Part shown: piece by piece, positions 1-53,008 of the stretch
Layout of the letters: every line of letters starts with the position of its first letter
How positions within the stretch are numbered: position 1 is the stretch's first letter
IMG/VR virus record: IMGVR_UViG_3300025120_013163
Location: 1 to 53,008 of that record
Source of the DNA: a virus
Taxonomy: Duplodnaviria; Caudoviricetes
Strand: one strand, 5' to 3'
DNA: 53,008 nt
Position numbers and translations under genes: made by a program
Notes under the pieces: model-generated
The model's input: the letters and a program-made list of their open reading frames with translations, nothing else
Database searches by the model: none
Told to the model about the DNA's origin: nothing

Positions 1-2
1 GT

Positions 3-452
3 AACGTAGATATTGCAATGGGTATTCATGCTGGTGATCATGCAATTTATCCTGATTGTAGACAAGAATTTAGAGATGCAGATTATGAAGCATTTAAACA
101 AGGTAATTGGGAAGCTGATAAAGTAAAGTATTATACACCTTTTATAGATGGAGATAAATATGATATATTATTGGATGGTCAATCTGCATGTAAAATATTA
201 GATTTAGATTTTGATGAAGTTTATAAAAGAACTCACACTTCTTATAAACCTATTAAACATTACTATCGTCCTGAAACAAATGCATGGAAGTGGTACTCAG
301 ATTATAAATCAGCATCTTCTGTAGAAAGAATAGAGGCATTTATTAAATTAGGAAGACCTGATCCTGCAGAATATGCTGATGAAACAGGTCCTGTAGATTA
401 TAAAATAGCAGAAAATCATGTTAAACAATTATTAGAAAATCATGGAAAATAA
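3..452 (+). CDS. queC: 7-cyano-7-deazaguanine synthase, C-terminal part (5' truncated)
   Basis: GIHAGDHAIYPDCR motif and C-terminal VERIEAF; frame open to the window edge; next to queD/queE. Confidence 0.9.
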   Translation, partial: NVDIAMGIHAGDHAIYPDCRQEFRDADYEAFKQGNWEADKVKYYTPFIDGDKYDILLDGQSACKILDLDFDEVYKRTHTSYKPIKHYYRPETNAWKWYSDYKSASSVERIEAFIKLGRPDPAEYADETGPVDYKIAENHVKQLLENHGK

Positions 453-609
453 ACAACAACTACCAGATGCAAGACTTCACCAACAAATTAGTTTTGTAAA
501 ATCCGGTGTTAGGATAGTAGGTTATGCTGCTATTCCCTTTAGTTTGGGTTGGGCAGTTACTTTTCTTATCTTAAGTGAAGTAATAGGTATAATAGAAGAA
601 TTAGTATAA
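442..609 (+). CDS. small membrane protein (55 aa, not in ORF track)
   Basis: ATG442-TAA609, MENKQQLPDARLHQQISFVKSGVRIVGYAAIPFSLGWAVTFLILSEVIGIIEELV; hydrophobic; fills the gap. Confidence 0.7.
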   Translation: MENKQQLPDARLHQQISFVKSGVRIVGYAAIPFSLGWAVTFLILSEVIGIIEELV

Positions 610-627
610 ATTAAATTAAATAAAATT

Positions 628-885
628 ATGAATAAAGGAATATTATTTTTTAATGCTTCATGGTGTGAACCTTGTAAAGTATTAAAACCAGTAATGGATC
701 AAATTTCTAAAGAAGGTATAAATGTAAAAAGTATAAATACTGAATATGATGTACAATTTGTAGAACAGTATAATCCTAGAAGTATCCCTACATTAATATT
801 AACAGATATGGGAGGTAATGAAATTAAAAGAACTACAGCTGGTGGGTGGACTAAAGAACAAGTATTAAATTGGTTTAATAATTAA
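628..885 (+). CDS. thioredoxin
   Basis: FNASWCEPC active site and SIPTLI cis-Pro motif. Confidence 0.9.
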   Translation: MNKGILFFNASWCEPCKVLKPVMDQISKEGINVKSINTEYDVQFVEQYNPRSIPTLILTDMGGNEIKRTTAGGWTKEQVLNWFNN

Positions 886-887
886 TC

Positions 888-1370
888 ATGTTTACAAGTA
901 CAAAAGTTTTTGATGGTTTTAGTACTGTATTTCGTCAATGGAAAGCTAAAGATACACATTGTAGGTTTTTACATGGGTATGGGATTTCATTTAAAGTATG
1001 GTTTAAAGGTGAATTAGACCATAGAAATTGGGTTTGGGATTTTGGTGGAATGAAAAGAGCTAAAACCCTAATTGATGGCAAACAACCTAAGGCTTGGATG
1101 GATTTTATGTTTGACCATACAGTAATAATTGCTGAAGATGATCCTTTATTATCTGAATTTAAAATGTTAGATAATCTTCCTAATTTAGGAAATAACAATA
1201 AAGGTGGTATACAGTTAAGAATAATCCCCGCTACCGGCGCTGAAAAATTTGCTGAATATATTTATAATAAGCTTAATAATTTTGTTCAAACTGAGACTAA
1301 TAATAGAGTTAAAGTAACCCAAGTAGAATTTAGAGAACATAATAAAAACTCAGCAATTTATTCAGAATAA
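888..1370 (+). CDS. queD: 6-carboxy-5,6,7,8-tetrahydropterin synthase
   Basis: HCRFLHGY, WDFGG, FDHT, TGAE and REHNKNSA motifs. Confidence 0.92.
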   Translation: MFTSTKVFDGFSTVFRQWKAKDTHCRFLHGYGISFKVWFKGELDHRNWVWDFGGMKRAKTLIDGKQPKAWMDFMFDHTVIIAEDDPLLSEFKMLDNLPNLGNNNKGGIQLRIIPATGAEKFAEYIYNKLNNFVQTETNNRVKVTQVEFREHNKNSAIYSE

Positions 1371-1415
1371 TAAGTTATTAACAGTGAATGAAAAACCACT
1401 TTAAAAAATTAACAC

Positions 1416-2198
1416 ATGCACAAACAATTAAAAAGGATAGAGGACTATAACAAAACTCTTCCCGTATTAGAAGTATACACAGCAGTACAATCAGAAGGTA
1501 GTCGTCAAGGTTATCCAACTATTGTAATTAGAACAACAGGCTGTACTCACAGATGTTTTTTTGGCGAAGGGGGATGGTGTGATAGTTGGTATACAAGTAT
1601 TCACCCTGAAAAAGGAACATATTCATTTCAAGATATTATAGATGTATATGATCAAAATCCCCATATAAAAGAGATGATGTTAACTGGGGGATCTCCAACA
1701 ATGCATCCTAAACTAGTAAACGAATTAACACATTTTGCACATGAGAGTAATATATTTATTACTATTGAAACTGAAGGTTCTCACTTTCTCCCCACAGATT
1801 ATCCTATTAATCTTCTATCTATTAGCCCTAAGTTTTCTAATTCTGTTCCAAAGTTAGGAGCAGTAACACCCCAAGGGAAAGATGTTGATGAAAGGATGAT
1901 TAAGACACATAATAGGTTAAGATTAAATTATGAAGCAATAAATCAATCTATTGAATATCATTCTGATTATCATATTAAACCTGTATTAGATAAAGATCTA
2001 TCTATGGTAGAAGAAGTAGAAAATTTTCTAAAGGAATGTAACATACCAGATGATAAAGTTTGGGCTATGCCTGCTGGGGATACTAGAGAAAGTTTAATGG
2101 AATCCTATCCTGAAGTAATGAATTTTGTAAGAGATAGAGGTTGGAGATTTACAGGTAGATCTCATATTATGGCTTTTAACACTGAACGTTGTGTCTAA
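1416..2198 (+). CDS. queE: 7-carboxy-7-deazaguanine synthase (radical SAM)
   Basis: VQSEG, IRTTGC, CX3CX7C, LTGGSP, IETEG and SISPK motifs. Confidence 0.92.
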   Translation: MHKQLKRIEDYNKTLPVLEVYTAVQSEGSRQGYPTIVIRTTGCTHRCFFGEGGWCDSWYTSIHPEKGTYSFQDIIDVYDQNPHIKEMMLTGGSPTMHPKLVNELTHFAHESNIFITIETEGSHFLPTDYPINLLSISPKFSNSVPKLGAVTPQGKDVDERMIKTHNRLRLNYEAINQSIEYHSDYHIKPVLDKDLSMVEEVENFLKECNIPDDKVWAMPAGDTRESLMESYPEVMNFVRDRGWRFTGRSHIMAFNTERCV

Positions 2199-2325
2199 AG
2201 AAGAAGCATTAGAAATATTAGAAGAAATAGAAGAAAATGTAAATACTTGCTGTGCTATAACTATGGAACCAGAGGAAGTATTAGTATTAATAGATAAATT
2301 AAAAGAATATATAAAAAATGTATAA
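2191..2325 (+). CDS. small acidic hypothetical protein (44 aa, GTG start)
   Basis: MSKEEALEILEEIEENVNTCCAITMEPEEV...; overlaps the queE stop and the next start. Confidence 0.55.
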   Translation: MSKEEALEILEEIEENVNTCCAITMEPEEVLVLIDKLKEYIKNV

Positions 2326-2659
2326 ATATAACGCAAAATTAGATAGAGTAGTTGATGGAGACACTGTTGACGCACTTGTAGATTTAGGATTTGACACTTG
2401 GAAAAAAGTAAGAATCAGAATGATGGGTATTAATGCTCCTGAGTCTAGAACTAGAGATTTAGAAGAAAAAAAATTAGGTTTAGCTTCTAAAGCAAGACTT
2501 ATAGAAATGTTAGGTGATGGAGAATTTATTCTTCAATCTCATGGTGTAGGAAAATATGGGAGATGCTTAGGAGAAATTTTTAAAGAAGATGAAGTAAGTA
2601 TTAATAGGCAGTTAATTTATGAGGGCCATGCCACAGAATATTTTGGAGGAAAAAGATAA
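2318..2659 (+). CDS. thermonuclease (SNase-like) family protein
   Basis: RVVDGDTV, IRMMGINAPE and GKYGRCLG motifs. Confidence 0.9.
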   Translation: MYKYNAKLDRVVDGDTVDALVDLGFDTWKKVRIRMMGINAPESRTRDLEEKKLGLASKARLIEMLGDGEFILQSHGVGKYGRCLGEIFKEDEVSINRQLIYEGHATEYFGGKR

Positions 2660-2660
2660 T

Positions 2661-3062
2661 ATGGAAAATAAAATTTATGTTGGGTGGAAAGAAATTGAAG
2701 AATTAGTTGATAATTTATGTTATCAAATAAAAACTTCACATACTAATATTAAATATGTACATGGTTTAAAAAGAGGAGGATTAATTCCTGCCGTTTTAGT
2801 TTCACATATTTTAGATTTAGAATATATAGATACTCCTAAACATTATGAACCTATGGAGTGTTTAATAGTAGATGATATATGTGATAGTGGGGAAACCTTA
2901 AAAAAATGTGGGAAAGAATACCCTACAGCAGTATTACATTATAAACCTTATACATCATGTTTAGAGCCTACAATGTATGCTTTTGTACATGAAGGAGACG
3001 AATGGATAATTTATCCTTGGGAAAGAGATGATAGTGAAACTATACAAGATTACCTAAAATAG
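2661..3062 (+). CDS. type I phosphoribosyltransferase (xanthine/guanine PRT-like)
   Basis: GLKRGGLIPA, PRPP loop LIVDDICDSGETL, WIIYPWE; start placed at ATG2661. Confidence 0.88.
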   Translation: MENKIYVGWKEIEELVDNLCYQIKTSHTNIKYVHGLKRGGLIPAVLVSHILDLEYIDTPKHYEPMECLIVDDICDSGETLKKCGKEYPTAVLHYKPYTSCLEPTMYAFVHEGDEWIIYPWERDDSETIQDYLK

Positions 3063-3092
3063 TTTGGTTTTCTAATAAAGTTTTCGTATATT
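3063..3092 (+). promoter_or_regulatory. repeated promoter TGG-N15-TTCGTATATT
   Basis: tttgg-ttttctaataaagtt-ttcgtatatt upstream of folE. Confidence 0.8.
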
Positions 3093-3110
3093 AACGTAAA
3101 ATAAATAAAA

Positions 3111-3809
3111 ATGGCAAAAAATAAAAACGCTAAAATTCATGAAAAATTAGAAGTTGTACAAAAAGGTTTTGCAAATGGGGTTGCAACTAATTTTCCTTTA
3201 AGTGATAAACAAAAGGAAAAAATGATTGAAAAAGCAACTAAAGCATATGGGGAATTTTTAACTGCATTAGATTGTGATTGGGAAAATGATCCTAATTCAA
3301 ATGATACACCTAGACGTGTAGCTAAAGCTTATGTAAATGATTTATGGGCTGGTAGATATACAGCTATGTCTCCTATAACATCTTTTCCTTCAGATGGTTA
3401 TGATGGAATTGTAATTGAAAGAAATATTCCATTAACATCTATGTGTTCACATCATCACCAAACAATTAGTGGTGTAGTTCATATAGGTTATATAGCTGGA
3501 GAAGATGGTCAAGTAGTTGGATTATCTAAATTAAATAGAATAGTTGAATTATTTGGGCGAAGAGGAGCTATACAAGAACAATTAACATCAGCTATTCATA
3601 ATGCTGTGCATCATATTACTGAAGGTAATAGAGGTGTTATAGTAACTATAGTTGCAGGACATAATTGTGTAAGTTGTAGAGGAGTTAAACATCAAGGAGC
3701 AGGTATGGTAACTACTAAAGCATCAGGTGTATTTAGACAAAATACTAATTTAGCAAGAAAAGAGTTTTTTGACAGTTTAAAAATTAATAATGGAGGACAT
3801 CAAATTTAA
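3111..3809 (+). CDS. folE: GTP cyclohydrolase I
   Basis: DTPRRVAK, SMCSHH, GLSKLNR, IQEQLT and HNCVSCRGV motifs. Confidence 0.95.
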   Translation: MAKNKNAKIHEKLEVVQKGFANGVATNFPLSDKQKEKMIEKATKAYGEFLTALDCDWENDPNSNDTPRRVAKAYVNDLWAGRYTAMSPITSFPSDGYDGIVIERNIPLTSMCSHHHQTISGVVHIGYIAGEDGQVVGLSKLNRIVELFGRRGAIQEQLTSAIHNAVHHITEGNRGVIVTIVAGHNCVSCRGVKHQGAGMVTTKASGVFRQNTNLARKEFFDSLKINNGGHQI

Positions 3810-3819
3810 AAAAAAAGTT

Positions 3820-4338
3820 ATGAGTGAAAAAAAAGAAAAATTAGGTAATAAGTATTGGAATGTACCCTTTGTAAATGAGGTAGAAGAATTCAATGAAACA
3901 TTTGGTAAACCAAATAATTACGAACCAACAATCCCTGAAAAAAAAGAATGGATGTTTGTTTATGATTTTATTCAAGAAGAATTAGCTGAATATAAAGAAG
4001 CTTGTGAAAAAGGTGATATTGTAGAAGTTTTAGATGCATTGTGTGATATTGCTTATGTTTCATTAGGTAATGGAACTATGTTACATGGTTTGAAGGGTCA
4101 TATTTGGAAAGCATATCAAGAAGTTCAAGCATCAAATATGTCTAAATCTTGTGTTAATGAAGCAGAAGCTAATTTAACTGTAACCCAACGAGCTAAAGAA
4201 CAAGATGAAGCTTGTCATTGGGAGAAAATTGGAAATCGTTATGTTGTTTATAGAACAAGAGATAGAAAAGTAATGAAATCCATTAACTATTTTAGACCAG
4301 ATTTAAAACAATTTTTTCACAAAGAAGATTTAAAATAA
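3820..4338 (+). CDS. MazG-like all-alpha NTP pyrophosphohydrolase (DR2231/dUTPase-like)
   Basis: EELAEY...EVLDALCDIAYV and EVQASNMSK; start placed at ATG3820 after an aaaagttATG leader. Confidence 0.85.
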   Translation: MSEKKEKLGNKYWNVPFVNEVEEFNETFGKPNNYEPTIPEKKEWMFVYDFIQEELAEYKEACEKGDIVEVLDALCDIAYVSLGNGTMLHGLKGHIWKAYQEVQASNMSKSCVNEAEANLTVTQRAKEQDEACHWEKIGNRYVVYRTRDRKVMKSINYFRPDLKQFFHKEDLK

Positions 4339-4341
4339 TAG

Positions 4342-6021
4342 ATGTATAAAAAAGCATTTGCAAGACGTATTAAAGGTAATAAACATTTAATACATTTATG
4401 GACAGATGAAGGTTATGAAAAAGTAGAATGGGACAATCAAGCTTACATTGAATGTCCTGATCATGAAGCAACTTTTACTGGGTTAAATGGCGAACCATTA
4501 AAGAAAACTAAATATTGGAATAATGAAGATAGTAGGATTCATTTTGGTGATATGCCTGCTCATCAAAAATTTCTAATTGAAAAGTATGGTATTGATGATA
4601 CCCCATCTACAACTCATAGAGAATTATTTTTTGATATTGAGTGTGAAATGGGGGATGCTTTAACCCCTGAATACATTCAAAGTGCTCCCAAAAGAATTAC
4701 ATCAATTGCTTGGTATGATAAACAAATGGACCAGTGGGGTATTGTTATTTTAGATGAAAAAAAACAATTAAAACATACTAAAACTAAAAACAACAAAGAA
4801 ATTATTCCTTGTGGGGATGAAACTGAATTATTAAGTAAATTCTTAGAGCGATTTAGAGATATTGATCCTGATATTATTGTAGGATGGAATAGTGATTATT
4901 TTGATATTCCCTATTTATATTATAGATTATGTAATGTTTTAGGTCAGGATTTTGCTAGATTTTTATCTCCCATAGGTTATGTAAGAGAAACACCTTGGTA
5001 TAAAGACCAATATATTCAAATATGTGGGGTTGAATCTTTAGATTATATGCGTTTACATAAAAAATATAGTTGGGCAGATGAACCTTCAATGAGATTAGAT
5101 GCAATTGGAGAGAAATATGTTGGGATGAATAAAATTGAGTATGAAGGTAATTTAGATGATTTATTTAACACTGATATTCAGAAATTTATTAGGTATAATT
5201 TTGTGGATGTTGAAATATTAAAATTATTAGATGAAAAATTAGATTATTTAGCTTTAACAAAAAATCTAGCTCATAAAGGAAAACATAATTATAGTGAAGT
5301 ATATGCTAATACTAAAACACAAGATGGAGCAATTTCAGCTTATTTATTAAGTAAAAAAATAATTCCACCTGCTAAAGATCGTAATCCTATTCATAAAAAA
5401 GGATATGCTGGTGGTTATTTATTTTGTCCCCAAGCTGGTTTATATAATTATATGTTTGATGAGGATTTAACATCACTATACCCCTCAATTATTATGACTG
5501 TTAATATCGGTAAAGAAACAATGGTAGCTAGAATTATTGATGCTGATGACAGAAATAATAGATTAGGATTAAATGATTTAAAAGCTAAAGATCCTAAAGA
5601 AGAAATATTAATCGAAAACATTAAACGTAAACGTACTAAAGTTACTATAGGAGATTTAATTGGATTTATTGAAAAAAATAATTGGGCTATCTCAGCAAAT
5701 GGTGTTATGTTTAGTACAAATCGTGAATCAGTATTATCAACTATATTAAATAAATGGTTTGATGAAAGAGTATTGTATAAAAATAAAATGAAAAAAGCAT
5801 ATAAATCAGGTAATAAAGAACTGGGTGCTGCTTATCACATGAAACAATATACTATGAAAATTTTATTAAATAGTTTATATGGTGCTACTGCATTAGGTTC
5901 GTTTAGATATGGTAATGTAGTGTTATCTGAAGCTATTACATTAAGTGGTCAGCGTATTATCCAAGAAAGTGCTTTATGCGCTAATAGACATATGAATAAA
6001 GTAATTAAAGGAAAAATATGA
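4342..6021 (+). CDS. family B DNA polymerase, N-terminal part (exonuclease, motifs A and B)
   Basis: FFDIE, GWNSDYFDIPY, YNFVDV, DLTSLYPSII and KILLNSLYG. Confidence 0.95.
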   Translation: MYKKAFARRIKGNKHLIHLWTDEGYEKVEWDNQAYIECPDHEATFTGLNGEPLKKTKYWNNEDSRIHFGDMPAHQKFLIEKYGIDDTPSTTHRELFFDIECEMGDALTPEYIQSAPKRITSIAWYDKQMDQWGIVILDEKKQLKHTKTKNNKEIIPCGDETELLSKFLERFRDIDPDIIVGWNSDYFDIPYLYYRLCNVLGQDFARFLSPIGYVRETPWYKDQYIQICGVESLDYMRLHKKYSWADEPSMRLDAIGEKYVGMNKIEYEGNLDDLFNTDIQKFIRYNFVDVEILKLLDEKLDYLALTKNLAHKGKHNYSEVYANTKTQDGAISAYLLSKKIIPPAKDRNPIHKKGYAGGYLFCPQAGLYNYMFDEDLTSLYPSIIMTVNIGKETMVARIIDADDRNNRLGLNDLKAKDPKEEILIENIKRKRTKVTIGDLIGFIEKNNWAISANGVMFSTNRESVLSTILNKWFDERVLYKNKMKKAYKSGNKELGAAYHMKQYTMKILLNSLYGATALGSFRYGNVVLSEAITLSGQRIIQESALCANRHMNKVIKGKI

Positions 6022-6947
6022 AACACTTAGAAGATACTCCATGGTGGATTTGCGACCCAGGTGATGTAAATTATTGCGCTTATGTTGATACAGATTCCAA
6101 TTATTTTAATGCAGAACCCTTACTAAGACATTTGTATCCTAACTTTGATGAAATGTCTGATTCAGAACGAGATACTGTTTTAGAAAAAGAAGCACTTAAA
6201 TATCAAGATATTATAACAAATGATTATGATAAATTAGCTAAAGAATGTTTTAATGTCACTTCTCACAGATTAGAAATGAAAACTGAATGTGTGATTAGAT
6301 CAGCTTATTTTAGAGCTACAAGACGTTATGCACAATGGATTACTAAACAAGAAGGTATTGAAAATGAAATATTAGATGTAAAGGGATTAGAATTTAAAAA
6401 AGCTAATTTCCCCCCTGTATTTGGTAAATTTTTTAAAAGTTGTTTAGAACAAGTACTTAAAGGAGTACCTAAACATGAGATTGATTCTCAATTATTAGAA
6501 TTTAGAAGACAAATATTGAGTGGGGAAATACCTTTAGAAAAAATAGGAAATCCCCAAGCCGTTAAAAAGTTAAATAAATTTACAGAACGTAAAGCTCGTG
6601 CTGGAGAAATGTTTTCTTCAATAGGTAAAGGAGCACCTGCTGCTGTTAAAGCTTCTATCATTTATAATGACCTATTAAGGTTTTGGAAATTAGATAAAAA
6701 GTATAGTTATATCACTCAAGGAGAAAAAATTAAGTGGATTTATTTAAAAAATAATCCTTATAGAATTGATGCTATTGCTTTCCTAGATTATGATATACCA
6801 AAACAAATTCGTACATTTATTGAGCAATATGCTGATAGACAAAAAGTGTTTGAAAGTATACTATTAAATAAGTTAGAGGGATTTTATAATGATCTAGGTT
6901 GGTCATTAAGTTTAAACCCCCATAGAAATAAATTTTTTAATTTTTAA
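6018..6947 (+). CDS. family B DNA polymerase, C-terminal part (motif C, thumb)
   Basis: YVDTDS, RRYA, VKGLE; ATGA overlap with the upstream half. Confidence 0.93.
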   Translation: MKHLEDTPWWICDPGDVNYCAYVDTDSNYFNAEPLLRHLYPNFDEMSDSERDTVLEKEALKYQDIITNDYDKLAKECFNVTSHRLEMKTECVIRSAYFRATRRYAQWITKQEGIENEILDVKGLEFKKANFPPVFGKFFKSCLEQVLKGVPKHEIDSQLLEFRRQILSGEIPLEKIGNPQAVKKLNKFTERKARAGEMFSSIGKGAPAAVKASIIYNDLLRFWKLDKKYSYITQGEKIKWIYLKNNPYRIDAIAFLDYDIPKQIRTFIEQYADRQKVFESILLNKLEGFYNDLGWSLSLNPHRNKFFNF

Positions 6948-6948
6948 T

Positions 6949-7347
6949 ATGACTAAAAATAAAGATAAAGATAAAGATAAACCTGATATGTTTGCAGAAA
7001 ATAAGGCGATTATGCCTTATGGTGATAGTGTAGCAGCTCCTAAAATTGATTTACCAAATACTAATGCCTGGGTAGCCCAACAATCAGTAGATGTAAATAA
7101 TTATTTATCTACTAAATTTATAGAATTAAAAGAAGAATATGCGAAACTTATAACTTTATATAAATGGAATGAATTAGTTAATAAATCTGAATTTAGTTTT
7201 ATTCCTATTAAAGGACATACATATTATCTTTATCAAAGAGAAGATGAAAAATTATTTTTATCTTTAATTGAACCTGAATATTGGAATCAATTATTTGTAG
7301 GAGAAGTAACCTTAGATTCAGATAATAAATGGATAAAAAAACAATAA
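6949..7347 (+). CDS. DUF2452-like protein
   Basis: MPYG..V.APKI, FSFIPIKGHTYYLY and LSLIEP pattern. Confidence 0.7.
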   Translation: MTKNKDKDKDKPDMFAENKAIMPYGDSVAAPKIDLPNTNAWVAQQSVDVNNYLSTKFIELKEEYAKLITLYKWNELVNKSEFSFIPIKGHTYYLYQREDEKLFLSLIEPEYWNQLFVGEVTLDSDNKWIKKQ

Positions 7348-7348
7348 A

Positions 7349-8095
7349 ATGATAAATAAATCAAAATTACAATCAATAATATCAAAATATTATTTAAATG
7401 GGTTGGTACAATCTGTAAGATGGGTAACTAAAAATAATAAATTAAGTATTAGTTTTACTTCAGAACACAAAGACATAGCTGGAGATTTAGTATGTAATAC
7501 TTCACCTGTAGAGGATAGTGAAATAGCAATATTTGATACCTCTCAATTAAATAAATTAATATCAGTTACTAATGGGGAATTATTACTTACTTTGGAAAAA
7601 GAACATAAAGTATATTCTAAACTACACATTCAAGATAATTCATTTAATGTAGCTTATTCTTTAGCAGATTCATTATTAGTTCCTAAAAGGGGGACAATTA
7701 ATTTTCCTACTGAATATGATGTAATAATTGATTTAACACCTGAAATTGTAAGCAATTTTATTAAAGCAAAAAGTGCATTAACTGATATAAATGATGTAAT
7801 GATTAGTACTGAAGAAGATCCTGATAGAGGAGCTGTAGTACAATTTGCATTTGGGGATTTAAATAATTTTTCAAATAAAATTAAATATATTGTAGATGAA
7901 AATTTAGAAATAAATAAACAATTAAAATTACCTTTTAATTCAGATTCATTTAAAAATATACTAGCAGCAAATAAAGATTTAGAAAGTGGTAAACTTTCAT
8001 TAACAGAGGAAGGATTTATGAAATTAGAATTCCAATCAGAAGATATAAAGACTTTATACTATATGGTAAGAAAAGAAGATGCCACATATGTATAA
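7349..8095 (+). CDS. sliding clamp (gp45/PCNA-like)
   Basis: 248 aa, beta-rich two-domain pattern (IAIFDTSQL...MKLEF...YYMV); located between polymerase and clamp loader. Confidence 0.7.
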   Translation: MINKSKLQSIISKYYLNGLVQSVRWVTKNNKLSISFTSEHKDIAGDLVCNTSPVEDSEIAIFDTSQLNKLISVTNGELLLTLEKEHKVYSKLHIQDNSFNVAYSLADSLLVPKRGTINFPTEYDVIIDLTPEIVSNFIKAKSALTDINDVMISTEEDPDRGAVVQFAFGDLNNFSNKIKYIVDENLEINKQLKLPFNSDSFKNILAANKDLESGKLSLTEEGFMKLEFQSEDIKTLYYMVRKEDATYV

Positions 8096-8102
8096 TAAAT
8101 TG

Positions 8103-8613
8103 ACCTAAGGGCGCAAGTTTTAAATTATTTATTAACCGCTGATCTTAATGACAGCATAAAAACAAAGTGATATGAGTACACATTTTTTAGAGAGGTCACA
8201 CCATCCGTTTGACCTATTATTTCGAAATTTATTCGAAGCAAACACCCAATTCGTTCCGGCTACAGAAGCCAAACAACAATACCCAATTAATATTTTTGAA
8301 GATGATATAGGTTTAACTTTTGAGTTAGCTTGTACTGGCATTCCTAAAGAAGCCATTGAAGTTAAATTAGAAGGAGACATGATCACCTTTAACTACGATA
8401 AGGAGAAAACACCAGATTCTCCCTCCCGAAATTATATTCATAGAGGAATAGCAAAACGTTCTTTTAATTTAGGATATAAAGTAGGGACTAAGTTTGATCT
8501 TAAAAAAGCAACAGCTAATTTTCATGATGGTTTACTAATTGTGACAATCCCATTTGCAAAAGAAGCTATGCCAAAAGTTTTAAAAATTAACTAACCAAAC
8601 GCGCCCTTTAGGT
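8103..8613. repeat. inverted repeat pair flanking hsp20
   Basis: acctaagggcgc (8103-8114) and gcgccctttaggt (8601-8613) are complementary apart from one extra T. Confidence 0.7.
8172..8594 (+). CDS. small heat shock protein (Hsp20/IbpA family)
   Basis: YPINI, ELACTG, YIHRGIAKRSF and DGLLIV motifs. Confidence 0.93.
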   Translation: MSTHFLERSHHPFDLLFRNLFEANTQFVPATEAKQQYPINIFEDDIGLTFELACTGIPKEAIEVKLEGDMITFNYDKEKTPDSPSRNYIHRGIAKRSFNLGYKVGTKFDLKKATANFHDGLLIVTIPFAKEAMPKVLKIN

Positions 8614-8641
8614 TGGTTTACCCAAATTTTCTTCGTATATT
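8613..8641 (+). promoter_or_regulatory. repeated promoter TGG-N15-TTCGTATATT
   Basis: ttgg-tttacccaaattttc-ttcgtatatt upstream of the groES/groEL unit. Confidence 0.8.
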
Positions 8642-8668
8642 ATACCATAATTAAAAAATTAAAGTTAT

Positions 8669-8965
8669 ATGACTATTATTAGAGATCCATTATTAGAGCC
8701 TTATTTTATAGGTAAAGATGCATATTGCTATACAGCATATGAAGTGATAACACCACAAAAAAAATATTTAGAAAAAGGCAGTTTAGGTAAAAATTATGAA
8801 AAACCTATAGGCCATTATAGTGATTTTGGTAATGCTTTAAAAGCTATTATGAAACATCAACTAAATGAAAAAAATAAAGAATATCCATCTGTTCAAGAAT
8901 ACCTGGATAAATGGAATAAAATTAAATCAAATTTAAATAACCTTATTAAAAAAATTACAATATGA
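8669..8965 (+). CDS. hypothetical protein
   Basis: 98 aa ORF, coupled to groES. Confidence 0.75.
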   Translation: MTIIRDPLLEPYFIGKDAYCYTAYEVITPQKKYLEKGSLGKNYEKPIGHYSDFGNALKAIMKHQLNEKNKEYPSVQEYLDKWNKIKSNLNNLIKKITI

Positions 8966-9300
8966 ATTTAGAAGCATTATTTAACGCTGTTATAGTAAAA
9001 CCAATTGAAGCTGAAGAAACTAAGTATGGTTCAATTGTAGTTCCTGATATGGGAAAAGATGTAAATGAACATGGAGAAATAATAGCAGTAGGACCTGGAC
9101 TGCATACAATTTCAGGTACATTTATTGAAACTATAAGCAAAGTTGGAGATATAGTAATATTACCAACTCAAGGATTTACAAAGCTACAACATGATGGAGA
9201 GGATTATTTAGTTGGTCCTGAAAATCAAATTTTAGCTAAAGTAAAAAAAGAAGTAGATTTAGAAAAAATATTAGAAGAAACTGAACCATTAAAAGAATAA
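8962..9300 (+). CDS. groES: co-chaperonin GroES
   Basis: GSIVVPD, GEIIAVGPG, KVGDIV and ILAKV motifs. Confidence 0.93.
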   Translation: MNLEALFNAVIVKPIEAEETKYGSIVVPDMGKDVNEHGEIIAVGPGLHTISGTFIETISKVGDIVILPTQGFTKLQHDGEDYLVGPENQILAKVKKEVDLEKILEETEPLKE

Positions 9301-9302
9301 AA

Positions 9303-10940
9303 ATGAGTAAAATTATAGAATTTGGCCCTGAGGGTAGAAATAAATTAGTAAAAGGAATTGACACATTAGCTAATGCTGTAGTATCAACATTAGGTCCTAA
9401 TGGGAGAAATGTAGTAGTTGAAAGACCTAACCAATCACCAATATCAACAAAAGATGGAGTTACAGTAGCAAAACATATAAGTGTGAGTGATCCTGTTGAA
9501 AATTTAGGTGTAAATTTAGTTAGAGAAGCATCTATTAAAACAGCTGATAAAGCTGGTGATGGTACAACTACATCAACCCTTTTAGCAAGAGAAATGATTA
9601 AAGATGGTTTACAATATTTAGCTAATGGAGCTAATGCTGTTGAAATTAAAAGAGGTATTGATAAAGCAGTAAAAGAAGTTATAAATAATCTAAGAGAAAA
9701 TATATCAGAAGACATTTCAGATGAAAATCAATTAGAACAAATTGCAACTATTTCAGCAAATAATGACCCTGAAGTAGGTAAATTAATAGCTACAGCAATG
9801 GATAAAGTAGGGGTTGAAGGTGTAGTTCATATTGAAGAATCTAAAACAGGAGATACTTATTTAGAAACTGTTGAAGGGATGCAGTTTGATAGAGGTTATT
9901 TGTCACATTATTTTGTTACTAATAATAGCACTATGACTTGTACTTTAGAAGACCCTTATATCTTAGTACTAAACCAAAAGTTATCTTCAGTAAAAGATTT
10001 ATTACCTATGTTAGAAGCAGTTTCTAATACTAATAAATCTTTATTAATCATAGCTGAAGATGTTGATAGTGAAGCTTTAGCAACTCTTATTGTAAATAAA
10101 GCTAGAGGTACTATTAAAGTAGCAGCTGTAAAAGCACCTGATTTTGGTGATAGAAGGAAATTAATCCTAGAAGATATAGCTTCAGTAACAGGAGGTCAGG
10201 TATTTGATAAGGATAAAGGAATGAAACTTGATAAATTTTCTTGGGAGTGGTTTGGTGAAGCACGTACTGTAACTATTTCAAAAGAAAAAACAACTATTAT
10301 TGATGGTAAAGGAGATGAAGAATCTGTTAAACAAAGATTAGAAGAACTTACTACTCAAATTGATAAAGCACAATCATCTTTTGAAATTGAAAAATTACAA
10401 GAAAGATTAGCTAAAATGGCTGGTGGTGTTTCTATTATTCATGTTGGTGGTTATACCGAAACTGAAATGAATGAAAAGAAAGATAGAGTTGATGATGCTT
10501 TACATGCAACTAAAGCTGCTATTGAGGAAGGAATTGTACCCGGAGGAGGAGCAGCTTTATTATATGCTAGAGAAACTATACTAACAGGATGTAAAAAATG
10601 TATAGGTAAAAATATTGTTTATAAAGCTTGTGGTAAACCATTTGAACAAATATTAGTTAATGCCGGTAAAGATTCAGTTGAAGCCCAAATGATAGGTAAA
10701 TACCATTTAGTTGATTCTGGTAATGATACTTGGGCTGGATATAACATTAAAACAGATAATGTTGAAGATATGAAACAAACAGGTATTATTGATCCTACTA
10801 AAGTAACAAGAACAGCTCTTGAAAACGCTGCTGCTGTTGCTGGAACTGTATTACTTACAGAATGTATAGTTGTTGATGAACCTAAAGAAGATACTCCACA
10901 ACCACAAATGGACCCATCAATGATGGGAATGGGAATGTAA
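9303..10940 (+). CDS. groEL: chaperonin GroEL
   Basis: TLGPNGRNV, TKDGVTVA, AGDGTTT, EGMQFDRGY, GIVPGGG; Met/Gly tail. Confidence 0.98.
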   Translation: MSKIIEFGPEGRNKLVKGIDTLANAVVSTLGPNGRNVVVERPNQSPISTKDGVTVAKHISVSDPVENLGVNLVREASIKTADKAGDGTTTSTLLAREMIKDGLQYLANGANAVEIKRGIDKAVKEVINNLRENISEDISDENQLEQIATISANNDPEVGKLIATAMDKVGVEGVVHIEESKTGDTYLETVEGMQFDRGYLSHYFVTNNSTMTCTLEDPYILVLNQKLSSVKDLLPMLEAVSNTNKSLLIIAEDVDSEALATLIVNKARGTIKVAAVKAPDFGDRRKLILEDIASVTGGQVFDKDKGMKLDKFSWEWFGEARTVTISKEKTTIIDGKGDEESVKQRLEELTTQIDKAQSSFEIEKLQERLAKMAGGVSIIHVGGYTETEMNEKKDRVDDALHATKAAIEEGIVPGGGAALLYARETILTGCKKCIGKNIVYKACGKPFEQILVNAGKDSVEAQMIGKYHLVDSGNDTWAGYNIKTDNVEDMKQTGIIDPTKVTRTALENAAAVAGTVLLTECIVVDEPKEDTPQPQMDPSMMGMGM

Positions 10941-10941
10941 T

Positions 10942-11214
10942 ATGGAAATAAAAGAAACTGAACATAATAAGCTTATTGCTACTAGAGTACCACCTGGAGA
11001 CAAGTGGACTTTAGTAGATGATAAGAAAAAAATAGTACATGATACTTTAACTGATGCTTTAGAAGCCCATTTTAAGGCATCCGGTAATCCTTGTGAATTT
11101 AGATTATCCCCTTTAGATAGTAAATTATATGCTATTGAAACACATCAGTATGAAATACCTGAAGAAGAACCAAAAGAATTTAGTATGTATGGAGAATTTA
11201 AACAAGGCGCATAA
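10942..11214 (+). CDS. hypothetical protein
   Basis: 90 aa ORF in operon context. Confidence 0.75.
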   Translation: MEIKETEHNKLIATRVPPGDKWTLVDDKKKIVHDTLTDALEAHFKASGNPCEFRLSPLDSKLYAIETHQYEIPEEEPKEFSMYGEFKQGA

Positions 11215-11217
11215 TAA

Positions 11218-11249
11218 TTTGTTTTCCCAAAATAACTTTCGTATATTTA
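11218..11249 (+). promoter_or_regulatory. repeated promoter (TGT variant)
   Basis: tttgt-N15-ttcgtatattta just before the clamp loader gene. Confidence 0.75.
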
Positions 11250-11253
11250 CGTC

Positions 11254-12180
11254 ATGAAAAATCACACCCTATTAGTTGAAAAATACAGACCTACTAATAT
11301 AGATAATTATGTAGGGAATAAAAGTATCAAAGATACTATTAAAAGTTATATATCAAAAAATGATATTCAAAATTTATTATTTTATGGACCTGCAGGTACA
11401 GGTAAAACAACATTAGCTAAATTAATAGCTAAAAATATTGATTGTGATTTATTATATATTAATGCTTCTGATGAAAGAGGGATTGAAACTATTAGAGATA
11501 AAGTATCAGGATTTGCTAGTACAATGTCTTTTAAATCATTAAAAATTGTTATTTTAGATGAAGCAGATTTTTTAACTATAATGGCTCAAGCATCTTTAAG
11601 AAATGTAATTGAAACATTTTCTCGTTCAACTAGATTTATATTAACTTGTAATTATGTAGAACGTATAATTGATCCTTTACAATCTAGATGTCAAACTTTA
11701 AAAATAGTTCCACCTAGTAAATTAGATATTGTTAAACATTTAAAGGGTATTACTGATAGAGAAGACATTAAAGTACACGTAAATGATTTAGCAGTTGTAG
11801 TTAACAACAACTACCCTGATGTCCGTAAAATGCTTAATACTATACAAGTATCTACGGTAGATAACACATTAAAACTTGATAATGATGTATTAGTAGAAAG
11901 TAATTATCAAAATAAAATATTAGAAGAATTAAAATTAAAAAAACCTAATTGGAGAACAATTAGGCAAATAGTAGCAGATTCTAATGTAAAGGATTTTGAA
12001 GGATTGTATAGATTTTTATATGATAACTCATCTGAATACGCCCCAGGAAAAGAAGGTATGATTGCCTTTTATGTGAATGAATATTCATATCAATCAAATT
12101 TTAGAATAGATAAAGAAGTCAATTGTATGGCTTTAATCTCAAAAATAATAGAAACAATTAAACCACAAATATTAAAATAA
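11254..12180 (+). CDS. clamp loader AAA+ subunit (gp44/RFC-like)
   Basis: VEKYRP, GPAGTGKT, INASDERG, ILDEAD, FILTCN and LQSRC motifs. Confidence 0.95.
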   Translation: MKNHTLLVEKYRPTNIDNYVGNKSIKDTIKSYISKNDIQNLLFYGPAGTGKTTLAKLIAKNIDCDLLYINASDERGIETIRDKVSGFASTMSFKSLKIVILDEADFLTIMAQASLRNVIETFSRSTRFILTCNYVERIIDPLQSRCQTLKIVPPSKLDIVKHLKGITDREDIKVHVNDLAVVVNNNYPDVRKMLNTIQVSTVDNTLKLDNDVLVESNYQNKILEELKLKKPNWRTIRQIVADSNVKDFEGLYRFLYDNSSEYAPGKEGMIAFYVNEYSYQSNFRIDKEVNCMALISKIIETIKPQILK

Positions 12181-12186
12181 TTAATT

Positions 12187-12432
12187 ATGCAAAACGGACA
12201 ACAACCAAACATCGATTTAAAAAACACAACATCCATTGAAACTGAAAATGGAAATAAAATTTGGCAACAAGGAGCTTTACTGCGTAAAGTATCAAAGTTT
12301 GTAACTGGAACAGATTCAGATGCAATTATGCCTATACCTGTATTTTATGACCCAGATACAAATAAAATTTTAGAAGATTCAATGCCTAAGGAATTAAGAG
12401 AGGAATATAAAGATGTCCTTGTTAAATCCTAA
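12187..12432 (+). CDS. hypothetical protein
   Basis: 81 aa ORF between the clamp loader genes. Confidence 0.75.
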   Translation: MQNGQQPNIDLKNTTSIETENGNKIWQQGALLRKVSKFVTGTDSDAIMPIPVFYDPDTNKILEDSMPKELREEYKDVLVKS

Positions 12433-12847
12433 AAATGTATTTGAATGGCTAAATGAACTAACTGATAAAAAGTCTAGTTTAGATAGCTTTGAAGAAAGTT
12501 CTTGGGAGAATTTTAATGCTTATATGGTACATAGATTTGTATCAATGTATCAAGGTTACATAGAAATTGCTAATTTAGCTCAAAAATTCTCTCCAACAGA
12601 TAAAAAAGGAATTTACAATTTTTATTGTGAAATGCTTCCTAGAAAAAAAATGTTTTTAAGATACATTAAGTCAAAAACAAAACAAAATGTAAAAGAAATA
12701 TTAGAACCTATGGTAAAATATTTTGAATGTAGTTTTGTAGAAGCAAATGAATATGTAAATCTTTTAAGTAAAGAGGATATTAAGGAAATTCTCATTAAAT
12801 TAGGTATAAATGATAAAGAAATTAAAAAAATAACAAAAAAATTATAA
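12413..12847 (+). CDS. clamp loader small subunit (gp62-like)
   Basis: FNAYMVHRFVS...IANLAQ...YNFY...RKKMFLRYIK resembles gp62. Confidence 0.75.
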   Translation: MSLLNPKNVFEWLNELTDKKSSLDSFEESSWENFNAYMVHRFVSMYQGYIEIANLAQKFSPTDKKGIYNFYCEMLPRKKMFLRYIKSKTKQNVKEILEPMVKYFECSFVEANEYVNLLSKEDIKEILIKLGINDKEIKKITKKL

Positions 12848-12848
12848 A

Positions 12849-13067
12849 ATGGCACAATATAAATTAATAACGGCTCTTAAAACTCAAGCAGAAGCAGATA
12901 AATCTAAAGCATTAATGGCATTAGAATTACTAACTGAATGTGCAGTAGGAATAGGAGACCATACTTCAGATGATTTTCTTAAAGATGCTACAAAAAGTTT
13001 AAAATTATTAGCATCAGCTGAAGAGAGATTAGAAACTATAGAAAAGTATTATGGAAAAAATGAATAA
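12849..13067 (+). CDS. hypothetical protein
   Basis: 72 aa helical ORF with VGIGDH motif. Confidence 0.7.
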   Translation: MAQYKLITALKTQAEADKSKALMALELLTECAVGIGDHTSDDFLKDATKSLKLLASAEERLETIEKYYGKNE

Positions 13068-13407
13068 GAAAGAAATAGTAGAATTATTCGAAACTGAGTA
13101 CCCAGAATTATCTGAGGAATATAAAAAGATAGGATTGGAAATGTATACTATGTTTGCTGCTAAACATATGGATTATGGTTTAAATAACATAGCTTTAGGA
13201 GGAGATATTTTACATGATGAGAATGATAAAAAATTCTCATTAACTGGTTTAGCTATTAGGTTAACTGATAAAATTAGTAGATTAAAAAATTTATTATTAA
13301 ATGGTAGAGCATTTGTTAAAGGTGAAGGGATGGAAGATACTTTTATGGATATAGCTAATTACGGTATTATTGGATTATTAGTAGGGAGAAATAAGTGGAA
13401 AAAATAA
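13051..13407 (+). CDS. DUF1599 / nucleotide-modification-associated domain protein
   Basis: KHMDYG, IRLTDKISRL and EDTFMDIANYGII motifs. Confidence 0.8.
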   Translation: MEKMNKKEIVELFETEYPELSEEYKKIGLEMYTMFAAKHMDYGLNNIALGGDILHDENDKKFSLTGLAIRLTDKISRLKNLLLNGRAFVKGEGMEDTFMDIANYGIIGLLVGRNKWKK

Positions 13408-13411
13408 TGTT

Positions 13412-14362
13412 TTGGCTAAAAAAATCCCCCCAATTGTAAAGATAATAAGAAATTATAAACCTGAGCCTATCAATTATGGTTATCAGAAAAATATTTCTTA
13501 CTCTCAGCTTTCAATGTTTAGAAGTTGCCCTCAAAAGTGGGCTCTTCAATATAAAGAGGGACATAAAAAACATTCCCCTAGTATTCATACTGTATTTGGG
13601 ACTGCATTTCATGAAGTTTTACAATATTATTTAGATGTAATGTATGAACAAAGTGGAGCTGCAGCAGATAGAGAAAATGTAGAAGAATTATTAGAGGATA
13701 AACTAAGGGAAGAATATCTTATCCAATATAAGAAAAATAAAAATTTACATTTTAGTACATCAGAAGAAATAAGAGAATTTTATGATGATGGGGTTAAAAT
13801 ATTAAGGTATTTTAAAAAACATAAAGGTAAGTATTTTAGTAAAAAAGGATGGCATTTAGTAGGTTGTGAGGTACCCATATCAGTTATGCCTAATAACGCG
13901 TATAAAAACGTTATATACAATGGCTTCTTAGATGTTGTAATGTACCATGAACCTACAGATACTTTTCAAATAATCGATATTAAAACAAGTACTAAAGGGT
14001 GGAATTCATATGCTAAAAAGGATGAAGAAAAGCACTTTCAACTAGTTTTATATAAAAAATTCTTTGCAGAACAATTTGGATTAGCAGAAAAGAGTATTGA
14101 TATTGAGTTCCTAATTGTTAGAAGAAAAGTATATGAAGGTGGGGAATATCCTCAAAAACGAATACAAACATTTACACCAGCATCAGGAAAAAATAAAATA
14201 AGTAAAGCAACACGAATATTAAATGAATTTATAAATGAAGCATTTAACTATACAGGATACAAAGAAACACTTCACGTTCCAAGACCGTCGAAATGGAATT
14301 GCTTCTTTTGCCCTTTTAAAGAAGATGCAAAATTATGTAATGTCCTTGGTAAAAATTTATAA
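13412..14362 (+). CDS. PD-(D/E)XK nuclease, Cas4/RecB-like
   Basis: ISYSQL...CPQKW, FGTAFHE, GFLDVV, IIDIKT, QLVLY, CFFCPF..C; TTG start. Confidence 0.85.
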   Translation: MAKKIPPIVKIIRNYKPEPINYGYQKNISYSQLSMFRSCPQKWALQYKEGHKKHSPSIHTVFGTAFHEVLQYYLDVMYEQSGAAADRENVEELLEDKLREEYLIQYKKNKNLHFSTSEEIREFYDDGVKILRYFKKHKGKYFSKKGWHLVGCEVPISVMPNNAYKNVIYNGFLDVVMYHEPTDTFQIIDIKTSTKGWNSYAKKDEEKHFQLVLYKKFFAEQFGLAEKSIDIEFLIVRRKVYEGGEYPQKRIQTFTPASGKNKISKATRILNEFINEAFNYTGYKETLHVPRPSKWNCFFCPFKEDAKLCNVLGKNL

Positions 14363-14405
14363 TCCACATATACGTATAGACAAATATAAACCAATAATTA
14401 AAACT

Positions 14406-14600
14406 ATGGCTGAAAAGAAAAATATGACACTTACAAGTGTAAAAGTAAAAAGTAATTTATTTGAAAATTTTAAGATTGAATGTGTAAGACGTAAATTCTC
14501 ATTTCAGAAATTATCTGATAGAGCTATTCATTTATATCTTACAGATGAAGATTTTAGAAAAAAAATACACAATCACAGTAATTTAGAAATTAATCAATAA
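14406..14600 (+). CDS. small ribbon-helix-helix-like DNA-binding protein
   Basis: LTSVKV strand followed by two short helices; start placed at ATG14406. Confidence 0.55.
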   Translation: MAEKKNMTLTSVKVKSNLFENFKIECVRRKFSFQKLSDRAIHLYLTDEDFRKKIHNHSNLEINQ

Positions 14601-14606
14601 ATAAAA

Positions 14607-16040
14607 ATGAAAGAAGGTTACATTAAAAAAGAAGATAGAAAAAAAATTCTCCTTATTACAGATGATATTAGAGTTCATTCTGGTGTTGCTCAAGTAGGAA
14701 GAGAAATTGTTATAAATTCATTAAATAGATATAATTGGTGTCAAATGGCTGGGGCTGTTGAACATCCTGATCAAGGAAAAGTTGTAGATATGAGTGAAGA
14801 AGTAAAACAACATCATACAGATGAAGAAGATCCGTATCTTATGTTATATCCTGTTAAGGGTTATGGAGACATAAATATTTTAAATATAGTATTAGACAGA
14901 GAAAAACCAGATGCAATATTTTTAATAACAGATCCTAGATATTTTTCTTGGTTATTCCATAATGAAGATCAAATTAGAAGAAAAATACCTATAGCCTATC
15001 TTAATATTTGGGATAATTATCCTGCTCCAATGTATAATAAAGAATTCTACGAATCTTGTGATTTATTAATGGGTATTTCAAAACAAACTGTTAATATAAA
15101 TAAACTTGTTTTAGGAGAAAAAGGAAAAAATAAAATATTTAAATATATCCCCCATGGTCTAAATTGTGATAAATTTAATATATTAGAAAAAGATGATATT
15201 GAAGTAAAAACTTTTAAAGAAAATATAGGTTTATCTCAAGATAATAATTTTCATTTATTATTTAATTCCCGAAATATTAGAAGAAAGCAAATATCTAACA
15301 TAATAATGGCATGGAAATTATTTATAGATAAATTAACTCCTGAAGAAGCTGTAAAATGTCAACTTACGTTAAAAACAGAAGCTACATTTGAACATGGAAC
15401 AGATTTAAATGCTGTTGTAGAATATTTTTGTGATCCTAAAATTTGTAGAGTAGGAATTTTACAACATAAATTAGCAACAGAAGAAATGAATTTAATGTAT
15501 AATTCAGCTGATGGTGTTATACAAATTTCTAATGCTGAAGGTTGGGGATTATCATTAACTGAAGCTATGTTAACAGGTACACCTTTTATTGCCGCTGTTA
15601 CTGGAGGTATGCAAGATCAAATGAGATTTGAGGATGAAGATGGGAATTGGATTGAATTTAATGGTGAATTTCCTTCTAACCATCATGGTAAATACAAAAA
15701 ACATGGTGAATGGGCATTTCCTGTTTACACAGCTGCAAGTACTTTAGTAGGATCTCCTCCAACCCCTTATATATACGATGATCATCATAATATTAATGAT
15801 GTAGTTGATCAGATAATGAAATTATATAAAATGGATGATGAAAAAAGAAAAAAAGTAGGAAAGAAAGGATATGATTGGGCTCATAGTAAAGAAGCTGGAT
15901 TTACATCTAAAATAATGACGAACAGAGTTATAGAAGGAATGGAAGAATTATTCCAAACCTGGAAACCAAGAGAAAAATATAATTTTATAAAAGACACAGA
16001 TTTTGAAAAAAGAATTTTACCACATAAATTAGTTTATTAA
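14607..16040 (+). CDS. glycosyltransferase, GT4 (GT-B)
   Basis: KILLITDD..HSGVA, IPHGL, NSRNIRRK and EGWGLSLTEA motifs. Confidence 0.9.
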   Translation: MKEGYIKKEDRKKILLITDDIRVHSGVAQVGREIVINSLNRYNWCQMAGAVEHPDQGKVVDMSEEVKQHHTDEEDPYLMLYPVKGYGDINILNIVLDREKPDAIFLITDPRYFSWLFHNEDQIRRKIPIAYLNIWDNYPAPMYNKEFYESCDLLMGISKQTVNINKLVLGEKGKNKIFKYIPHGLNCDKFNILEKDDIEVKTFKENIGLSQDNNFHLLFNSRNIRRKQISNIIMAWKLFIDKLTPEEAVKCQLTLKTEATFEHGTDLNAVVEYFCDPKICRVGILQHKLATEEMNLMYNSADGVIQISNAEGWGLSLTEAMLTGTPFIAAVTGGMQDQMRFEDEDGNWIEFNGEFPSNHHGKYKKHGEWAFPVYTAASTLVGSPPTPYIYDDHHNINDVVDQIMKLYKMDDEKRKKVGKKGYDWAHSKEAGFTSKIMTNRVIEGMEELFQTWKPREKYNFIKDTDFEKRILPHKLVY

Positions 16041-16042
16041 AT

Positions 16043-17374
16043 ATGAAAAATACATTTGTTATAAGTTGCCCAATTGACACATATAGTGGATATGGAGCAA
16101 GATCAAGAGATTTAGTTAAATCTATAATAGAATTAGATAAATACGATGTTAAAATTTTAGGCCAAAGATGGGGTAGTTGTTCTTTTGGGTTTGTTAATGA
16201 TCACCCTGAATGGCATTTTTTAAGAAACCATATGATTGGTGGCATTGACCAAAAACCAGATATTTGGGCTCAAATTACAGTACCTAATGAGTTTACACCT
16301 GTAGGAAAATATAATATAGGTTTTACAGCAGGAATAGAAACTACTTTATGTGCTGCACCTTGGGTTGAAGGTATGAATAGAATGGATTTAAATATAGTTT
16401 CCTCAGAACATTCAAAACAAGTATTTTTACAATCAAAATACGATAAAGTAGATCAAAAAACAAATCAAAAAATAGGTGTTATATCAATAGAAAAACCAAT
16501 AGAAGTACTATTAGAAGGTGCTAATTTAAATTTATATAAACCTATAAAAGAAGATGAAATTAAAGAATTAAATTTACTAAAAGACATTAATTCTATTCCT
16601 GAGGATTTTGCTTTTTTATCTGTAGGACATTGGATGCAAGGGAATATAGGTGAAGATAGAAAAAATATAGGTGTTACCCTTAAATCATTTTATAGTGTTT
16701 TTAAAAACAAAAAGAAACAACCTGCTTTAATACTTAAAATATGTTCAGTTAATTCATCTTATATGGATAGAAGAGAAATAATGAAAAGAGTAGATGCAGT
16801 TCGTCGAGCATGTGGGGGAGGTAAATTACCTAATGTTTATATATTACATGGTAATTTTTCTAATAAAGAAATGAATGAATTATATAATCATCCTAAAATA
16901 AAAGCAATGGTATCTCATACTAGGGGTGAAGGGTTTGGAAGACCATTATTAGAATTTAGTTTAGTAAATAAACCTATTATATGTTCGGGATGGTCTGGTC
17001 AATTAGATTTTCTCCAAAACGATTTTACATTGTTATTACAAGGTACTTTAACTAATGTTGATCAATCTGCCCAACAAAAAGATGTAATAATAGCAGAGTC
17101 TAAATGGTTTCAACCTAATCCTCAAGAAATATATAGATCTTATAAAGAAATATTTGATAATTATAAGGCTTGGTTGGTAAAAGCAAAAAGACAAGGGTAC
17201 CATAGTAGAACTTATTTTGCTTTTGAAAATATGAAAGCTAAAATAAACACAATATTAGAGGATAATGTTAATATTCCTGAACAAGTAAAATTAGCATTAC
17301 CTAAACTTAAAAAAATAGAAGATAAAAAAGAATTACCTAAATTAAAATTACCTAAATTAAAAAAAGTTTACTAA
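16043..17374 (+). CDS. glycosyltransferase, GT4 (GT-B)
   Basis: YSGYG, DRKNI, RGEGFGRPLLE and SGQLDF motifs. Confidence 0.9.
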   Translation: MKNTFVISCPIDTYSGYGARSRDLVKSIIELDKYDVKILGQRWGSCSFGFVNDHPEWHFLRNHMIGGIDQKPDIWAQITVPNEFTPVGKYNIGFTAGIETTLCAAPWVEGMNRMDLNIVSSEHSKQVFLQSKYDKVDQKTNQKIGVISIEKPIEVLLEGANLNLYKPIKEDEIKELNLLKDINSIPEDFAFLSVGHWMQGNIGEDRKNIGVTLKSFYSVFKNKKKQPALILKICSVNSSYMDRREIMKRVDAVRRACGGGKLPNVYILHGNFSNKEMNELYNHPKIKAMVSHTRGEGFGRPLLEFSLVNKPIICSGWSGQLDFLQNDFTLLLQGTLTNVDQSAQQKDVIIAESKWFQPNPQEIYRSYKEIFDNYKAWLVKAKRQGYHSRTYFAFENMKAKINTILEDNVNIPEQVKLALPKLKKIEDKKELPKLKLPKLKKVY

Positions 17375-17397
17375 CAGATAAATAAAAAAGTATAAAT

Positions 17398-17865
17398 ATG
17401 AATTATGATGAAATTGTAAACTGTCCTAAAAGTGGTGGGGATTTATGTTATAAAATGGAAATATCAAAAGATATAACTAATTATTTTAGTTTATCTTGTG
17501 GGTTTTGGACTAACACTTTAATGATATTAGGATCTGATTTTTATGAAGAACAATTACAAACTCTCCCTGAATTATATAAAGATTTATCTTGGACTGATCC
17601 AAAAACAGAACTTATTTGGGTACCTAATACTATAAACCAACCAGAATTAGGTATGGTATTTGCTAATGGTGTAGATAAAAATAATTGGTCTTGGGCTGCT
17701 GTAAAAGCAGTTGAAGTTAGTGAAAAAGAAAAGATAAAATTCCCAATTCCTGGAAAATCAGGAGAATATTACAAACATAGAATGGATATGGAAAATCTAA
17801 AGTCTTTTGACCCAGAACGTGGCTATATAGATGCACTTTCGTATATTGGAGTATTACCTGAATAA
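17398..17865 (+). CDS. hypothetical protein
   Basis: 155 aa ORF. Confidence 0.75.
   Translation: MNYDEIVNCPKSGGDLCYKMEISKDITNYFSLSCGFWTNTLMILGSDFYEEQLQTLPELYKDLSWTDPKTELIWVPNTINQPELGMVFANGVDKNNWSWAAVKAVEVSEKEKIKFPIPGKSGEYYKHRMDMENLKSFDPERGYIDALSYIGVLPE
17819..17847 (+). promoter_or_regulatory. repeated promoter inside the 3' end of a CDS, upstream of the glycan locus
   Basis: gtgg-ctatatagatgcact-ttcgtatatt with exact 15-nt spacer. Confidence 0.7.
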
Positions 17866-17872
17866 ATTAAAA

Positions 17873-18505
17873 ATGAAAATAAGTTATGCAATCCCCGTTT
17901 GTAATGAAATAAATGAATTACAAAGATTAGTAGATTTTTTAACAAAACATAAACGTGAAGAAGATGAAATTGTTATTTTATTTGATTCTCAAAATGGCTC
18001 TAAAGCAGTAGATGAGTATTTAAGATCAAAATCAGTAAATACTAAATCTCCTTTTATTTGGCATTCAAACCCATTAAATAATGATTTTGCACAACAAAAA
18101 AATTACCTTACTAAGATGTGTAATGGAGATTGGATATTTTTAATTGATGCAGATGAATGTCCAAATGAGTATTTATTTGATGGTTTACCCTGGATGATAG
18201 AAAATAATCCTGAAGTTGAAGCTTATTGGGTTTCTAGAATTAATACTGTAAAAGGATTAACTACAGAACATATTCAAAAATGGGGATGGAATCTTAATGA
18301 TAGAAGTTGGGTAAACTTCCCTGATAAACAGATGAGAATTTATAAAAATGATCCTGAGAATATTAAATGGGTAAAGCCAGTTCATGAACAATTGGTAGGT
18401 TATAATAAATTTGCTGATCTACCAAGTAATGAAGAGTATTGTTTATATCACCCTAAAGATATTAAACGTCAAGAAAAGCAAAATAAGTTTTATGAAACAC
18501 TCTAA
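17873..18505 (+). CDS. glycosyltransferase family 2
   Basis: KISYAIPVCNE, DFAQQKN, WIFLIDADE, VHEQL; start placed at ATG17873. Confidence 0.9.
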   Translation: MKISYAIPVCNEINELQRLVDFLTKHKREEDEIVILFDSQNGSKAVDEYLRSKSVNTKSPFIWHSNPLNNDFAQQKNYLTKMCNGDWIFLIDADECPNEYLFDGLPWMIENNPEVEAYWVSRINTVKGLTTEHIQKWGWNLNDRSWVNFPDKQMRIYKNDPENIKWVKPVHEQLVGYNKFADLPSNEEYCLYHPKDIKRQEKQNKFYETL

Positions 18506-19319
18506 AATAGGATTTACTTGTAGTTCATTTGATCTTTTACATCCTGGACATATTTTAATGCTACAGGATTGTAAAAACCATTGTGATTATTTAATTGTAG
18601 GATTGCAAATAGATCCTACTATAGATAGGCCTACTTCTAAAAATAAACCTATTCAAACTTTAGAAGAAAGACTGTTAATGGTTAGTTCAATAAAATATGT
18701 TGATGAAGTTAGAACATATTCAACAGAAAAGGATTTAATTAAATTAATTAATAACATAAATCCAGATATTAGAATAATGGGGTCAGATTGGAAAGTTTTA
18801 AAAGATAAAATAACGGGATTTGATTTAGCTCCTATATATTTTCATAATAGAAATCACAACCATTCAACTACTAACTTAAGAAAAAGAATAGTAGACAACC
18901 AAAACCCCAAATTAAATGCTCCTGAAATACATGATAGTGTAAAAATTATAAATCCTGTAAATTTATATGGATGTAAAATAGGAAAAGATAGTTTTATAGG
19001 TCCCTTTGTTGAAATACAAAATAATGTAAAAATAGGAAATAATACAAGAATAAGTAGTCATTCATTTGTTTGTAGTAGTGTTGAAATTGGTAACAATTGT
19101 TTTATAGCCCATGGGGTTATGTTTGTAAATGATAACTTTACCGAAGAAAAGGGAAAATGGATTGAGAGAAAAACTAAAATAGGCAATAATGTAAGAATAG
19201 GAAGTAATGCAACTATTTTACCTATAAAAATAGGAAATAATGTAGTAATAGGAGCTGGTGCGGTTGTAACCAAAGATGTACCAGATAATTCAATAGTAAA
19301 AGGAAACCCAGCAAAGTAA
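18492..19319 (+). CDS. cytidylyltransferase (TagD/RfaE-like) fused to a hexapeptide-repeat acetyltransferase
   Basis: FDLLHPGH, IMGSDW, HSTT, followed by LbH repeats and GAVVTKDVP..GNPAK; start placed at ATG18492. Confidence 0.88.
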   Translation: MKHSKIGFTCSSFDLLHPGHILMLQDCKNHCDYLIVGLQIDPTIDRPTSKNKPIQTLEERLLMVSSIKYVDEVRTYSTEKDLIKLINNINPDIRIMGSDWKVLKDKITGFDLAPIYFHNRNHNHSTTNLRKRIVDNQNPKLNAPEIHDSVKIINPVNLYGCKIGKDSFIGPFVEIQNNVKIGNNTRISSHSFVCSSVEIGNNCFIAHGVMFVNDNFTEEKGKWIERKTKIGNNVRIGSNATILPIKIGNNVVIGAGAVVTKDVPDNSIVKGNPAK

Positions 19320-20101
19320 TGAAAATATCAATAATACATAATTTATATAAAATTAATCCTCATATAAATGAGTCTATACAATATAATATCCTAGCATTAG
19401 AAGAAGCTGAGATTGATTATCAATATATTCTTTTTAATGATAAAGGTGATAAAGATATATATAATGATATTAAAAATCTTTTAAATGATAAGGTTGAATA
19501 CCATTATAGCAAAGTAAATTATGGAATGGGAAAATGTAGTGGTGGTTGGATGGGTGCAATTCCATTATTAAAAGGAGATATTATACATAATACAGGACAA
19601 GATGATGTTTTTGTAGTTGATTTTTATAAAAAGGTAAAAGAAGTTTTCTCAAACCCAGAAATAATGTTCTTTAGTTGTAATGGTATAAGAACTGATGAAA
19701 ATTTAAACCAACAGGGACCTATGATTTCTCCCCAATTTCAACCCGATTATTCAAATCCCTTAGATAGATTTAAAGAGTGGTTTGGTGTACAAAATAATGA
19801 AGTAACAAGAGCTAATAATAATTTATTAGCTCCTGGAACTTTATATCGAAAAGAAATTCATAATATAATAGGTCTCCCTTCACTTGATGAATTTTTTGGG
19901 GTTGGAGATTTTGAATATTGGGCACGAATGTTATTTTTTGGGATTAAAGGGTATTATGAACCGACTCCTTTATGGTTATATAGAATATCAGACCATTCAA
20001 TAAGCCATAGTGAAAAAAGTAAAAATAAGGACCACAGACCTCCTTATTTACAAAAAATAAAAGAAAAATATATAAAACTATGGAAAGAAAAAATGCAATA
20101 A
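19319..20101 (+). CDS. glycosyltransferase family 2-like
   Basis: QDDVF, GDFEYWAR and YRIS motifs. Confidence 0.75.
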   Translation: MKISIIHNLYKINPHINESIQYNILALEEAEIDYQYILFNDKGDKDIYNDIKNLLNDKVEYHYSKVNYGMGKCSGGWMGAIPLLKGDIIHNTGQDDVFVVDFYKKVKEVFSNPEIMFFSCNGIRTDENLNQQGPMISPQFQPDYSNPLDRFKEWFGVQNNEVTRANNNLLAPGTLYRKEIHNIIGLPSLDEFFGVGDFEYWARMLFFGIKGYYEPTPLWLYRISDHSISHSEKSKNKDHRPPYLQKIKEKYIKLWKEKMQ

Positions 20102-21009
20102 TAAGTGGGGGAGCAGGTTTTATAGGAGGACATCTATCCTTAAGATTACTTAAAGAAGGTTTTAATAAAGTTTATATAATAGATAATTTAGTAAGAACTA
20201 ATAGTTTAAGAAATATATCTAAAGATAAAAAAATTGAGTTTATTTATGGTGATGTTTGTAATTTTGATTTTACTAAATTAAATAATGTAACTCATTTTTT
20301 TCACTTAGCAGCAACTAGAATTAATAGGTGTGCTACTTATAACAAAGAAGGACATGATTATATAGCATCTGGAGGGTTTAATGTAGTTAATTATTGTGCT
20401 AAAAATAATATTAAATTATTCTTTTCTAGTACAGCTAGTGTATATAATAAACCCAAACGTCAACCTATACAAGAAGATGACCCTTGTACTCCTCATACAA
20501 TATATGGAGCTGGAAAATATTATACAGAAAATTTAATTCGTAGTTATGATAATATGGTAGGTTTAGATTATACTATTAATAGATTTTTTAGTGTATATGG
20601 GGTAGGAATGGATTGTGAAGGAGCATATACTGAAGTAATATTTAATTGGTTAAATAATATAAAAAATAATAATAAAAATATAAAAGTATTTGGGAATCCG
20701 GATGAAAAAATATTAGATTTAGTTTATGTTAATGATGTTATTGATGCTATTATATTATCAACATTTAACTCTAATAAAGAAGTATTTAATGTGTCTACTC
20801 AAAATGGAGTAACATTAACAGAATTAATCAGTACAATTGAAGATGTAACTAATACTAAATTAAATATTGAAATAGTTCCTGAAAATAGAACAGATATAGA
20901 AAATAAAAGAGTTGGAGATACAACAAAATTAAAAAAACTAGGATGGGGTTCTAAATATAACCTTAAAGATGGGATTATTAATACTAATAAGTGGATAAAT
21001 AAAAAATAA
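20080..21009 (+). CDS. NAD-dependent epimerase/dehydratase
   Basis: GGAGFIG, FHLAA, SSTASVY and YGAGK motifs. Confidence 0.92.
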   Translation: MERKNAIISGGAGFIGGHLSLRLLKEGFNKVYIIDNLVRTNSLRNISKDKKIEFIYGDVCNFDFTKLNNVTHFFHLAATRINRCATYNKEGHDYIASGGFNVVNYCAKNNIKLFFSSTASVYNKPKRQPIQEDDPCTPHTIYGAGKYYTENLIRSYDNMVGLDYTINRFFSVYGVGMDCEGAYTEVIFNWLNNIKNNNKNIKVFGNPDEKILDLVYVNDVIDAIILSTFNSNKEVFNVSTQNGVTLTELISTIEDVTNTKLNIEIVPENRTDIENKRVGDTTKLKKLGWGSKYNLKDGIINTNKWINKK

Positions 21010-21010
21010 A

Positions 21011-21673
21011 ATGGAATACCAATACGTACAATATAATAAAAACCAAATAAAAAAATACGGAGACGAAAAAAAATTAAATGAATTAATAGATTTAGTAAGT
21101 GAATGTTCTACTCTTAAAGAATATAAAAAATTTCGTTCTAAGTATAAAGATAACAATTATGCTGGTGAAGGAGCGAGCAATTGGAATAACTCTAATTCTT
21201 TATGTACCCCGAAAGAATGGTTAGCAATATATAAATATGCAGATGAATATGGGAATTGGTCATCTAAAACTCAAATTTGTGGGCCTGCTTGGAAAGATAA
21301 AACAGTATTAGATTTTGGTGCTGGATCTGGTACCCCTTGGAGTGGAGATATTGATGGGGTAGACTTATATTTACTTGAAGCTAATTTAGGCATATCATCT
21401 CTTCTTAAAAAAAGATATGAATCTTTTCCAAATGTAAAAATAATAACAACTTTTAAAGAATTACCAAAAGATATTAAATTTGACTATATCTATTCAAAAA
21501 ATGTTTTGGAACATGTAAGATATTTAAATGAACATTTAGAAATATTATATTATTTAGGCAATGAAAATTGTGATTATTGGTTACAAATAGATCCAAATCC
21601 TATGGGAGGTCATGTTATGAATCTCCATGAGGATACTAAAATTAAAACTCAATTTTGGAATGATAAAAAATAA
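21011..21673 (+). CDS. class I SAM-dependent methyltransferase
   Basis: VLDFGAGSG and FDYIYSKNVLEHV motifs. Confidence 0.85.
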   Translation: MEYQYVQYNKNQIKKYGDEKKLNELIDLVSECSTLKEYKKFRSKYKDNNYAGEGASNWNNSNSLCTPKEWLAIYKYADEYGNWSSKTQICGPAWKDKTVLDFGAGSGTPWSGDIDGVDLYLLEANLGISSLLKKRYESFPNVKIITTFKELPKDIKFDYIYSKNVLEHVRYLNEHLEILYYLGNENCDYWLQIDPNPMGGHVMNLHEDTKIKTQFWNDKK

Positions 21674-22103
21674 TTGGGATAAATTAAATAATGAAGTAGG
21701 TCCTTGGAATGAGTTTAGTATAGTAAGAGGAAAAGAATATATTAAATTTGGTAATGATATATGGGTTGGATATTTTTGTTTAGTTGATGGTTCAGGGGGA
21801 TTAGAAATAGGAAATAAAGTTACACTATCTTCTGGGGTTCATGTTTACACTCATGACTCTAGTAAATTTAGAGCTTACAATTGGGAAAAAGATTCTAAAA
21901 AAGGATCTCACATAAGAATGGCACCTGTTAAAATTGGTAATAATGTACAAATAGGAGCTAATAGTATTGTAACTAAAGGAGTAACTATCGGTAGCAATGT
22001 AATAATAGGAGCTTTAACATTAGTAAATAAGGATATCCCAGATAATAGTTTTGTTACTGGTAATCCTATGGTTATAAAAAAATTAAAAAATGATAATATC
22101 TAA
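21660..22103 (+). CDS. hexapeptide-repeat O/N-acyltransferase
   Basis: LbH repeats, YTHD, VNKDIP..VTGNP; start placed at ATG21660. Confidence 0.88.
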   Translation: MIKNNWDKLNNEVGPWNEFSIVRGKEYIKFGNDIWVGYFCLVDGSGGLEIGNKVTLSSGVHVYTHDSSKFRAYNWEKDSKKGSHIRMAPVKIGNNVQIGANSIVTKGVTIGSNVIIGALTLVNKDIPDNSFVTGNPMVIKKLKNDNI

Positions 22104-23016
22104 ATGCCCCCTAAGAGTTTCATTAGTAGGAGGATCTACTGATTTACAGTCTTTTATTGATGAATATGGGTATGGACAAGTAATTAGTTTTCCTATATCT
22201 TTATACACATATATTTCTTTATCTAAAAGATATGATAAAAAATATGTAATAAATTATACTAAAAGAGAAAATGTAATTGATCCAAATAAGATAAAAAATG
22301 ATATAGCAAGGGAATTAATTAAATATTTTAAATTACCTCCATTAACAATGGCTTTTAATGCAGATATCCCATCAACTGGTAGTGGTTTAGCAGCATCTTC
22401 CTCATATATGGTTGCTGCAGTTGCTGCTGCATGTGAATTTAAAGGATTAAAATGGTCACAAGCTAAAATATGTAAAATAGCTCATGAAATAGAATTAAAT
22501 TTTAATCCCTTAACGGGTTATCAAGATACTTATGGTTGTGGTTTACCATCACCTAAACTAATGATTTTTAATGGGGATGTTGATGTAAAATTTATTGAAT
22601 TACCTTTATCTCATAAGGGAATATATTTACATAATACAGAAGTAAAAAGATCGTCAACTAATATTCTTAAAACTATTAATATTAAAAAAAGTTATCCTTT
22701 ATTAAAATTAGTAGATAAAACTTATAAATCACTTGATAATTCCAAAGAATTCTTTAAATTATTAAGTGATTCTTGGAACATTAAAAAACAAACATCAAAT
22801 GAAATATTAAATAATAAAGAATTATCTACTTTAGATAATATCTTAGATAAAGATAATATAATAATATTTCATAAATTATGTGGTGCTGGAGGTGGTGGGT
22901 ATTTTTTAATAATAACAGATGAATTAGAATACCCTGATGATTATTATCAAGTAAAATATGCAGATAAAATAAAAATTAATATAGACAATAAAGGAGTAAC
23001 AGTATGGGAGATATAA
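22090..23016 (+). CDS. GHMP sugar kinase (HddA-like heptose-7-phosphate kinase)
   Basis: PLRVSLVGGSTD, PSTGSGLAASS, GYQD and KLCGAGGGGY motifs. Confidence 0.88.
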   Translation: MIISKCPLRVSLVGGSTDLQSFIDEYGYGQVISFPISLYTYISLSKRYDKKYVINYTKRENVIDPNKIKNDIARELIKYFKLPPLTMAFNADIPSTGSGLAASSSYMVAAVAAACEFKGLKWSQAKICKIAHEIELNFNPLTGYQDTYGCGLPSPKLMIFNGDVDVKFIELPLSHKGIYLHNTEVKRSSTNILKTINIKKSYPLLKLVDKTYKSLDNSKEFFKLLSDSWNIKKQTSNEILNNKELSTLDNILDKDNIIIFHKLCGAGGGGYFLIITDELEYPDDYYQVKYADKIKINIDNKGVTVWEI

Positions 23017-23858
23017 AAATATTATTAATAGGTTGTGGTTATTGGGGGAAAAATTGGTATAAAACAATTAAAAATTCTAAATACGATTTAGTGGGTGTTG
23101 TTGATCCTTTACCTGTTATAGACGTTGATATACCGTTGTTTAATGATATAAATGACGTAAACATTAAATATACTCATGTTATTTTAGCAGTAAATGCTAA
23201 ACTTCATAGTAAAATTGTAAATCAATTAAATATCCCACAAGAAAATATTTTAGTAGAAAAACCATGTGGGATTGATATAAAAGATGCAGAATTAATTAAA
23301 GATGCATTCCCTGGATATATATTTTTATATTCAGATGAATACCAGTATATTAAAAATAATTTAAATAAAATAGGAAAACCTCAATATTGGAAAAGTATTA
23401 GAGCATCAATGGGTCCTAAAGTTAGATCTGATGTCTCTATTTTAGAAGATTATATGATTCACGATTTATATATTTATAGAGATTTATTTGGTGAGTGCAA
23501 AATAGGACAACAATCTAGTTTTAGTGAATTTAACCTACCTATAAAAAGTAGCTCTTTATATCTAGAATTAGATGGAAAAATACCTGGTCATTTCTATTCT
23601 TCTTGGAATTATCCTATAAAGGAAAGAAAAATTATTATAAAAGGAGACAAAGGAAGCTTTATATGGGAAAATGATGATTTATATTATGATAATACCCACT
23701 ATGTTGATAATGAAGTTATTGAAGGTACTTGTAAAAAAATCACAACTACTTCCAAGTCAAATTTGGATCTTGAATTAGAATTTTTTATATTGGGGGAAAA
23801 ACCAAATGTAAATATTTTAAATATTTGGTCATTAATAAATGTTATAAATAAAAAATAA
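23004..23858 (+). CDS. Gfo/Idh/MocA oxidoreductase
   Basis: IGCGYWG, LVEKP and DYMIHD motifs. Confidence 0.88.
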   Translation: MGDIKILLIGCGYWGKNWYKTIKNSKYDLVGVVDPLPVIDVDIPLFNDINDVNIKYTHVILAVNAKLHSKIVNQLNIPQENILVEKPCGIDIKDAELIKDAFPGYIFLYSDEYQYIKNNLNKIGKPQYWKSIRASMGPKVRSDVSILEDYMIHDLYIYRDLFGECKIGQQSSFSEFNLPIKSSSLYLELDGKIPGHFYSSWNYPIKERKIIIKGDKGSFIWENDDLYYDNTHYVDNEVIEGTCKKITTTSKSNLDLELEFFILGEKPNVNILNIWSLINVINKK

Positions 23859-23861
23859 ATT

Positions 23862-25007
23862 ATGAAAATACCATTAGGAAAACCTTATCTTAAAGAAGAA
23901 GCAGCATTATCAAAAATTAAAGAAGTATTAGAATCAAGATGGATTAGTGGTGGTCCTCGTATAAAGGAATTTGAAGATTGTATTCAAGAATATAATAATG
24001 ATCCTGAGGGATATTATGTAGCAGTATCTAATGGGACTGTAGCTATTGAAATGGGTTTATTAGCTATTAATGGAGGTAAAAGATTAGAATCAACTGATGA
24101 AGTTATAGTACCTTCTTGGAGTTGGGTTGCAAGTGGATTTGCAGTTAATAATGCAGGTGGAACCCCAGTTTGGTGTGATGTAAATGAATATGGTGTTCCT
24201 TATATAGAAGATATAAAATCTAGAATTACACCTAATACTAAAGCCATTATTTTAGTTCATCAAATGGGTATTCCTTGTGATTTAGATGCTTTTAAGGAGT
24301 TAGATATTCCTATTATAGAAGACTCAGCATGTGCTTTGGGTAGTGAGTATAAAGGTAAAAAAATTGGAAATAGTAATAATATAGTAACATATTCATTTCA
24401 AGCTAGAAAATGTTTAACAACAGGTGAAGGTGGAATGATAGTTGTAAGAGATAAAAATATAGCAGAATGGTTAAAATCTTATAGAGCATTTGGTACTAAT
24501 ATTTCTCCTTTAGCTAGAGATAAAGCTAAATTTTTACTTAAAGAACAATTTGATTTTATAGGTAACAATTTTAAAATGGCTGATATTCCTTGTGCTTTAG
24601 GAATATCTCAAATAAGATTTTTTGATGAAGAAATAGAATTAAGAGATGAAGCGGGTGAATATTATAATTATTTAATTAATGAACAACTACGAGGTTATGG
24701 AGTTTCTATTGGTAATGTTGTTCCTGATTATTGCACAAGATATAATTGGCAAAATTATCATTTAATTTTAGATGATAAATACAACAGAGATCAAGTTGTA
24801 GATTTATTAAGAAAAAGAAATATTGGTTGTAAGTGGGATATACAAGCAATCCATGTTGAACCTGCTTATAATGATAATACAGAATTACCCCAAACTATGA
24901 AGTATCATAATAATGGTATGTGGTTAGGATTTTATGCTGAAATAACAAGAGAAGAACAAGAATATGTTATTAGCAACTTAAAAGAGGTACTAGATGAACT
25001 TAAATAA
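23862..25007 (+). CDS. DegT/DnrJ/EryC1/StrS PLP aminotransferase
   Basis: VSNGT, IIEDSAC and SFQARKCLTTGEGG motifs. Confidence 0.93.
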   Translation: MKIPLGKPYLKEEAALSKIKEVLESRWISGGPRIKEFEDCIQEYNNDPEGYYVAVSNGTVAIEMGLLAINGGKRLESTDEVIVPSWSWVASGFAVNNAGGTPVWCDVNEYGVPYIEDIKSRITPNTKAIILVHQMGIPCDLDAFKELDIPIIEDSACALGSEYKGKKIGNSNNIVTYSFQARKCLTTGEGGMIVVRDKNIAEWLKSYRAFGTNISPLARDKAKFLLKEQFDFIGNNFKMADIPCALGISQIRFFDEEIELRDEAGEYYNYLINEQLRGYGVSIGNVVPDYCTRYNWQNYHLILDDKYNRDQVVDLLRKRNIGCKWDIQAIHVEPAYNDNTELPQTMKYHNNGMWLGFYAEITREEQEYVISNLKEVLDELK

Positions 25008-25485
25008 ATTACGATTAGAAATAAATAAGGTAACAGAAGATGTTAAAAATAGTTTATGGTATTGGATAAATAATCATAAAGAAATTATTATAATAGGAAA
25101 TGGGGGTAGTAATTCAATTGCATCTCATATATCTCAAGATTATACTAAAGTTTTAGAAAAAAAATCTTATAGTTTTTCCGATCCTTCAAGATTAACTTGT
25201 TATATAAATGATTATGGTAGAGATAAGGCATATGTAGAATTCTTAGATGATTTTACTGAAAAAGATACATTAGTTATTTTAATTTCATCATCAGGAAATT
25301 CTATGAATATAGTTAATGCCGCTAAATACTGTGAAAATAATAATATAACATATTTAGCTTTAACTGGTTTTAATAGTAATAATAAATTAAATAATATGAA
25401 CCCTATGTGGAGATGGCATGTTGACTCAAGTGATTATGGTGTGGTAGAATGTGTTCATCAAATAGTATTACACTCAATATTATAA
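24994..25485 (+). CDS. SIS-domain phosphosugar isomerase (GmhA-like)
   Basis: IGNGGS, INDYG, ISSSGNSMN and YGVVECVH motifs. Confidence 0.85.
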   Translation: MNLNKLRLEINKVTEDVKNSLWYWINNHKEIIIIGNGGSNSIASHISQDYTKVLEKKSYSFSDPSRLTCYINDYGRDKAYVEFLDDFTEKDTLVILISSSGNSMNIVNAAKYCENNNITYLALTGFNSNNKLNNMNPMWRWHVDSSDYGVVECVHQIVLHSIL

Positions 25486-25901
25486 TGGAAAAAATATATT
25501 CAAAAGTAGATGGCAGACTATTACATATTGTAAATAGACTATCAGAAATAAAAGGTAGAACTGAAATTGTACCTGAAAATAATTTTATTCAATGTGCTAC
25601 TTTAGAAATGGAAAAAGGTAAAACATTCCCACCACATAAACATATTACAAAAGATAGACATTATAAAGAACAAATTGCTCAAGAATCTTGGGTTGTAATT
25701 AAAGGAAAGGTACAATGTATATTTTATGATATAGATGATAAAATAATAGCAGAACCTATTTTAGAAGCTGGGGATGCTAGTTATACTTTATATGGAGGTC
25801 ATACCTATAAAATATTAGAAGATAATACTATTGTATATGAATATAAAACAGGTCCTTATGAAGGACAAAAATTAGATAAGACTTTTATTAATGAAAAATA
25901 A
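25485..25901 (+). CDS. cupin-fold protein (WbuC-like)
   Basis: PPHKH...QESW...GGH...EYKTGPY; start placed at ATG25485. Confidence 0.75.
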   Translation: MEKIYSKVDGRLLHIVNRLSEIKGRTEIVPENNFIQCATLEMEKGKTFPPHKHITKDRHYKEQIAQESWVVIKGKVQCIFYDIDDKIIAEPILEAGDASYTLYGGHTYKILEDNTIVYEYKTGPYEGQKLDKTFINEK

Positions 25902-26841
25902 AAAAGTAGTATTATCTTTAAGACACAGACACAATAAAAATTTAAATGATTATAGTTCAGCTATAATTTATTGGTATGGGGTTTTAGATAGATTAGGATA
26001 TGAAGTGTTATATTATGATTATGATGATTATAATATTGATGATTTATACAATACTGTAAAAGAATTTAATGCTGATTTTTTTATTCATACTAATTATTTA
26101 GTAGGAGTTCATAAAGAATTTGATAGAATAAGAGAATTGTGTAAAGTATTTCTTTTATCAAGTGATGCTTATAGATTTCATGATTCTAATTTAAAACATT
26201 GGATACCTTTTGTGGATGGGATTATTACATTTGAAGGGATAAAAGAGTGGTATTTAAGAGATGGTTTACCTGAGGAAGGATTTTTAAAAATGAAATGGGG
26301 ATTCAACCCTAATACTATGTGTACTGAAGATGTAAATAATAAATCTATTAATGTTCAACATTATGGAGGATTACATGGTGATAGAAGATCCAAAATATCC
26401 CAGTTTAATCAGTTAGGTTGTAGTATTACTCAAGAAGAATTTTTAACTCATGATGAAATGAAAAAAAATTTAGCAAAATCAAAATATTCATTATGTTTTA
26501 GTTCTAATGCTATTGGAACTAGAAATGAATTAAAAGGTAGAGTAATTGAAATCCCCTCTCAAGCTGTTTTGTTAACAGAACCAGCTCCTGATTTAGATAC
26601 TTATTTTAATGAAGATGAAATCATTACATTTAATAGTGTAGAAGAAGCTGTAAATAAAATAAATTCTATTACAGATAAGGAATATAATAATATTTTAAGA
26701 AAAGGACAAAAAGCATTATGGAATAGAAATACTGTATATCATGAATGGAATAAAATTTTACCACTAATGGATCCAGATTATAAACCAATAGATCCAATAG
26801 ATATAATTAAAAAATACCACAATGAGTACTATAAAGTTTAG
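25891..26841 (+). CDS. glycosyltransferase (CgeB/Glyco_trans_1_2-like)
   Basis: YGGLHGDR and LKGRVIEIP..AVLLTE motifs. Confidence 0.75.
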   Translation: MKNKKVVLSLRHRHNKNLNDYSSAIIYWYGVLDRLGYEVLYYDYDDYNIDDLYNTVKEFNADFFIHTNYLVGVHKEFDRIRELCKVFLLSSDAYRFHDSNLKHWIPFVDGIITFEGIKEWYLRDGLPEEGFLKMKWGFNPNTMCTEDVNNKSINVQHYGGLHGDRRSKISQFNQLGCSITQEEFLTHDEMKKNLAKSKYSLCFSSNAIGTRNELKGRVIEIPSQAVLLTEPAPDLDTYFNEDEIITFNSVEEAVNKINSITDKEYNNILRKGQKALWNRNTVYHEWNKILPLMDPDYKPIDPIDIIKKYHNEYYKV

Positions 26842-27244
26842 ACCTGTAGAGGAAAAAGATTGGAAGGATGTTTATTATCTTTTAAATCAACTAACAGAAT
26901 TATTAGGAACAATTAGAGATAAAAAAGTATGTTGGAATAGATTTGTATCAAATAATTCTAATAATGCTATTGTAGGTTTACATAATGATCAAATTATTGC
27001 TTATGGGAGTATAGTTATAGAAAATAAAATAAGAGGAGAATTAGCAGGTCATATAGAAGATATAGTTGTAGATAAAAAATTTAGAGGAAAAAATATTGGT
27101 GTAAAACTTATTAAAGAATTAGTAAAAATTGGTTATAGTAAAGAATGTTATAGAATAACATTAACTTGTGATCAATCATTAATTAATTTTTATTATAAAA
27201 ATGGTTTTAAAGTTAATAACATTGCAATGAAAAAACACTTATAA
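26822..27244 (+). CDS. GNAT acetyltransferase, glucosamine-6-phosphate N-acetyltransferase-like
   Basis: GHIEDIVVDKKFRGKNIG, CYRITLTC and FYYKNGF motifs. Confidence 0.85.
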   Translation: MSTIKFRPVEEKDWKDVYYLLNQLTELLGTIRDKKVCWNRFVSNNSNNAIVGLHNDQIIAYGSIVIENKIRGELAGHIEDIVVDKKFRGKNIGVKLIKELVKIGYSKECYRITLTCDQSLINFYYKNGFKVNNIAMKKHL

Positions 27245-28089
27245 TGAATTACGGAAGAATACATTTTGAAGGAACTCCTAGTGCTGGGTTTTTTAGTAAT
27301 TATTTTGGTGTAATGTCTACTATGTTAGATTTACATCATAATCATAAATTATTCCCCTATGTAGATAATTCGAATACTTGGTGGAATCCAACATTTAATT
27401 TTGAAACCTTAACAGCAGAAGATTTAAATATTAATCCTTGGGATTGGTGGTTTCAACAAGATAAACCTCTTAATATTAAAGAATGTCCTAATATAGAAGT
27501 TAATTATAGTAATATTTCTCATGTACCCAATCAATTTCATCAAAACCCATCATTACCCTATGCTAGAGAAATGGATTTAAAATATTGTAAATTACAATCT
27601 TATATTACACTTGAAATAAATACATTATTTGAAAGATATTTTGCAAATAAAAATATTTTAGGGGTTATGGCACGAGGTACTGAAATGTTAAAATTCCATA
27701 AAGAGTATCCAAAAGTAAATTCTAATGTGTGGGGGCATATTATCAAAGATTTTTTAAATGACCATCCTGATATTGATAATATATTTTTAGTTACAGATGA
27801 TAACGAAATATTAAACAATATTTTAGAAATAAACCCCCAAACTATTTACTTAAAAGATTTCTTTAGGAAAACAACTCAAACAGATGAAGAAATTAATAAT
27901 AAATATAAACCTTGGTGGTTAACATCTCCATCTAATGATCTTAACCATAGAAAAAGATTAGGTGAAGAATGTATAATTCAAGCAAAACTTCTCTCTAAAT
28001 GTCAATCTCTTTTAGGAACATATTCAGGGTTTACTAATGCAGCTCAATTTTTTAATCATGAGGGTTTTAAAAGTTTTTATCTTATATAA
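27244..28089 (+). CDS. NodZ/O-fucosyltransferase-like glycosyltransferase
   Basis: AGFFS, LGVMARGTE, IFLVTDD and LLSKCQSLLGTYSGF motifs. Confidence 0.75.
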   Translation: MNYGRIHFEGTPSAGFFSNYFGVMSTMLDLHHNHKLFPYVDNSNTWWNPTFNFETLTAEDLNINPWDWWFQQDKPLNIKECPNIEVNYSNISHVPNQFHQNPSLPYAREMDLKYCKLQSYITLEINTLFERYFANKNILGVMARGTEMLKFHKEYPKVNSNVWGHIIKDFLNDHPDIDNIFLVTDDNEILNNILEINPQTIYLKDFFRKTTQTDEEINNKYKPWWLTSPSNDLNHRKRLGEECIIQAKLLSKCQSLLGTYSGFTNAAQFFNHEGFKSFYLI

Positions 28090-28712
28090 TGAGTTTTGAG
28101 AGTATAAAAATATTTGAAAATAAAATAGCTGAATTTTTTGGTTCATCTTATGCTGTAGCAGTAGATTGTTGTACTCATGGGATTGAATTATGTTTAAGAC
28201 ATGAACATATAGGTTCAATTAAAGTACCTAAAAGAACTTACATATCAGTACCATTTTTAGCATCAAAGTTAAATATGACTTTTGAATTTAAGGATGAAGA
28301 TTGGAAAGATTATTATTATTTAACTGATAATATTATTGATGCAGCTGTATTATGGAAAAGGAATAGCTATATCCCTGGAACTTTCATGAATATCAGTTTT
28401 CAATTTAGAAAACACTTGGCTTTGGGTAGAGGGGGTTGTATATTGACGGATAATAAAGAAGCAGCAATTAAATTAAAGAAAATGTCATATGATGGGAGAC
28501 ATCCAGATATACCTTGGAGAGAACAAAATATAGAAATGGTAGGATATCACTATTATATGACCCCAGAAACTGCTGAATTAGGTTTAGAAAAATTACCAAA
28601 AGCAATTAAAACTAAACCAATACAATGGACAATAAATGATTGGCCTGATGTATCTAAAATGAAAGTATTTAATAGTGTAGAGGAAATAGATCCCTACTTA
28701 CAAACAAAATAA
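28089..28712 (+). CDS. short DegT-family PLP enzyme
   Basis: AVAVDCCTHG, IDAA, SFQFRKHL..GRGG and GYHYYM motifs; only 207 aa. Confidence 0.8.
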   Translation: MSFESIKIFENKIAEFFGSSYAVAVDCCTHGIELCLRHEHIGSIKVPKRTYISVPFLASKLNMTFEFKDEDWKDYYYLTDNIIDAAVLWKRNSYIPGTFMNISFQFRKHLALGRGGCILTDNKEAAIKLKKMSYDGRHPDIPWREQNIEMVGYHYYMTPETAELGLEKLPKAIKTKPIQWTINDWPDVSKMKVFNSVEEIDPYLQTK

Positions 28713-28715
28713 ACA

Positions 28716-29687
28716 ATGAAAAAAGCATTTATTACAGGAATTAATGGGCAAGACGGCAGTTATTTAGCTGAATATTTATTAGAATTAGGATATGAGGTAC
28801 ATGGTACAGTTAGAAGAAATTCAACTCCTGAAAACCAAGATACAAGAATAGAAAAAATACATAATAAAATTAATACTTATTATGCTGATTTACTAGATCA
28901 AGGTAGTATTGAAAGGTTATTAGATGACATACAGCCTGATGAAATATATAATATCGCTGCCCAATCCCACGTAAGAATTAGTTTTGACATTCCCCAATTT
29001 ACAGTACAAACAAATGCCTTAGGTGTTCTTAATATATTAGAAGCATATAGACGTTCCTGTCCTAAAGCAAAATTTTACCAAGCAAGTAGTTCTGAAATGT
29101 TTGGTTTGTCTGTTGATAATGATAATTTTCAAAGAGAAACTACCACAATGAACCCAGTATCACCTTATGGATGTTCTAAAGTATTTGGTTATAATATTGT
29201 AAGAAATTATAGACGTGCTTATGGGTTACATGCTACAAACGGTATTTTATTTAATCATGAATCACCTAGAAGAGGTAGTAATTTTGTAACTAATAAAGTA
29301 GTAAAGGCAGCAGTAAGGATTAAATTAGGTTTACAAGATAAATTAGAATTAGGTAATATGGATTCTTATAGAGATTGGGGTCATTCATATGATTATGTTA
29401 GGGCAATGCACTTAATGGTGCAACATAATAAACCTGAGGATTGGGTAGTATCAACTATGGAAACACATTCAGTAAGAGAAATGTGTGAATTAGTATTTAA
29501 CTATTTAAATTTAGACTATAAAGATTATGTAACACAAAATCCTAAATTTTTAAGACCAGAAGAATTACCTTATTTAAAAGGAGATTCTACAAAAATTAGA
29601 ACAGAATTAGGTTGGAAACCCACATATACTTTTAAAAGTATGATGGAAGAAATGACTGATCATTGGTTAAAATACTATAAAAAATGA
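28716..29687 (+). CDS. gmd: GDP-mannose 4,6-dehydratase
   Basis: FITGINGQDGSYLAE, AAQSHV, QASSSE, SPYGCSK, NHESPRRG and RDWGH motifs. Confidence 0.96.
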   Translation: MKKAFITGINGQDGSYLAEYLLELGYEVHGTVRRNSTPENQDTRIEKIHNKINTYYADLLDQGSIERLLDDIQPDEIYNIAAQSHVRISFDIPQFTVQTNALGVLNILEAYRRSCPKAKFYQASSSEMFGLSVDNDNFQRETTTMNPVSPYGCSKVFGYNIVRNYRRAYGLHATNGILFNHESPRRGSNFVTNKVVKAAVRIKLGLQDKLELGNMDSYRDWGHSYDYVRAMHLMVQHNKPEDWVVSTMETHSVREMCELVFNYLNLDYKDYVTQNPKFLRPEELPYLKGDSTKIRTELGWKPTYTFKSMMEEMTDHWLKYYKK

Positions 29688-30577
29688 AAATAGCATTCTT
29701 TACAGAAGGACAATATCAAGGTAAAATATCTAGGAATAATCCTAATATGCGAACAGATTTAGCATGGATATGTTCATTAGAAGCAGATCATTGGAGTATA
29801 AACCAACAACCTGACCAACAATATGACTTAGGTATTGTTATCATTCCAAAGAAAAACCCACAATTTGATTTAAATAAATTAAAACAATATTGTAGTAAAA
29901 TAGCTGTAATGCAAGAAGGTCCTAATTGGTACTGGCAAGATTATCCATTACAACAACAAATATGGTATTTTAATACTATACAAGAAGCTGACTTTATGTT
30001 TGTTCATAATATATTAGATAAAAAATATTATGAGGGTTTAACAGGTAAAGAATGTAAAATTTTACCTAGTTTGATGATTGAAGATTCAATTAATAATCTA
30101 CCACAAGTTGAAAGAAAAGACATTATTATAGGTGGTAATTTTTGCAGTTGGTACGGTGGATTTGATTCTTACATAATAGCACAGGAAGCAGATTGTCCCA
30201 TTTATATCCCAAGTATGGGTAGAAAAATTGAAGGTGAAGAACAAATGCCTAATTTAAATCATTTACCTTATATGAATTGGGTAGAATGGATTAAATCACT
30301 TAATAATTTTAAATATGGTATTCATTTAATGCGTACACATGCTGCAGGTACATTTGCTTTAAATTGTGCTTATTTAGGCATACCTTGTATTGGGTATGAA
30401 GGTTTAGACACACAAGAAATATGCCATCCAGACTTAACTGTAAAAATGGGAGATTTATCTACAGCAAAAGAAAAATTAAATAGGTTAAAAACAGACAAAG
30501 ATTTTTATGATTTATGTTCTGAATTAGCAAAATTTGGATATGAAAATAATTATAATGAAAAAAAATTTAAGATATGA
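29684..30577 (+). CDS. putative GT-B glycosyltransferase
   Basis: MKIAFF start, AAGTFALNCAYLGIPCIG; glycan locus context. Confidence 0.6.
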   Translation: MKIAFFTEGQYQGKISRNNPNMRTDLAWICSLEADHWSINQQPDQQYDLGIVIIPKKNPQFDLNKLKQYCSKIAVMQEGPNWYWQDYPLQQQIWYFNTIQEADFMFVHNILDKKYYEGLTGKECKILPSLMIEDSINNLPQVERKDIIIGGNFCSWYGGFDSYIIAQEADCPIYIPSMGRKIEGEEQMPNLNHLPYMNWVEWIKSLNNFKYGIHLMRTHAAGTFALNCAYLGIPCIGYEGLDTQEICHPDLTVKMGDLSTAKEKLNRLKTDKDFYDLCSELAKFGYENNYNEKKFKI

Positions 30578-31749
30578 AAATAAGTTTAATACAACCTGGT
30601 AGAAATAATCTTAAGTACCTTAAATGGTCTTACGATTCAATAAGAAAAAATCAAGGCAACCATGAAGTACAAATTTGTGTAGCAGATGATGCTAGTACAG
30701 ATGGTACATGGGATTGGTGTCAAGCAATGATGGCTGAAGATGGTGCATTTGATGCAATTAGAAATGAAGGCCCAGAGCGATTAGGTCACACAATTTTATA
30801 TGACAGATTAGTTAATGAAGTAGCTGAACATGATATTTGTATGATTTATCATGCAGACATGTATTTAATGCCTGGTGCGTTAGATCAAATTGAACACAAG
30901 TTAAAAGATAAAACAATTGTATCTTTAACTCGTATTGAACCACCTTTACACCCTGATGGACCTGAAAAAATGTTAATGGACTTTGGTGTTGAACCTGAAG
31001 AATTTAAAGAAGAAGAATTATTAGAATGGTTTAAAGATGTTCAATTACAACAATCAACTAAAATAACTGAAGGCATATTTGCACCTTGGGCATTTTATAA
31101 GTCAGATTTTCAAGAAATAGGTGGACATGATCCTTTATACGCACCACAATCTAAAGAAGATAGTGATATATTTAATCGTTTTCAATTAAACGGAATCAAA
31201 TTTGTACAAACATGGGGTGGATGTGTTTATCATATGACTTGTAGAGGTAGTAGAAGAAATACAGTTGATAAAGCTAAAAACATATATGAAGATTCTCCAG
31301 AATGGTTAGCACAAAACAAAAGATCATCTCGTAATTTTATTCGTAAATGGGGTCATTTTGTTAAACATGATAGTTTAATGAAACCTATTATACCCCCTAA
31401 ATATGATATAGGGATTATACTTAATAATAAAAATATAAATTTGCTAAACAATTTAGAACCCTGGTGTAATACTATATATACTAACTGCAATATCCAGGAT
31501 TATATTAAAGTTGAACAACAAAACACAATTATGGATTTATATGAAAGAGTAAAACCATATGATAATGAAAAAAACAACAATATTTTAATTACTATTGATA
31601 ATAATTTTAATGAACAAGATATGCAATATTTATCTCAATTATCTGAAATATTAGAAGATAATGGAGAAATTGGAAAATTTGAATTAGGTAATTTAAAAAT
31701 AGATATTATTGAAATAAAAAATTATGTTAATGAATTAATTAAGTTGTAA
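30574..31749 (+). CDS. glycosyltransferase family 2
   Basis: VADDASTDGT, HADM, IGGHD and EDSD motifs. Confidence 0.88.
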   Translation: MKISLIQPGRNNLKYLKWSYDSIRKNQGNHEVQICVADDASTDGTWDWCQAMMAEDGAFDAIRNEGPERLGHTILYDRLVNEVAEHDICMIYHADMYLMPGALDQIEHKLKDKTIVSLTRIEPPLHPDGPEKMLMDFGVEPEEFKEEELLEWFKDVQLQQSTKITEGIFAPWAFYKSDFQEIGGHDPLYAPQSKEDSDIFNRFQLNGIKFVQTWGGCVYHMTCRGSRRNTVDKAKNIYEDSPEWLAQNKRSSRNFIRKWGHFVKHDSLMKPIIPPKYDIGIILNNKNINLLNNLEPWCNTIYTNCNIQDYIKVEQQNTIMDLYERVKPYDNEKNNNILITIDNNFNEQDMQYLSQLSEILEDNGEIGKFELGNLKIDIIEIKNYVNELIKL

Positions 31750-31784
31750 TATTTATAATAGTATCAACCCTAAAACTTATTACT

Positions 31785-32102
31785 ATGGAAGAAAAAACTA
31801 CGAAAAGAAAAATTACAAGTATAGAGATAAGTTATAGTAATAAAAGAGAACTAAAAGAATTATCTAATAAAGAAGAATTTAGAGATGTTATAATGAGAGA
31901 TTCTTTTAAAGCAATTAAAGAAGCAATTAAAAAAGATAAAACAACAGTAGAATTATTTAATATAGTAAATTTATCTATAATAATAAAACTATCCTACTTA
32001 TACTACCCATCAGCATTAAAAAAAATAAGTAATTATTTTGAGGAGTATGAAGAATATGAAAAATGTGCTGAAATAAAACAATTAATTAATAAAATAAAAT
32101 AA
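31785..32102 (+). CDS. hypothetical protein with C-terminal UVR (UvrB/C)-like motif
   Basis: EEYEEYEKCAEIK. Confidence 0.6.
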   Translation: MEEKTTKRKITSIEISYSNKRELKELSNKEEFRDVIMRDSFKAIKEAIKKDKTTVELFNIVNLSIIIKLSYLYYPSALKKISNYFEEYEEYEKCAEIKQLINKIK

Positions 32103-32106
32103 AATA

Positions 32107-33927
32107 ATGAAAAAGCTAATATTAGCTGTAATAGTCTTGCTTGGACTACAAATACAAGCACAAACCTTTGTAAGTACAACTCCTGAAAACAGAAATGTTA
32201 TACTTGAAGAATTTACAGGTATATATTGTACATATTGTCCTGATGGACATTTAATAGCTCAAGGTTTACATGATGCTAATCCAATGGATGTTTTCTTAAT
32301 TAATATACACACAGGTGGATATGCTAATCCAAATGGACCAAGTGATCCTGATTTTAACTGTTTATTTGGAGCTGCAATTGCAGCTAATTCGGGTTTAGCA
32401 GGTTATCCAGCTGGTACTATTAATAGAGCAACATTTAGTGGAATATCTCCTCAAGGTAGTCCAGGTACTACAGCTTTAAGTAGAGGTGATTGGGTAGCAG
32501 CATCAGCTGATATTATGTCACAACTATCTTATGTTAATGTTGGTGTTCAAGCAAGTTACGATATGTCTACTGGTATTTTAACAGTTAATACGGAAACATA
32601 TTACACACAAACTACTACAAACATAAATGTGTTACACGTAGCAGTAGTACAAAATAACGTACCAGGTCCTCAAACAGGTGCTTTATCATATAACCCAAAT
32701 GCAATAATAACAGGACCTTGGAACCCAACTTATAACCATCAACATATGTTTAGACATTTAATGGATGGTGCTAATGGTTTAGAATTTAATGTTACAACTG
32801 CGGGTACATTTGTTCCTAATACACATACATGGCAAATGCCTACTAATTTAGCTAGTGGTCAATCAACTACTGGATTTTTTCCAGATTTAGACCCTACAAA
32901 TTTAGATGTTGTAGCTTATATAACTGAAGGTCCAGGTGAAATTATTACTGGTTTTCAAGCTAATGTAGCACCTATATTTCCAAATGCATATGACGCTAAT
33001 GTAACTAACTCAACAGCTGAAAGTGTTGTTTGTGCTAGTGAAACAGATATAACTATTACATTTAGAAATTATGGTAATCAAAATTTAACATCATTAGATT
33101 TAACTTATGATATTAATGGTAGTACTTATCCTGCTATTAATTGGACTGGTAATTTAGCTTCAGGTGCTGAAGAAACATTAACCCTTAATAGTGTTACTTT
33201 TACACCACAAGCTAATAATACAGTTACTTGGGTAGCTAGTAATCCTAATGGACAAATAGATCAAAATACAACTAATAATTCATTAATTTCTACATTTACA
33301 CATTTTGATTTAAATGGTGATGTAGTAAACGGAATATCACCTGGAACTATTAATGTAGATATTTTAACTGATGGTTATGGAAGTGAAACAACATGGGAAG
33401 TTATTGATGAAAGTGGTATAGTAGTTGGTTCTGGTGGTCCTTATAATAACAATACTCAATATAATGAAACTGCTTATGTAAATAGTAATGAGTGTTATAC
33501 TTTTAATTTATATGATTCATACGGTGATGGAATGTGTTGCGCAAATGGTGTAGGTGAAGTAGTAGTAATGGATCAAAATGGTAATACTATTTTTGAAGGT
33601 GATCCTGTTAATTTACAAAATTTTACAGAATTAGGTGTGTATTTTTCTACAGGTATGGGAAGTAGTAATTCATGGGAATGTACACCATTTGGATGTGCTG
33701 ACGTAGGTATTGGTCTTGGAACGTATGCTACGCAATTAGATTGTGAATCTGATATAGCTAATGCAAATACACCATGTTTTGTTATAACAAGTATAAACGA
33801 AATAGAATTATCTACTAAAATTAATAAAATTTATGATGTATTAGGCAGAGAATATAAATCTAAAGTTGGAGAATTAGAAAATGGTTTGTATATTATCGAT
33901 AACATTAAAGTAATAATTAATAAATAA
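32107..33927 (+). CDS. secreted Omp28-like thioredoxin-fold protein with Ig/CARDB-like domain and T9SS-like C-terminus
   Basis: Sec signal MKKLILAVIVLLGLQIQA, NVILEEFTGIYCTYCPDG, HQHMFR; C-terminus KIYDVLGR...GLYII..KVII. Confidence 0.8.
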   Translation: MKKLILAVIVLLGLQIQAQTFVSTTPENRNVILEEFTGIYCTYCPDGHLIAQGLHDANPMDVFLINIHTGGYANPNGPSDPDFNCLFGAAIAANSGLAGYPAGTINRATFSGISPQGSPGTTALSRGDWVAASADIMSQLSYVNVGVQASYDMSTGILTVNTETYYTQTTTNINVLHVAVVQNNVPGPQTGALSYNPNAIITGPWNPTYNHQHMFRHLMDGANGLEFNVTTAGTFVPNTHTWQMPTNLASGQSTTGFFPDLDPTNLDVVAYITEGPGEIITGFQANVAPIFPNAYDANVTNSTAESVVCASETDITITFRNYGNQNLTSLDLTYDINGSTYPAINWTGNLASGAEETLTLNSVTFTPQANNTVTWVASNPNGQIDQNTTNNSLISTFTHFDLNGDVVNGISPGTINVDILTDGYGSETTWEVIDESGIVVGSGGPYNNNTQYNETAYVNSNECYTFNLYDSYGDGMCCANGVGEVVVMDQNGNTIFEGDPVNLQNFTELGVYFSTGMGSSNSWECTPFGCADVGIGLGTYATQLDCESDIANANTPCFVITSINEIELSTKINKIYDVLGREYKSKVGELENGLYIIDNIKVIINK

Positions 33928-33931
33928 ACAT

Positions 33932-34084
33932 ATGCAAAAATATGGAATGTTCTTAAAGTCAGGCAATGAAATAATTCATAGGACAAGTGCAGATAGTTTA
34001 ACAACAGCTTATAATTATTTTGCTAAATCAAAAGATATGTCTTTAACAGCATTTAAAAAAATATTTATTGTAATAAAATTATAA
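33932..34084 (+). CDS. small hypothetical protein (50 aa)
   Basis: ATG33932-TAA34084 fills the gap. Confidence 0.55.
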   Translation: MQKYGMFLKSGNEIIHRTSADSLTTAYNYFAKSKDMSLTAFKKIFIVIKL

Positions 34085-34087
34085 ACT

Positions 34088-34270
34088 ATGGATTTTCAAG
34101 GAAAAAGTAAAAAAAGCTATGAAGCTAGCACTAAGGCAGTAGGATACAGTATTATATCGATGATAATATTGTTAATAGGGATGACTTTATTTAGTAGTTG
34201 TGCTACTACTAAAGTAGATAAATGTTGTAAAAATTCAGATAAAATAATAGAACATTACGAAACTAAGTAA
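34088..34270 (+). CDS. small membrane protein / possible lipoprotein
   Basis: hydrophobic stretch followed by lipobox-like FSSC. Confidence 0.55.
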   Translation: MDFQGKSKKSYEASTKAVGYSIISMIILLIGMTLFSSCATTKVDKCCKNSDKIIEHYETK

Positions 34271-34272
34271 TA

Positions 34273-34674
34273 ATGGGTGAGTTATTTGAAGGCGAGGATG
34301 ACATCAGGGGTTTATTTAAACAGATGTTAGGAAGTGATATTATTATTAAAGATAATATTAAAGAAAGTGAGGAAAAATTATTTATTTTATTTGTAGAACA
34401 ATTAGAAAAAGCAAAAAACTTAGAAGACAAGGTTATTGATATGGGATTAGACGTTAATCCCTTAGTTAGTCCTCTTTGGATAGTAATAGAAAATATGTTA
34501 AAATTACAATTTGGGTTAGATACGACTAATCTTATTATGTTTTATTTGTATGATAGAATTGGACCTGATGGTAAAATTATCCCACTAGTTGAAGAAGAAT
34601 CAGATAAAAAATTCAAATTAAAAACTCCTAAAGATTTATTTGCATATATTAAGTTTAGATATTCCGATAAATAA
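34273..34674 (+). CDS. hypothetical protein
   Basis: 133 aa ORF. Confidence 0.7.
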   Translation: MGELFEGEDDIRGLFKQMLGSDIIIKDNIKESEEKLFILFVEQLEKAKNLEDKVIDMGLDVNPLVSPLWIVIENMLKLQFGLDTTNLIMFYLYDRIGPDGKIIPLVEEESDKKFKLKTPKDLFAYIKFRYSDK

Positions 34675-34706
34675 TTTGGATATCTAAAATATTTTTCGTA
34701 TATTTA
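34675..34706 (+). promoter_or_regulatory. repeated promoter TGG-N15-TTCGTATATT
   Basis: tttgg-atatctaaaatattt-ttcgtatattta. Confidence 0.82.
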
Positions 34707-34726
34707 TCTAATAAACATTATAAAGT

Positions 34727-34969
34727 ATGGAAATGATAAATTGTGCTAGGTGTGGAGCTGCTATGCCTAAATTAAGATTAACAAAATTTGGATATGATTT
34801 TTGTATTAATTGTTCAACTGAAAAACCTAAAAGAGCAATAAATGTAACTGGTGGTAGTGGTGATCATACTTATAATACTATTAAAGTCGTAACATCAGAT
34901 CAATATGACTCTTATCAAAAGCAGCAAGAATTGAATAAGAAAGTAAAGTTTGGAGATGCCGAAAGCTAA
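34727..34969 (+). CDS. DksA/TraR-like C4 zinc-finger protein
   Basis: CARCGAAMPKLRL...FCINC. Confidence 0.65.
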   Translation: MEMINCARCGAAMPKLRLTKFGYDFCINCSTEKPKRAINVTGGSGDHTYNTIKVVTSDQYDSYQKQQELNKKVKFGDAES

Positions 34970-35579
34970 ACCACTTACTAAAGAAATGATTTTAGCTGCT
35001 ATGTCTCAAACTAAAAGTAATAGAGCAGCATGTAGGTATCTTAATGTAAGTTATATACATTATAAAAGGTGGGCTAAGTTATATGAGAGTGATACTCATG
35101 ATAATTTATTTGAACAACATAAAAACCAATGTGGTAAAGGTATTCCTAAATTTTTAAGAGGCAAAGGAAAAGAACCAGCATTAATAGACATAATTGAAGG
35201 TAGAGTTGATGCATCATCATTTTCACCAGATAAAATAAAATATAGATTAATAACAGAAGGTCATTTATTAGAAGAATGTGCTACTTGTAAATTTAATGAA
35301 CGTAGAGTATCTGATTATAAAATGCCTTTATTACTACATTTCAAGGACAATAATAAAAAAAATTATAGAAAGGAAAATATAGAATTATTATGCTACAATC
35401 ATTATTTTTTAACTGTTGGAGATATATTTACAAATAAACAAATTAAAGGTATTGAAGATCATAAACCTGTAAATCAAAGTACCGTTGAGTGGGAATTAGA
35501 TAATTATCAACTCCAACAATTAGAAAAGTTAGGATTAAGTAATACTAAAAGTGAAGATGATTATATATCAAGAATATAA
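34950..35579 (+). CDS. HNH-like endonuclease with N-terminal HTH-like region
   Basis: ECATC...LLHFKDNN...NIELLCYNH. Confidence 0.7.
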   Translation: MEMPKAKPLTKEMILAAMSQTKSNRAACRYLNVSYIHYKRWAKLYESDTHDNLFEQHKNQCGKGIPKFLRGKGKEPALIDIIEGRVDASSFSPDKIKYRLITEGHLLEECATCKFNERRVSDYKMPLLLHFKDNNKKNYRKENIELLCYNHYFLTVGDIFTNKQIKGIEDHKPVNQSTVEWELDNYQLQQLEKLGLSNTKSEDDYISRI

Positions 35580-35752
35580 TGAAGAAATATAAAGGTTTAA
35601 AACATAAAAAACATAATAAAATAGTTAATGATTATGATAAACAAAAAGAAAAACATCTTGAAAAATTAGCTACTAAAATATTAAAAAACGACGAAAAATC
35701 AGAAAAGTTAAAATCTAAACAAATTAAAGGAGACTTTTTAAAAAATTTCTAA
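35579..35752 (+). CDS. small basic hypothetical protein (57 aa)
   Basis: ATG35579-TAA35752, Lys-rich. Confidence 0.55.
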   Translation: MKKYKGLKHKKHNKIVNDYDKQKEKHLEKLATKILKNDEKSEKLKSKQIKGDFLKNF

Positions 35753-35754
35753 TT

Positions 35755-36315
35755 ATGGTAATGACAAAATCAAACAATGATCAAATATATTTTACTGCTA
35801 CTGCTGTTATATTATTAATTATAGCTTTAATTTTTGTAGTAAATAAAGCATCTAATGAAGTAGACCAATTACAACATGAATTAAATAATAACAATACATT
35901 AATTGATAGTTTAAAACATGAAATAGACTCATTAAATGAAAGATATCAAATATTTGATTCCCAACCTGCTAGAGAATTAATAGATCTTATTAACGCTATA
36001 TCTTATGTAGAAAGTAGTGGAAGAGATTCAGCATATAATGCTTCAGAAGATGCTGTTGGGTATTTACAAATAAGACAATGTATGGTTGAAGATGTAAATA
36101 GAATATTAAAACGAAAAGGATCTTCAGAAAGATATATATATGAAGATAGATGGTTAAGACATAAGTCAATACAAATGTTTAATATTTATTGTCAACATTA
36201 TAAATTAAGTACAGCTGAAGAAATAGCAAGATGTTGGAATGGAGGACCTAGAGGCATGCAAAACGAGATGACTGTAGGATATTGGAAAAAAGTAAGTAAT
36301 AAGTTAGATATATGA
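35755..36315 (+). CDS. lysozyme-like/lytic transglycosylase with N-terminal membrane anchor
   Basis: TM helix, coiled coil, AISYVESSG, AVGYLQI and IARCWNGGP. Confidence 0.8.
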   Translation: MVMTKSNNDQIYFTATAVILLIIALIFVVNKASNEVDQLQHELNNNNTLIDSLKHEIDSLNERYQIFDSQPARELIDLINAISYVESSGRDSAYNASEDAVGYLQIRQCMVEDVNRILKRKGSSERYIYEDRWLRHKSIQMFNIYCQHYKLSTAEEIARCWNGGPRGMQNEMTVGYWKKVSNKLDI

Positions 36316-36494
36316 TGAATTCTATAGACCATTTAAGATATATTTTTAACCATTTAGATGGGGAAATAGTAATTAATATTGAAGAAAATACACCTGGTGG
36401 TTTAAAAGCTTTATGTAATTTATATTCACTCCAATTACAATTAGAAAAAGAACGTTATAAAACTTCTCGGTTAATAGCTGAGTATTTAGCATAA
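36312..36494 (+). CDS. hypothetical protein
   Basis: 60 aa coupled ORF. Confidence 0.55.
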   Translation: MMNSIDHLRYIFNHLDGEIVINIEENTPGGLKALCNLYSLQLQLEKERYKTSRLIAEYLA

Positions 36495-36497
36495 ATT

Positions 36498-37868
36498 ATG
36501 AAACTAAAAGATTTTGATGTATTAAGGACATCTACCTTAAAAAATAATATGGGTGAGTTATCTATATGTAAAGGAAAAAATGATGGTAAAATTGTAATTC
36601 ATAGATACGCAAATAGAGGTAAAATCCAAAATTGGATAGAAAATTATGAATATATAGATAAAGAAAGTACAAGCTTTCTTATACCTTTAACACCTACAAA
36701 ATCTAATGAAATACTTGATAGATTAGAATCTGGTATACCTTATTCTGGTATTTTTATTTTTTACGAAGATAATAATTTAACAGAAGAAGTAGACGACAGA
36801 GAAAAATCAGAAGAAGAGCATAAGTTTACTTCAACGGGTGTAAAATTTTGGAAACATGTTGAAGCAATGACTTCTTATAAAGAAGGAACAGGAAGAACTG
36901 TAGTTTCAACACATATATCACCTGAAGGAGCATGTAATCTTAAATGCCCTTATTGTTCTGTTACATATCGTGATACACATTCTAGGTTAGACTTAGATGT
37001 AATAAAAGATTATGTTGTAAAATTAAAAACAAGGGGATTAAAAGCAGTTATACTAACAGGAGGAGGAGAACCAACAGCATATAAATATTTTAATGAACTA
37101 GTACAATGGTTAAAATATGACCAAAAACTATCAGTTGCTCTTATTACAAATGGAACATTAGCTAAAAGATTAGAACCAAAAACACTAGCAGCATTTTCTT
37201 GGGTTAGAGTTAGTATTAATATGTTTACTAATTGGGAAAAAAGAATAGGTGATAATTTTAATACATCTGATTTAAATGAAGAATGTATAGTAGGTTGTTC
37301 AATGGTGTATACTGTTGAACATGAGATGACAGAAGATATAATGACAGATAGAGTTAAGTTACTACAAAAAGTTTCTAAAATAGCAGATAGATTAAATGCT
37401 AAATATATAAGATTACTTCCTAACTGCTTATTAGAACAAAAACACCTAATAGCTCAACATAAGGCATTAGATAAAACTTTACAACAAGTTAAAGATAATA
37501 GATTTTTTCATCAATATAAAGTACATGGAACTCCAAAATCTCATGTATGCCACCAATCATATTTTAGACCTTATTTAAGTGAAGAACCTCACCACGAAAC
37601 AGGTATACCTGGAACTGTATATCCTTGTGATAGTGTAGTATTAAATGATTCATACCAACATTTTGCAAAAGAATACCAATTATGTAAACCTGAAGACATT
37701 TTAGAATATCTTGATAAAAAGATAATGCCTAAATTTGATCCTTCTGAAAGGTGTAAAGGATGTGTATTTACTGAAAATGTTGATATGTTAGGAGATTGGG
37801 TAGAAGGTAAAGTAGATAAGATAGAAGAATATAAAAATGTAGAATTAGAACATAATGAATTTATATAA
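36498..37868 (+). CDS. radical SAM protein with C-terminal SPASM/twitch-like cysteines
   Basis: CNLKCPYC, LTGGGEPT, ITNG, VYPC and CKGC motifs. Confidence 0.9.
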   Translation: MKLKDFDVLRTSTLKNNMGELSICKGKNDGKIVIHRYANRGKIQNWIENYEYIDKESTSFLIPLTPTKSNEILDRLESGIPYSGIFIFYEDNNLTEEVDDREKSEEEHKFTSTGVKFWKHVEAMTSYKEGTGRTVVSTHISPEGACNLKCPYCSVTYRDTHSRLDLDVIKDYVVKLKTRGLKAVILTGGGEPTAYKYFNELVQWLKYDQKLSVALITNGTLAKRLEPKTLAAFSWVRVSINMFTNWEKRIGDNFNTSDLNEECIVGCSMVYTVEHEMTEDIMTDRVKLLQKVSKIADRLNAKYIRLLPNCLLEQKHLIAQHKALDKTLQQVKDNRFFHQYKVHGTPKSHVCHQSYFRPYLSEEPHHETGIPGTVYPCDSVVLNDSYQHFAKEYQLCKPEDILEYLDKKIMPKFDPSERCKGCVFTENVDMLGDWVEGKVDKIEEYKNVELEHNEFI

Positions 37869-37870
37869 AT

Positions 37871-38512
37871 ATGAATAAATACAATAAAGATTATTTTGAA
37901 AATGGTGTAGAATTAGGTATTAGTGGTTATACTAACTATAGATGGATGCCTGACTTAACAATACCTATGTGTGAAAGGTTTGTAAGTTATTTAGGAATTA
38001 AAAAGGGTGATAATTTATTAGATTATGGCTGTGCTAAAGGATTTTCTGTAGATGCTTTTAATAGGCTTGGGTATAACTGTTTTGGGGTTGATATTAGTGA
38101 ATATGCTATATCTAAGTGTAATAATTTAATAAAAAACAAACTTAAGATTTATAATGGATCTGAATCCTTACAGCATAGTGGGTTTGATAAGTTTGATTTT
38201 ATATTTGCTAAAGATGTATTTGAACATATAGAAAAACATGAATTAAAAGAATTATGTAAAACTTTATACAACCATACAAAAACATTATTTGTCGTTGTAC
38301 CTTTAGGTGAAGATAATAAATATATAATTCCTGAATATGAAGATGATATAACTCATATTATTAGAGAAAATAAAGAATGGTGGGAATTATTTTTTACTAA
38401 GATTGGATTCAATATTAAAAAATCAGAATATATAGTAAAGGGTATAAAAGATAATTGGTCTCAATATGAAAGGGGTAATGGTTTTTTTACATTAGAAACT
38501 AAATATGTATAA
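37871..38512 (+). CDS. class I SAM-dependent methyltransferase
   Basis: LLDYGCAKG, GVDISEYA and DVFEHI motifs. Confidence 0.9.
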   Translation: MNKYNKDYFENGVELGISGYTNYRWMPDLTIPMCERFVSYLGIKKGDNLLDYGCAKGFSVDAFNRLGYNCFGVDISEYAISKCNNLIKNKLKIYNGSESLQHSGFDKFDFIFAKDVFEHIEKHELKELCKTLYNHTKTLFVVVPLGEDNKYIIPEYEDDITHIIRENKEWWELFFTKIGFNIKKSEYIVKGIKDNWSQYERGNGFFTLETKYV

Positions 38513-38523
38513 TAAAATATATA

Positions 38524-38823
38524 ATGAAAGATACATTTGATTTAAAAAAATATCTTAAAGAAGCTAAAGACGATGAGGGTAATAGAGTACCTAGTGCTGA
38601 ACTTATTTTACCTAGAGGTAAAGAAGTTGTATTACAAGCCGAGTCACAAGATTATAAAAGAGGATTATTAGTAGAATTATTAGATAATGGGGGTTATAGA
38701 ATAAAATATTGGTATGGAGATGATATTAAAGTATACCCAGCTGAAGTTAAAGTAGATGGGGAATCAATTAAAAAAGATGCTAAAGTAGTAGATATATTAT
38801 TTCATCCTGAATTAAAAAAATAA
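38524..38823 (+). CDS. hypothetical protein
   Basis: 99 aa, begins MKDTFDLKKYLKE. Confidence 0.7.
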   Translation: MKDTFDLKKYLKEAKDDEGNRVPSAELILPRGKEVVLQAESQDYKRGLLVELLDNGGYRIKYWYGDDIKVYPAEVKVDGESIKKDAKVVDILFHPELKK

Positions 38824-38830
38824 ATATAAA

Positions 38831-38992
38831 ATGAACGAAGGAACTAAAAGCCAAGTTATAGAATACGTTTATAAAAATTATAAATTATACAAAAATAAAG
38901 AATTAATAGTTGAAGAATTTGATAATTGTTTTAGAATTAAATCAAATGAAGATGAATCTCCTTTAATATTAGGTAAAAATATTTTAAAATAA
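38831..38992 (+). CDS. small hypothetical protein (53 aa)
   Basis: ATG38831-TAA38992. Confidence 0.55.
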   Translation: MNEGTKSQVIEYVYKNYKLYKNKELIVEEFDNCFRIKSNEDESPLILGKNILK

Positions 38993-39007
38993 TTCTAATA
39001 AATCCCC

Positions 39008-39058
39008 GCGAAAATGCTTGGATACCTGAAATATCTTTCGTATATTTATGTATAAATA
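39008..39058 (+). promoter_or_regulatory. repeated promoter
   Basis: gcgaaaatgcttgg-atacctgaaatatct-ttcgtatattta. Confidence 0.85.
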
Positions 39059-39063
39059 AAGAT

Positions 39064-39192
39064 ATGAACAACGAAGAACTATATAGAAAATTAAGAATAA
39101 TTCAAGAATTACTTGATGAAGATGTACGTGAAGCTAAACGTGAATTAGAATACTTAATCCAAGAAGTACACGGTATTACAAAAACAAGATAA
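39064..39192 (+). CDS. small hypothetical protein (42 aa)
   Basis: ATG39064-TAA39192, between two promoter repeats. Confidence 0.55.
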   Translation: MNNEELYRKLRIIQELLDEDVREAKRELEYLIQEVHGITKTR

Positions 39193-39200
39193 AGACTTAT

Positions 39201-39294
39201 GCGAAAATATTTGGAGAAGCCAAATATCTTTCGTATATTTACAGGGTAAATAAGGGCGTAAAGCCAAGTATAAATTAAAAAAATAAAGGTTATG
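39201..39294 (+). promoter_or_regulatory. repeated promoter within an inverted repeat, plus conserved leader
   Basis: cgaaaatatttgg/ccaaatatctttcg stem; 35-nt leader identical to 40055-40089; aaaggttATG. Confidence 0.85.
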
Positions 39295-40002
39295 TTAGAA
39301 CAATTAGAATTATTCCAAGTATTAAATCAAGAACAATTAAATGAAGTTGATAGATTTGTAGAAAGAACAAATCAACAAATAGTTGATAGAGTAGCAAGTA
39401 TAAAGAAAATGATAGATTTACTTGAAGAAGGTGGTTTTGTAGAAGATGTAAACTTTAATAGAAATTTTGAAATAGGAACTAGTACACATGAAAGATCATT
39501 TGGATATGGTGATGATAGTTTTAAAGCTGAAGTAACAGTTAACACAGTAAGTGGTGGTGTTTATTTAATACATAAATATTTTAGAAATGGTTCATGTAAG
39601 TTAACTTCATCAGGAGTTAGTTTAGAAGGTGATAAATTAATGTGCACAATGATAACTCCACAGTACAGAGCTTATAAACCATCTACATTATTAGTTAAGT
39701 TAAATGAATATAATCAAGAGCAACAATGGAAATATGATAATGCTGTTAAGAAAAATGAAATATTAAATTATACTCTTGGTAAGTATTCAAAATTATATTC
39801 AAATGCTAAAGTACAAACAGGAAATGGATATGCTGGTAATTCTTCATTCACAACAGTTTTAGTTTCATTTGAGAGTGGTAGTTGGGTTGAATTTAGATTA
39901 GGATATAGAAAAGATGAAGAATATATGTTTAAAAAATTTGATGCTAAGGTTGATGCATTAAAAGGTATGGATTTATTAAATCATTTTAATAAACAATCAT
40001 AA
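39292..40002 (+). CDS. hypothetical protein
   Basis: 236 aa ORF after promoter/leader. Confidence 0.8.
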   Translation: MLEQLELFQVLNQEQLNEVDRFVERTNQQIVDRVASIKKMIDLLEEGGFVEDVNFNRNFEIGTSTHERSFGYGDDSFKAEVTVNTVSGGVYLIHKYFRNGSCKLTSSGVSLEGDKLMCTMITPQYRAYKPSTLLVKLNEYNQEQQWKYDNAVKKNEILNYTLGKYSKLYSNAKVQTGNGYAGNSSFTTVLVSFESGSWVEFRLGYRKDEEYMFKKFDAKVDALKGMDLLNHFNKQS

Positions 40003-40009
40003 AGTAATT

Positions 40010-40105
40010 GCGAAAGGGGTAGGATACCTGAGATCCCTTTCGTATATTTACGGAGTAAATAAGGGCGTAAAGCCAAGTATAAATTAAAATTAAATAAAAG
40101 TTATG
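40010..40105 (+). promoter_or_regulatory. repeated promoter (AGG variant) within an inverted repeat, plus conserved leader
   Basis: cgaaaggg/ccctttcg stem; agg-N15-ttcgtatattta; leader identical to 39246-39280. Confidence 0.85.
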
Positions 40106-40261
40106 AGTGAAACAAGATTAAAAGAGTTACAAGATGAAATTGCTAGATTAAGAGAAATAGATAGACAAATATCTGAAAGAGTAGATAAAGAGGCAGATAA
40201 TTCTATAGTAATAGAATGCAGTGCAGATTTAGATTTAGCAATGCAATATGAAAGCGAATAA
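40103..40261 (+). CDS. small hypothetical protein (52 aa)
   Basis: aaaagttATG40103-TAA40261. Confidence 0.6.
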   Translation: MSETRLKELQDEIARLREIDRQISERVDKEADNSIVIECSADLDLAMQYESE

Positions 40262-40280
40262 TAATTAAAAAATAAAGGTT

Positions 40281-40469
40281 ATGTCAAAAATTAGAGTAAA
40301 TACAAAAAATAGTAAAGTAATTAATGAAACATTATTTATTGATTTAATAAAATTAAATTCATTAAAAAAGAAACAAAGAGAAAATGTTAACGATGGAAGT
40401 AGTATTATTCATCCTATGTTAGGGAGAATGGTATCATATGAAGGTGAATTCATCAGAATTAATAAATAA
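40281..40469 (+). CDS. hypothetical protein
   Basis: 62 aa, aaaggttATG leader. Confidence 0.7.
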   Translation: MSKIRVNTKNSKVINETLFIDLIKLNSLKKKQRENVNDGSSIIHPMLGRMVSYEGEFIRINK

Positions 40470-40484
40470 AAAAAAATAAAGGTT

Positions 40485-40925
40485 ATGGTTAAAGCAAAAA
40501 GATTAGTACTTACAAATGAGTGGGTTGAAATAAAGGAAATGTTCGAAACAAACACTAATGGTTGTGAAGATTATGGTAAAAATTTCGAAATTGGGGGTGA
40601 ATTAGATATTTTAACTAGGTCATTTTTAGATAGATTAGGTGAAATTACAACACATAAAGGTTATTACTGTGTAATTGACGGAGTTAAAATGGATTTATGG
40701 AAAGAAAGATTATGGTCCGTAGTTGAAAATGCAGGTTTATTAGCCCCAATAGCTTGGAAAATAGATAAAACAACTCAAGATGAAATCGATAGAAAAGTTG
40801 AATTAGAAGAAGCTAAATGGGATAATGAGTTTAATGAATTAGATGACTATGAACCAACTGATGATGAACTAAGAGAAACAGAGAATCCAGAATTCAATAG
40901 TATTAATTTAATAGAAATAGAATAA
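40485..40925 (+). CDS. hypothetical protein with acidic C-terminus
   Basis: 146 aa, aaaggttATG leader. Confidence 0.75.
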   Translation: MVKAKRLVLTNEWVEIKEMFETNTNGCEDYGKNFEIGGELDILTRSFLDRLGEITTHKGYYCVIDGVKMDLWKERLWSVVENAGLLAPIAWKIDKTTQDEIDRKVELEEAKWDNEFNELDDYEPTDDELRETENPEFNSINLIEIE

Positions 40926-40926
40926 T

Positions 40927-41073
40927 ATGTACGATGACTTTCAAGTAGTAACACAAGGAGATAGTTTTTTAATGGGATTATCTTATTATAGTAAAAACGA
41001 TGTAGCTGAAGAAGATTGGGCTGAATTAAATCTTTATTTGGGTTTTGTTAGATTAACATGGAGAAAATTTTAA
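40927..41073 (+). CDS. small hypothetical protein (48 aa)
   Basis: ATG40927-TAA41073. Confidence 0.5.
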   Translation: MYDDFQVVTQGDSFLMGLSYYSKNDVAEEDWAELNLYLGFVRLTWRKF

Positions 41074-41074
41074 T

Positions 41075-41419
41075 ATGAGTAGAGCATTATTATATACATT
41101 TATAATATTTACTATAACACAAATTGCAGTTTGGTATCAAACTAATGGACAATTTATATCTGAATGGTTTAAAAATAATACTTTTATATTAAGTTTATTT
41201 GGAATACCTATTAGTTTTGGATATATTTATGCTACTAGATTTGCATTTGAAGCGTTTGATAATGTGTTATGGCCTGGTAGATTATTAGGTTTTGCTTTAG
41301 GTATTATTTCTTTTACTATATTAACTAATTATCATATGGGGGAAGGAATAACACCCAAAGTAATTGTAAGTTTAATATTAGCAACAACTTTAGTTTTAAT
41401 CCAAGTACTTTGGAAATGA
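41075..41419 (+). CDS. 4-TM small membrane protein (DMT/SMR-like)
   Basis: four hydrophobic segments and a GEGIT loop. Confidence 0.65.
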   Translation: MSRALLYTFIIFTITQIAVWYQTNGQFISEWFKNNTFILSLFGIPISFGYIYATRFAFEAFDNVLWPGRLLGFALGIISFTILTNYHMGEGITPKVIVSLILATTLVLIQVLWK

Positions 41420-41631
41420 TAGGAGTACATTATATAAAATATATAAATGATATAGGTTATATTGTTAAAAATGAAATATCTAAACATATGTTTACCCAAA
41501 ATAACCAAGTAAGATTTGATTGGGTACAAATGTATAGAGATGAAATGGGTTATGACCATGTACTGCAAAATGATAATGTATTTTTCTTTTGTGAAACAAT
41601 AGAAGAAGCAAAAATAATAATAAATGAATAA
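41410..41631 (+). CDS. hypothetical protein
   Basis: coupled ORF; start may be ATG41416. Confidence 0.6.
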   Translation: MEMIGVHYIKYINDIGYIVKNEISKHMFTQNNQVRFDWVQMYRDEMGYDHVLQNDNVFFFCETIEEAKIIINE

Positions 41632-42280
41632 AATAGCTTGTTTTATACCTATAAAAAGCAATAGTAGTAGAGTACCTAATAAAAATTTCCGTCTGCTTGG
41701 GGGTAAACCTTTATATAAACATGCTTTGGATACAGTAATTAAGTCTAAAGTTTTTGATGACATATTTGTTGATACAGATTCTAAAGATGTAAAAAAATAT
41801 TGTATAGAAAATTCAATTAATGTTATAGATAGAGATCCAAAATTGTCAAAAGATGATGCAAATGGGAATGACTTATTAAAATATTGGGTTGATATTAAAC
41901 CTAATTATGATGTTTATTTTCAAGTTTTTGTAACTTCTCCATTTTTAACAATTAAAACATTAAATGATTGTGTAAACATTATGAATGAGAATAATAATGA
42001 TTCTGTATTTACAGTTATTGAAGATTATACTTGGTATTGGTTTAATAATAAACCTATAAATTACGATCCTAAACTATTACCAAGAAGCCAAGATGCTAAA
42101 CCTATAATAAAGGAAACAACAAGCCTATATGCTATAAATAAAAATGGTTTTAAAAAAACAAAATCTAGAATAGGTGAGTTTCCCAAAACTTATGCTGTAG
42201 CTGAAGTAGAAAGTACAGATATTGATAATAAATTTGACTTTTTTATAGCAGAACAAATAATTAAAAATTATAAATTATGA
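41624..42280 (+). CDS. acylneuraminate (CMP-nonulosonate) cytidylyltransferase family
   Basis: IPIKSNSSRVPNKN, GKPL, VDTDS, TSPF, PRSQD and DIDNKFDF motifs. Confidence 0.9.
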   Translation: MNKIACFIPIKSNSSRVPNKNFRLLGGKPLYKHALDTVIKSKVFDDIFVDTDSKDVKKYCIENSINVIDRDPKLSKDDANGNDLLKYWVDIKPNYDVYFQVFVTSPFLTIKTLNDCVNIMNENNNDSVFTVIEDYTWYWFNNKPINYDPKLLPRSQDAKPIIKETTSLYAINKNGFKKTKSRIGEFPKTYAVAEVESTDIDNKFDFFIAEQIIKNYKL

Positions 42281-43260
42281 TGAATATTGAAAACATAGGA
42301 CATAGATTTAATGAAATAGTAAATACTCCTGAATGGAAAGAATTACAAGAAAAATACAATAAATGCAATGATATTTATGTATTGGGTCATGGTGGTAATA
42401 TGGGAATAGCAGATCACACAGCAGTTGACATGACAAGATTGTCAAATGGTACAAAAAATGCTATATGCCCAGGCAGTTGTGTTGTAGCTACATCTTTAAT
42501 TAATGATACAGATTTTACACAATGGATGGTAGCATGGTTACAACAAAGAACATCTACTAGAACTAAAGGCCAAATGAAAAAATCACTAGTATATGGTATT
42601 TCTTCTTCAGGAACATCTAAAGATGTAATTAAAGCATTACAGTGGGCTTCTGATAATAATATGGAAACATGTTTATTAACGGCTAAATCTATTTCAAGTA
42701 AAATAAAAGGACTGACTCAAGTGATATTAGGAGTAGATTATTATCATACAGCTGAATGTTTAAGTTTATTATTACAATACCAATTAACACATGGTTCTGG
42801 TAATGAATGTCCTCCAATAGGACAAAATAGTCCTGAAGATCTAAAAGGATTAAATTGGAATAAGGGTATTCGTAAACATTCTTACCCAGATGAACAAATA
42901 AATTTAGGTATAGATTTTGATGGCGTTATCCATAAAAACAGTAGGGGATTTTATGATGGTACTATATATGATGAACCTATTAAGGGAACTGAAGAAGCAC
43001 TTAAAAAATTATCAGATAAATACACATTAATATGTTATACAGCTAAAGCAAAACCAGATAGAGGATTAGTAAACGGTAAAACAGGAACTGAATTAGTTTG
43101 GGAATGGTTAGATAAACATAATTTTTCTAAATACATTTCTAAGGTTACAGCTGAAAAACCAAGAGCAGTTGCATATATTGATGATAAAAATATTAGATTT
43201 ACTGATTGGGAATCATGTTTTAAAGATTTAAATAAATTAAATATGTTAGATAATGAATAA
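42277..43260 (+). CDS. SIS (GmhA-like) isomerase fused to HAD phosphatase
   Basis: GHGGN, GISSSGTS, then GIDFDGVIH, KP and YIDD. Confidence 0.82.
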   Translation: MMNIENIGHRFNEIVNTPEWKELQEKYNKCNDIYVLGHGGNMGIADHTAVDMTRLSNGTKNAICPGSCVVATSLINDTDFTQWMVAWLQQRTSTRTKGQMKKSLVYGISSSGTSKDVIKALQWASDNNMETCLLTAKSISSKIKGLTQVILGVDYYHTAECLSLLLQYQLTHGSGNECPPIGQNSPEDLKGLNWNKGIRKHSYPDEQINLGIDFDGVIHKNSRGFYDGTIYDEPIKGTEEALKKLSDKYTLICYTAKAKPDRGLVNGKTGTELVWEWLDKHNFSKYISKVTAEKPRAVAYIDDKNIRFTDWESCFKDLNKLNMLDNE

Positions 43261-43948
43261 ATCTGTATTAGTAGTATATTCTTGTTATAATCCCCCTACA
43301 TCTTTAATAGATAGTATTCAAAGTTTATACGATAAACAAATACTTAATAATACTAAACATAAAATAATTTGTGTAGATAATAATAGTGATATTATATCAA
43401 CTTATGATGCAGTTAAAGAACAATTTCCTAATGTAGAAATAATATTTAATAAAAATAAAAACTATGAATGGGGGGCTTATAAATATGCTTATGATAATTT
43501 TTCTAATTATGATTTATATTTTTGTTTACAAGATACAATTGTTTTTACAAAACAAATTAATATTAATAATATAACAGATAATTCTCCTTATTCTATATTT
43601 TATTCTGGGGGATTCCTTAAATTAGGAGCTGATCCTTTTGGTGTAAAAGTATTTTATTTAAAAAATCTTTTATCATATAAAGTATTAAAACAAAAAAACA
43701 TAAATTTTGATGATATGGTTTGTGAAGATTTTATAATGTCTCAACATAATACATTTTTAATAACAAAAAATGATTTATCTAAATTATTTGAAGTGTTAAT
43801 TAACCCTCCAAGTAATAAACTAGATTCTAATTTATATGAAAGAATATTTGGGTTATATTTTATAAAAAAGAATATTAATAGAAAAGATCTAACCTCTTAT
43901 ATAAAAAAAATAGATAGAGAAGATAGAATATTTATAACAAAAAAATAA
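43253..43948 (+). CDS. putative glycosyltransferase (GT2-like)
   Basis: CVDNNS, YEWGA, LQDT and YERIFG motifs. Confidence 0.6.
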   Translation: MNKSVLVVYSCYNPPTSLIDSIQSLYDKQILNNTKHKIICVDNNSDIISTYDAVKEQFPNVEIIFNKNKNYEWGAYKYAYDNFSNYDLYFCLQDTIVFTKQININNITDNSPYSIFYSGGFLKLGADPFGVKVFYLKNLLSYKVLKQKNINFDDMVCEDFIMSQHNTFLITKNDLSKLFEVLINPPSNKLDSNLYERIFGLYFIKKNINRKDLTSYIKKIDREDRIFITKK

Positions 43949-43954
43949 TAAATT

Positions 43955-44242
43955 ATGGAAAATTTTAATAACTTTTTTAACAACTATGAAAAAAATGAAA
44001 TTACAAACGAAGAATTAGTTAGGTTGGCTAATGAAAATACTTTTAGTATATTAATGGGGAAAACCACAATGGAGGAATTATTTGAACAAGATGTTGATAT
44101 ACCCCTATTAGTGGATCCATCTGAAAAGCCATTGTCAAAAGATAAAAAAATGGAAATTTTAGAGGGAATGATTGAATATTATACTGAAGGAGAAGAATAT
44201 GAAAAGTGTAGTAAATTAGTAAAGCTAAAAAATAAATTATGA
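43955..44242 (+). CDS. hypothetical protein with C-terminal UVR-like motif
   Basis: YYTEGEEYEKCSKL. Confidence 0.6.
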   Translation: MENFNNFFNNYEKNEITNEELVRLANENTFSILMGKTTMEELFEQDVDIPLLVDPSEKPLSKDKKMEILEGMIEYYTEGEEYEKCSKLVKLKNKL

Positions 44243-44520
44243 AATTAGATAATAAAATTACAAGTTATATCTGGGATAAATGTGCAAAACAAATAGTTGA
44301 TGGTTACGTTTATGTTAAAATGGATGATATAATTAAATTAGATATTGATAAAAAAGATTTAATTGTGGATGATTTAGAAATAGTACCCAAAGTAATAACT
44401 AATGAAGTAATAGTTAAAGAAGAAATAAATATGGACTCAGTAGCTAAGTATCTAATTGAAGAGGGATTTAAATATGAAAAAAGCATAGATAGTGAGAGTG
44501 AGTTTTGGATAAAAAATTAA
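44239..44520 (+). CDS. hypothetical protein
   Basis: 93 aa coupled ORF. Confidence 0.65.
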   Translation: MKLDNKITSYIWDKCAKQIVDGYVYVKMDDIIKLDIDKKDLIVDDLEIVPKVITNEVIVKEEINMDSVAKYLIEEGFKYEKSIDSESEFWIKN

Positions 44521-44523
44521 TAT

Positions 44524-44718
44524 ATGTTAGTAATAAAATTAGGTAAAAATGAAAAAATAGATAGAGCATTAAAACGCTTTAAAAAAAAATTTAGAAATAC
44601 CAAAGTATTACAAAAATTAAGAGAAAAAAAACAGCATATAAAAAAATCAACTAAATTAAGAGAACAAAAACAAAAAGCAATTTATAATAAATTAAAAAAA
44701 GACAGTTATGATGAATAA
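44524..44718 (+). CDS. rpsU: 30S ribosomal protein bS21
   Basis: MLVI...EKIDRALKRFKKK...LRE...KKS..LR...KAIY; 64 aa, Bacteroidota-type. Confidence 0.9.
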   Translation: MLVIKLGKNEKIDRALKRFKKKFRNTKVLQKLREKKQHIKKSTKLREQKQKAIYNKLKKDSYDE

Positions 44719-44932
44719 AGATTTCAAACCATTATTTGAAAATTTAAATATGAATCCTGCTAGGGGTGAAAATGAAACATATGATGAATATGTTATTAGA
44801 AGAAAAAAAGTTAATTTTATCTTAAAAAAATATAAACAAACAGGTAGAGAAGTATTTGAATCAGTATTCCCTGAAGGTGTTACAATTGATGGGATGGATA
44901 ATATAATTAAAGATGCACAAAATGGCCAATAA
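44708..44932 (+). CDS. hypothetical protein
   Basis: 74 aa ORF. Confidence 0.65.
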   Translation: MMNKDFKPLFENLNMNPARGENETYDEYVIRRKKVNFILKKYKQTGREVFESVFPEGVTIDGMDNIIKDAQNGQ

Positions 44933-45308
44933 AAGTTATGACAAACGCAGAGCGTTATTTTGTAAATTAATTAAAAAAAGCGATACTCATGATGGGTATT
45001 ATAAATATTTGGTTACAATAGGTGAAAAAGATGGTACTATCCATAAACAACCTGTGTATGGGAGGGATATGCAAGATGCAATTAGTAGATTAATTAAAAA
45101 AGAACTCACTGTTAAGGTTGAAAAAAAATTAGAAACAGGATGGATTTTTGTTGCTTGGTTAATTGCGATGGCATGGCCTGCTGTTATATTTGGTATAAAT
45201 GGGGTTGAAGATAATCCTATGTGGATTGCATTATCACTTGGTTCAGTATTTATAATGACAATGATAGCAGTTTGGTGGTATAGTTATGTGAATAAAGGTG
45301 AAAAATGA
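44913..45308 (+). CDS. membrane protein with two C-terminal TM helices
   Basis: hydrophobic segments WIFVAWLIAMAW and WIALSLGSVFIM. Confidence 0.7.
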   Translation: MHKMANKSYDKRRALFCKLIKKSDTHDGYYKYLVTIGEKDGTIHKQPVYGRDMQDAISRLIKKELTVKVEKKLETGWIFVAWLIAMAWPAVIFGINGVEDNPMWIALSLGSVFIMTMIAVWWYSYVNKGEK

Positions 45309-46177
45309 TTATAGATAGTTTTTTATTTAATGGTGAGTTAGAACTTTTAGAATTAAGATTAAAAGTTTTATATAATTATGTTGACAAATTTACTATAGTT
45401 GAAAGTAATTTTACTTTTAAGGGGAATTTAAAACCTATGGTATGTAAAGAATATTTAGAAGATCTTGGATTTAAGGATGATCCTAAAATTGAAGTAATTG
45501 AAGTTAATCTACCACCTTCTAATTCTAAAATGTCATCAGAAGATGAAGATAATTATTGGGATATTTTAAGAAAAAATCAAATAAGTTTATGTGAAAATGA
45601 TGATATACTTATTTTAGCAGATATTGATGAATTACCTCACCCCCAATATATTGATAGCCAATGTAATTATATTAATAATAACCCTAATAATCTTTTACTT
45701 TGTGAGATTTATAATTTAGAATATCAGGTTAATTATGCTTTATCTGAAGATGGTATTTCACCAACCATTCGTAGACAACCTCTTATAGCAAAAGGAGCAT
45801 TTTGGAAAAAAAATAATCCCCAACAAGTAAGAAATTTAATTTCAAAAGGAGGGCATATTGATTCTTTTCCTTATGAAATAGAATGGTTAAATGGTATAAA
45901 ATTAGGATGGCATTTATCATGGATGGGAGATACTAATGAAAAATTAAAAAAATTAAATTCTCATTCTTGGCATTTAGAGTTGGATGATATTAGGGAAAAA
46001 TTCAATGGTAATGAGATTAAAGATAAAATAGTTAATTTTAATCCTACTAATGGTGGTAAAGATATTTTAGAAAGAGAAGAATATTCATTAATTGAATTTG
46101 ACTATACAGAACTCTTTAGAATAATAGATAATGTTGGTAATTTACCTCATATAAAAAAATATTTATTAAATAATTAA
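45305..46177 (+). CDS. GT17-like glycosyltransferase
   Basis: IIDSFLFNGELELLELRL, VESNFTFKG, LADIDELP and GWHLSWMG motifs. Confidence 0.85.
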   Translation: MIIDSFLFNGELELLELRLKVLYNYVDKFTIVESNFTFKGNLKPMVCKEYLEDLGFKDDPKIEVIEVNLPPSNSKMSSEDEDNYWDILRKNQISLCENDDILILADIDELPHPQYIDSQCNYINNNPNNLLLCEIYNLEYQVNYALSEDGISPTIRRQPLIAKGAFWKKNNPQQVRNLISKGGHIDSFPYEIEWLNGIKLGWHLSWMGDTNEKLKKLNSHSWHLELDDIREKFNGNEIKDKIVNFNPTNGGKDILEREEYSLIEFDYTELFRIIDNVGNLPHIKKYLLNN

Positions 46178-46185
46178 AATATAAT

Positions 46186-46902
46186 ATGTTATTAAGACAT
46201 GATTTAAAAGATCTATTAGTCCCTTTTAAAGGTAGTGACAAAATTAAAACAAACTATTCAGAAGTATTTCAAGATATTTTTGTATTACAATGTTTAAATG
46301 GAAAAAAGAATGGAATATATTTAGAAATTGGAGCTGCTGGTCCTGTAAGTGGAAATAATACATATTTACTAGAAAAAGAATTTGGATGGACTGGTTTATC
46401 TATAGATTATGGATATGATGATTGGGATGATAGTGTAGTTATAACTTGTGATAATCAGAGCTTTTCAAGAAGTGGGTTTAAAAAATATTGGGAAGGAAAG
46501 TGGCATAAAGATAGAGATCAACCTTTATTATTAACTAATGCTATAACTTGTGATTGGATAAATATTATAAATGATACTATAATAGATTATCTACAAGTTG
46601 ATATAGACCCACCAGGAGGTACTTATGAATGTTTAGAGAGATTACCATTTGATACAGTTGATTTTAAAGTTATAACTTATGAACATGATGCTTATGCAGA
46701 ACCTGAATGGAGAATAAAATCAAGAAAGTTTTTAGAGTCTAAAGGATATGTTTTAATAGCTGGAAATATATCAAAAGAATATGGTTCACCATTTGAAGAT
46801 TGGTGGATTAATTTAAAATATATAAATGAAATAAACCCTTTAATTAAAAGAAACATATTTGAAGAATCTTTACCAGTAATGAAATATTTATTTAATAAAT
46901 GA
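46186..46902 (+). CDS. FkbM-like methyltransferase
   Basis: QDIFV, YLEIGA, NNTYLLE, IDYLQVDID and EDWW motifs. Confidence 0.82.
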   Translation: MLLRHDLKDLLVPFKGSDKIKTNYSEVFQDIFVLQCLNGKKNGIYLEIGAAGPVSGNNTYLLEKEFGWTGLSIDYGYDDWDDSVVITCDNQSFSRSGFKKYWEGKWHKDRDQPLLLTNAITCDWINIINDTIIDYLQVDIDPPGGTYECLERLPFDTVDFKVITYEHDAYAEPEWRIKSRKFLESKGYVLIAGNISKEYGSPFEDWWINLKYINEINPLIKRNIFEESLPVMKYLFNK

Positions 46903-46960
46903 TAAAATTAATTAAAAAACTTTGGTATGAATATTATAGACGTAAAAGAAAACATAGTGT

Positions 46961-47221
46961 ATGGGATCTGTAAGTAAACTACCAGATTGGTTTGATGGAA
47001 ATGTATATGATAAGGGTGATACAGTTAGAAATCCGTTTTCAGGTGAGGAATATGAATTAACGGCTGAGGAGTTATCAATGTATGATTATATAGTTGGTAG
47101 TCAGTTAGTATTTGAAATGATGCCCGGTAACATACCTGAGGATGGTATTAAACGATTTAAACATGGTTTAGATTGGTTTAGAAAAAATAATTTAGAAGCA
47201 TATAAAATATTATTAGATTAA
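46961..47221 (+). CDS. hypothetical protein
   Basis: 86 aa ORF. Confidence 0.7.
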   Translation: MGSVSKLPDWFDGNVYDKGDTVRNPFSGEEYELTAEELSMYDYIVGSQLVFEMMPGNIPEDGIKRFKHGLDWFRKNNLEAYKILLD

Positions 47222-47226
47222 ATATT

Positions 47227-47628
47227 ATGAATAAATGTGATTGGTGTGGTGCACTAACAAGTAATAAAGAAGGATATTCAGCAATGTCTCCTTTAAATGA
47301 AAGGTATGAAAAATTAATTCAACAGTGGGATAAAGAATATGGTCAATTTTGGTATGATAATCCAGGTAAAAAGATTGATCAAAAATTATTAGACGAAGTA
47401 GTGTTATATGATCAAGCAACTAGTACAATAGGTAAAGCAATTATTTGTGATCATTGTTTAGAAAAAGATGAAATGATATACCAAAAGTATAGACAACTTA
47501 CTATTAAAGATGGTGATCCTTATGGTATGTTAAAAATAGTAGTTGATGATAATGATGATAATGTTGATTATGATATTGACAAAATGGAAATGTGGTATAA
47601 TGATGTAAAAAATAATTTGGATAAGTAA
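47227..47628 (+). CDS. hypothetical protein with two CxxC pairs
   Basis: CDWC and CDHC. Confidence 0.65.
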   Translation: MNKCDWCGALTSNKEGYSAMSPLNERYEKLIQQWDKEYGQFWYDNPGKKIDQKLLDEVVLYDQATSTIGKAIICDHCLEKDEMIYQKYRQLTIKDGDPYGMLKIVVDDNDDNVDYDIDKMEMWYNDVKNNLDK

Positions 47629-47645
47629 AATAAATTTCGTATATT
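47616..47645 (+). promoter_or_regulatory. repeated promoter TGG-N15-TTCGTATATT
   Basis: tttgg-ataagtaaaataaat-ttcgtatatt. Confidence 0.8.
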
Positions 47646-47657
47646 AAAGTAAAAAAC

Positions 47658-47891
47658 ATGGGTTATAGACTAACAGTACATATTGATAAAGCTCCAATTA
47701 TCAAAAATAAAGATACAGAAGCAAAAATGGGGATTAAAAATACTATTTCAGTAAGAAATATTCCTTCACGTGATCAAGTAGAAGTAGAATTATTACATTT
47801 AAGAGATAAATATAAAATTTCTAAAGGTAAAAATAATAAGAAAATGCATAAATATGATAAAGAATTAATATATGTAAGTCATGAAAAATAA
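47658..47891 (+). CDS. hypothetical protein
   Basis: 77 aa ORF after promoter. Confidence 0.65.
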   Translation: MGYRLTVHIDKAPIIKNKDTEAKMGIKNTISVRNIPSRDQVEVELLHLRDKYKISKGKNNKKMHKYDKELIYVSHEK

Positions 47892-48099
47892 AAAAGAATA
47901 TAAAGGGGAGTACCTATCATTATATGATTATTTAGGCCAATCTGCTGGGGGTGAATTAGGTAGAAAAGTAGCATATGAAGCAGCTAAATGTGGTGTTATA
48001 ATTCACTCTAAACATATTTCAAATAAAGCATATACGGGTAAAATACAAATGTATCCAAATGATTTTTTAAATGAATGTAAAGATAAAGGATTACTATAA
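47881..48099 (+). CDS. hypothetical protein
   Basis: 72 aa, LSLYDYLG..AGGELG. Confidence 0.65.
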   Translation: MKNKKEYKGEYLSLYDYLGQSAGGELGRKVAYEAAKCGVIIHSKHISNKAYTGKIQMYPNDFLNECKDKGLL

Positions 48100-49022
48100 T
48101 GAAAAAATACTTTATTAGTTTTGGTAATGGAAAATTTAAAAATCAACTAAATAGAGTTTGTAATGAAGCCAAAGAAACAGGATGGTTTGATGGTGTAATA
48201 GCATCCACACCTTCTTCAATTGAAGGTTTTATAGATAAACACAAAGATTTTTTTGATAATAATCCAAGAGGGTTTGGTTATTGGATATGGAAACCATTTA
48301 TTTTATTAAACCAACTAATGTATATGGATAATGGGGATTATTTATTTTACACAGATGCAGGATCCAGAATATTACCTCATAGAAAAGATAAGTTAAGTGA
48401 GTATTTACATAAATTAAATGAACAACCTATCTTAATAAATGGAGAAGGTAATGCAGAAGGAGGTGGTGGTGGAGGTTATACACAACAAAAATTTGTAAAA
48501 TTATCACTACTTAAAGAATTTAATTTAGAAAATGATAAAGAATTTTTAAATTCATCACATAGTGAAAGTGGAATGATAGCTATTCGTAAATGTAAAGAAA
48601 GTATAGATATTATTAAATTGTGGTTAGAACTAATAACTAAAAATAATTATTTATTTACCAATGATGATTTAGGTAATGATAAACAATTAGATGGTTTTAT
48701 AGAACATCGCCATGATCAATCAATACTTAATGTGTTGTTTTATTTAAATAATTATAAAGCTTTATGGTTTGAAGAATGTTACGGTATAGGACCATTTTTT
48801 AGTAGTAGACAAACAGATGAGGGTTATAGAGAATTCTGTGCAGATTGGTTTAGAGCAGAAACTGATTATATTGATAATAAAATTCATGGACAATTAGAGG
48901 ATTATTTAAGAACTAAACCAAGTAAAGAATGGTATAAAGGACAAAAAGATTATAATCCTAATACAATGTTTAGTGAGTGGGATTATTTAGAATATAGAAA
49001 AAAAATACAATTAAATTTATAA
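48099..49022 (+). CDS. putative GT-A glycosyltransferase
   Basis: GYWIWKP, YTDAG and EHRHDQSIL motifs. Confidence 0.65.
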   Translation: MKKYFISFGNGKFKNQLNRVCNEAKETGWFDGVIASTPSSIEGFIDKHKDFFDNNPRGFGYWIWKPFILLNQLMYMDNGDYLFYTDAGSRILPHRKDKLSEYLHKLNEQPILINGEGNAEGGGGGGYTQQKFVKLSLLKEFNLENDKEFLNSSHSESGMIAIRKCKESIDIIKLWLELITKNNYLFTNDDLGNDKQLDGFIEHRHDQSILNVLFYLNNYKALWFEECYGIGPFFSSRQTDEGYREFCADWFRAETDYIDNKIHGQLEDYLRTKPSKEWYKGQKDYNPNTMFSEWDYLEYRKKIQLNL

Positions 49023-49025
49023 TAA

Positions 49026-49202
49026 ATGAGTGATAAAGTTGAAGATACATTATATGAAGCCCATAACTTAGGAATATATAATAAGGTTATGAGGAAATCT
49101 AAAAAATTAGCTAAAATTCATCCTCATATGGAAATAGGAGATAGAATGGAAATGGCATTAAATGAAGTAATAAAAAAACAAAATAATGGAAAAAAGAAGT
49201 GA
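49026..49202 (+). CDS. small hypothetical protein (58 aa)
   Basis: ATG49026-TGA49202. Confidence 0.5.
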   Translation: MSDKVEDTLYEAHNLGIYNKVMRKSKKLAKIHPHMEIGDRMEMALNEVIKKQNNGKKK

Positions 49203-49313
49203 GCAAATATGGAAGACGTATTTAACAATTAGAGGTGGTGATTTTAGTAATTGGTATGAGAGTTTAAGTCCTATTGAGTGTCATTTATTTAATAAAAAAT
49301 TAAGATTAAAGTA

Positions 49314-50090
49314 GTGGGAGAAAATAATACATTTATAGTAGATGAAACAGTTTATGATGTAATAAATTATTTTAAAGAACACACTATTAAATTTCAACTT
49401 TATAAAAATTGTATAATATCAGATTATATAAGAAAGGGATATAAATGGGAGGAGCATCAACACAATTTAGCATTTGAATACATTAATTCTGATTCTATAG
49501 TAGTAGAGATAGGAGCTCATATTGGTACACTTACTATGATATTTAGTAAATTAGCTAAAACTGTTTATGCTTTTGAACCTACAAAAGAATCTTTTGATGT
49601 ATTAAATAACAATATATCATTAAATGAATGTAAAAATGTTATATCAAAACAAGTAGGTATAGGCGATAAAATTGAGTCAACAAAAATAGGTTGGATTGGG
49701 GATAATAATTCTGGAGCAACTATATTAAAAGGAGGTATGGTTACTAATGAAGTTTTAAGTTCTGCTGAAGGTGGATCAACTAATAGTATTGAAACTAAAA
49801 TAGATTTAATTAATCTTGATGTTTTAACTTTAGATAGACTAGATTATTTAAAAATAGATGTAGAAGGATATGAAGAAAAAGTAATAAAAGGAGGATTAAA
49901 CACAATAAAAAAATTCAAACCTATAATTGTTATGGAATGTATGGATGATTATAGTAAACAGGAGCCAATATCAAAATTAAATTTAGAAAATAAATATAAA
50001 TCATTGTTAGATTTAGGTTATACTTACAAAATATTAGGTAAAGGAAATATAGATAAAAATTGGGATGTATTATTTAAACCAAAAAAATAA
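49314..50090 (+). CDS. FkbM family methyltransferase
   Basis: VEIGAHIG, YAFEP and LKIDVEGYE motifs. Confidence 0.92.
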   Translation: MGENNTFIVDETVYDVINYFKEHTIKFQLYKNCIISDYIRKGYKWEEHQHNLAFEYINSDSIVVEIGAHIGTLTMIFSKLAKTVYAFEPTKESFDVLNNNISLNECKNVISKQVGIGDKIESTKIGWIGDNNSGATILKGGMVTNEVLSSAEGGSTNSIETKIDLINLDVLTLDRLDYLKIDVEGYEEKVIKGGLNTIKKFKPIIVMECMDDYSKQEPISKLNLENKYKSLLDLGYTYKILGKGNIDKNWDVLFKPKK

Positions 50091-50271
50091 TGGATAGAAA
50101 ATTTATAGCACAAATGAGGCTAAAAGCAGTAAAAAAAGAGCAAGTAAGATTGAAAGCAGAGGAAAGAAAATTAATAGCAATAATAAGAGAAAAATAAAGC
50201 TTCAAACTCTTCTCTACATATTGCATTGATTTAATACGTATATACAGTTATTAATTAAAAACAAATAGGTT

Positions 50272-50427
50272 ATGGTAGATGTTTTAGCAGGTATTGGTGT
50301 AATTGCGCTAGTTATTGGTGCAGGAATTTTCGTTAATTATATGGAGAATGTAGATGATAAACGTAAGCAAGATAGAAATGATGATTATGTTGAAGATGAT
50401 GATTGGTGGAATGATCAAGAAGCATGA
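50272..50427 (+). CDS. small membrane protein with acidic tail (51 aa)
   Basis: ataggttATG50272; MVDVLAGIGVIALVIGAGIFV...DDYVEDDDWW. Confidence 0.6.
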   Translation: MVDVLAGIGVIALVIGAGIFVNYMENVDDKRKQDRNDDYVEDDDWWNDQEA

Positions 50428-50654
50428 GACGAATCAAGGAGGTAAAGTGGAAGCGTAAGTGTGTTATGTGTGAGGAAGTAAATTCAGCGTGGATTGAGAT
50501 TACGGTGAAGACGGAAGGTAAAGACAAACACATTATATGTGAGCCGTGTTTAACTAAAATACTTTCATTAGATCATTGGGGAATAAAGGTACATCGCATA
50601 GCTAAAAAGTGGGCATTTCCTGAGTGGATGCTTGATAGAATTAAGAGTAAATAA
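50424..50654 (+). CDS. small zinc-binding protein
   Basis: CVMC...CEPC; ATGA overlap with the upstream ORF. Confidence 0.6.
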   Translation: MRRIKEVKWKRKCVMCEEVNSAWIEITVKTEGKDKHIICEPCLTKILSLDHWGIKVHRIAKKWAFPEWMLDRIKSK

Positions 50655-51906
50655 GCGTATTAAATTAAGTGACTTTGGTAGCGATTAATGCAATGGCTGG
50701 CTAAAGTGAATAATAATTGGACAATAAAAAACGCTGGATAACGTAAAGCGTTGTGTGGGCTCCATTTCCAACCCGTTAAGTAGGACAAACTATAATCAAT
50801 TATGACAAGTAAATGGCAAGCAGCAATTGCATGTGACAATAGATGATGGGGTTATATGACACAAATTATGAGTGGTGCTAGCCCCCATTTGATGCGCATC
50901 CAAACTCTACTATAGTTACCAAATATATACTTGTACAGCACATATGTTCATAAATTTTCATAACAATTCACAAAGAAATGTGTGGAATGGCGTGGATATG
51001 TGGGGGAGATTGCGTATATTGGGGTAAATAATGGCATTACAGCCGTTGGGAAGCATACTACGGTGACGATGCTAGCGGTGAGCAGTACCTTAATACATAA
51101 TAAACCGTACCCTATTATTAATTATTAGTTAATTACGTCGCACCTAGTGGTACCTGGGTTAGTACCTTATACTATACTATCTTCACCGTATGCGTTACTG
51201 GATTCGATACAACTATTACTATTATATCTACTACATACCTACGCTTAGCGGGCGTACCGCCGCCGTACTACATAATAATACCCACCGTGCGCAGATATCC
51301 ATATGGCGTGGATACGCGATAGAAAGGATGTGGACCACTTTAAAGATCGTAAACGACCTTAACCCATCGATTGTATATACTTATATCATTGATCGCCTCC
51401 CACATTAATTTATTGATGATTTTATAAAGTTACCACCGGATGAGTATATATTGATATAGGGTACCGGTGGTTGAATGTAATCTTCACCGTTACATTCTTC
51501 ACCGTCGCTGGAATAATAATTATCATATCACCTCCTTGGAAAACTTTTGTAAACCAATTTCGTCATCATTAAGTCATACATGCGTACCACCCTAGTACAA
51601 TTTATTTACCATTTAATATTCCAGCTCAAACTATATATAACCATGAATATAGAAAAAAATAGAGTAGACGTATCATCAGCCCTATATGTAATTATTATGG
51701 TGGTGGTTTTTACACTAGCGTTAAATTATTAAACCCCATTTCCCATATGGGTAAGGGTTTGGGGAATTTAACATCCTCAAATCACTTTTTTTATAAAATT
51801 TTTAACATGGCATGAATATATACGTATCTAGGTATGCGGGTATGCTAAGAGGAAGAGTTCTTAGACGACTTTATGAATTTAGTAATATTTATAATAAAAT
51901 TATATT
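50655..51906. other. long structured noncoding region (candidate origin, packaging/terminal region or ncRNA)
   Basis: only large gene-free stretch; GC-richer; many hairpins; oriented TCTTCACCGT and GTACC repeats. Confidence 0.6.
50992..51030 (+). promoter_or_regulatory. variant of the repeated promoter with no downstream ORF
   Basis: gtgg-atatgtgggggagat-tgcgtatatt...gtaaata with 15-nt spacer. Confidence 0.6.
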
Positions 51907-52335
51907 ATGCCACTTACTCTTAACTTTTCTTCTGCACAACTAAATGGAGCAGGGAGTTTAATAGGTTCACAATTACAAAATAATCAACCTCAAACCCCTT
52001 ATTTGTTTACTATATATTATCCTAATGCGGGAAGTGGTACTGCATATTTTAATATAGGAGTTGCCCCAAATAATAATGGAAATTTTAGTGGAAGCTTTAG
52101 TGGAAGTTTTTCTACTGGAAGTTTTGGATTTACTGGATCTTTATCTGGTTCATTTATAACTAGTTCTGGAATTAATTTAAATGGATATATCTCTTCAAAT
52201 TATATAAATAGTGTAGTTATTTCATTACCAACTCAATCCTTTCAATTAGCTCCTCTAAATGTTATTCAACCCAATACTTTAAATGTTAGTGGAACTGGTG
52301 GTATTTATTTGGTTATTGAGTCAAATGATGCATAA
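51907..52335 (+). CDS. Gly/Ser-rich beta-type protein, possibly structural
   Basis: GNFSGSFSGSFSTGSFGFTGSLSGSF repeats; almost no charged residues. Confidence 0.6.
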   Translation: MPLTLNFSSAQLNGAGSLIGSQLQNNQPQTPYLFTIYYPNAGSGTAYFNIGVAPNNNGNFSGSFSGSFSTGSFGFTGSLSGSFITSSGINLNGYISSNYINSVVISLPTQSFQLAPLNVIQPNTLNVSGTGGIYLVIESNDA

Positions 52336-52341
52336 GTTTTA

Positions 52342-52391
52342 AAAGTAATGCGCAGGAGGCTTGGATACCCGAGAGAGCTTTCGTATATTTA
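52342..52391 (+). promoter_or_regulatory. repeated promoter, 50-nt copy A
   Basis: 48/50 identical to 52686-52735. Confidence 0.88.
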
Positions 52392-52440
52392 TGTCATAAA
52401 TGAGTGCAAAACGCACACATACTAATAAAAAATAAAGGTT

Positions 52441-52692
52441 ATGAATTTTACAAAAACAACAGAAGGTTTACATAAATTATCATTACAAGAATTAAATGAA
52501 TTTAAAGGTTTAGTTGAACAAATGATTCAATTAAAACAACCAGGCTTTAGAGTAGGAATGAAAGTTGGGGTTGATCATAAAAAAGTTATGGGAATGATTG
52601 GAGAAATTATTAAAGTTAATAATAAAAAATGTAAAGTTAATTTTGATGGTCAAACATTTGTAGTTCCTAAATCAATGATAATAATAAAGTAA
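52441..52692 (+). CDS. small SH3/KOW-like protein
   Basis: FRVGMKV...GEIIKVNNKKCKV...VPKSMI. Confidence 0.65.
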   Translation: MNFTKTTEGLHKLSLQELNEFKGLVEQMIQLKQPGFRVGMKVGVDHKKVMGMIGEIIKVNNKKCKVNFDGQTFVVPKSMIIIK

Positions 52693-52735
52693 TGCGCAGG
52701 AAGCTTGGATACCTGAGAGAGCTTTCGTATATTTA
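52686..52735 (+). promoter_or_regulatory. repeated promoter, 50-nt copy B
   Basis: aaagtaatgcgcaggaagcttgg-N15-ttcgtatattta. Confidence 0.88.
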
Positions 52736-52787
52736 CGGTATAAATAAGTACAAAACACACAAAAACTAATTAAAAAAAATAAAAGTT

Positions 52788-53008
52788 ATGATCAATATAG
52801 AAGATTTACAATCAGCAAAATTTATGAGTAAGGAGGAAATTAGTAAAGTAGCTCCTTCAGTATTTACAATGAATCCTTCAGATGAGGTATCAGATAAATA
52901 TACTCATATTCCAACAGAAGAAGTTATTAATGATATGGAAGAATTAGGTTGGGGAGTTGTTGATGCAAAAGAAGTTAAAGCTAGAACTAAATCAACAAAA
53001 GGATTCCA
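52788..53008 (+). CDS. DUF932/DUF945-like protein (3' truncated)
   Basis: APSVFT....VSDKYTHIPTEEVI..M...GW; aaaagttATG leader. Confidence 0.75.
   Translation, partial: MINIEDLQSAKFMSKEEISKVAPSVFTMNPSDEVSDKYTHIPTEEVINDMEELGWGVVDAKEVKARTKSTKGF

Follow-up and report, generated by a model that had tools for sequence, protein, structure and literature searches.

Among described phage loci, oriE of bacteriophage T4 is the nearest analogue of the arrangement considered here. In this origin, an early promoter is combined with 12-nt repeats that are conserved in the syntenic regions of relatives; the role of these repeats is given as undefined, and their link to replication as unproven (PMC3016281). 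Two further T4 origins, oriF and oriG, are presented as a promoter accompanied by an AT-rich unwinding element in which an R-loop is held (PMC3016281). Elements of a different kind, the PeSLs, are characterised as small composite terminator/promoter sequences that mediate shuffling in the hyperplastic regions of T4-like phages (PMC4122927). The locus to be compared with all of these is a repeat-bearing, largely gene-free stretch in what appears to be a relative of T4 from the sea. We know of no described origin or early control region in the abundant uncultured marine T4-like phages.

The window, by which we mean the whole stretch of DNA analysed, is the entire viral record of 53,008 bp (27.7% GC), within which no circular closure and no terminal repeats were found; with one exception, all of its ORFs of at least 150 aa lie on the plus strand. 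Its genes include those for a DNA polymerase of the T4 gp43 type, GroEL, QueD and QueE, and for many enzymes that modify sugars. Given this polymerase, the baseplate wedge gene of T4 type that a relative carries some 13-15 kb downstream, the CheckV completeness of two relatives (33% for a 53-kb record and 56% for a 95.6-kb record) and the occurrence of homologues of one of its genes, ORF76, on contigs of up to 163 kb, we read the window as a fragment of the genome, some 160 kb in size, of an uncultured marine T4-like myovirus. Positions 50655-51906 (about 1.25 kb) make up by far the largest stretch of the window without a credible gene; at a resolution of 50 aa, its biggest gene-free piece is 535 nt, compared with 299 nt for the next gap elsewhere. 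Its GC content reaches 38% over 50735-51640, against 27.7% contig-wide, and it is a mosaic of blocks, some of them better conserved than the neighbouring ORF76. Small exchangeable genes run alongside, each preceded by a repeated cassette of about 100 nt with a promoter of the same class as the one described below (52338-52440 and 52684-52786), and the first gene past the region differs between relatives. A conserved block of 35 nt had no match in a collection of bacterial and archaeal genomes. Our verdict is that the repeat is genuine, conserved and unique to its locus, which lies in the main control region of a new lineage of T4-like phages.

Relatives were gathered with the ORF76 protein and protein alignment, which gave four viral and 26 metagenome loci, and by scans for exact blocks, which gave five further viral contigs; once contained duplicates had been dropped, the aligned set comprised 32 rows, and pairwise identities were calculated from the eight rows that span the full region. 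A further scan of viral contigs with ORF76 clusters of 59-67% identity returned the known group and one contig that stops inside the region. The features of the region, in order along the window, are as follows.

50424 to 50654, plus strand: ORF76, encoding a 76-aa CxxC...CxxC protein, which always adjoins the region (16-sequence alignment).
50502 to 50511, minus strand: full copy of the motif, reversed, inside ORF76 (codons Thr-Val-Lys); of 28 aligned rows, 18 have it exact and 23 with at most one mismatch.
50781 to 50862, plus strand: four (G/T)GACA(A/C) words (at 50783, 50803, 50834 and 50857) upstream of promoter P1, recognised by their conservation.
50848 to 50885, plus strand: conserved hairpin GGGGTTA...TAGCCCC, seen in the folds of 10 relatives, its stem surviving U-G to U-A changes; possibly the terminator of the upstream operon.
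50993 to 51020, plus strand: promoter P1, of the class TTGG(A/T)T-N14-TTTCGTATATT, identified by class boxes and spacing; predicted start near 51027.
51059 to 51068, minus strand: left copy 1 (tacggtgacg), reversed; none of 17 rows is exact, conservation being limited to the core CACCGT(AGT).
51075 to 51082, minus strand: left copy 2 (gcggtgag), reversed and facultative; deleted in 12 of 17 rows.
51088 to 51135, no strand: AT-richer segment, 20.8% GC; 22% of the 48-nt windows of the contig are equally or more AT-rich.
51179 to 51190, plus strand: central copy 1, the full 12-mer ATCTTCACCGTA, fixed; 10-mer exact in 15 of 18 rows, mean pairwise identity 0.943.
51213 to 51222, plus strand: site of central copy 2, 33 nt past copy 1, degenerate in the window; exact in 4 of 18 rows, with core-bearing variants in most others.
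51248 to 51390, no strand: most conserved non-coding core, including a CACCGT word at 51283; mean pairwise identity 0.891, against 0.816 for ORF76.
51480 to 51491, plus strand: right copy 1 (ATCTTCACCGTt), fixed; 10-mer exact in 12 of 14 rows, mean pairwise identity 0.938.
51496 to 51505, plus strand: right copy 2, 15 nt past right copy 1, facultative; exact in 2 of 14 rows and with at most one mismatch in 7 of 14.
51524 to 51580, plus strand: conserved block that contains ATCACCTCCTT together with TTGGAA...TTTCGT, which resembles a promoter but is spaced 4 nt too widely.
51643 to 51732, plus strand: small gene encoding a hydrophobic peptide of 29 aa; frame open in 13 of 15 rows, the indels being in-frame and the changes of synonymous type.
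51756 to 51793, plus strand: intrinsic terminator, a hairpin followed by a T-run; the T-run is present in 13 of 13 homologous rows and the stems are group-specific.
51815 to 51852, plus strand: conserved block upstream of the next gene.
51907 to 52335: next gene after the region.

The repeated word is sharply confined. The exact 10-mer TCTTCACCGT occurs four times in the window, all within 50502-51505 (at 50502-50511 on the minus strand, and at 51180, 51481 and 51496 on the plus strand), and in none of 100 dinucleotide shuffles; the 7-mer TTCACCG is found at the identical four sites only (shuffle mean 0.69, with 0 of 100 shuffles reaching four). No exact copy lies outside this region in three related records of 95.6, 53.3 and 32.6 kb (181 kb in total), so that, as is the case for origin repeats, the unit is restricted to a single locus in the window and in these three records. 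Alignment of the relatives widens the 10-mer to the 12-mer unit ATCTTCACCGTA, direct copies of which comprise two fixed and two facultative forward ones, at uneven distances of 33, about 280-310 and 15 bp. The window contains 12 CACCG/CGGTG cores, of which nine fall between 50503 and 51504, among them partial copies at 51283 and 51434, and the word in ORF76 forms with central copy 1 a perfect inverted repeat of 11 bp (50501-50511 with 51180-51190). An earlier sequence-only reading of this DNA had located the 10-mer, the partial and left copies and two hairpin strings correctly throughout, and had proposed that the motif flips its orientation across an AT-rich core. Overall this is borne out, the cores running - - - + + + - + +, although one reversed core (51465) stands among the forward copies; likewise, the exact reversed copy that it placed to the left of the core does exist, but lies in coding ORF76.

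The same placement and orientation recur in related phages, being preserved in the 26 metagenome loci, where every one of the 15 loci extending to the central copy has it in forward orientation, and 9 of the 10 extending to the right copy have that one; the word is thus neither at background frequency in these genomes nor absent from their homologous region, which were the two outcomes that the sequence-only reading had named as fatal to it. Central copy 1 and right copy 1 stand out against flanks with identities of only 0.63-0.73 and 0.65-0.67, respectively, and against ORF76 (0.816; eight rows), and one of the two rows in which right copy 1 is not exact is the rearranged contig L017. Since the copies are islands of identity in variable flanks, are kept in relatives and are confined to the locus, we take the word, from these comparisons, to be a locus-specific repeat under selection. 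Many other blocks in the region are conserved to the same degree as the word. The left copies fare less well: the commonest forms of left copy 1 in relatives are TGCTCACCGT, TACCCACCGT and TCGTCACCGT, and the erosion of this copy to CACCGT, the frequent deletion of left copy 2 and the ordinary composition and variable length of the AT segment leave little of the supposed symmetry about a melting region.

The promoter class to which P1 belongs was defined from the contexts of CGTATATT, which occurs in the window 12 times on the plus strand and never on the minus strand; in a relative, the corresponding figures for the class are four and none in 40 kb. A start codon follows shortly downstream in 11 of the 12 cases, and the twelfth member is P1, which has the spacing of the class and in which both boxes are conserved among relatives while the spacer varies. 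P1 is directed into the repeats, the 615 nt or so beyond it are free of ORFs, and the reversed left copy 1 lies 32-41 nt past the predicted start of transcription. Metatranscriptome contigs span the region and two of them, from one study, stop at 51793, the end of the intrinsic terminator; contigs from RNA libraries of three studies (for one of the three runs, RNA as the source is a guess) begin at 51851/51852, which is a weak hint of an RNA start there. Such contig ends are taken as no stronger than hints because DNA may be present in these libraries, and a profile of RNA depth was set aside, as it sums contigs of many strains, tracks conservation and may likewise include DNA.

The likeness to T4 oriE, as far as the published description of that origin extends, takes in a T4-like phage, an early promoter of the host type, a unit of 12 nt, small early ORFs in the transcript and conservation of the repeats in relatives. 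In T4, however, the repeats form an evenly spaced direct cluster, whereas here two fixed and up to two facultative forward copies (33, about 300 and 15 bp apart) are accompanied by reversed ones, and no gene resembling repE (repEA/repEB) was recognised at the locus. A blastn search with 50400-52000 revealed no sequence similarity to any of 50,697 phage records. With oriF and oriG the locus shares a locally AT-richer segment 60-110 nt past the promoter, and P1 lies upstream of this segment, as R-loop origins require of a promoter; on the other hand, the segment is not unusual for a genome of 27.7% GC, and some 500 nt are conserved beyond it, while the minimal T4 origins (about 100 bp) need no such extension. 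Plasmids place inverted half-sites at the rep promoter. Iteron plasmid origins such as R6K gamma (named in PMC3016281) resemble the present locus in having an asymmetric unit with direct and reversed copies near a promoter at one locus; here, by contrast, the repeats have no initiator gene beside them, the region has no DnaA box, and the copies are too few and irregular. We have accordingly not filed the locus as an iteron origin, but only as one possibly working like one, since its copies are few, uneven and in both orientations and no initiator is recognisable; the iteron-like idea of the sequence-only reading was a fair analogy, and unproven. As for the PeSLs, the region does border swappable small genes, each with a repeated promoter cassette that resembles them, but the 12-mer repeats are absent from those cassettes, and a gap of 1.25 kb far exceeds a PeSL.

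Other marks of an origin were sought with little result. Near matches to the DnaA box number 21 in the window, against 24.7 expected, and none is in the region; Pfam and PHROG searches revealed no Rep-like or other recognisable DNA-binding family among the flanking ORFs; and GC3 skew shows no shift between the upstream (0.284) and downstream (0.312) sides of the region, although a flat skew says little for a T4-like phage.

It had also been supposed that two copies of the motif are displayed in hairpin loops. Both hairpin strings are present in the window (51473-51497 and 51052-51073), but the 8-bp hairpin that loops right copy 1 (51481; -15 kcal/mol) is confined to the window and L007 (2 of 13 rows), this copy being in the other rows either partly paired with an upstream GGTGG or unpaired, and left copy 1 is an arm of a stem in five relatives. 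Display in a hairpin loop is not part of the mechanism that we propose below. The AT segment is AT-rich only against its flanks, and its length varies, an indel of 11-14 nt separating groups of relatives. Nor do larger folds emerge. Rfam yielded no match in the whole window at the gathering threshold, and at E<=10 over 50300-53008 only four chance-level matches, none of them inside 50655-51906, while ARAGORN found neither tRNA nor tmRNA. In an RNAalifold analysis of 10 sequences the covariation term was positive (+1.94), with double changes in 4 of 95 pairs. Folding of 51027-51642 shows no excess stability over shuffles (z -0.66 on the plus strand and -1.78 on the minus strand), and z-scores of individual segments are mostly near 0, that of 51248-51390 lying between +0.2 and +1.4 on the plus strand in 9 of 10 relatives; this most conserved core is, if anything, a poorer folder than its shuffles. 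A large structured RNA was rejected for want of an Rfam family, of supporting covariation and of excess folding energy. By all these comparisons the region appears to be conserved as primary sequence, not as structure.

With regard to coding potential, the 29-aa gene at 51643-51732 is the sole piece of the region that behaves as a gene. No long frame is found in the region under table 11, TAG=Q, table 4 or TAA=Q, and the longest frames differ between relatives, none being open in all. Two candidates were rejected: a 34-aa ORF on the minus strand behind a perfect Shine-Dalgarno-like AAGGAGGTGAT, an ORF that the conserved block at 51524-51580 would serve and the start codon of which is gone in L015, L020 and L024 (3 of 13 rows), and a plus-strand ORF of 72 aa (51190-51408), in which ATG has become ACG in several relatives and the frame is broken in most rows. 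ORF76 itself has 38 homologue clusters, all hypothetical; it has no Pfam match above the cut-off and no PHROG match, tblastn against the 50,697 phage records found nothing, its AF2 model is weak (pLDDT 67.7) and gave no Foldseek hit in the PDB at E<=0.001, and in the ESM Atlas only hypothetical viral clusters were encountered. As a separate observation, the reversed word (ACG-GTG-AAG) reads Thr-Val-Lys in three frames: in ORF76, twice in the minus-strand mini-ORF and at the end of a downstream gene in L003.

How might this locus work? The reading that we prefer, tentatively and at rather less than an even chance, is that the copies are sites in duplex DNA for one sequence-specific protein, encoded by phage or host, within a control region. 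P1 would fire rightward into the gene-free stretch; the fixed sense copies at 51179 and 51480, with the facultative sense copies 33 and 15 bp behind them, would constitute a set of operators or iterons; and of the reversed copies, a weak one would be situated near the predicted start of P1 and a full one in ORF76. What is controlled may be the start of replication or early transcription, each of which takes about half of whatever probability the binding of a protein is allowed. We favour protein-binding DNA because the conserved elements are short islands of primary sequence between variable, indel-rich spacers, and we count in its favour that no reading frame is kept across relatives and that the P1 class is strictly one-stranded. 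Against it we count the lack of any recognised binding protein, Rep-like gene, DnaA box or skew shift, the ordinary AT segment, the small number and uneven spacing of the copies (in contrast to T4 oriE), and the fact that the word is asymmetric and its fixed intergenic copies are all on the transcribed strand behind a promoter; the unexplained Thr-Val-Lys coding of the reversed word was entered on the same side.

An asymmetric, sense-strand word behind a promoter would fit a role at the level of RNA equally well, and this placement of the fixed copies makes such a role, which we consider possible though doubtful, the main rival. The P1 transcript (about 51027 to 51793) would bear UCUUCACCGUA two to four times, either as single-stranded recognition words for an RNA-binding protein, or as words that pair with complements near its own 5' end (51059) and in the ORF76 mRNA (50501-50511), so tuning the leader or the neighbouring gene. 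In keeping with this, the unit begins at a class promoter, continues for about 615 nt with no ORF and ends in a terminator whose T-run is conserved and whose stems are specific to groups of relatives; metatranscriptome contigs cover it, two ending at 51793 (from one study, with DNA carry-over possible); over 11 bases the ORF76 word is perfectly complementary to central copy 1; the pairing of left copy 1 with right copy 1 is preserved in L015 by a single compensatory double change; and a 12-bp helix (51373-84/51440-51) is available in every relative, with G-U pairs needed on the plus strand only. L015 aside, however, there is no covariation: no double changes occur in the helix that left copy 1 would form with central copy 1 (as is also true of 500 of 500 shuffles), the alifold covariation term is positive, folding energy does not exceed that of shuffles on either strand, and Rfam offers no match. 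Moreover, where the ORF76 word is mutated (L017, L020, L029 and L040) the leader copies did not follow, and the hairpin that would display the word is not conserved. A particular form of this idea, which strikes us as rather unlikely, is that the P1 transcript is a non-coding RNA of about 500-760 nt acting by primary sequence, not by fold, through two to four seeds of 11-12 nt (UCUUCACCGUA) that pair with ORF76 mRNA and with its own 5' word; if so, the plastic early region of a T4-like phage would be bordered by a regulatory RNA with several seeds. It is a little less probable still that the repeats have no function, being leftovers of local duplication or of coding constraint (Thr-Val-Lys) and conserved along with the whole region. 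The recurrence of Thr-Val-Lys in ORF76, the mini-ORF and the end of the L003 downstream gene speaks for this, as does the equal conservation of many other blocks in the region; yet in 3 of 13 rows the mini-ORF no longer has a start codon, central copy 1 is within no conserved frame, the copies are islands of identity amid more variable flanks, and four exact 10-mers within 1 kb, with none elsewhere in the window or in 181 kb of relatives, are not to be expected from drift.

The remaining two proposals concern DNA ends and DNA rearrangement. In phage lambda, oppositely oriented R sites in cosB bind the small terminase, and the words here might similarly bind a small terminase at a pac- or cos-like packaging site or genome end. 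Of 11 distinct contigs of at least 20 kb that touch the region, which is less than 1% of the genome, six begin or end inside it. The end positions, however, are scattered over about 800 nt (window-equivalent 50780 to 51605) with no single point in common, for which reason the breaks are not taken as a genome end, and that candidate was rejected; the window has neither a terminal repeat nor a circular form, all eight related IMG/VR records are classed as lacking end repeats, and no terminase gene was seen beside the region. Identical islands in diverged, co-occurring strains would be expected to break assembly graphs just as well, and it is to breaks at such shared islands that we attribute the contig ends; packaging thus seems to us very unlikely. 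Hardly likely at all is a phase switch in which the 11-bp inverted repeat (50501-50511/51180-51190) bounds an invertible segment. The repeat does flank P1, but none of the 17 rows extending over 51060-51084 is inverted, each of them being colinear with the window. A flip would split ORF76, we noticed no gene for a recombinase in the neighbourhood, and the sole inverted junction (in L017) is not at the repeats.

Whatever its role, the locus offers a conserved and unique cis-element of sharp outline, together with natural variants in which copies have been gained, lost or have become degenerate, and its constant neighbour, the zinc-ribbon gene ORF76, is a candidate partner for the word. With an element and a candidate partner so defined, binding and replication would be open to test, given a host or a cell-free system. 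For those who work with metagenomes, the locus also marks a systematic break point of assemblies in this group of phages. Finally, we draw attention to contig L017, in which 51301 is joined to the reverse strand at 46491 through 3 nt of microhomology; the junction is probably a chimera.

The promoter class to which P1 (50993-51020, + strand) belongs, TTGG(A/T)T-N14-TTTCGTATATT, is genome-wide, with 12 sites in the window, from 3085 to 52726, all of them on the + strand (12:0). It matches the Bacteroidetes-type consensus, TTG-N19-21-TAnnTTTG, and this fit, together with the encoding of an Omp28-domain protein, hints at a host among the Bacteroidetes. Sites of the class recur within a repeated cassette of about 100 nt, which combines a class promoter (GGCTTGGATACC...TTTCGTATATTT) with a short hairpin (GTGCAAAACGCAC), and of which all the relatives carry several copies. 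The cassette resembles the promoter-terminator (PeSL) cassettes of T4-like phages (PMC4122927). The features concerned, with other genes of the window, are as follows.

888-2198, QueD-like and QueE-like genes (PHROG E 1e-38 and 3e-50)
9303-10940, phage-encoded GroEL-type chaperonin (PHROG E 1e-154)
32107-33927, Omp28-domain protein
52338-52440 and 52684-52786, also 39000-39290 and 40000-40110, repeated cassette, upstream of small genes

The presence of the QueD-like and QueE-like genes suggests that the phage DNA carries a 7-deazaguanine modification.

Within the largest gene-free stretch (50655-51906), two conserved features were noted.

50783-50862, four (G/T)GACA(A/C) words, 5' of P1, spaced by 20, 31 and 23 nt
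51527-51537, + strand, ATCACCTCCTT

The second has the same sequence as the 16S rRNA 3' end, and its complement forms a perfect Shine-Dalgarno sequence preceding a minus-strand mini-ORF (34 aa) that is itself not conserved. At the left edge of the stretch, relatives have a small membrane-protein ORF (compare L001/L003 6225-6390) immediately 3' of ORF76, the gene for a 76-aa CxxC...CxxC protein; in the window a deletion of some 90 nt at ~50655-50735 has removed this small ORF.

Six of the 11 contigs of at least 20 kb that touch the gene-free stretch start or end inside it (95.6, 38.0, 34.3, 32.6, 24.0 and 23.5 kb), at positions scattered across the window-equivalent 50780-51605. One metagenome contig of 5.4 kb (L017) has an inverted junction at its position 3337, where window position 51301 is fused, with CCA microhomology, to the reverse strand at 46491; the junction is probably chimeric, made during assembly or amplification.

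What the first reader, a model, noticed from the sequence alone, without database searches (positions are those of the whole stretch)
50655..51906. 1.25-kb structured noncoding island: candidate origin/packaging site or large ncRNA
Seen: this is the only long gene-free stretch in an otherwise gap-free genome, and it is visibly more GC-rich. By eye the + strand is G-rich up to ~51080 and C-rich after it, around an AT-rich core (51091-51135). Inverted repeats are dense: aacgct/agcgtt 50730-50752, atgggg/ccccat 50846-50888, gatgcgcatc 50891-50900, gcgg/ccgc 51248-51260, tatcca/tggata 51296-51314, accaccgg/ccggtggt 51432-51471, gaatgtaa/ttacattc 51473-51497, aaaccc..cccatatggg..gggttt 51731-51760, ctaaga/tcttag 51845-51864. 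Inference: a replication origin, a genome-end/terminase region, or a structured RNA.
Basis: partly seen in the sequence, partly recalled or inferred. Interest (0 to 1): 0.8.

Follow-up and report, generated by a model that had tools for sequence, protein, structure and literature searches.

The report
Conserved gene-free island in marine phage
A 1.25-kb stretch without genes in an uncultured marine T4-like phage is real and strongly conserved in relatives, but it is not unusually folded, and it looks most like a promoter-driven noncoding transcription unit of unknown role.

Summary
The island (50655-51906) is the longest ORF-poor stretch of this 53-kb phage fragment. It has 36% GC against 27.5% elsewhere, and its G/C skew flips near 51080. 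All nine listed inverted repeats exist, but hairpin density, folding energies and palindrome counts equal dinucleotide shuffles, and no helix has solid covariation. Rfam and ARAGORN find nothing, and no frame or recoding gives a gene.

The strong signal is conservation. A core (51229-51386) is on average 91% identical in relatives whose neighbouring segments are 61-72% identical. A looser version of the core, ending in the same 20-mer (51367-51386), occurs in 17 more distant phage loci.

The island carries one of eight copies of the phage's recurrent sigma-70-like promoter cassette (50989-51035). It is the only copy not followed by a gene. A 29-codon membrane mini-ORF and an intrinsic terminator lie at the right end.

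Best reading (0.42): a + strand noncoding or leader transcription unit whose 3' block is conserved as sequence, not as fold. A T4-type promoter-plus-AT-tract origin is the main rival (0.22). Genes and GC skew keep the same direction on both sides, and contigs run through the island, so a genome end is unlikely.

The parts
50655..51906 (.). Whole ORF-poor, GC-enriched island between a 76-aa zinc-ribbon-like gene (50424-50654) and a 142-aa gene (51907-52335)
50740..50988 (+). Left conserved block, G-rich on +. It holds the hairpin ATGGGG...CCCCAT and the block TTTGATGCGCATCC...TATATACTTGT. Most relatives have a GTGAAC-N7-GTTCAC stem-loop just before the promoter cassette, degenerate in the window.
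   Evidence: Alignment; identity to window 78-85%; homologous blocks in distant L067 and L068 (read by eye)
50989..51035 (+). Copy of the phage's recurrent promoter cassette: GGCNTGGATA-N14-CGTATATT followed by GTAAATAA. It is the only one of 8 copies not followed by a gene; only an 11-codon ORF starts at 51030.
   Evidence: 8 hits, all on +, 0.06 expected; contexts; same cassette 302-387 nt upstream of the core in 5 distant loci
51091..51135 (.). AT-rich tract (18% GC) where the local G/C skew changes sign. It is kept as an AT-rich stretch, not as sequence, in relatives.
   Evidence: not unusual for the genome (12.4% of 45-nt windows)
51180..51189 (+). First of three direct TCTTCACCGT repeats (others at 51481-51490 and 51496-51505). 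Inverted copies lie at 51060-51069 (1 mismatch) and at 50502-50511 inside the upstream gene.
   Evidence: 6 hits in the record against 1.2 +/- 1.15 expected; 5 lie in 50502-51505
51229..51386 (+). Ultra-conserved core. It is C-rich then G-rich and rich in alternating purine/pyrimidine steps.
   Evidence: Mean 91.4% identity to the window in 20 relatives, against 61-72% in neighbouring segments; recognisable in 17 more distant loci; alternation 0.61 against 0.47 in the rest
51367..51386 (+). Invariant 20-mer TCGATTGTATATACTTATAT that ends the core. Sequence similarity among relatives drops right after it.
   Evidence: Invariant in 18 of 18 rows of A2, which were found with other probes; used as probe; three contig joints start at 51386 (weak)
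51387..51437 (+). Variable segment that in most sequence types forms its own hairpin. In the window this is ATCATTGAT...ATTGATGAT followed by TTTTAT. The distant loci L068 and L069 have canonical intrinsic terminators here.
   Evidence: 63% identity; hairpins read by eye; terminators
51438..51580 (+). Second conserved block. The + strand reads ATCACCTCCTT; the - strand reads AAGGAGGTGATATG in front of a 34-codon ORF that shows no coding signature.
   Evidence: 87.5% identity; 10 synonymous, 62 non-synonymous and 3 stop changes in its frame; start codon lost in some relatives (by eye)
51643..51732 (+). 29-codon mini-ORF with a hydrophobic helix (MNIEKNRVDVSSALYVIIMVVVFTLALNY). It is kept open in relatives, with in-frame indels.
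   Evidence: highest synonymous fraction of any frame in the island (0.30); no PHROG match
51756..51793 (+). Intrinsic-terminator-like hairpin (10 pairs) followed by a T-run, preceded by the CCCATATGGG palindrome
   Evidence: T-run and a stem kept in relatives with a different stem sequence (by eye)

Best explanation
The island is an ORF-less transcription unit on the + strand, in the variable (hyperplastic-type) part of an uncultured marine T4-like phage.

Proposed layout. A copy of the phage's own recurrent sigma-70-like promoter cassette (50989-51035) fires rightwards. The transcript crosses a G-rich start, an AT-rich tract and a C-rich stretch, then the conserved core (51229-51386). It ends either at the variable hairpin just after the invariant 20-mer (about 350-400 nt) or at the intrinsic terminator at 51756-51793 (about 760 nt). 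The longer form includes the 29-codon membrane mini-ORF.

Proposed mode of action. The core is constrained as primary sequence, not as a stable fold. I therefore infer that the RNA, or the same DNA, acts by being recognised in sequence-specific fashion: by a protein, or by base pairing.

Shown: absence of genes; conservation; membership of the promoter motif family; terminator-like hairpins; the same order of blocks in distant relatives.

Inferred: that the cassette is an active promoter; the strand; the transcript ends; any function of the RNA.
For: (1) The promoter cassette occurs 8 times in the record, all on the coding strand, against 0.06 expected. Seven copies sit 15-70 nt before a start codon, while the copy at 50989 is followed by about 620 nt without a gene.

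(2) The arrangement 'cassette, then 300-390 nt without an ORF of 40 aa or more, then core' recurs in distant loci L070, L072, L075 and L081, and in L077 with a 59-aa ORF. In L067, L068, L071 and L084 an ORF of 77-166 aa sits between cassette and core. Overall a same-strand cassette was found upstream of the core in 9 of 17 distant loci. Four of the other 8 have less than 170 nt of upstream sequence.

(3) + strand intrinsic terminators lie 20-45 nt after the 20-mer in L069 (9 pairs, 6 G-C, T-run) and L068. The window has a terminator-like site at 51756-51793.

(4) The core averages 91.4% identity against 61-72% in neighbouring segments. No frame shows a coding signature.

(5) One-sided changes keep pairing only if the + strand is read. 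In a proposed helix between GCGTGTATATGTGA and the 20-mer, 92% of cells pair. Four variable columns show only U.G/C-G or A-U/G.U alternation. The same holds for CG-to-UG and GC-to-GU changes.

(6) Contigs from RNA libraries X17 and X18 cover the island, for example 50871-51169 and 51289-51612. This shows presence only.
Against: There is no direct evidence of transcription, its strand or its ends. The RNA-library data are contigs and may include DNA.

The core and the whole island are not more stably folded than shuffles: z = +0.14 for 51136-51432, and z from -2.94 to +1.81 in 11 family members, with only 2 below -2. Consensus folding over the wider family finds almost nothing.

The proposed helix has no double compensatory change. 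One column is unpaired in 14 of 27 rows, and the structure was derived from one of the rows.

G/C and A/T skew of 51075-51700 is the reverse of that of the phage's + strand genes, which could point to the - strand as the sense strand. The strong hairpins of L067 and L068 fold equally well on both strands.

An unstructured, sequence-conserved element fits a DNA site as well as an RNA.
Confidence: 0.42

Rival explanations
1. T4-type replication origin. [quoted passage not shown] The repeated TCTTCACCGT sites and the core would bind phage factors.
For: A promoter cassette lies about 60 nt upstream of an 18% GC tract. A G-rich then AT-rich order is also seen after the cassette in 5 distant loci. 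TCTTCACCGT is clustered: 5 of 6 hits in the record lie in 1 kb, direct on one side and inverted on the other. The phage is T4-like: PolB is 30-33% identical to Mel-JY01 and KVP40-type phages. The T4 review (PMC3016281, passages read) says that oriF and oriG need only a promoter plus a DUE, that oriE uses an early promoter and has iterons, and that oriA and oriC lie outside skew shifts. Missing skew inflection is therefore not decisive.
Against: The AT tract is ordinary for this genome (12.4% of 45-nt windows). The repeats are not evenly spaced (spacing 301 and 15 nt), and the third copy varies among relatives. Per the same review, T4 R-loop origins need no specific sequence, so the 158-nt ultra-conserved core would be unexplained. 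There is no strand switch or skew shift. In L067, L068, L071 and L084 a gene separates the cassette from the core. The + transcript is G-poor over the core; that this disfavours a persistent hybrid is an inference from general knowledge.
Confidence: 0.22
2. A mosaic of regulatory cassettes and leftovers with no function of its own as a unit. Promoter and terminator cassettes of the PeSL kind, which flank swappable genes in T4-like hyperplastic regions, remain here after loss of the genes between them. Their similarity would be kept by frequent recombination among co-occurring phages.
For: PeSLs are composite stem-loop plus sigma-70-like promoter elements that act as exchange points in hyperplastic regions of T4-like phages (PMC4122927: abstract and passages read). 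The window has 8 such promoter cassettes. What follows the island differs among relatives. Distant relatives carry ORFs between cassette and core, and in 11 of 17 a - strand ORF of 100 aa or more lies after the core, which the window clade lacks. Many contigs break inside the core: among others L010, L018, L016, L043, L052, L055, L058, L059, L060, L066, L069, L073, L076 and L080. Such breaks are expected where different genomes share a sequence. Only an 11-codon ORF remains after the cassette.
Against: The core is single-copy in the record and far longer than a promoter or terminator. It is conserved well beyond the cassettes themselves (91% against 69% for the cassette segment). The block order from cassette to 20-mer is kept across distant lineages. 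tblastn finds no remnants of the relatives' - strand genes in the island (all E > 0.1).
Confidence: 0.2
3. A large, stably folded RNA (ribozyme, riboswitch-like leader, or a GOLLD/ROOL-type giant RNA).
For: GC enrichment in an AT-rich genome together with strong conservation is the usual signature of structured RNA genes. The right blocks of the distant relatives L068 and L067 fold better than shuffles (z = -4.87 and -3.16).
Against: There is no Rfam match at gathering score in the whole record, and only one chance-level hit at E <= 10. The relatives give only sub-threshold terminator-type hits. There is no tRNA or tmRNA. Folding z-scores are near 0. Alignment-fold z-scores are -0.9 to -2.6 on + in three blocks and +0.2 in a fourth. 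Covariation is negligible. L067 and L068 fold equally well on the opposite strand.
Confidence: 0.06
4. Packaging site or physical genome end.
For: Many assemblies break in the island, and the island lies 1.1 kb from the end of this record.
Against: Nine distinct relatives' contigs cross the whole island with genes on both sides. The break points are scattered over at least 700 nt. No repeat of the island exists elsewhere in the record. [quoted passage not shown]
Confidence: 0.03

Closest known systems
PeSL elements (promoter-early stem-loop cassettes) of T4-like phages (Arbiol 2010; Comeau 2014, PMC4122927)
   Same: A recurrent sigma-70-like promoter cassette lies in the intergenic regions of a T4-like phage, on the coding strand. 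It sits in a region where neighbouring genes differ between relatives. Most relatives have a stem-loop just upstream of the island's copy.
   Different: PeSLs are short and are directly followed by a ribosome-binding site and a gene. Here the cassette is followed by about 350 nt of conserved noncoding sequence, with a 158-nt core that is single-copy and better conserved than the cassette.
T4 replication origins oriF/oriG (promoter plus A+T-rich DUE, R-loop primed) and oriE (early promoter plus iterons), as reviewed in PMC3016281
   Same: A promoter is followed by an AT-rich tract. Short repeats are clustered. The host phage is T4-like.
   Different: No MotA-type promoter was identified. The AT tract is not exceptional for the genome. 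The repeats are not evenly spaced. T4 origins share no conserved sequence, whereas this element is defined by one. Origin activity is untested.
Stable small RNAs of phage T4 (RNA C and RNA D), and 3'-UTR-derived small RNAs of bacteria (recalled, not from a call)
   Same: A noncoding transcript with a conserved 3' part ending at a hairpin or terminator, function unknown or acting by sequence.
   Different: No sequence similarity was tested or known. This element is longer, and no RNA has been observed.
Large structured RNAs found in phages and metagenomes (GOLLD, ROOL, HEARO in Rfam)
   Same: A GC-rich, conserved, noncoding stretch of several hundred nt in an AT-rich phage genome.
   Different: No Rfam match, and no significant fold or covariation.

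Membership tests
Any Rfam 15 RNA family | Covariance-model score at or above the family's gathering score | tested here: not met
   0 matches in the whole record. At E <= 10 on 50400-52100 there is one hit: 17.8 bits against a gathering score of 154, lying inside the downstream gene. Five relatives give only sub-threshold hits at a terminator.
tRNA / tmRNA | Cloverleaf or tmRNA detected by ARAGORN | tested here: not met
   0 genes in the record
Structured noncoding RNA (generic) | Folding energy below composition-matched shuffles | tested here: not met
   z from -2.3 to +1.8 in 200-nt windows; z = +0.14 for 51136-51432; 2 of 11 family members below -2
Structured noncoding RNA (generic) | Conserved helices supported by compensatory changes | tested here: inconclusive
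   1 of 56 pairs doubly changed. No helix has 2 or more covarying pairs in the close clade. In the wider alignment one 4-bp G/U helix has 3 covarying pairs, with 23 conserved helices against 0-4 in column shuffles, many in TATA/TGTG low-complexity sequence. A proposed helix is 92% paired through one-sided changes only.
Protein-coding gene (standard or recoded) | A conserved open frame with an excess of synonymous change | tested here: not met
   The exception is the 29-codon ORF 51643-51732, which is kept open and has the highest synonymous fraction (0.30).
PeSL cassette | Sigma-70-like -35/-10 promoter motif recurring in intergenic regions | tested here: met
   8 copies on +, 0.06 expected; TGGATA-16-TATATT also flagged by the promoter scan
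PeSL cassette | Stem-loop just upstream of the promoter | tested here: inconclusive
   GTGAAC-N7-GTTCAC (or a 5-bp version) is present in most relatives and in L067 and L068, but is degenerate in the window's own subclade (alignment and sequence, read by eye).
PeSL cassette | Directly followed by the ribosome-binding site and start codon of a gene | tested here: not met
   Only an 11-codon ORF follows the 50989 copy, while the other 7 copies precede genes.
T4 oriF/oriG-type origin | Promoter with an A+T-rich unwinding element just downstream | tested here: inconclusive
   Cassette at 50989-51035 and an 18% GC tract at 51091-51135, but 12.4% of all 45-nt windows are as AT-rich. No MotA box was sought.
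T4 oriF/oriG-type origin | Persistent R-loop and origin activity | not testable with these tools
   Needs infected cells or a plasmid assay.
T4 oriE-type / iteron origin | Cluster of evenly spaced direct repeats | tested here: not met
   TCTTCACCGT occurs 3 times at spacings of 301 and 15 nt, plus inverted copies. Tandem Repeats Finder finds only a 2.2-copy AT repeat at 51113-51135.
Replication origin or terminus marked by skew | Genome-scale GC-skew inflection or switch of gene strand | tested here: not met
   Only 1.1 kb lies beyond the island in the window, but about 6 kb beyond it was examined in L004.
Genome end / pac or cos site | Fixed physical end; contigs do not cross it | tested here: not met
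   9 distinct relatives cross it. Read-start analysis was not possible.

The most novel reading that the evidence does not exclude
The core that ends in TCGATTGTATATACTTATAT, together with the promoter cassette about 350 nt upstream, defines a previously undescribed family of noncoding genes shared by diverse uncultured marine T4-like phages. The product would be either a weakly folded, sequence-read RNA (a decoy, sponge or antisense regulator) or the RNA primer of a sequence-defined origin of replication. Either would be the first such element defined for this phage group.
Probability: 0.3. Interest if true: 0.65.

Novelty: new variant of a known kind. Interest (0 to 1): 0.45.

Why it matters
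Uncultured marine T4-like phages are abundant, but their noncoding parts are almost unannotated. This work gives a single-copy element with clear boundaries, a candidate promoter and terminator, and about 40 homologous loci. The element can be searched for, used as a marker of this phage group, and tested directly by strand-specific transcript mapping, origin mapping or factor binding.

There is also a practical point. The core is so conserved that it breaks metagenome assemblies of these phages. The work further shows that GC enrichment plus visible inverted repeats in an AT-rich genome does not by itself indicate a structured RNA.

Tried and rejected
- Recoded or frameshifted gene: rejected.
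- The - strand 34-codon ORF behind a perfect Shine-Dalgarno-like AAGGAGGTGATATG (51526-51422): no coding signature (10 synonymous, 62 non-synonymous, 3 stops), and the start codon is lost in some relatives (by eye). The phage's own genes mostly lack such sites (by eye).
- The + frame 51122-51319 is stop-free in 5 of 5 compared sequences but has no start codon and no synonymous excess.
- Remnants of the relatives' - strand genes in the island: none.
- Palindrome enrichment: not significant against dinucleotide shuffles (p = 0.08-0.45). The island only has more alternating purine/pyrimidine steps (0.59 against 0.47).
- Zinc-ribbon protein as an obligate partner: present upstream in the close clade, but no tblastn hit in 17 distant loci.
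- INPHARED phages: no DNA match to the island.
- Bacterial and archaeal genomes: the 19-mer gave 0 hits. The 20-mer gave 2 hits, both short contigs that look like phage fragments.
- L048 was a chance match of the 19-mer inside what reads as an ordinary coding region.
- RNA-library depth over the island cannot be read as expression: it sums contigs of many relatives, and DNA may be present.
- Uncovered bins in those runs mean nothing.
- PHROGs and Pfam gave no function for the flanking small proteins.
- Literature searches listed no paper on such an element. Only listings were seen, apart from PMC3016281. Supplementary files could not be read.
- The search of earlier findings was not open.

Full report
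**Context.** The window is a complete IMG/VR record of 53,008 nt. It is linear and rated 12% complete. It has 27.5% GC, and nearly all ORFs of 100 aa or more lie on the + strand. Its family-B DNA polymerase is 30-33% identical to those of T4-like phages (Microcystis phage Mel-JY01, KVP40-type vibriophages, cyanomyophages). I therefore treat it as a fragment of a large, uncultured marine T4-like phage.

**Checking the observation.** The stretch 50655-51906 has no credible gene.
- The longest stop-free run in six frames is 81 codons, and reassigning stop codons does not open a frame.
- The only 72-aa ORF is interrupted in the relatives.
- No frame shows a synonymous excess except a 29-codon ORF at 51643-51732.
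- GC is 36% in the island and 45% in its core.
- The local G/C skew changes sign near 51080.

The repeats are no denser than in dinucleotide shuffles. Folding energies of 200-nt windows are ordinary on both strands, and the AT-rich 'core' is ordinary for a 27% GC genome. Rfam gives nothing at gathering score, or at E <= 10 apart from a chance hit inside the next gene. ARAGORN finds nothing.

**Conservation.**
- Flanking proteins and short DNA probes retrieved the same island from 6 viral contigs and from 20 of 21 metagenome loci. The 21st was a chance match.
- After removing duplicates, 22 distinct sequences were aligned.
- Conservation is uneven. The core 51229-51386 is 91.4% identical to the window on average, and 51438-51580 is 87.5%. 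The segments between and around them are 63-72%, and the ends of the flanking genes are 61-70%.
- Many contigs end inside the core. This is what happens when different co-occurring genomes share a sequence.
- Nine distinct relatives cross the whole island with + strand genes and positive GC skew on both sides. There is no strand switch, skew inflection or genome end.

**Structure.**
- RNAalifold on 18 sequences of the right half gives a covariation term of -0.17, with one doubly changed pair of 56.
- Alignment-shuffle z-scores on the + strand are -0.9 to -2.6 in three blocks and +0.2 in a fourth, and do not separate the strands.
- An all-against-all scan finds no helix with two covarying pairs.

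**Distant relatives.** The invariant 20-mer at the end of the core retrieved 2 loci from genome collections and 15 new viral loci. In these 17 more distant loci a looser version of the core is plainly recognisable.
- Over this wider family RNAalifold finds almost no consensus fold.
- Single-sequence z-scores scatter around zero.
- A hand-built model (a long imperfect hairpin closed by the 20-mer) is 83% paired, against 27-53% for slid controls. It is supported by one-sided transitions only, and one column is unpaired in half of the rows.

The constraint is therefore mainly on primary sequence.

**Anatomy.**
- A motif GGCNTGGATA-N14-CGTATATT followed by GTAAATAA occurs 8 times in the record, always on + (0.06 expected).
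- Seven copies sit just upstream of genes. The eighth, at 50989-51035, lies inside the island and is followed by only an 11-codon ORF.
- This fits the published description of PeSL cassettes in T4-like hyperplastic regions (PMC4122927: abstract and passages).
- In L070, L072, L075, L077 and L081 the same cassette lies 302-387 nt upstream of the 20-mer. The same order of blocks follows it: a G-rich start, an AT-rich stretch, a GGTAC-type motif, ACTGRAT, a C-rich stretch, and the core.
- In L067, L068, L071 and L084 a small gene is inserted after the cassette.
- After the 20-mer, similarity stops. L069 and L068 have canonical terminators there.
- The window has a weak AT-rich hairpin plus TTTTAT there. 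Farther on it has a second conserved block, a conserved 29-codon membrane mini-ORF and a terminator-like site.
- In 11 of 17 distant loci a - strand ORF of 100 aa or more lies after the core: membrane coiled-coil proteins, thioredoxin-like proteins and others, named by eye from the sequences. The window clade lacks it and shows no remnants.

**Interpretation.** The simplest account of a gene-less copy of a promoter cassette, a conserved block order, a sequence-conserved 3' block and hairpins or terminators behind it is an ORF-less + strand transcription unit. I give this 0.42. The RNA has not been seen, because the RNA-library evidence is from contigs and shows presence only. The reversed purine skew of the right half argues for caution about the strand.

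A T4-type origin is the main rival (0.22). T4 oriF and oriG need only a promoter and an AT-rich unwinding element. oriE uses an early promoter and iterons, and some T4 origins lie outside skew shifts (PMC3016281, passages read). The island has a promoter, an AT tract and clustered TCTTCACCGT repeats. Against this, the tract is unexceptional, the repeats are unevenly spaced, and the origin model does not explain the core.

The other readings:
- A mosaic of cassettes kept similar by recombination: 0.20.
- A large folded RNA: 0.06.
- A packaging site or genome end: 0.03.

**Novelty.** There is no Rfam family and no match in the deposited-phage collection. The literature listings I saw show no paper on such an element; supplements were closed. 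The promoter cassettes are a known kind. The single-copy conserved core linked to one of them appears to be undescribed.

Noticed in passing
window 17816, 34673, 39015, 40017, 47614, 50989, 52358, 52702 (all +): A recurrent promoter cassette TTGGATA-N14-TTTCGTATATT, followed a few bases later by a T4-late-promoter-like (T)ATAAATAA. There are 8 copies against 0.06 expected. The copies at 52338-52440 and 52694-52790 are about 90% identical over about 60 nt, and they recur several times in relatives' contigs.
   Followed up: partly
window 4342-6021 and 6018-6947: The family-B DNA polymerase seems to be split. The 559-aa ORF matches only positions 23-202 of 453 of the Pfam polymerase domain. A 309-aa ORF follows with a 4-nt overlap. 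This could be a split gene, a frameshift or an assembly error.
   Followed up: no
window 9303-10940: The phage encodes a full-length Cpn60/GroEL-type chaperonin (Pfam E = 3.9e-70). The record also holds two group-1 glycosyltransferases, a radical SAM protein, an FkbM methyltransferase and an Omp28-like domain protein.
   Followed up: no
L005:6226-6400 and L008:6223-6400 (relatives); absent at window 50655-50740: Relatives carry a 45-53-aa membrane mini-ORF at the left edge of the island. It is deleted in the window's subclade.
   Followed up: partly
L067 and L068 (genome contigs): Two short contigs filed in bacterial MAGs carry the phage cassette, a small phage-type ORF and the core. They look like phage fragments binned with bacterial genomes, so they are no evidence of a host.
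   Followed up: partly
L070, L072, L074, L075, L077, L081, L069 (250-900 nt after the 20-mer, - strand): A conserved 135-162-aa protein with an N-terminal membrane helix, a coiled-coil-like middle and a C-terminal ...DPNxLSRY. It lies convergent to the core in the wider family. It resembles an inner-membrane spanin by layout only; this was not tested.
   Followed up: no
window 51386 (table 5): Three contig joints in RNA-library runs X17 and X18 leave the window sequence exactly at 51386, the last base of the invariant 20-mer, and go to three different downstream places. This is consistent with 51386 being a boundary where relatives diverge. The sides are short, so the evidence is weak.
   Followed up: no
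window 51084-51587: GTACC occurs 7 times on the + strand of the island, by eye count. The island has 15.6 G/C-containing 6-bp palindromes per kb against 5.8 in the rest of the record, which is explained by its alternating purine/pyrimidine composition.
   Followed up: partly
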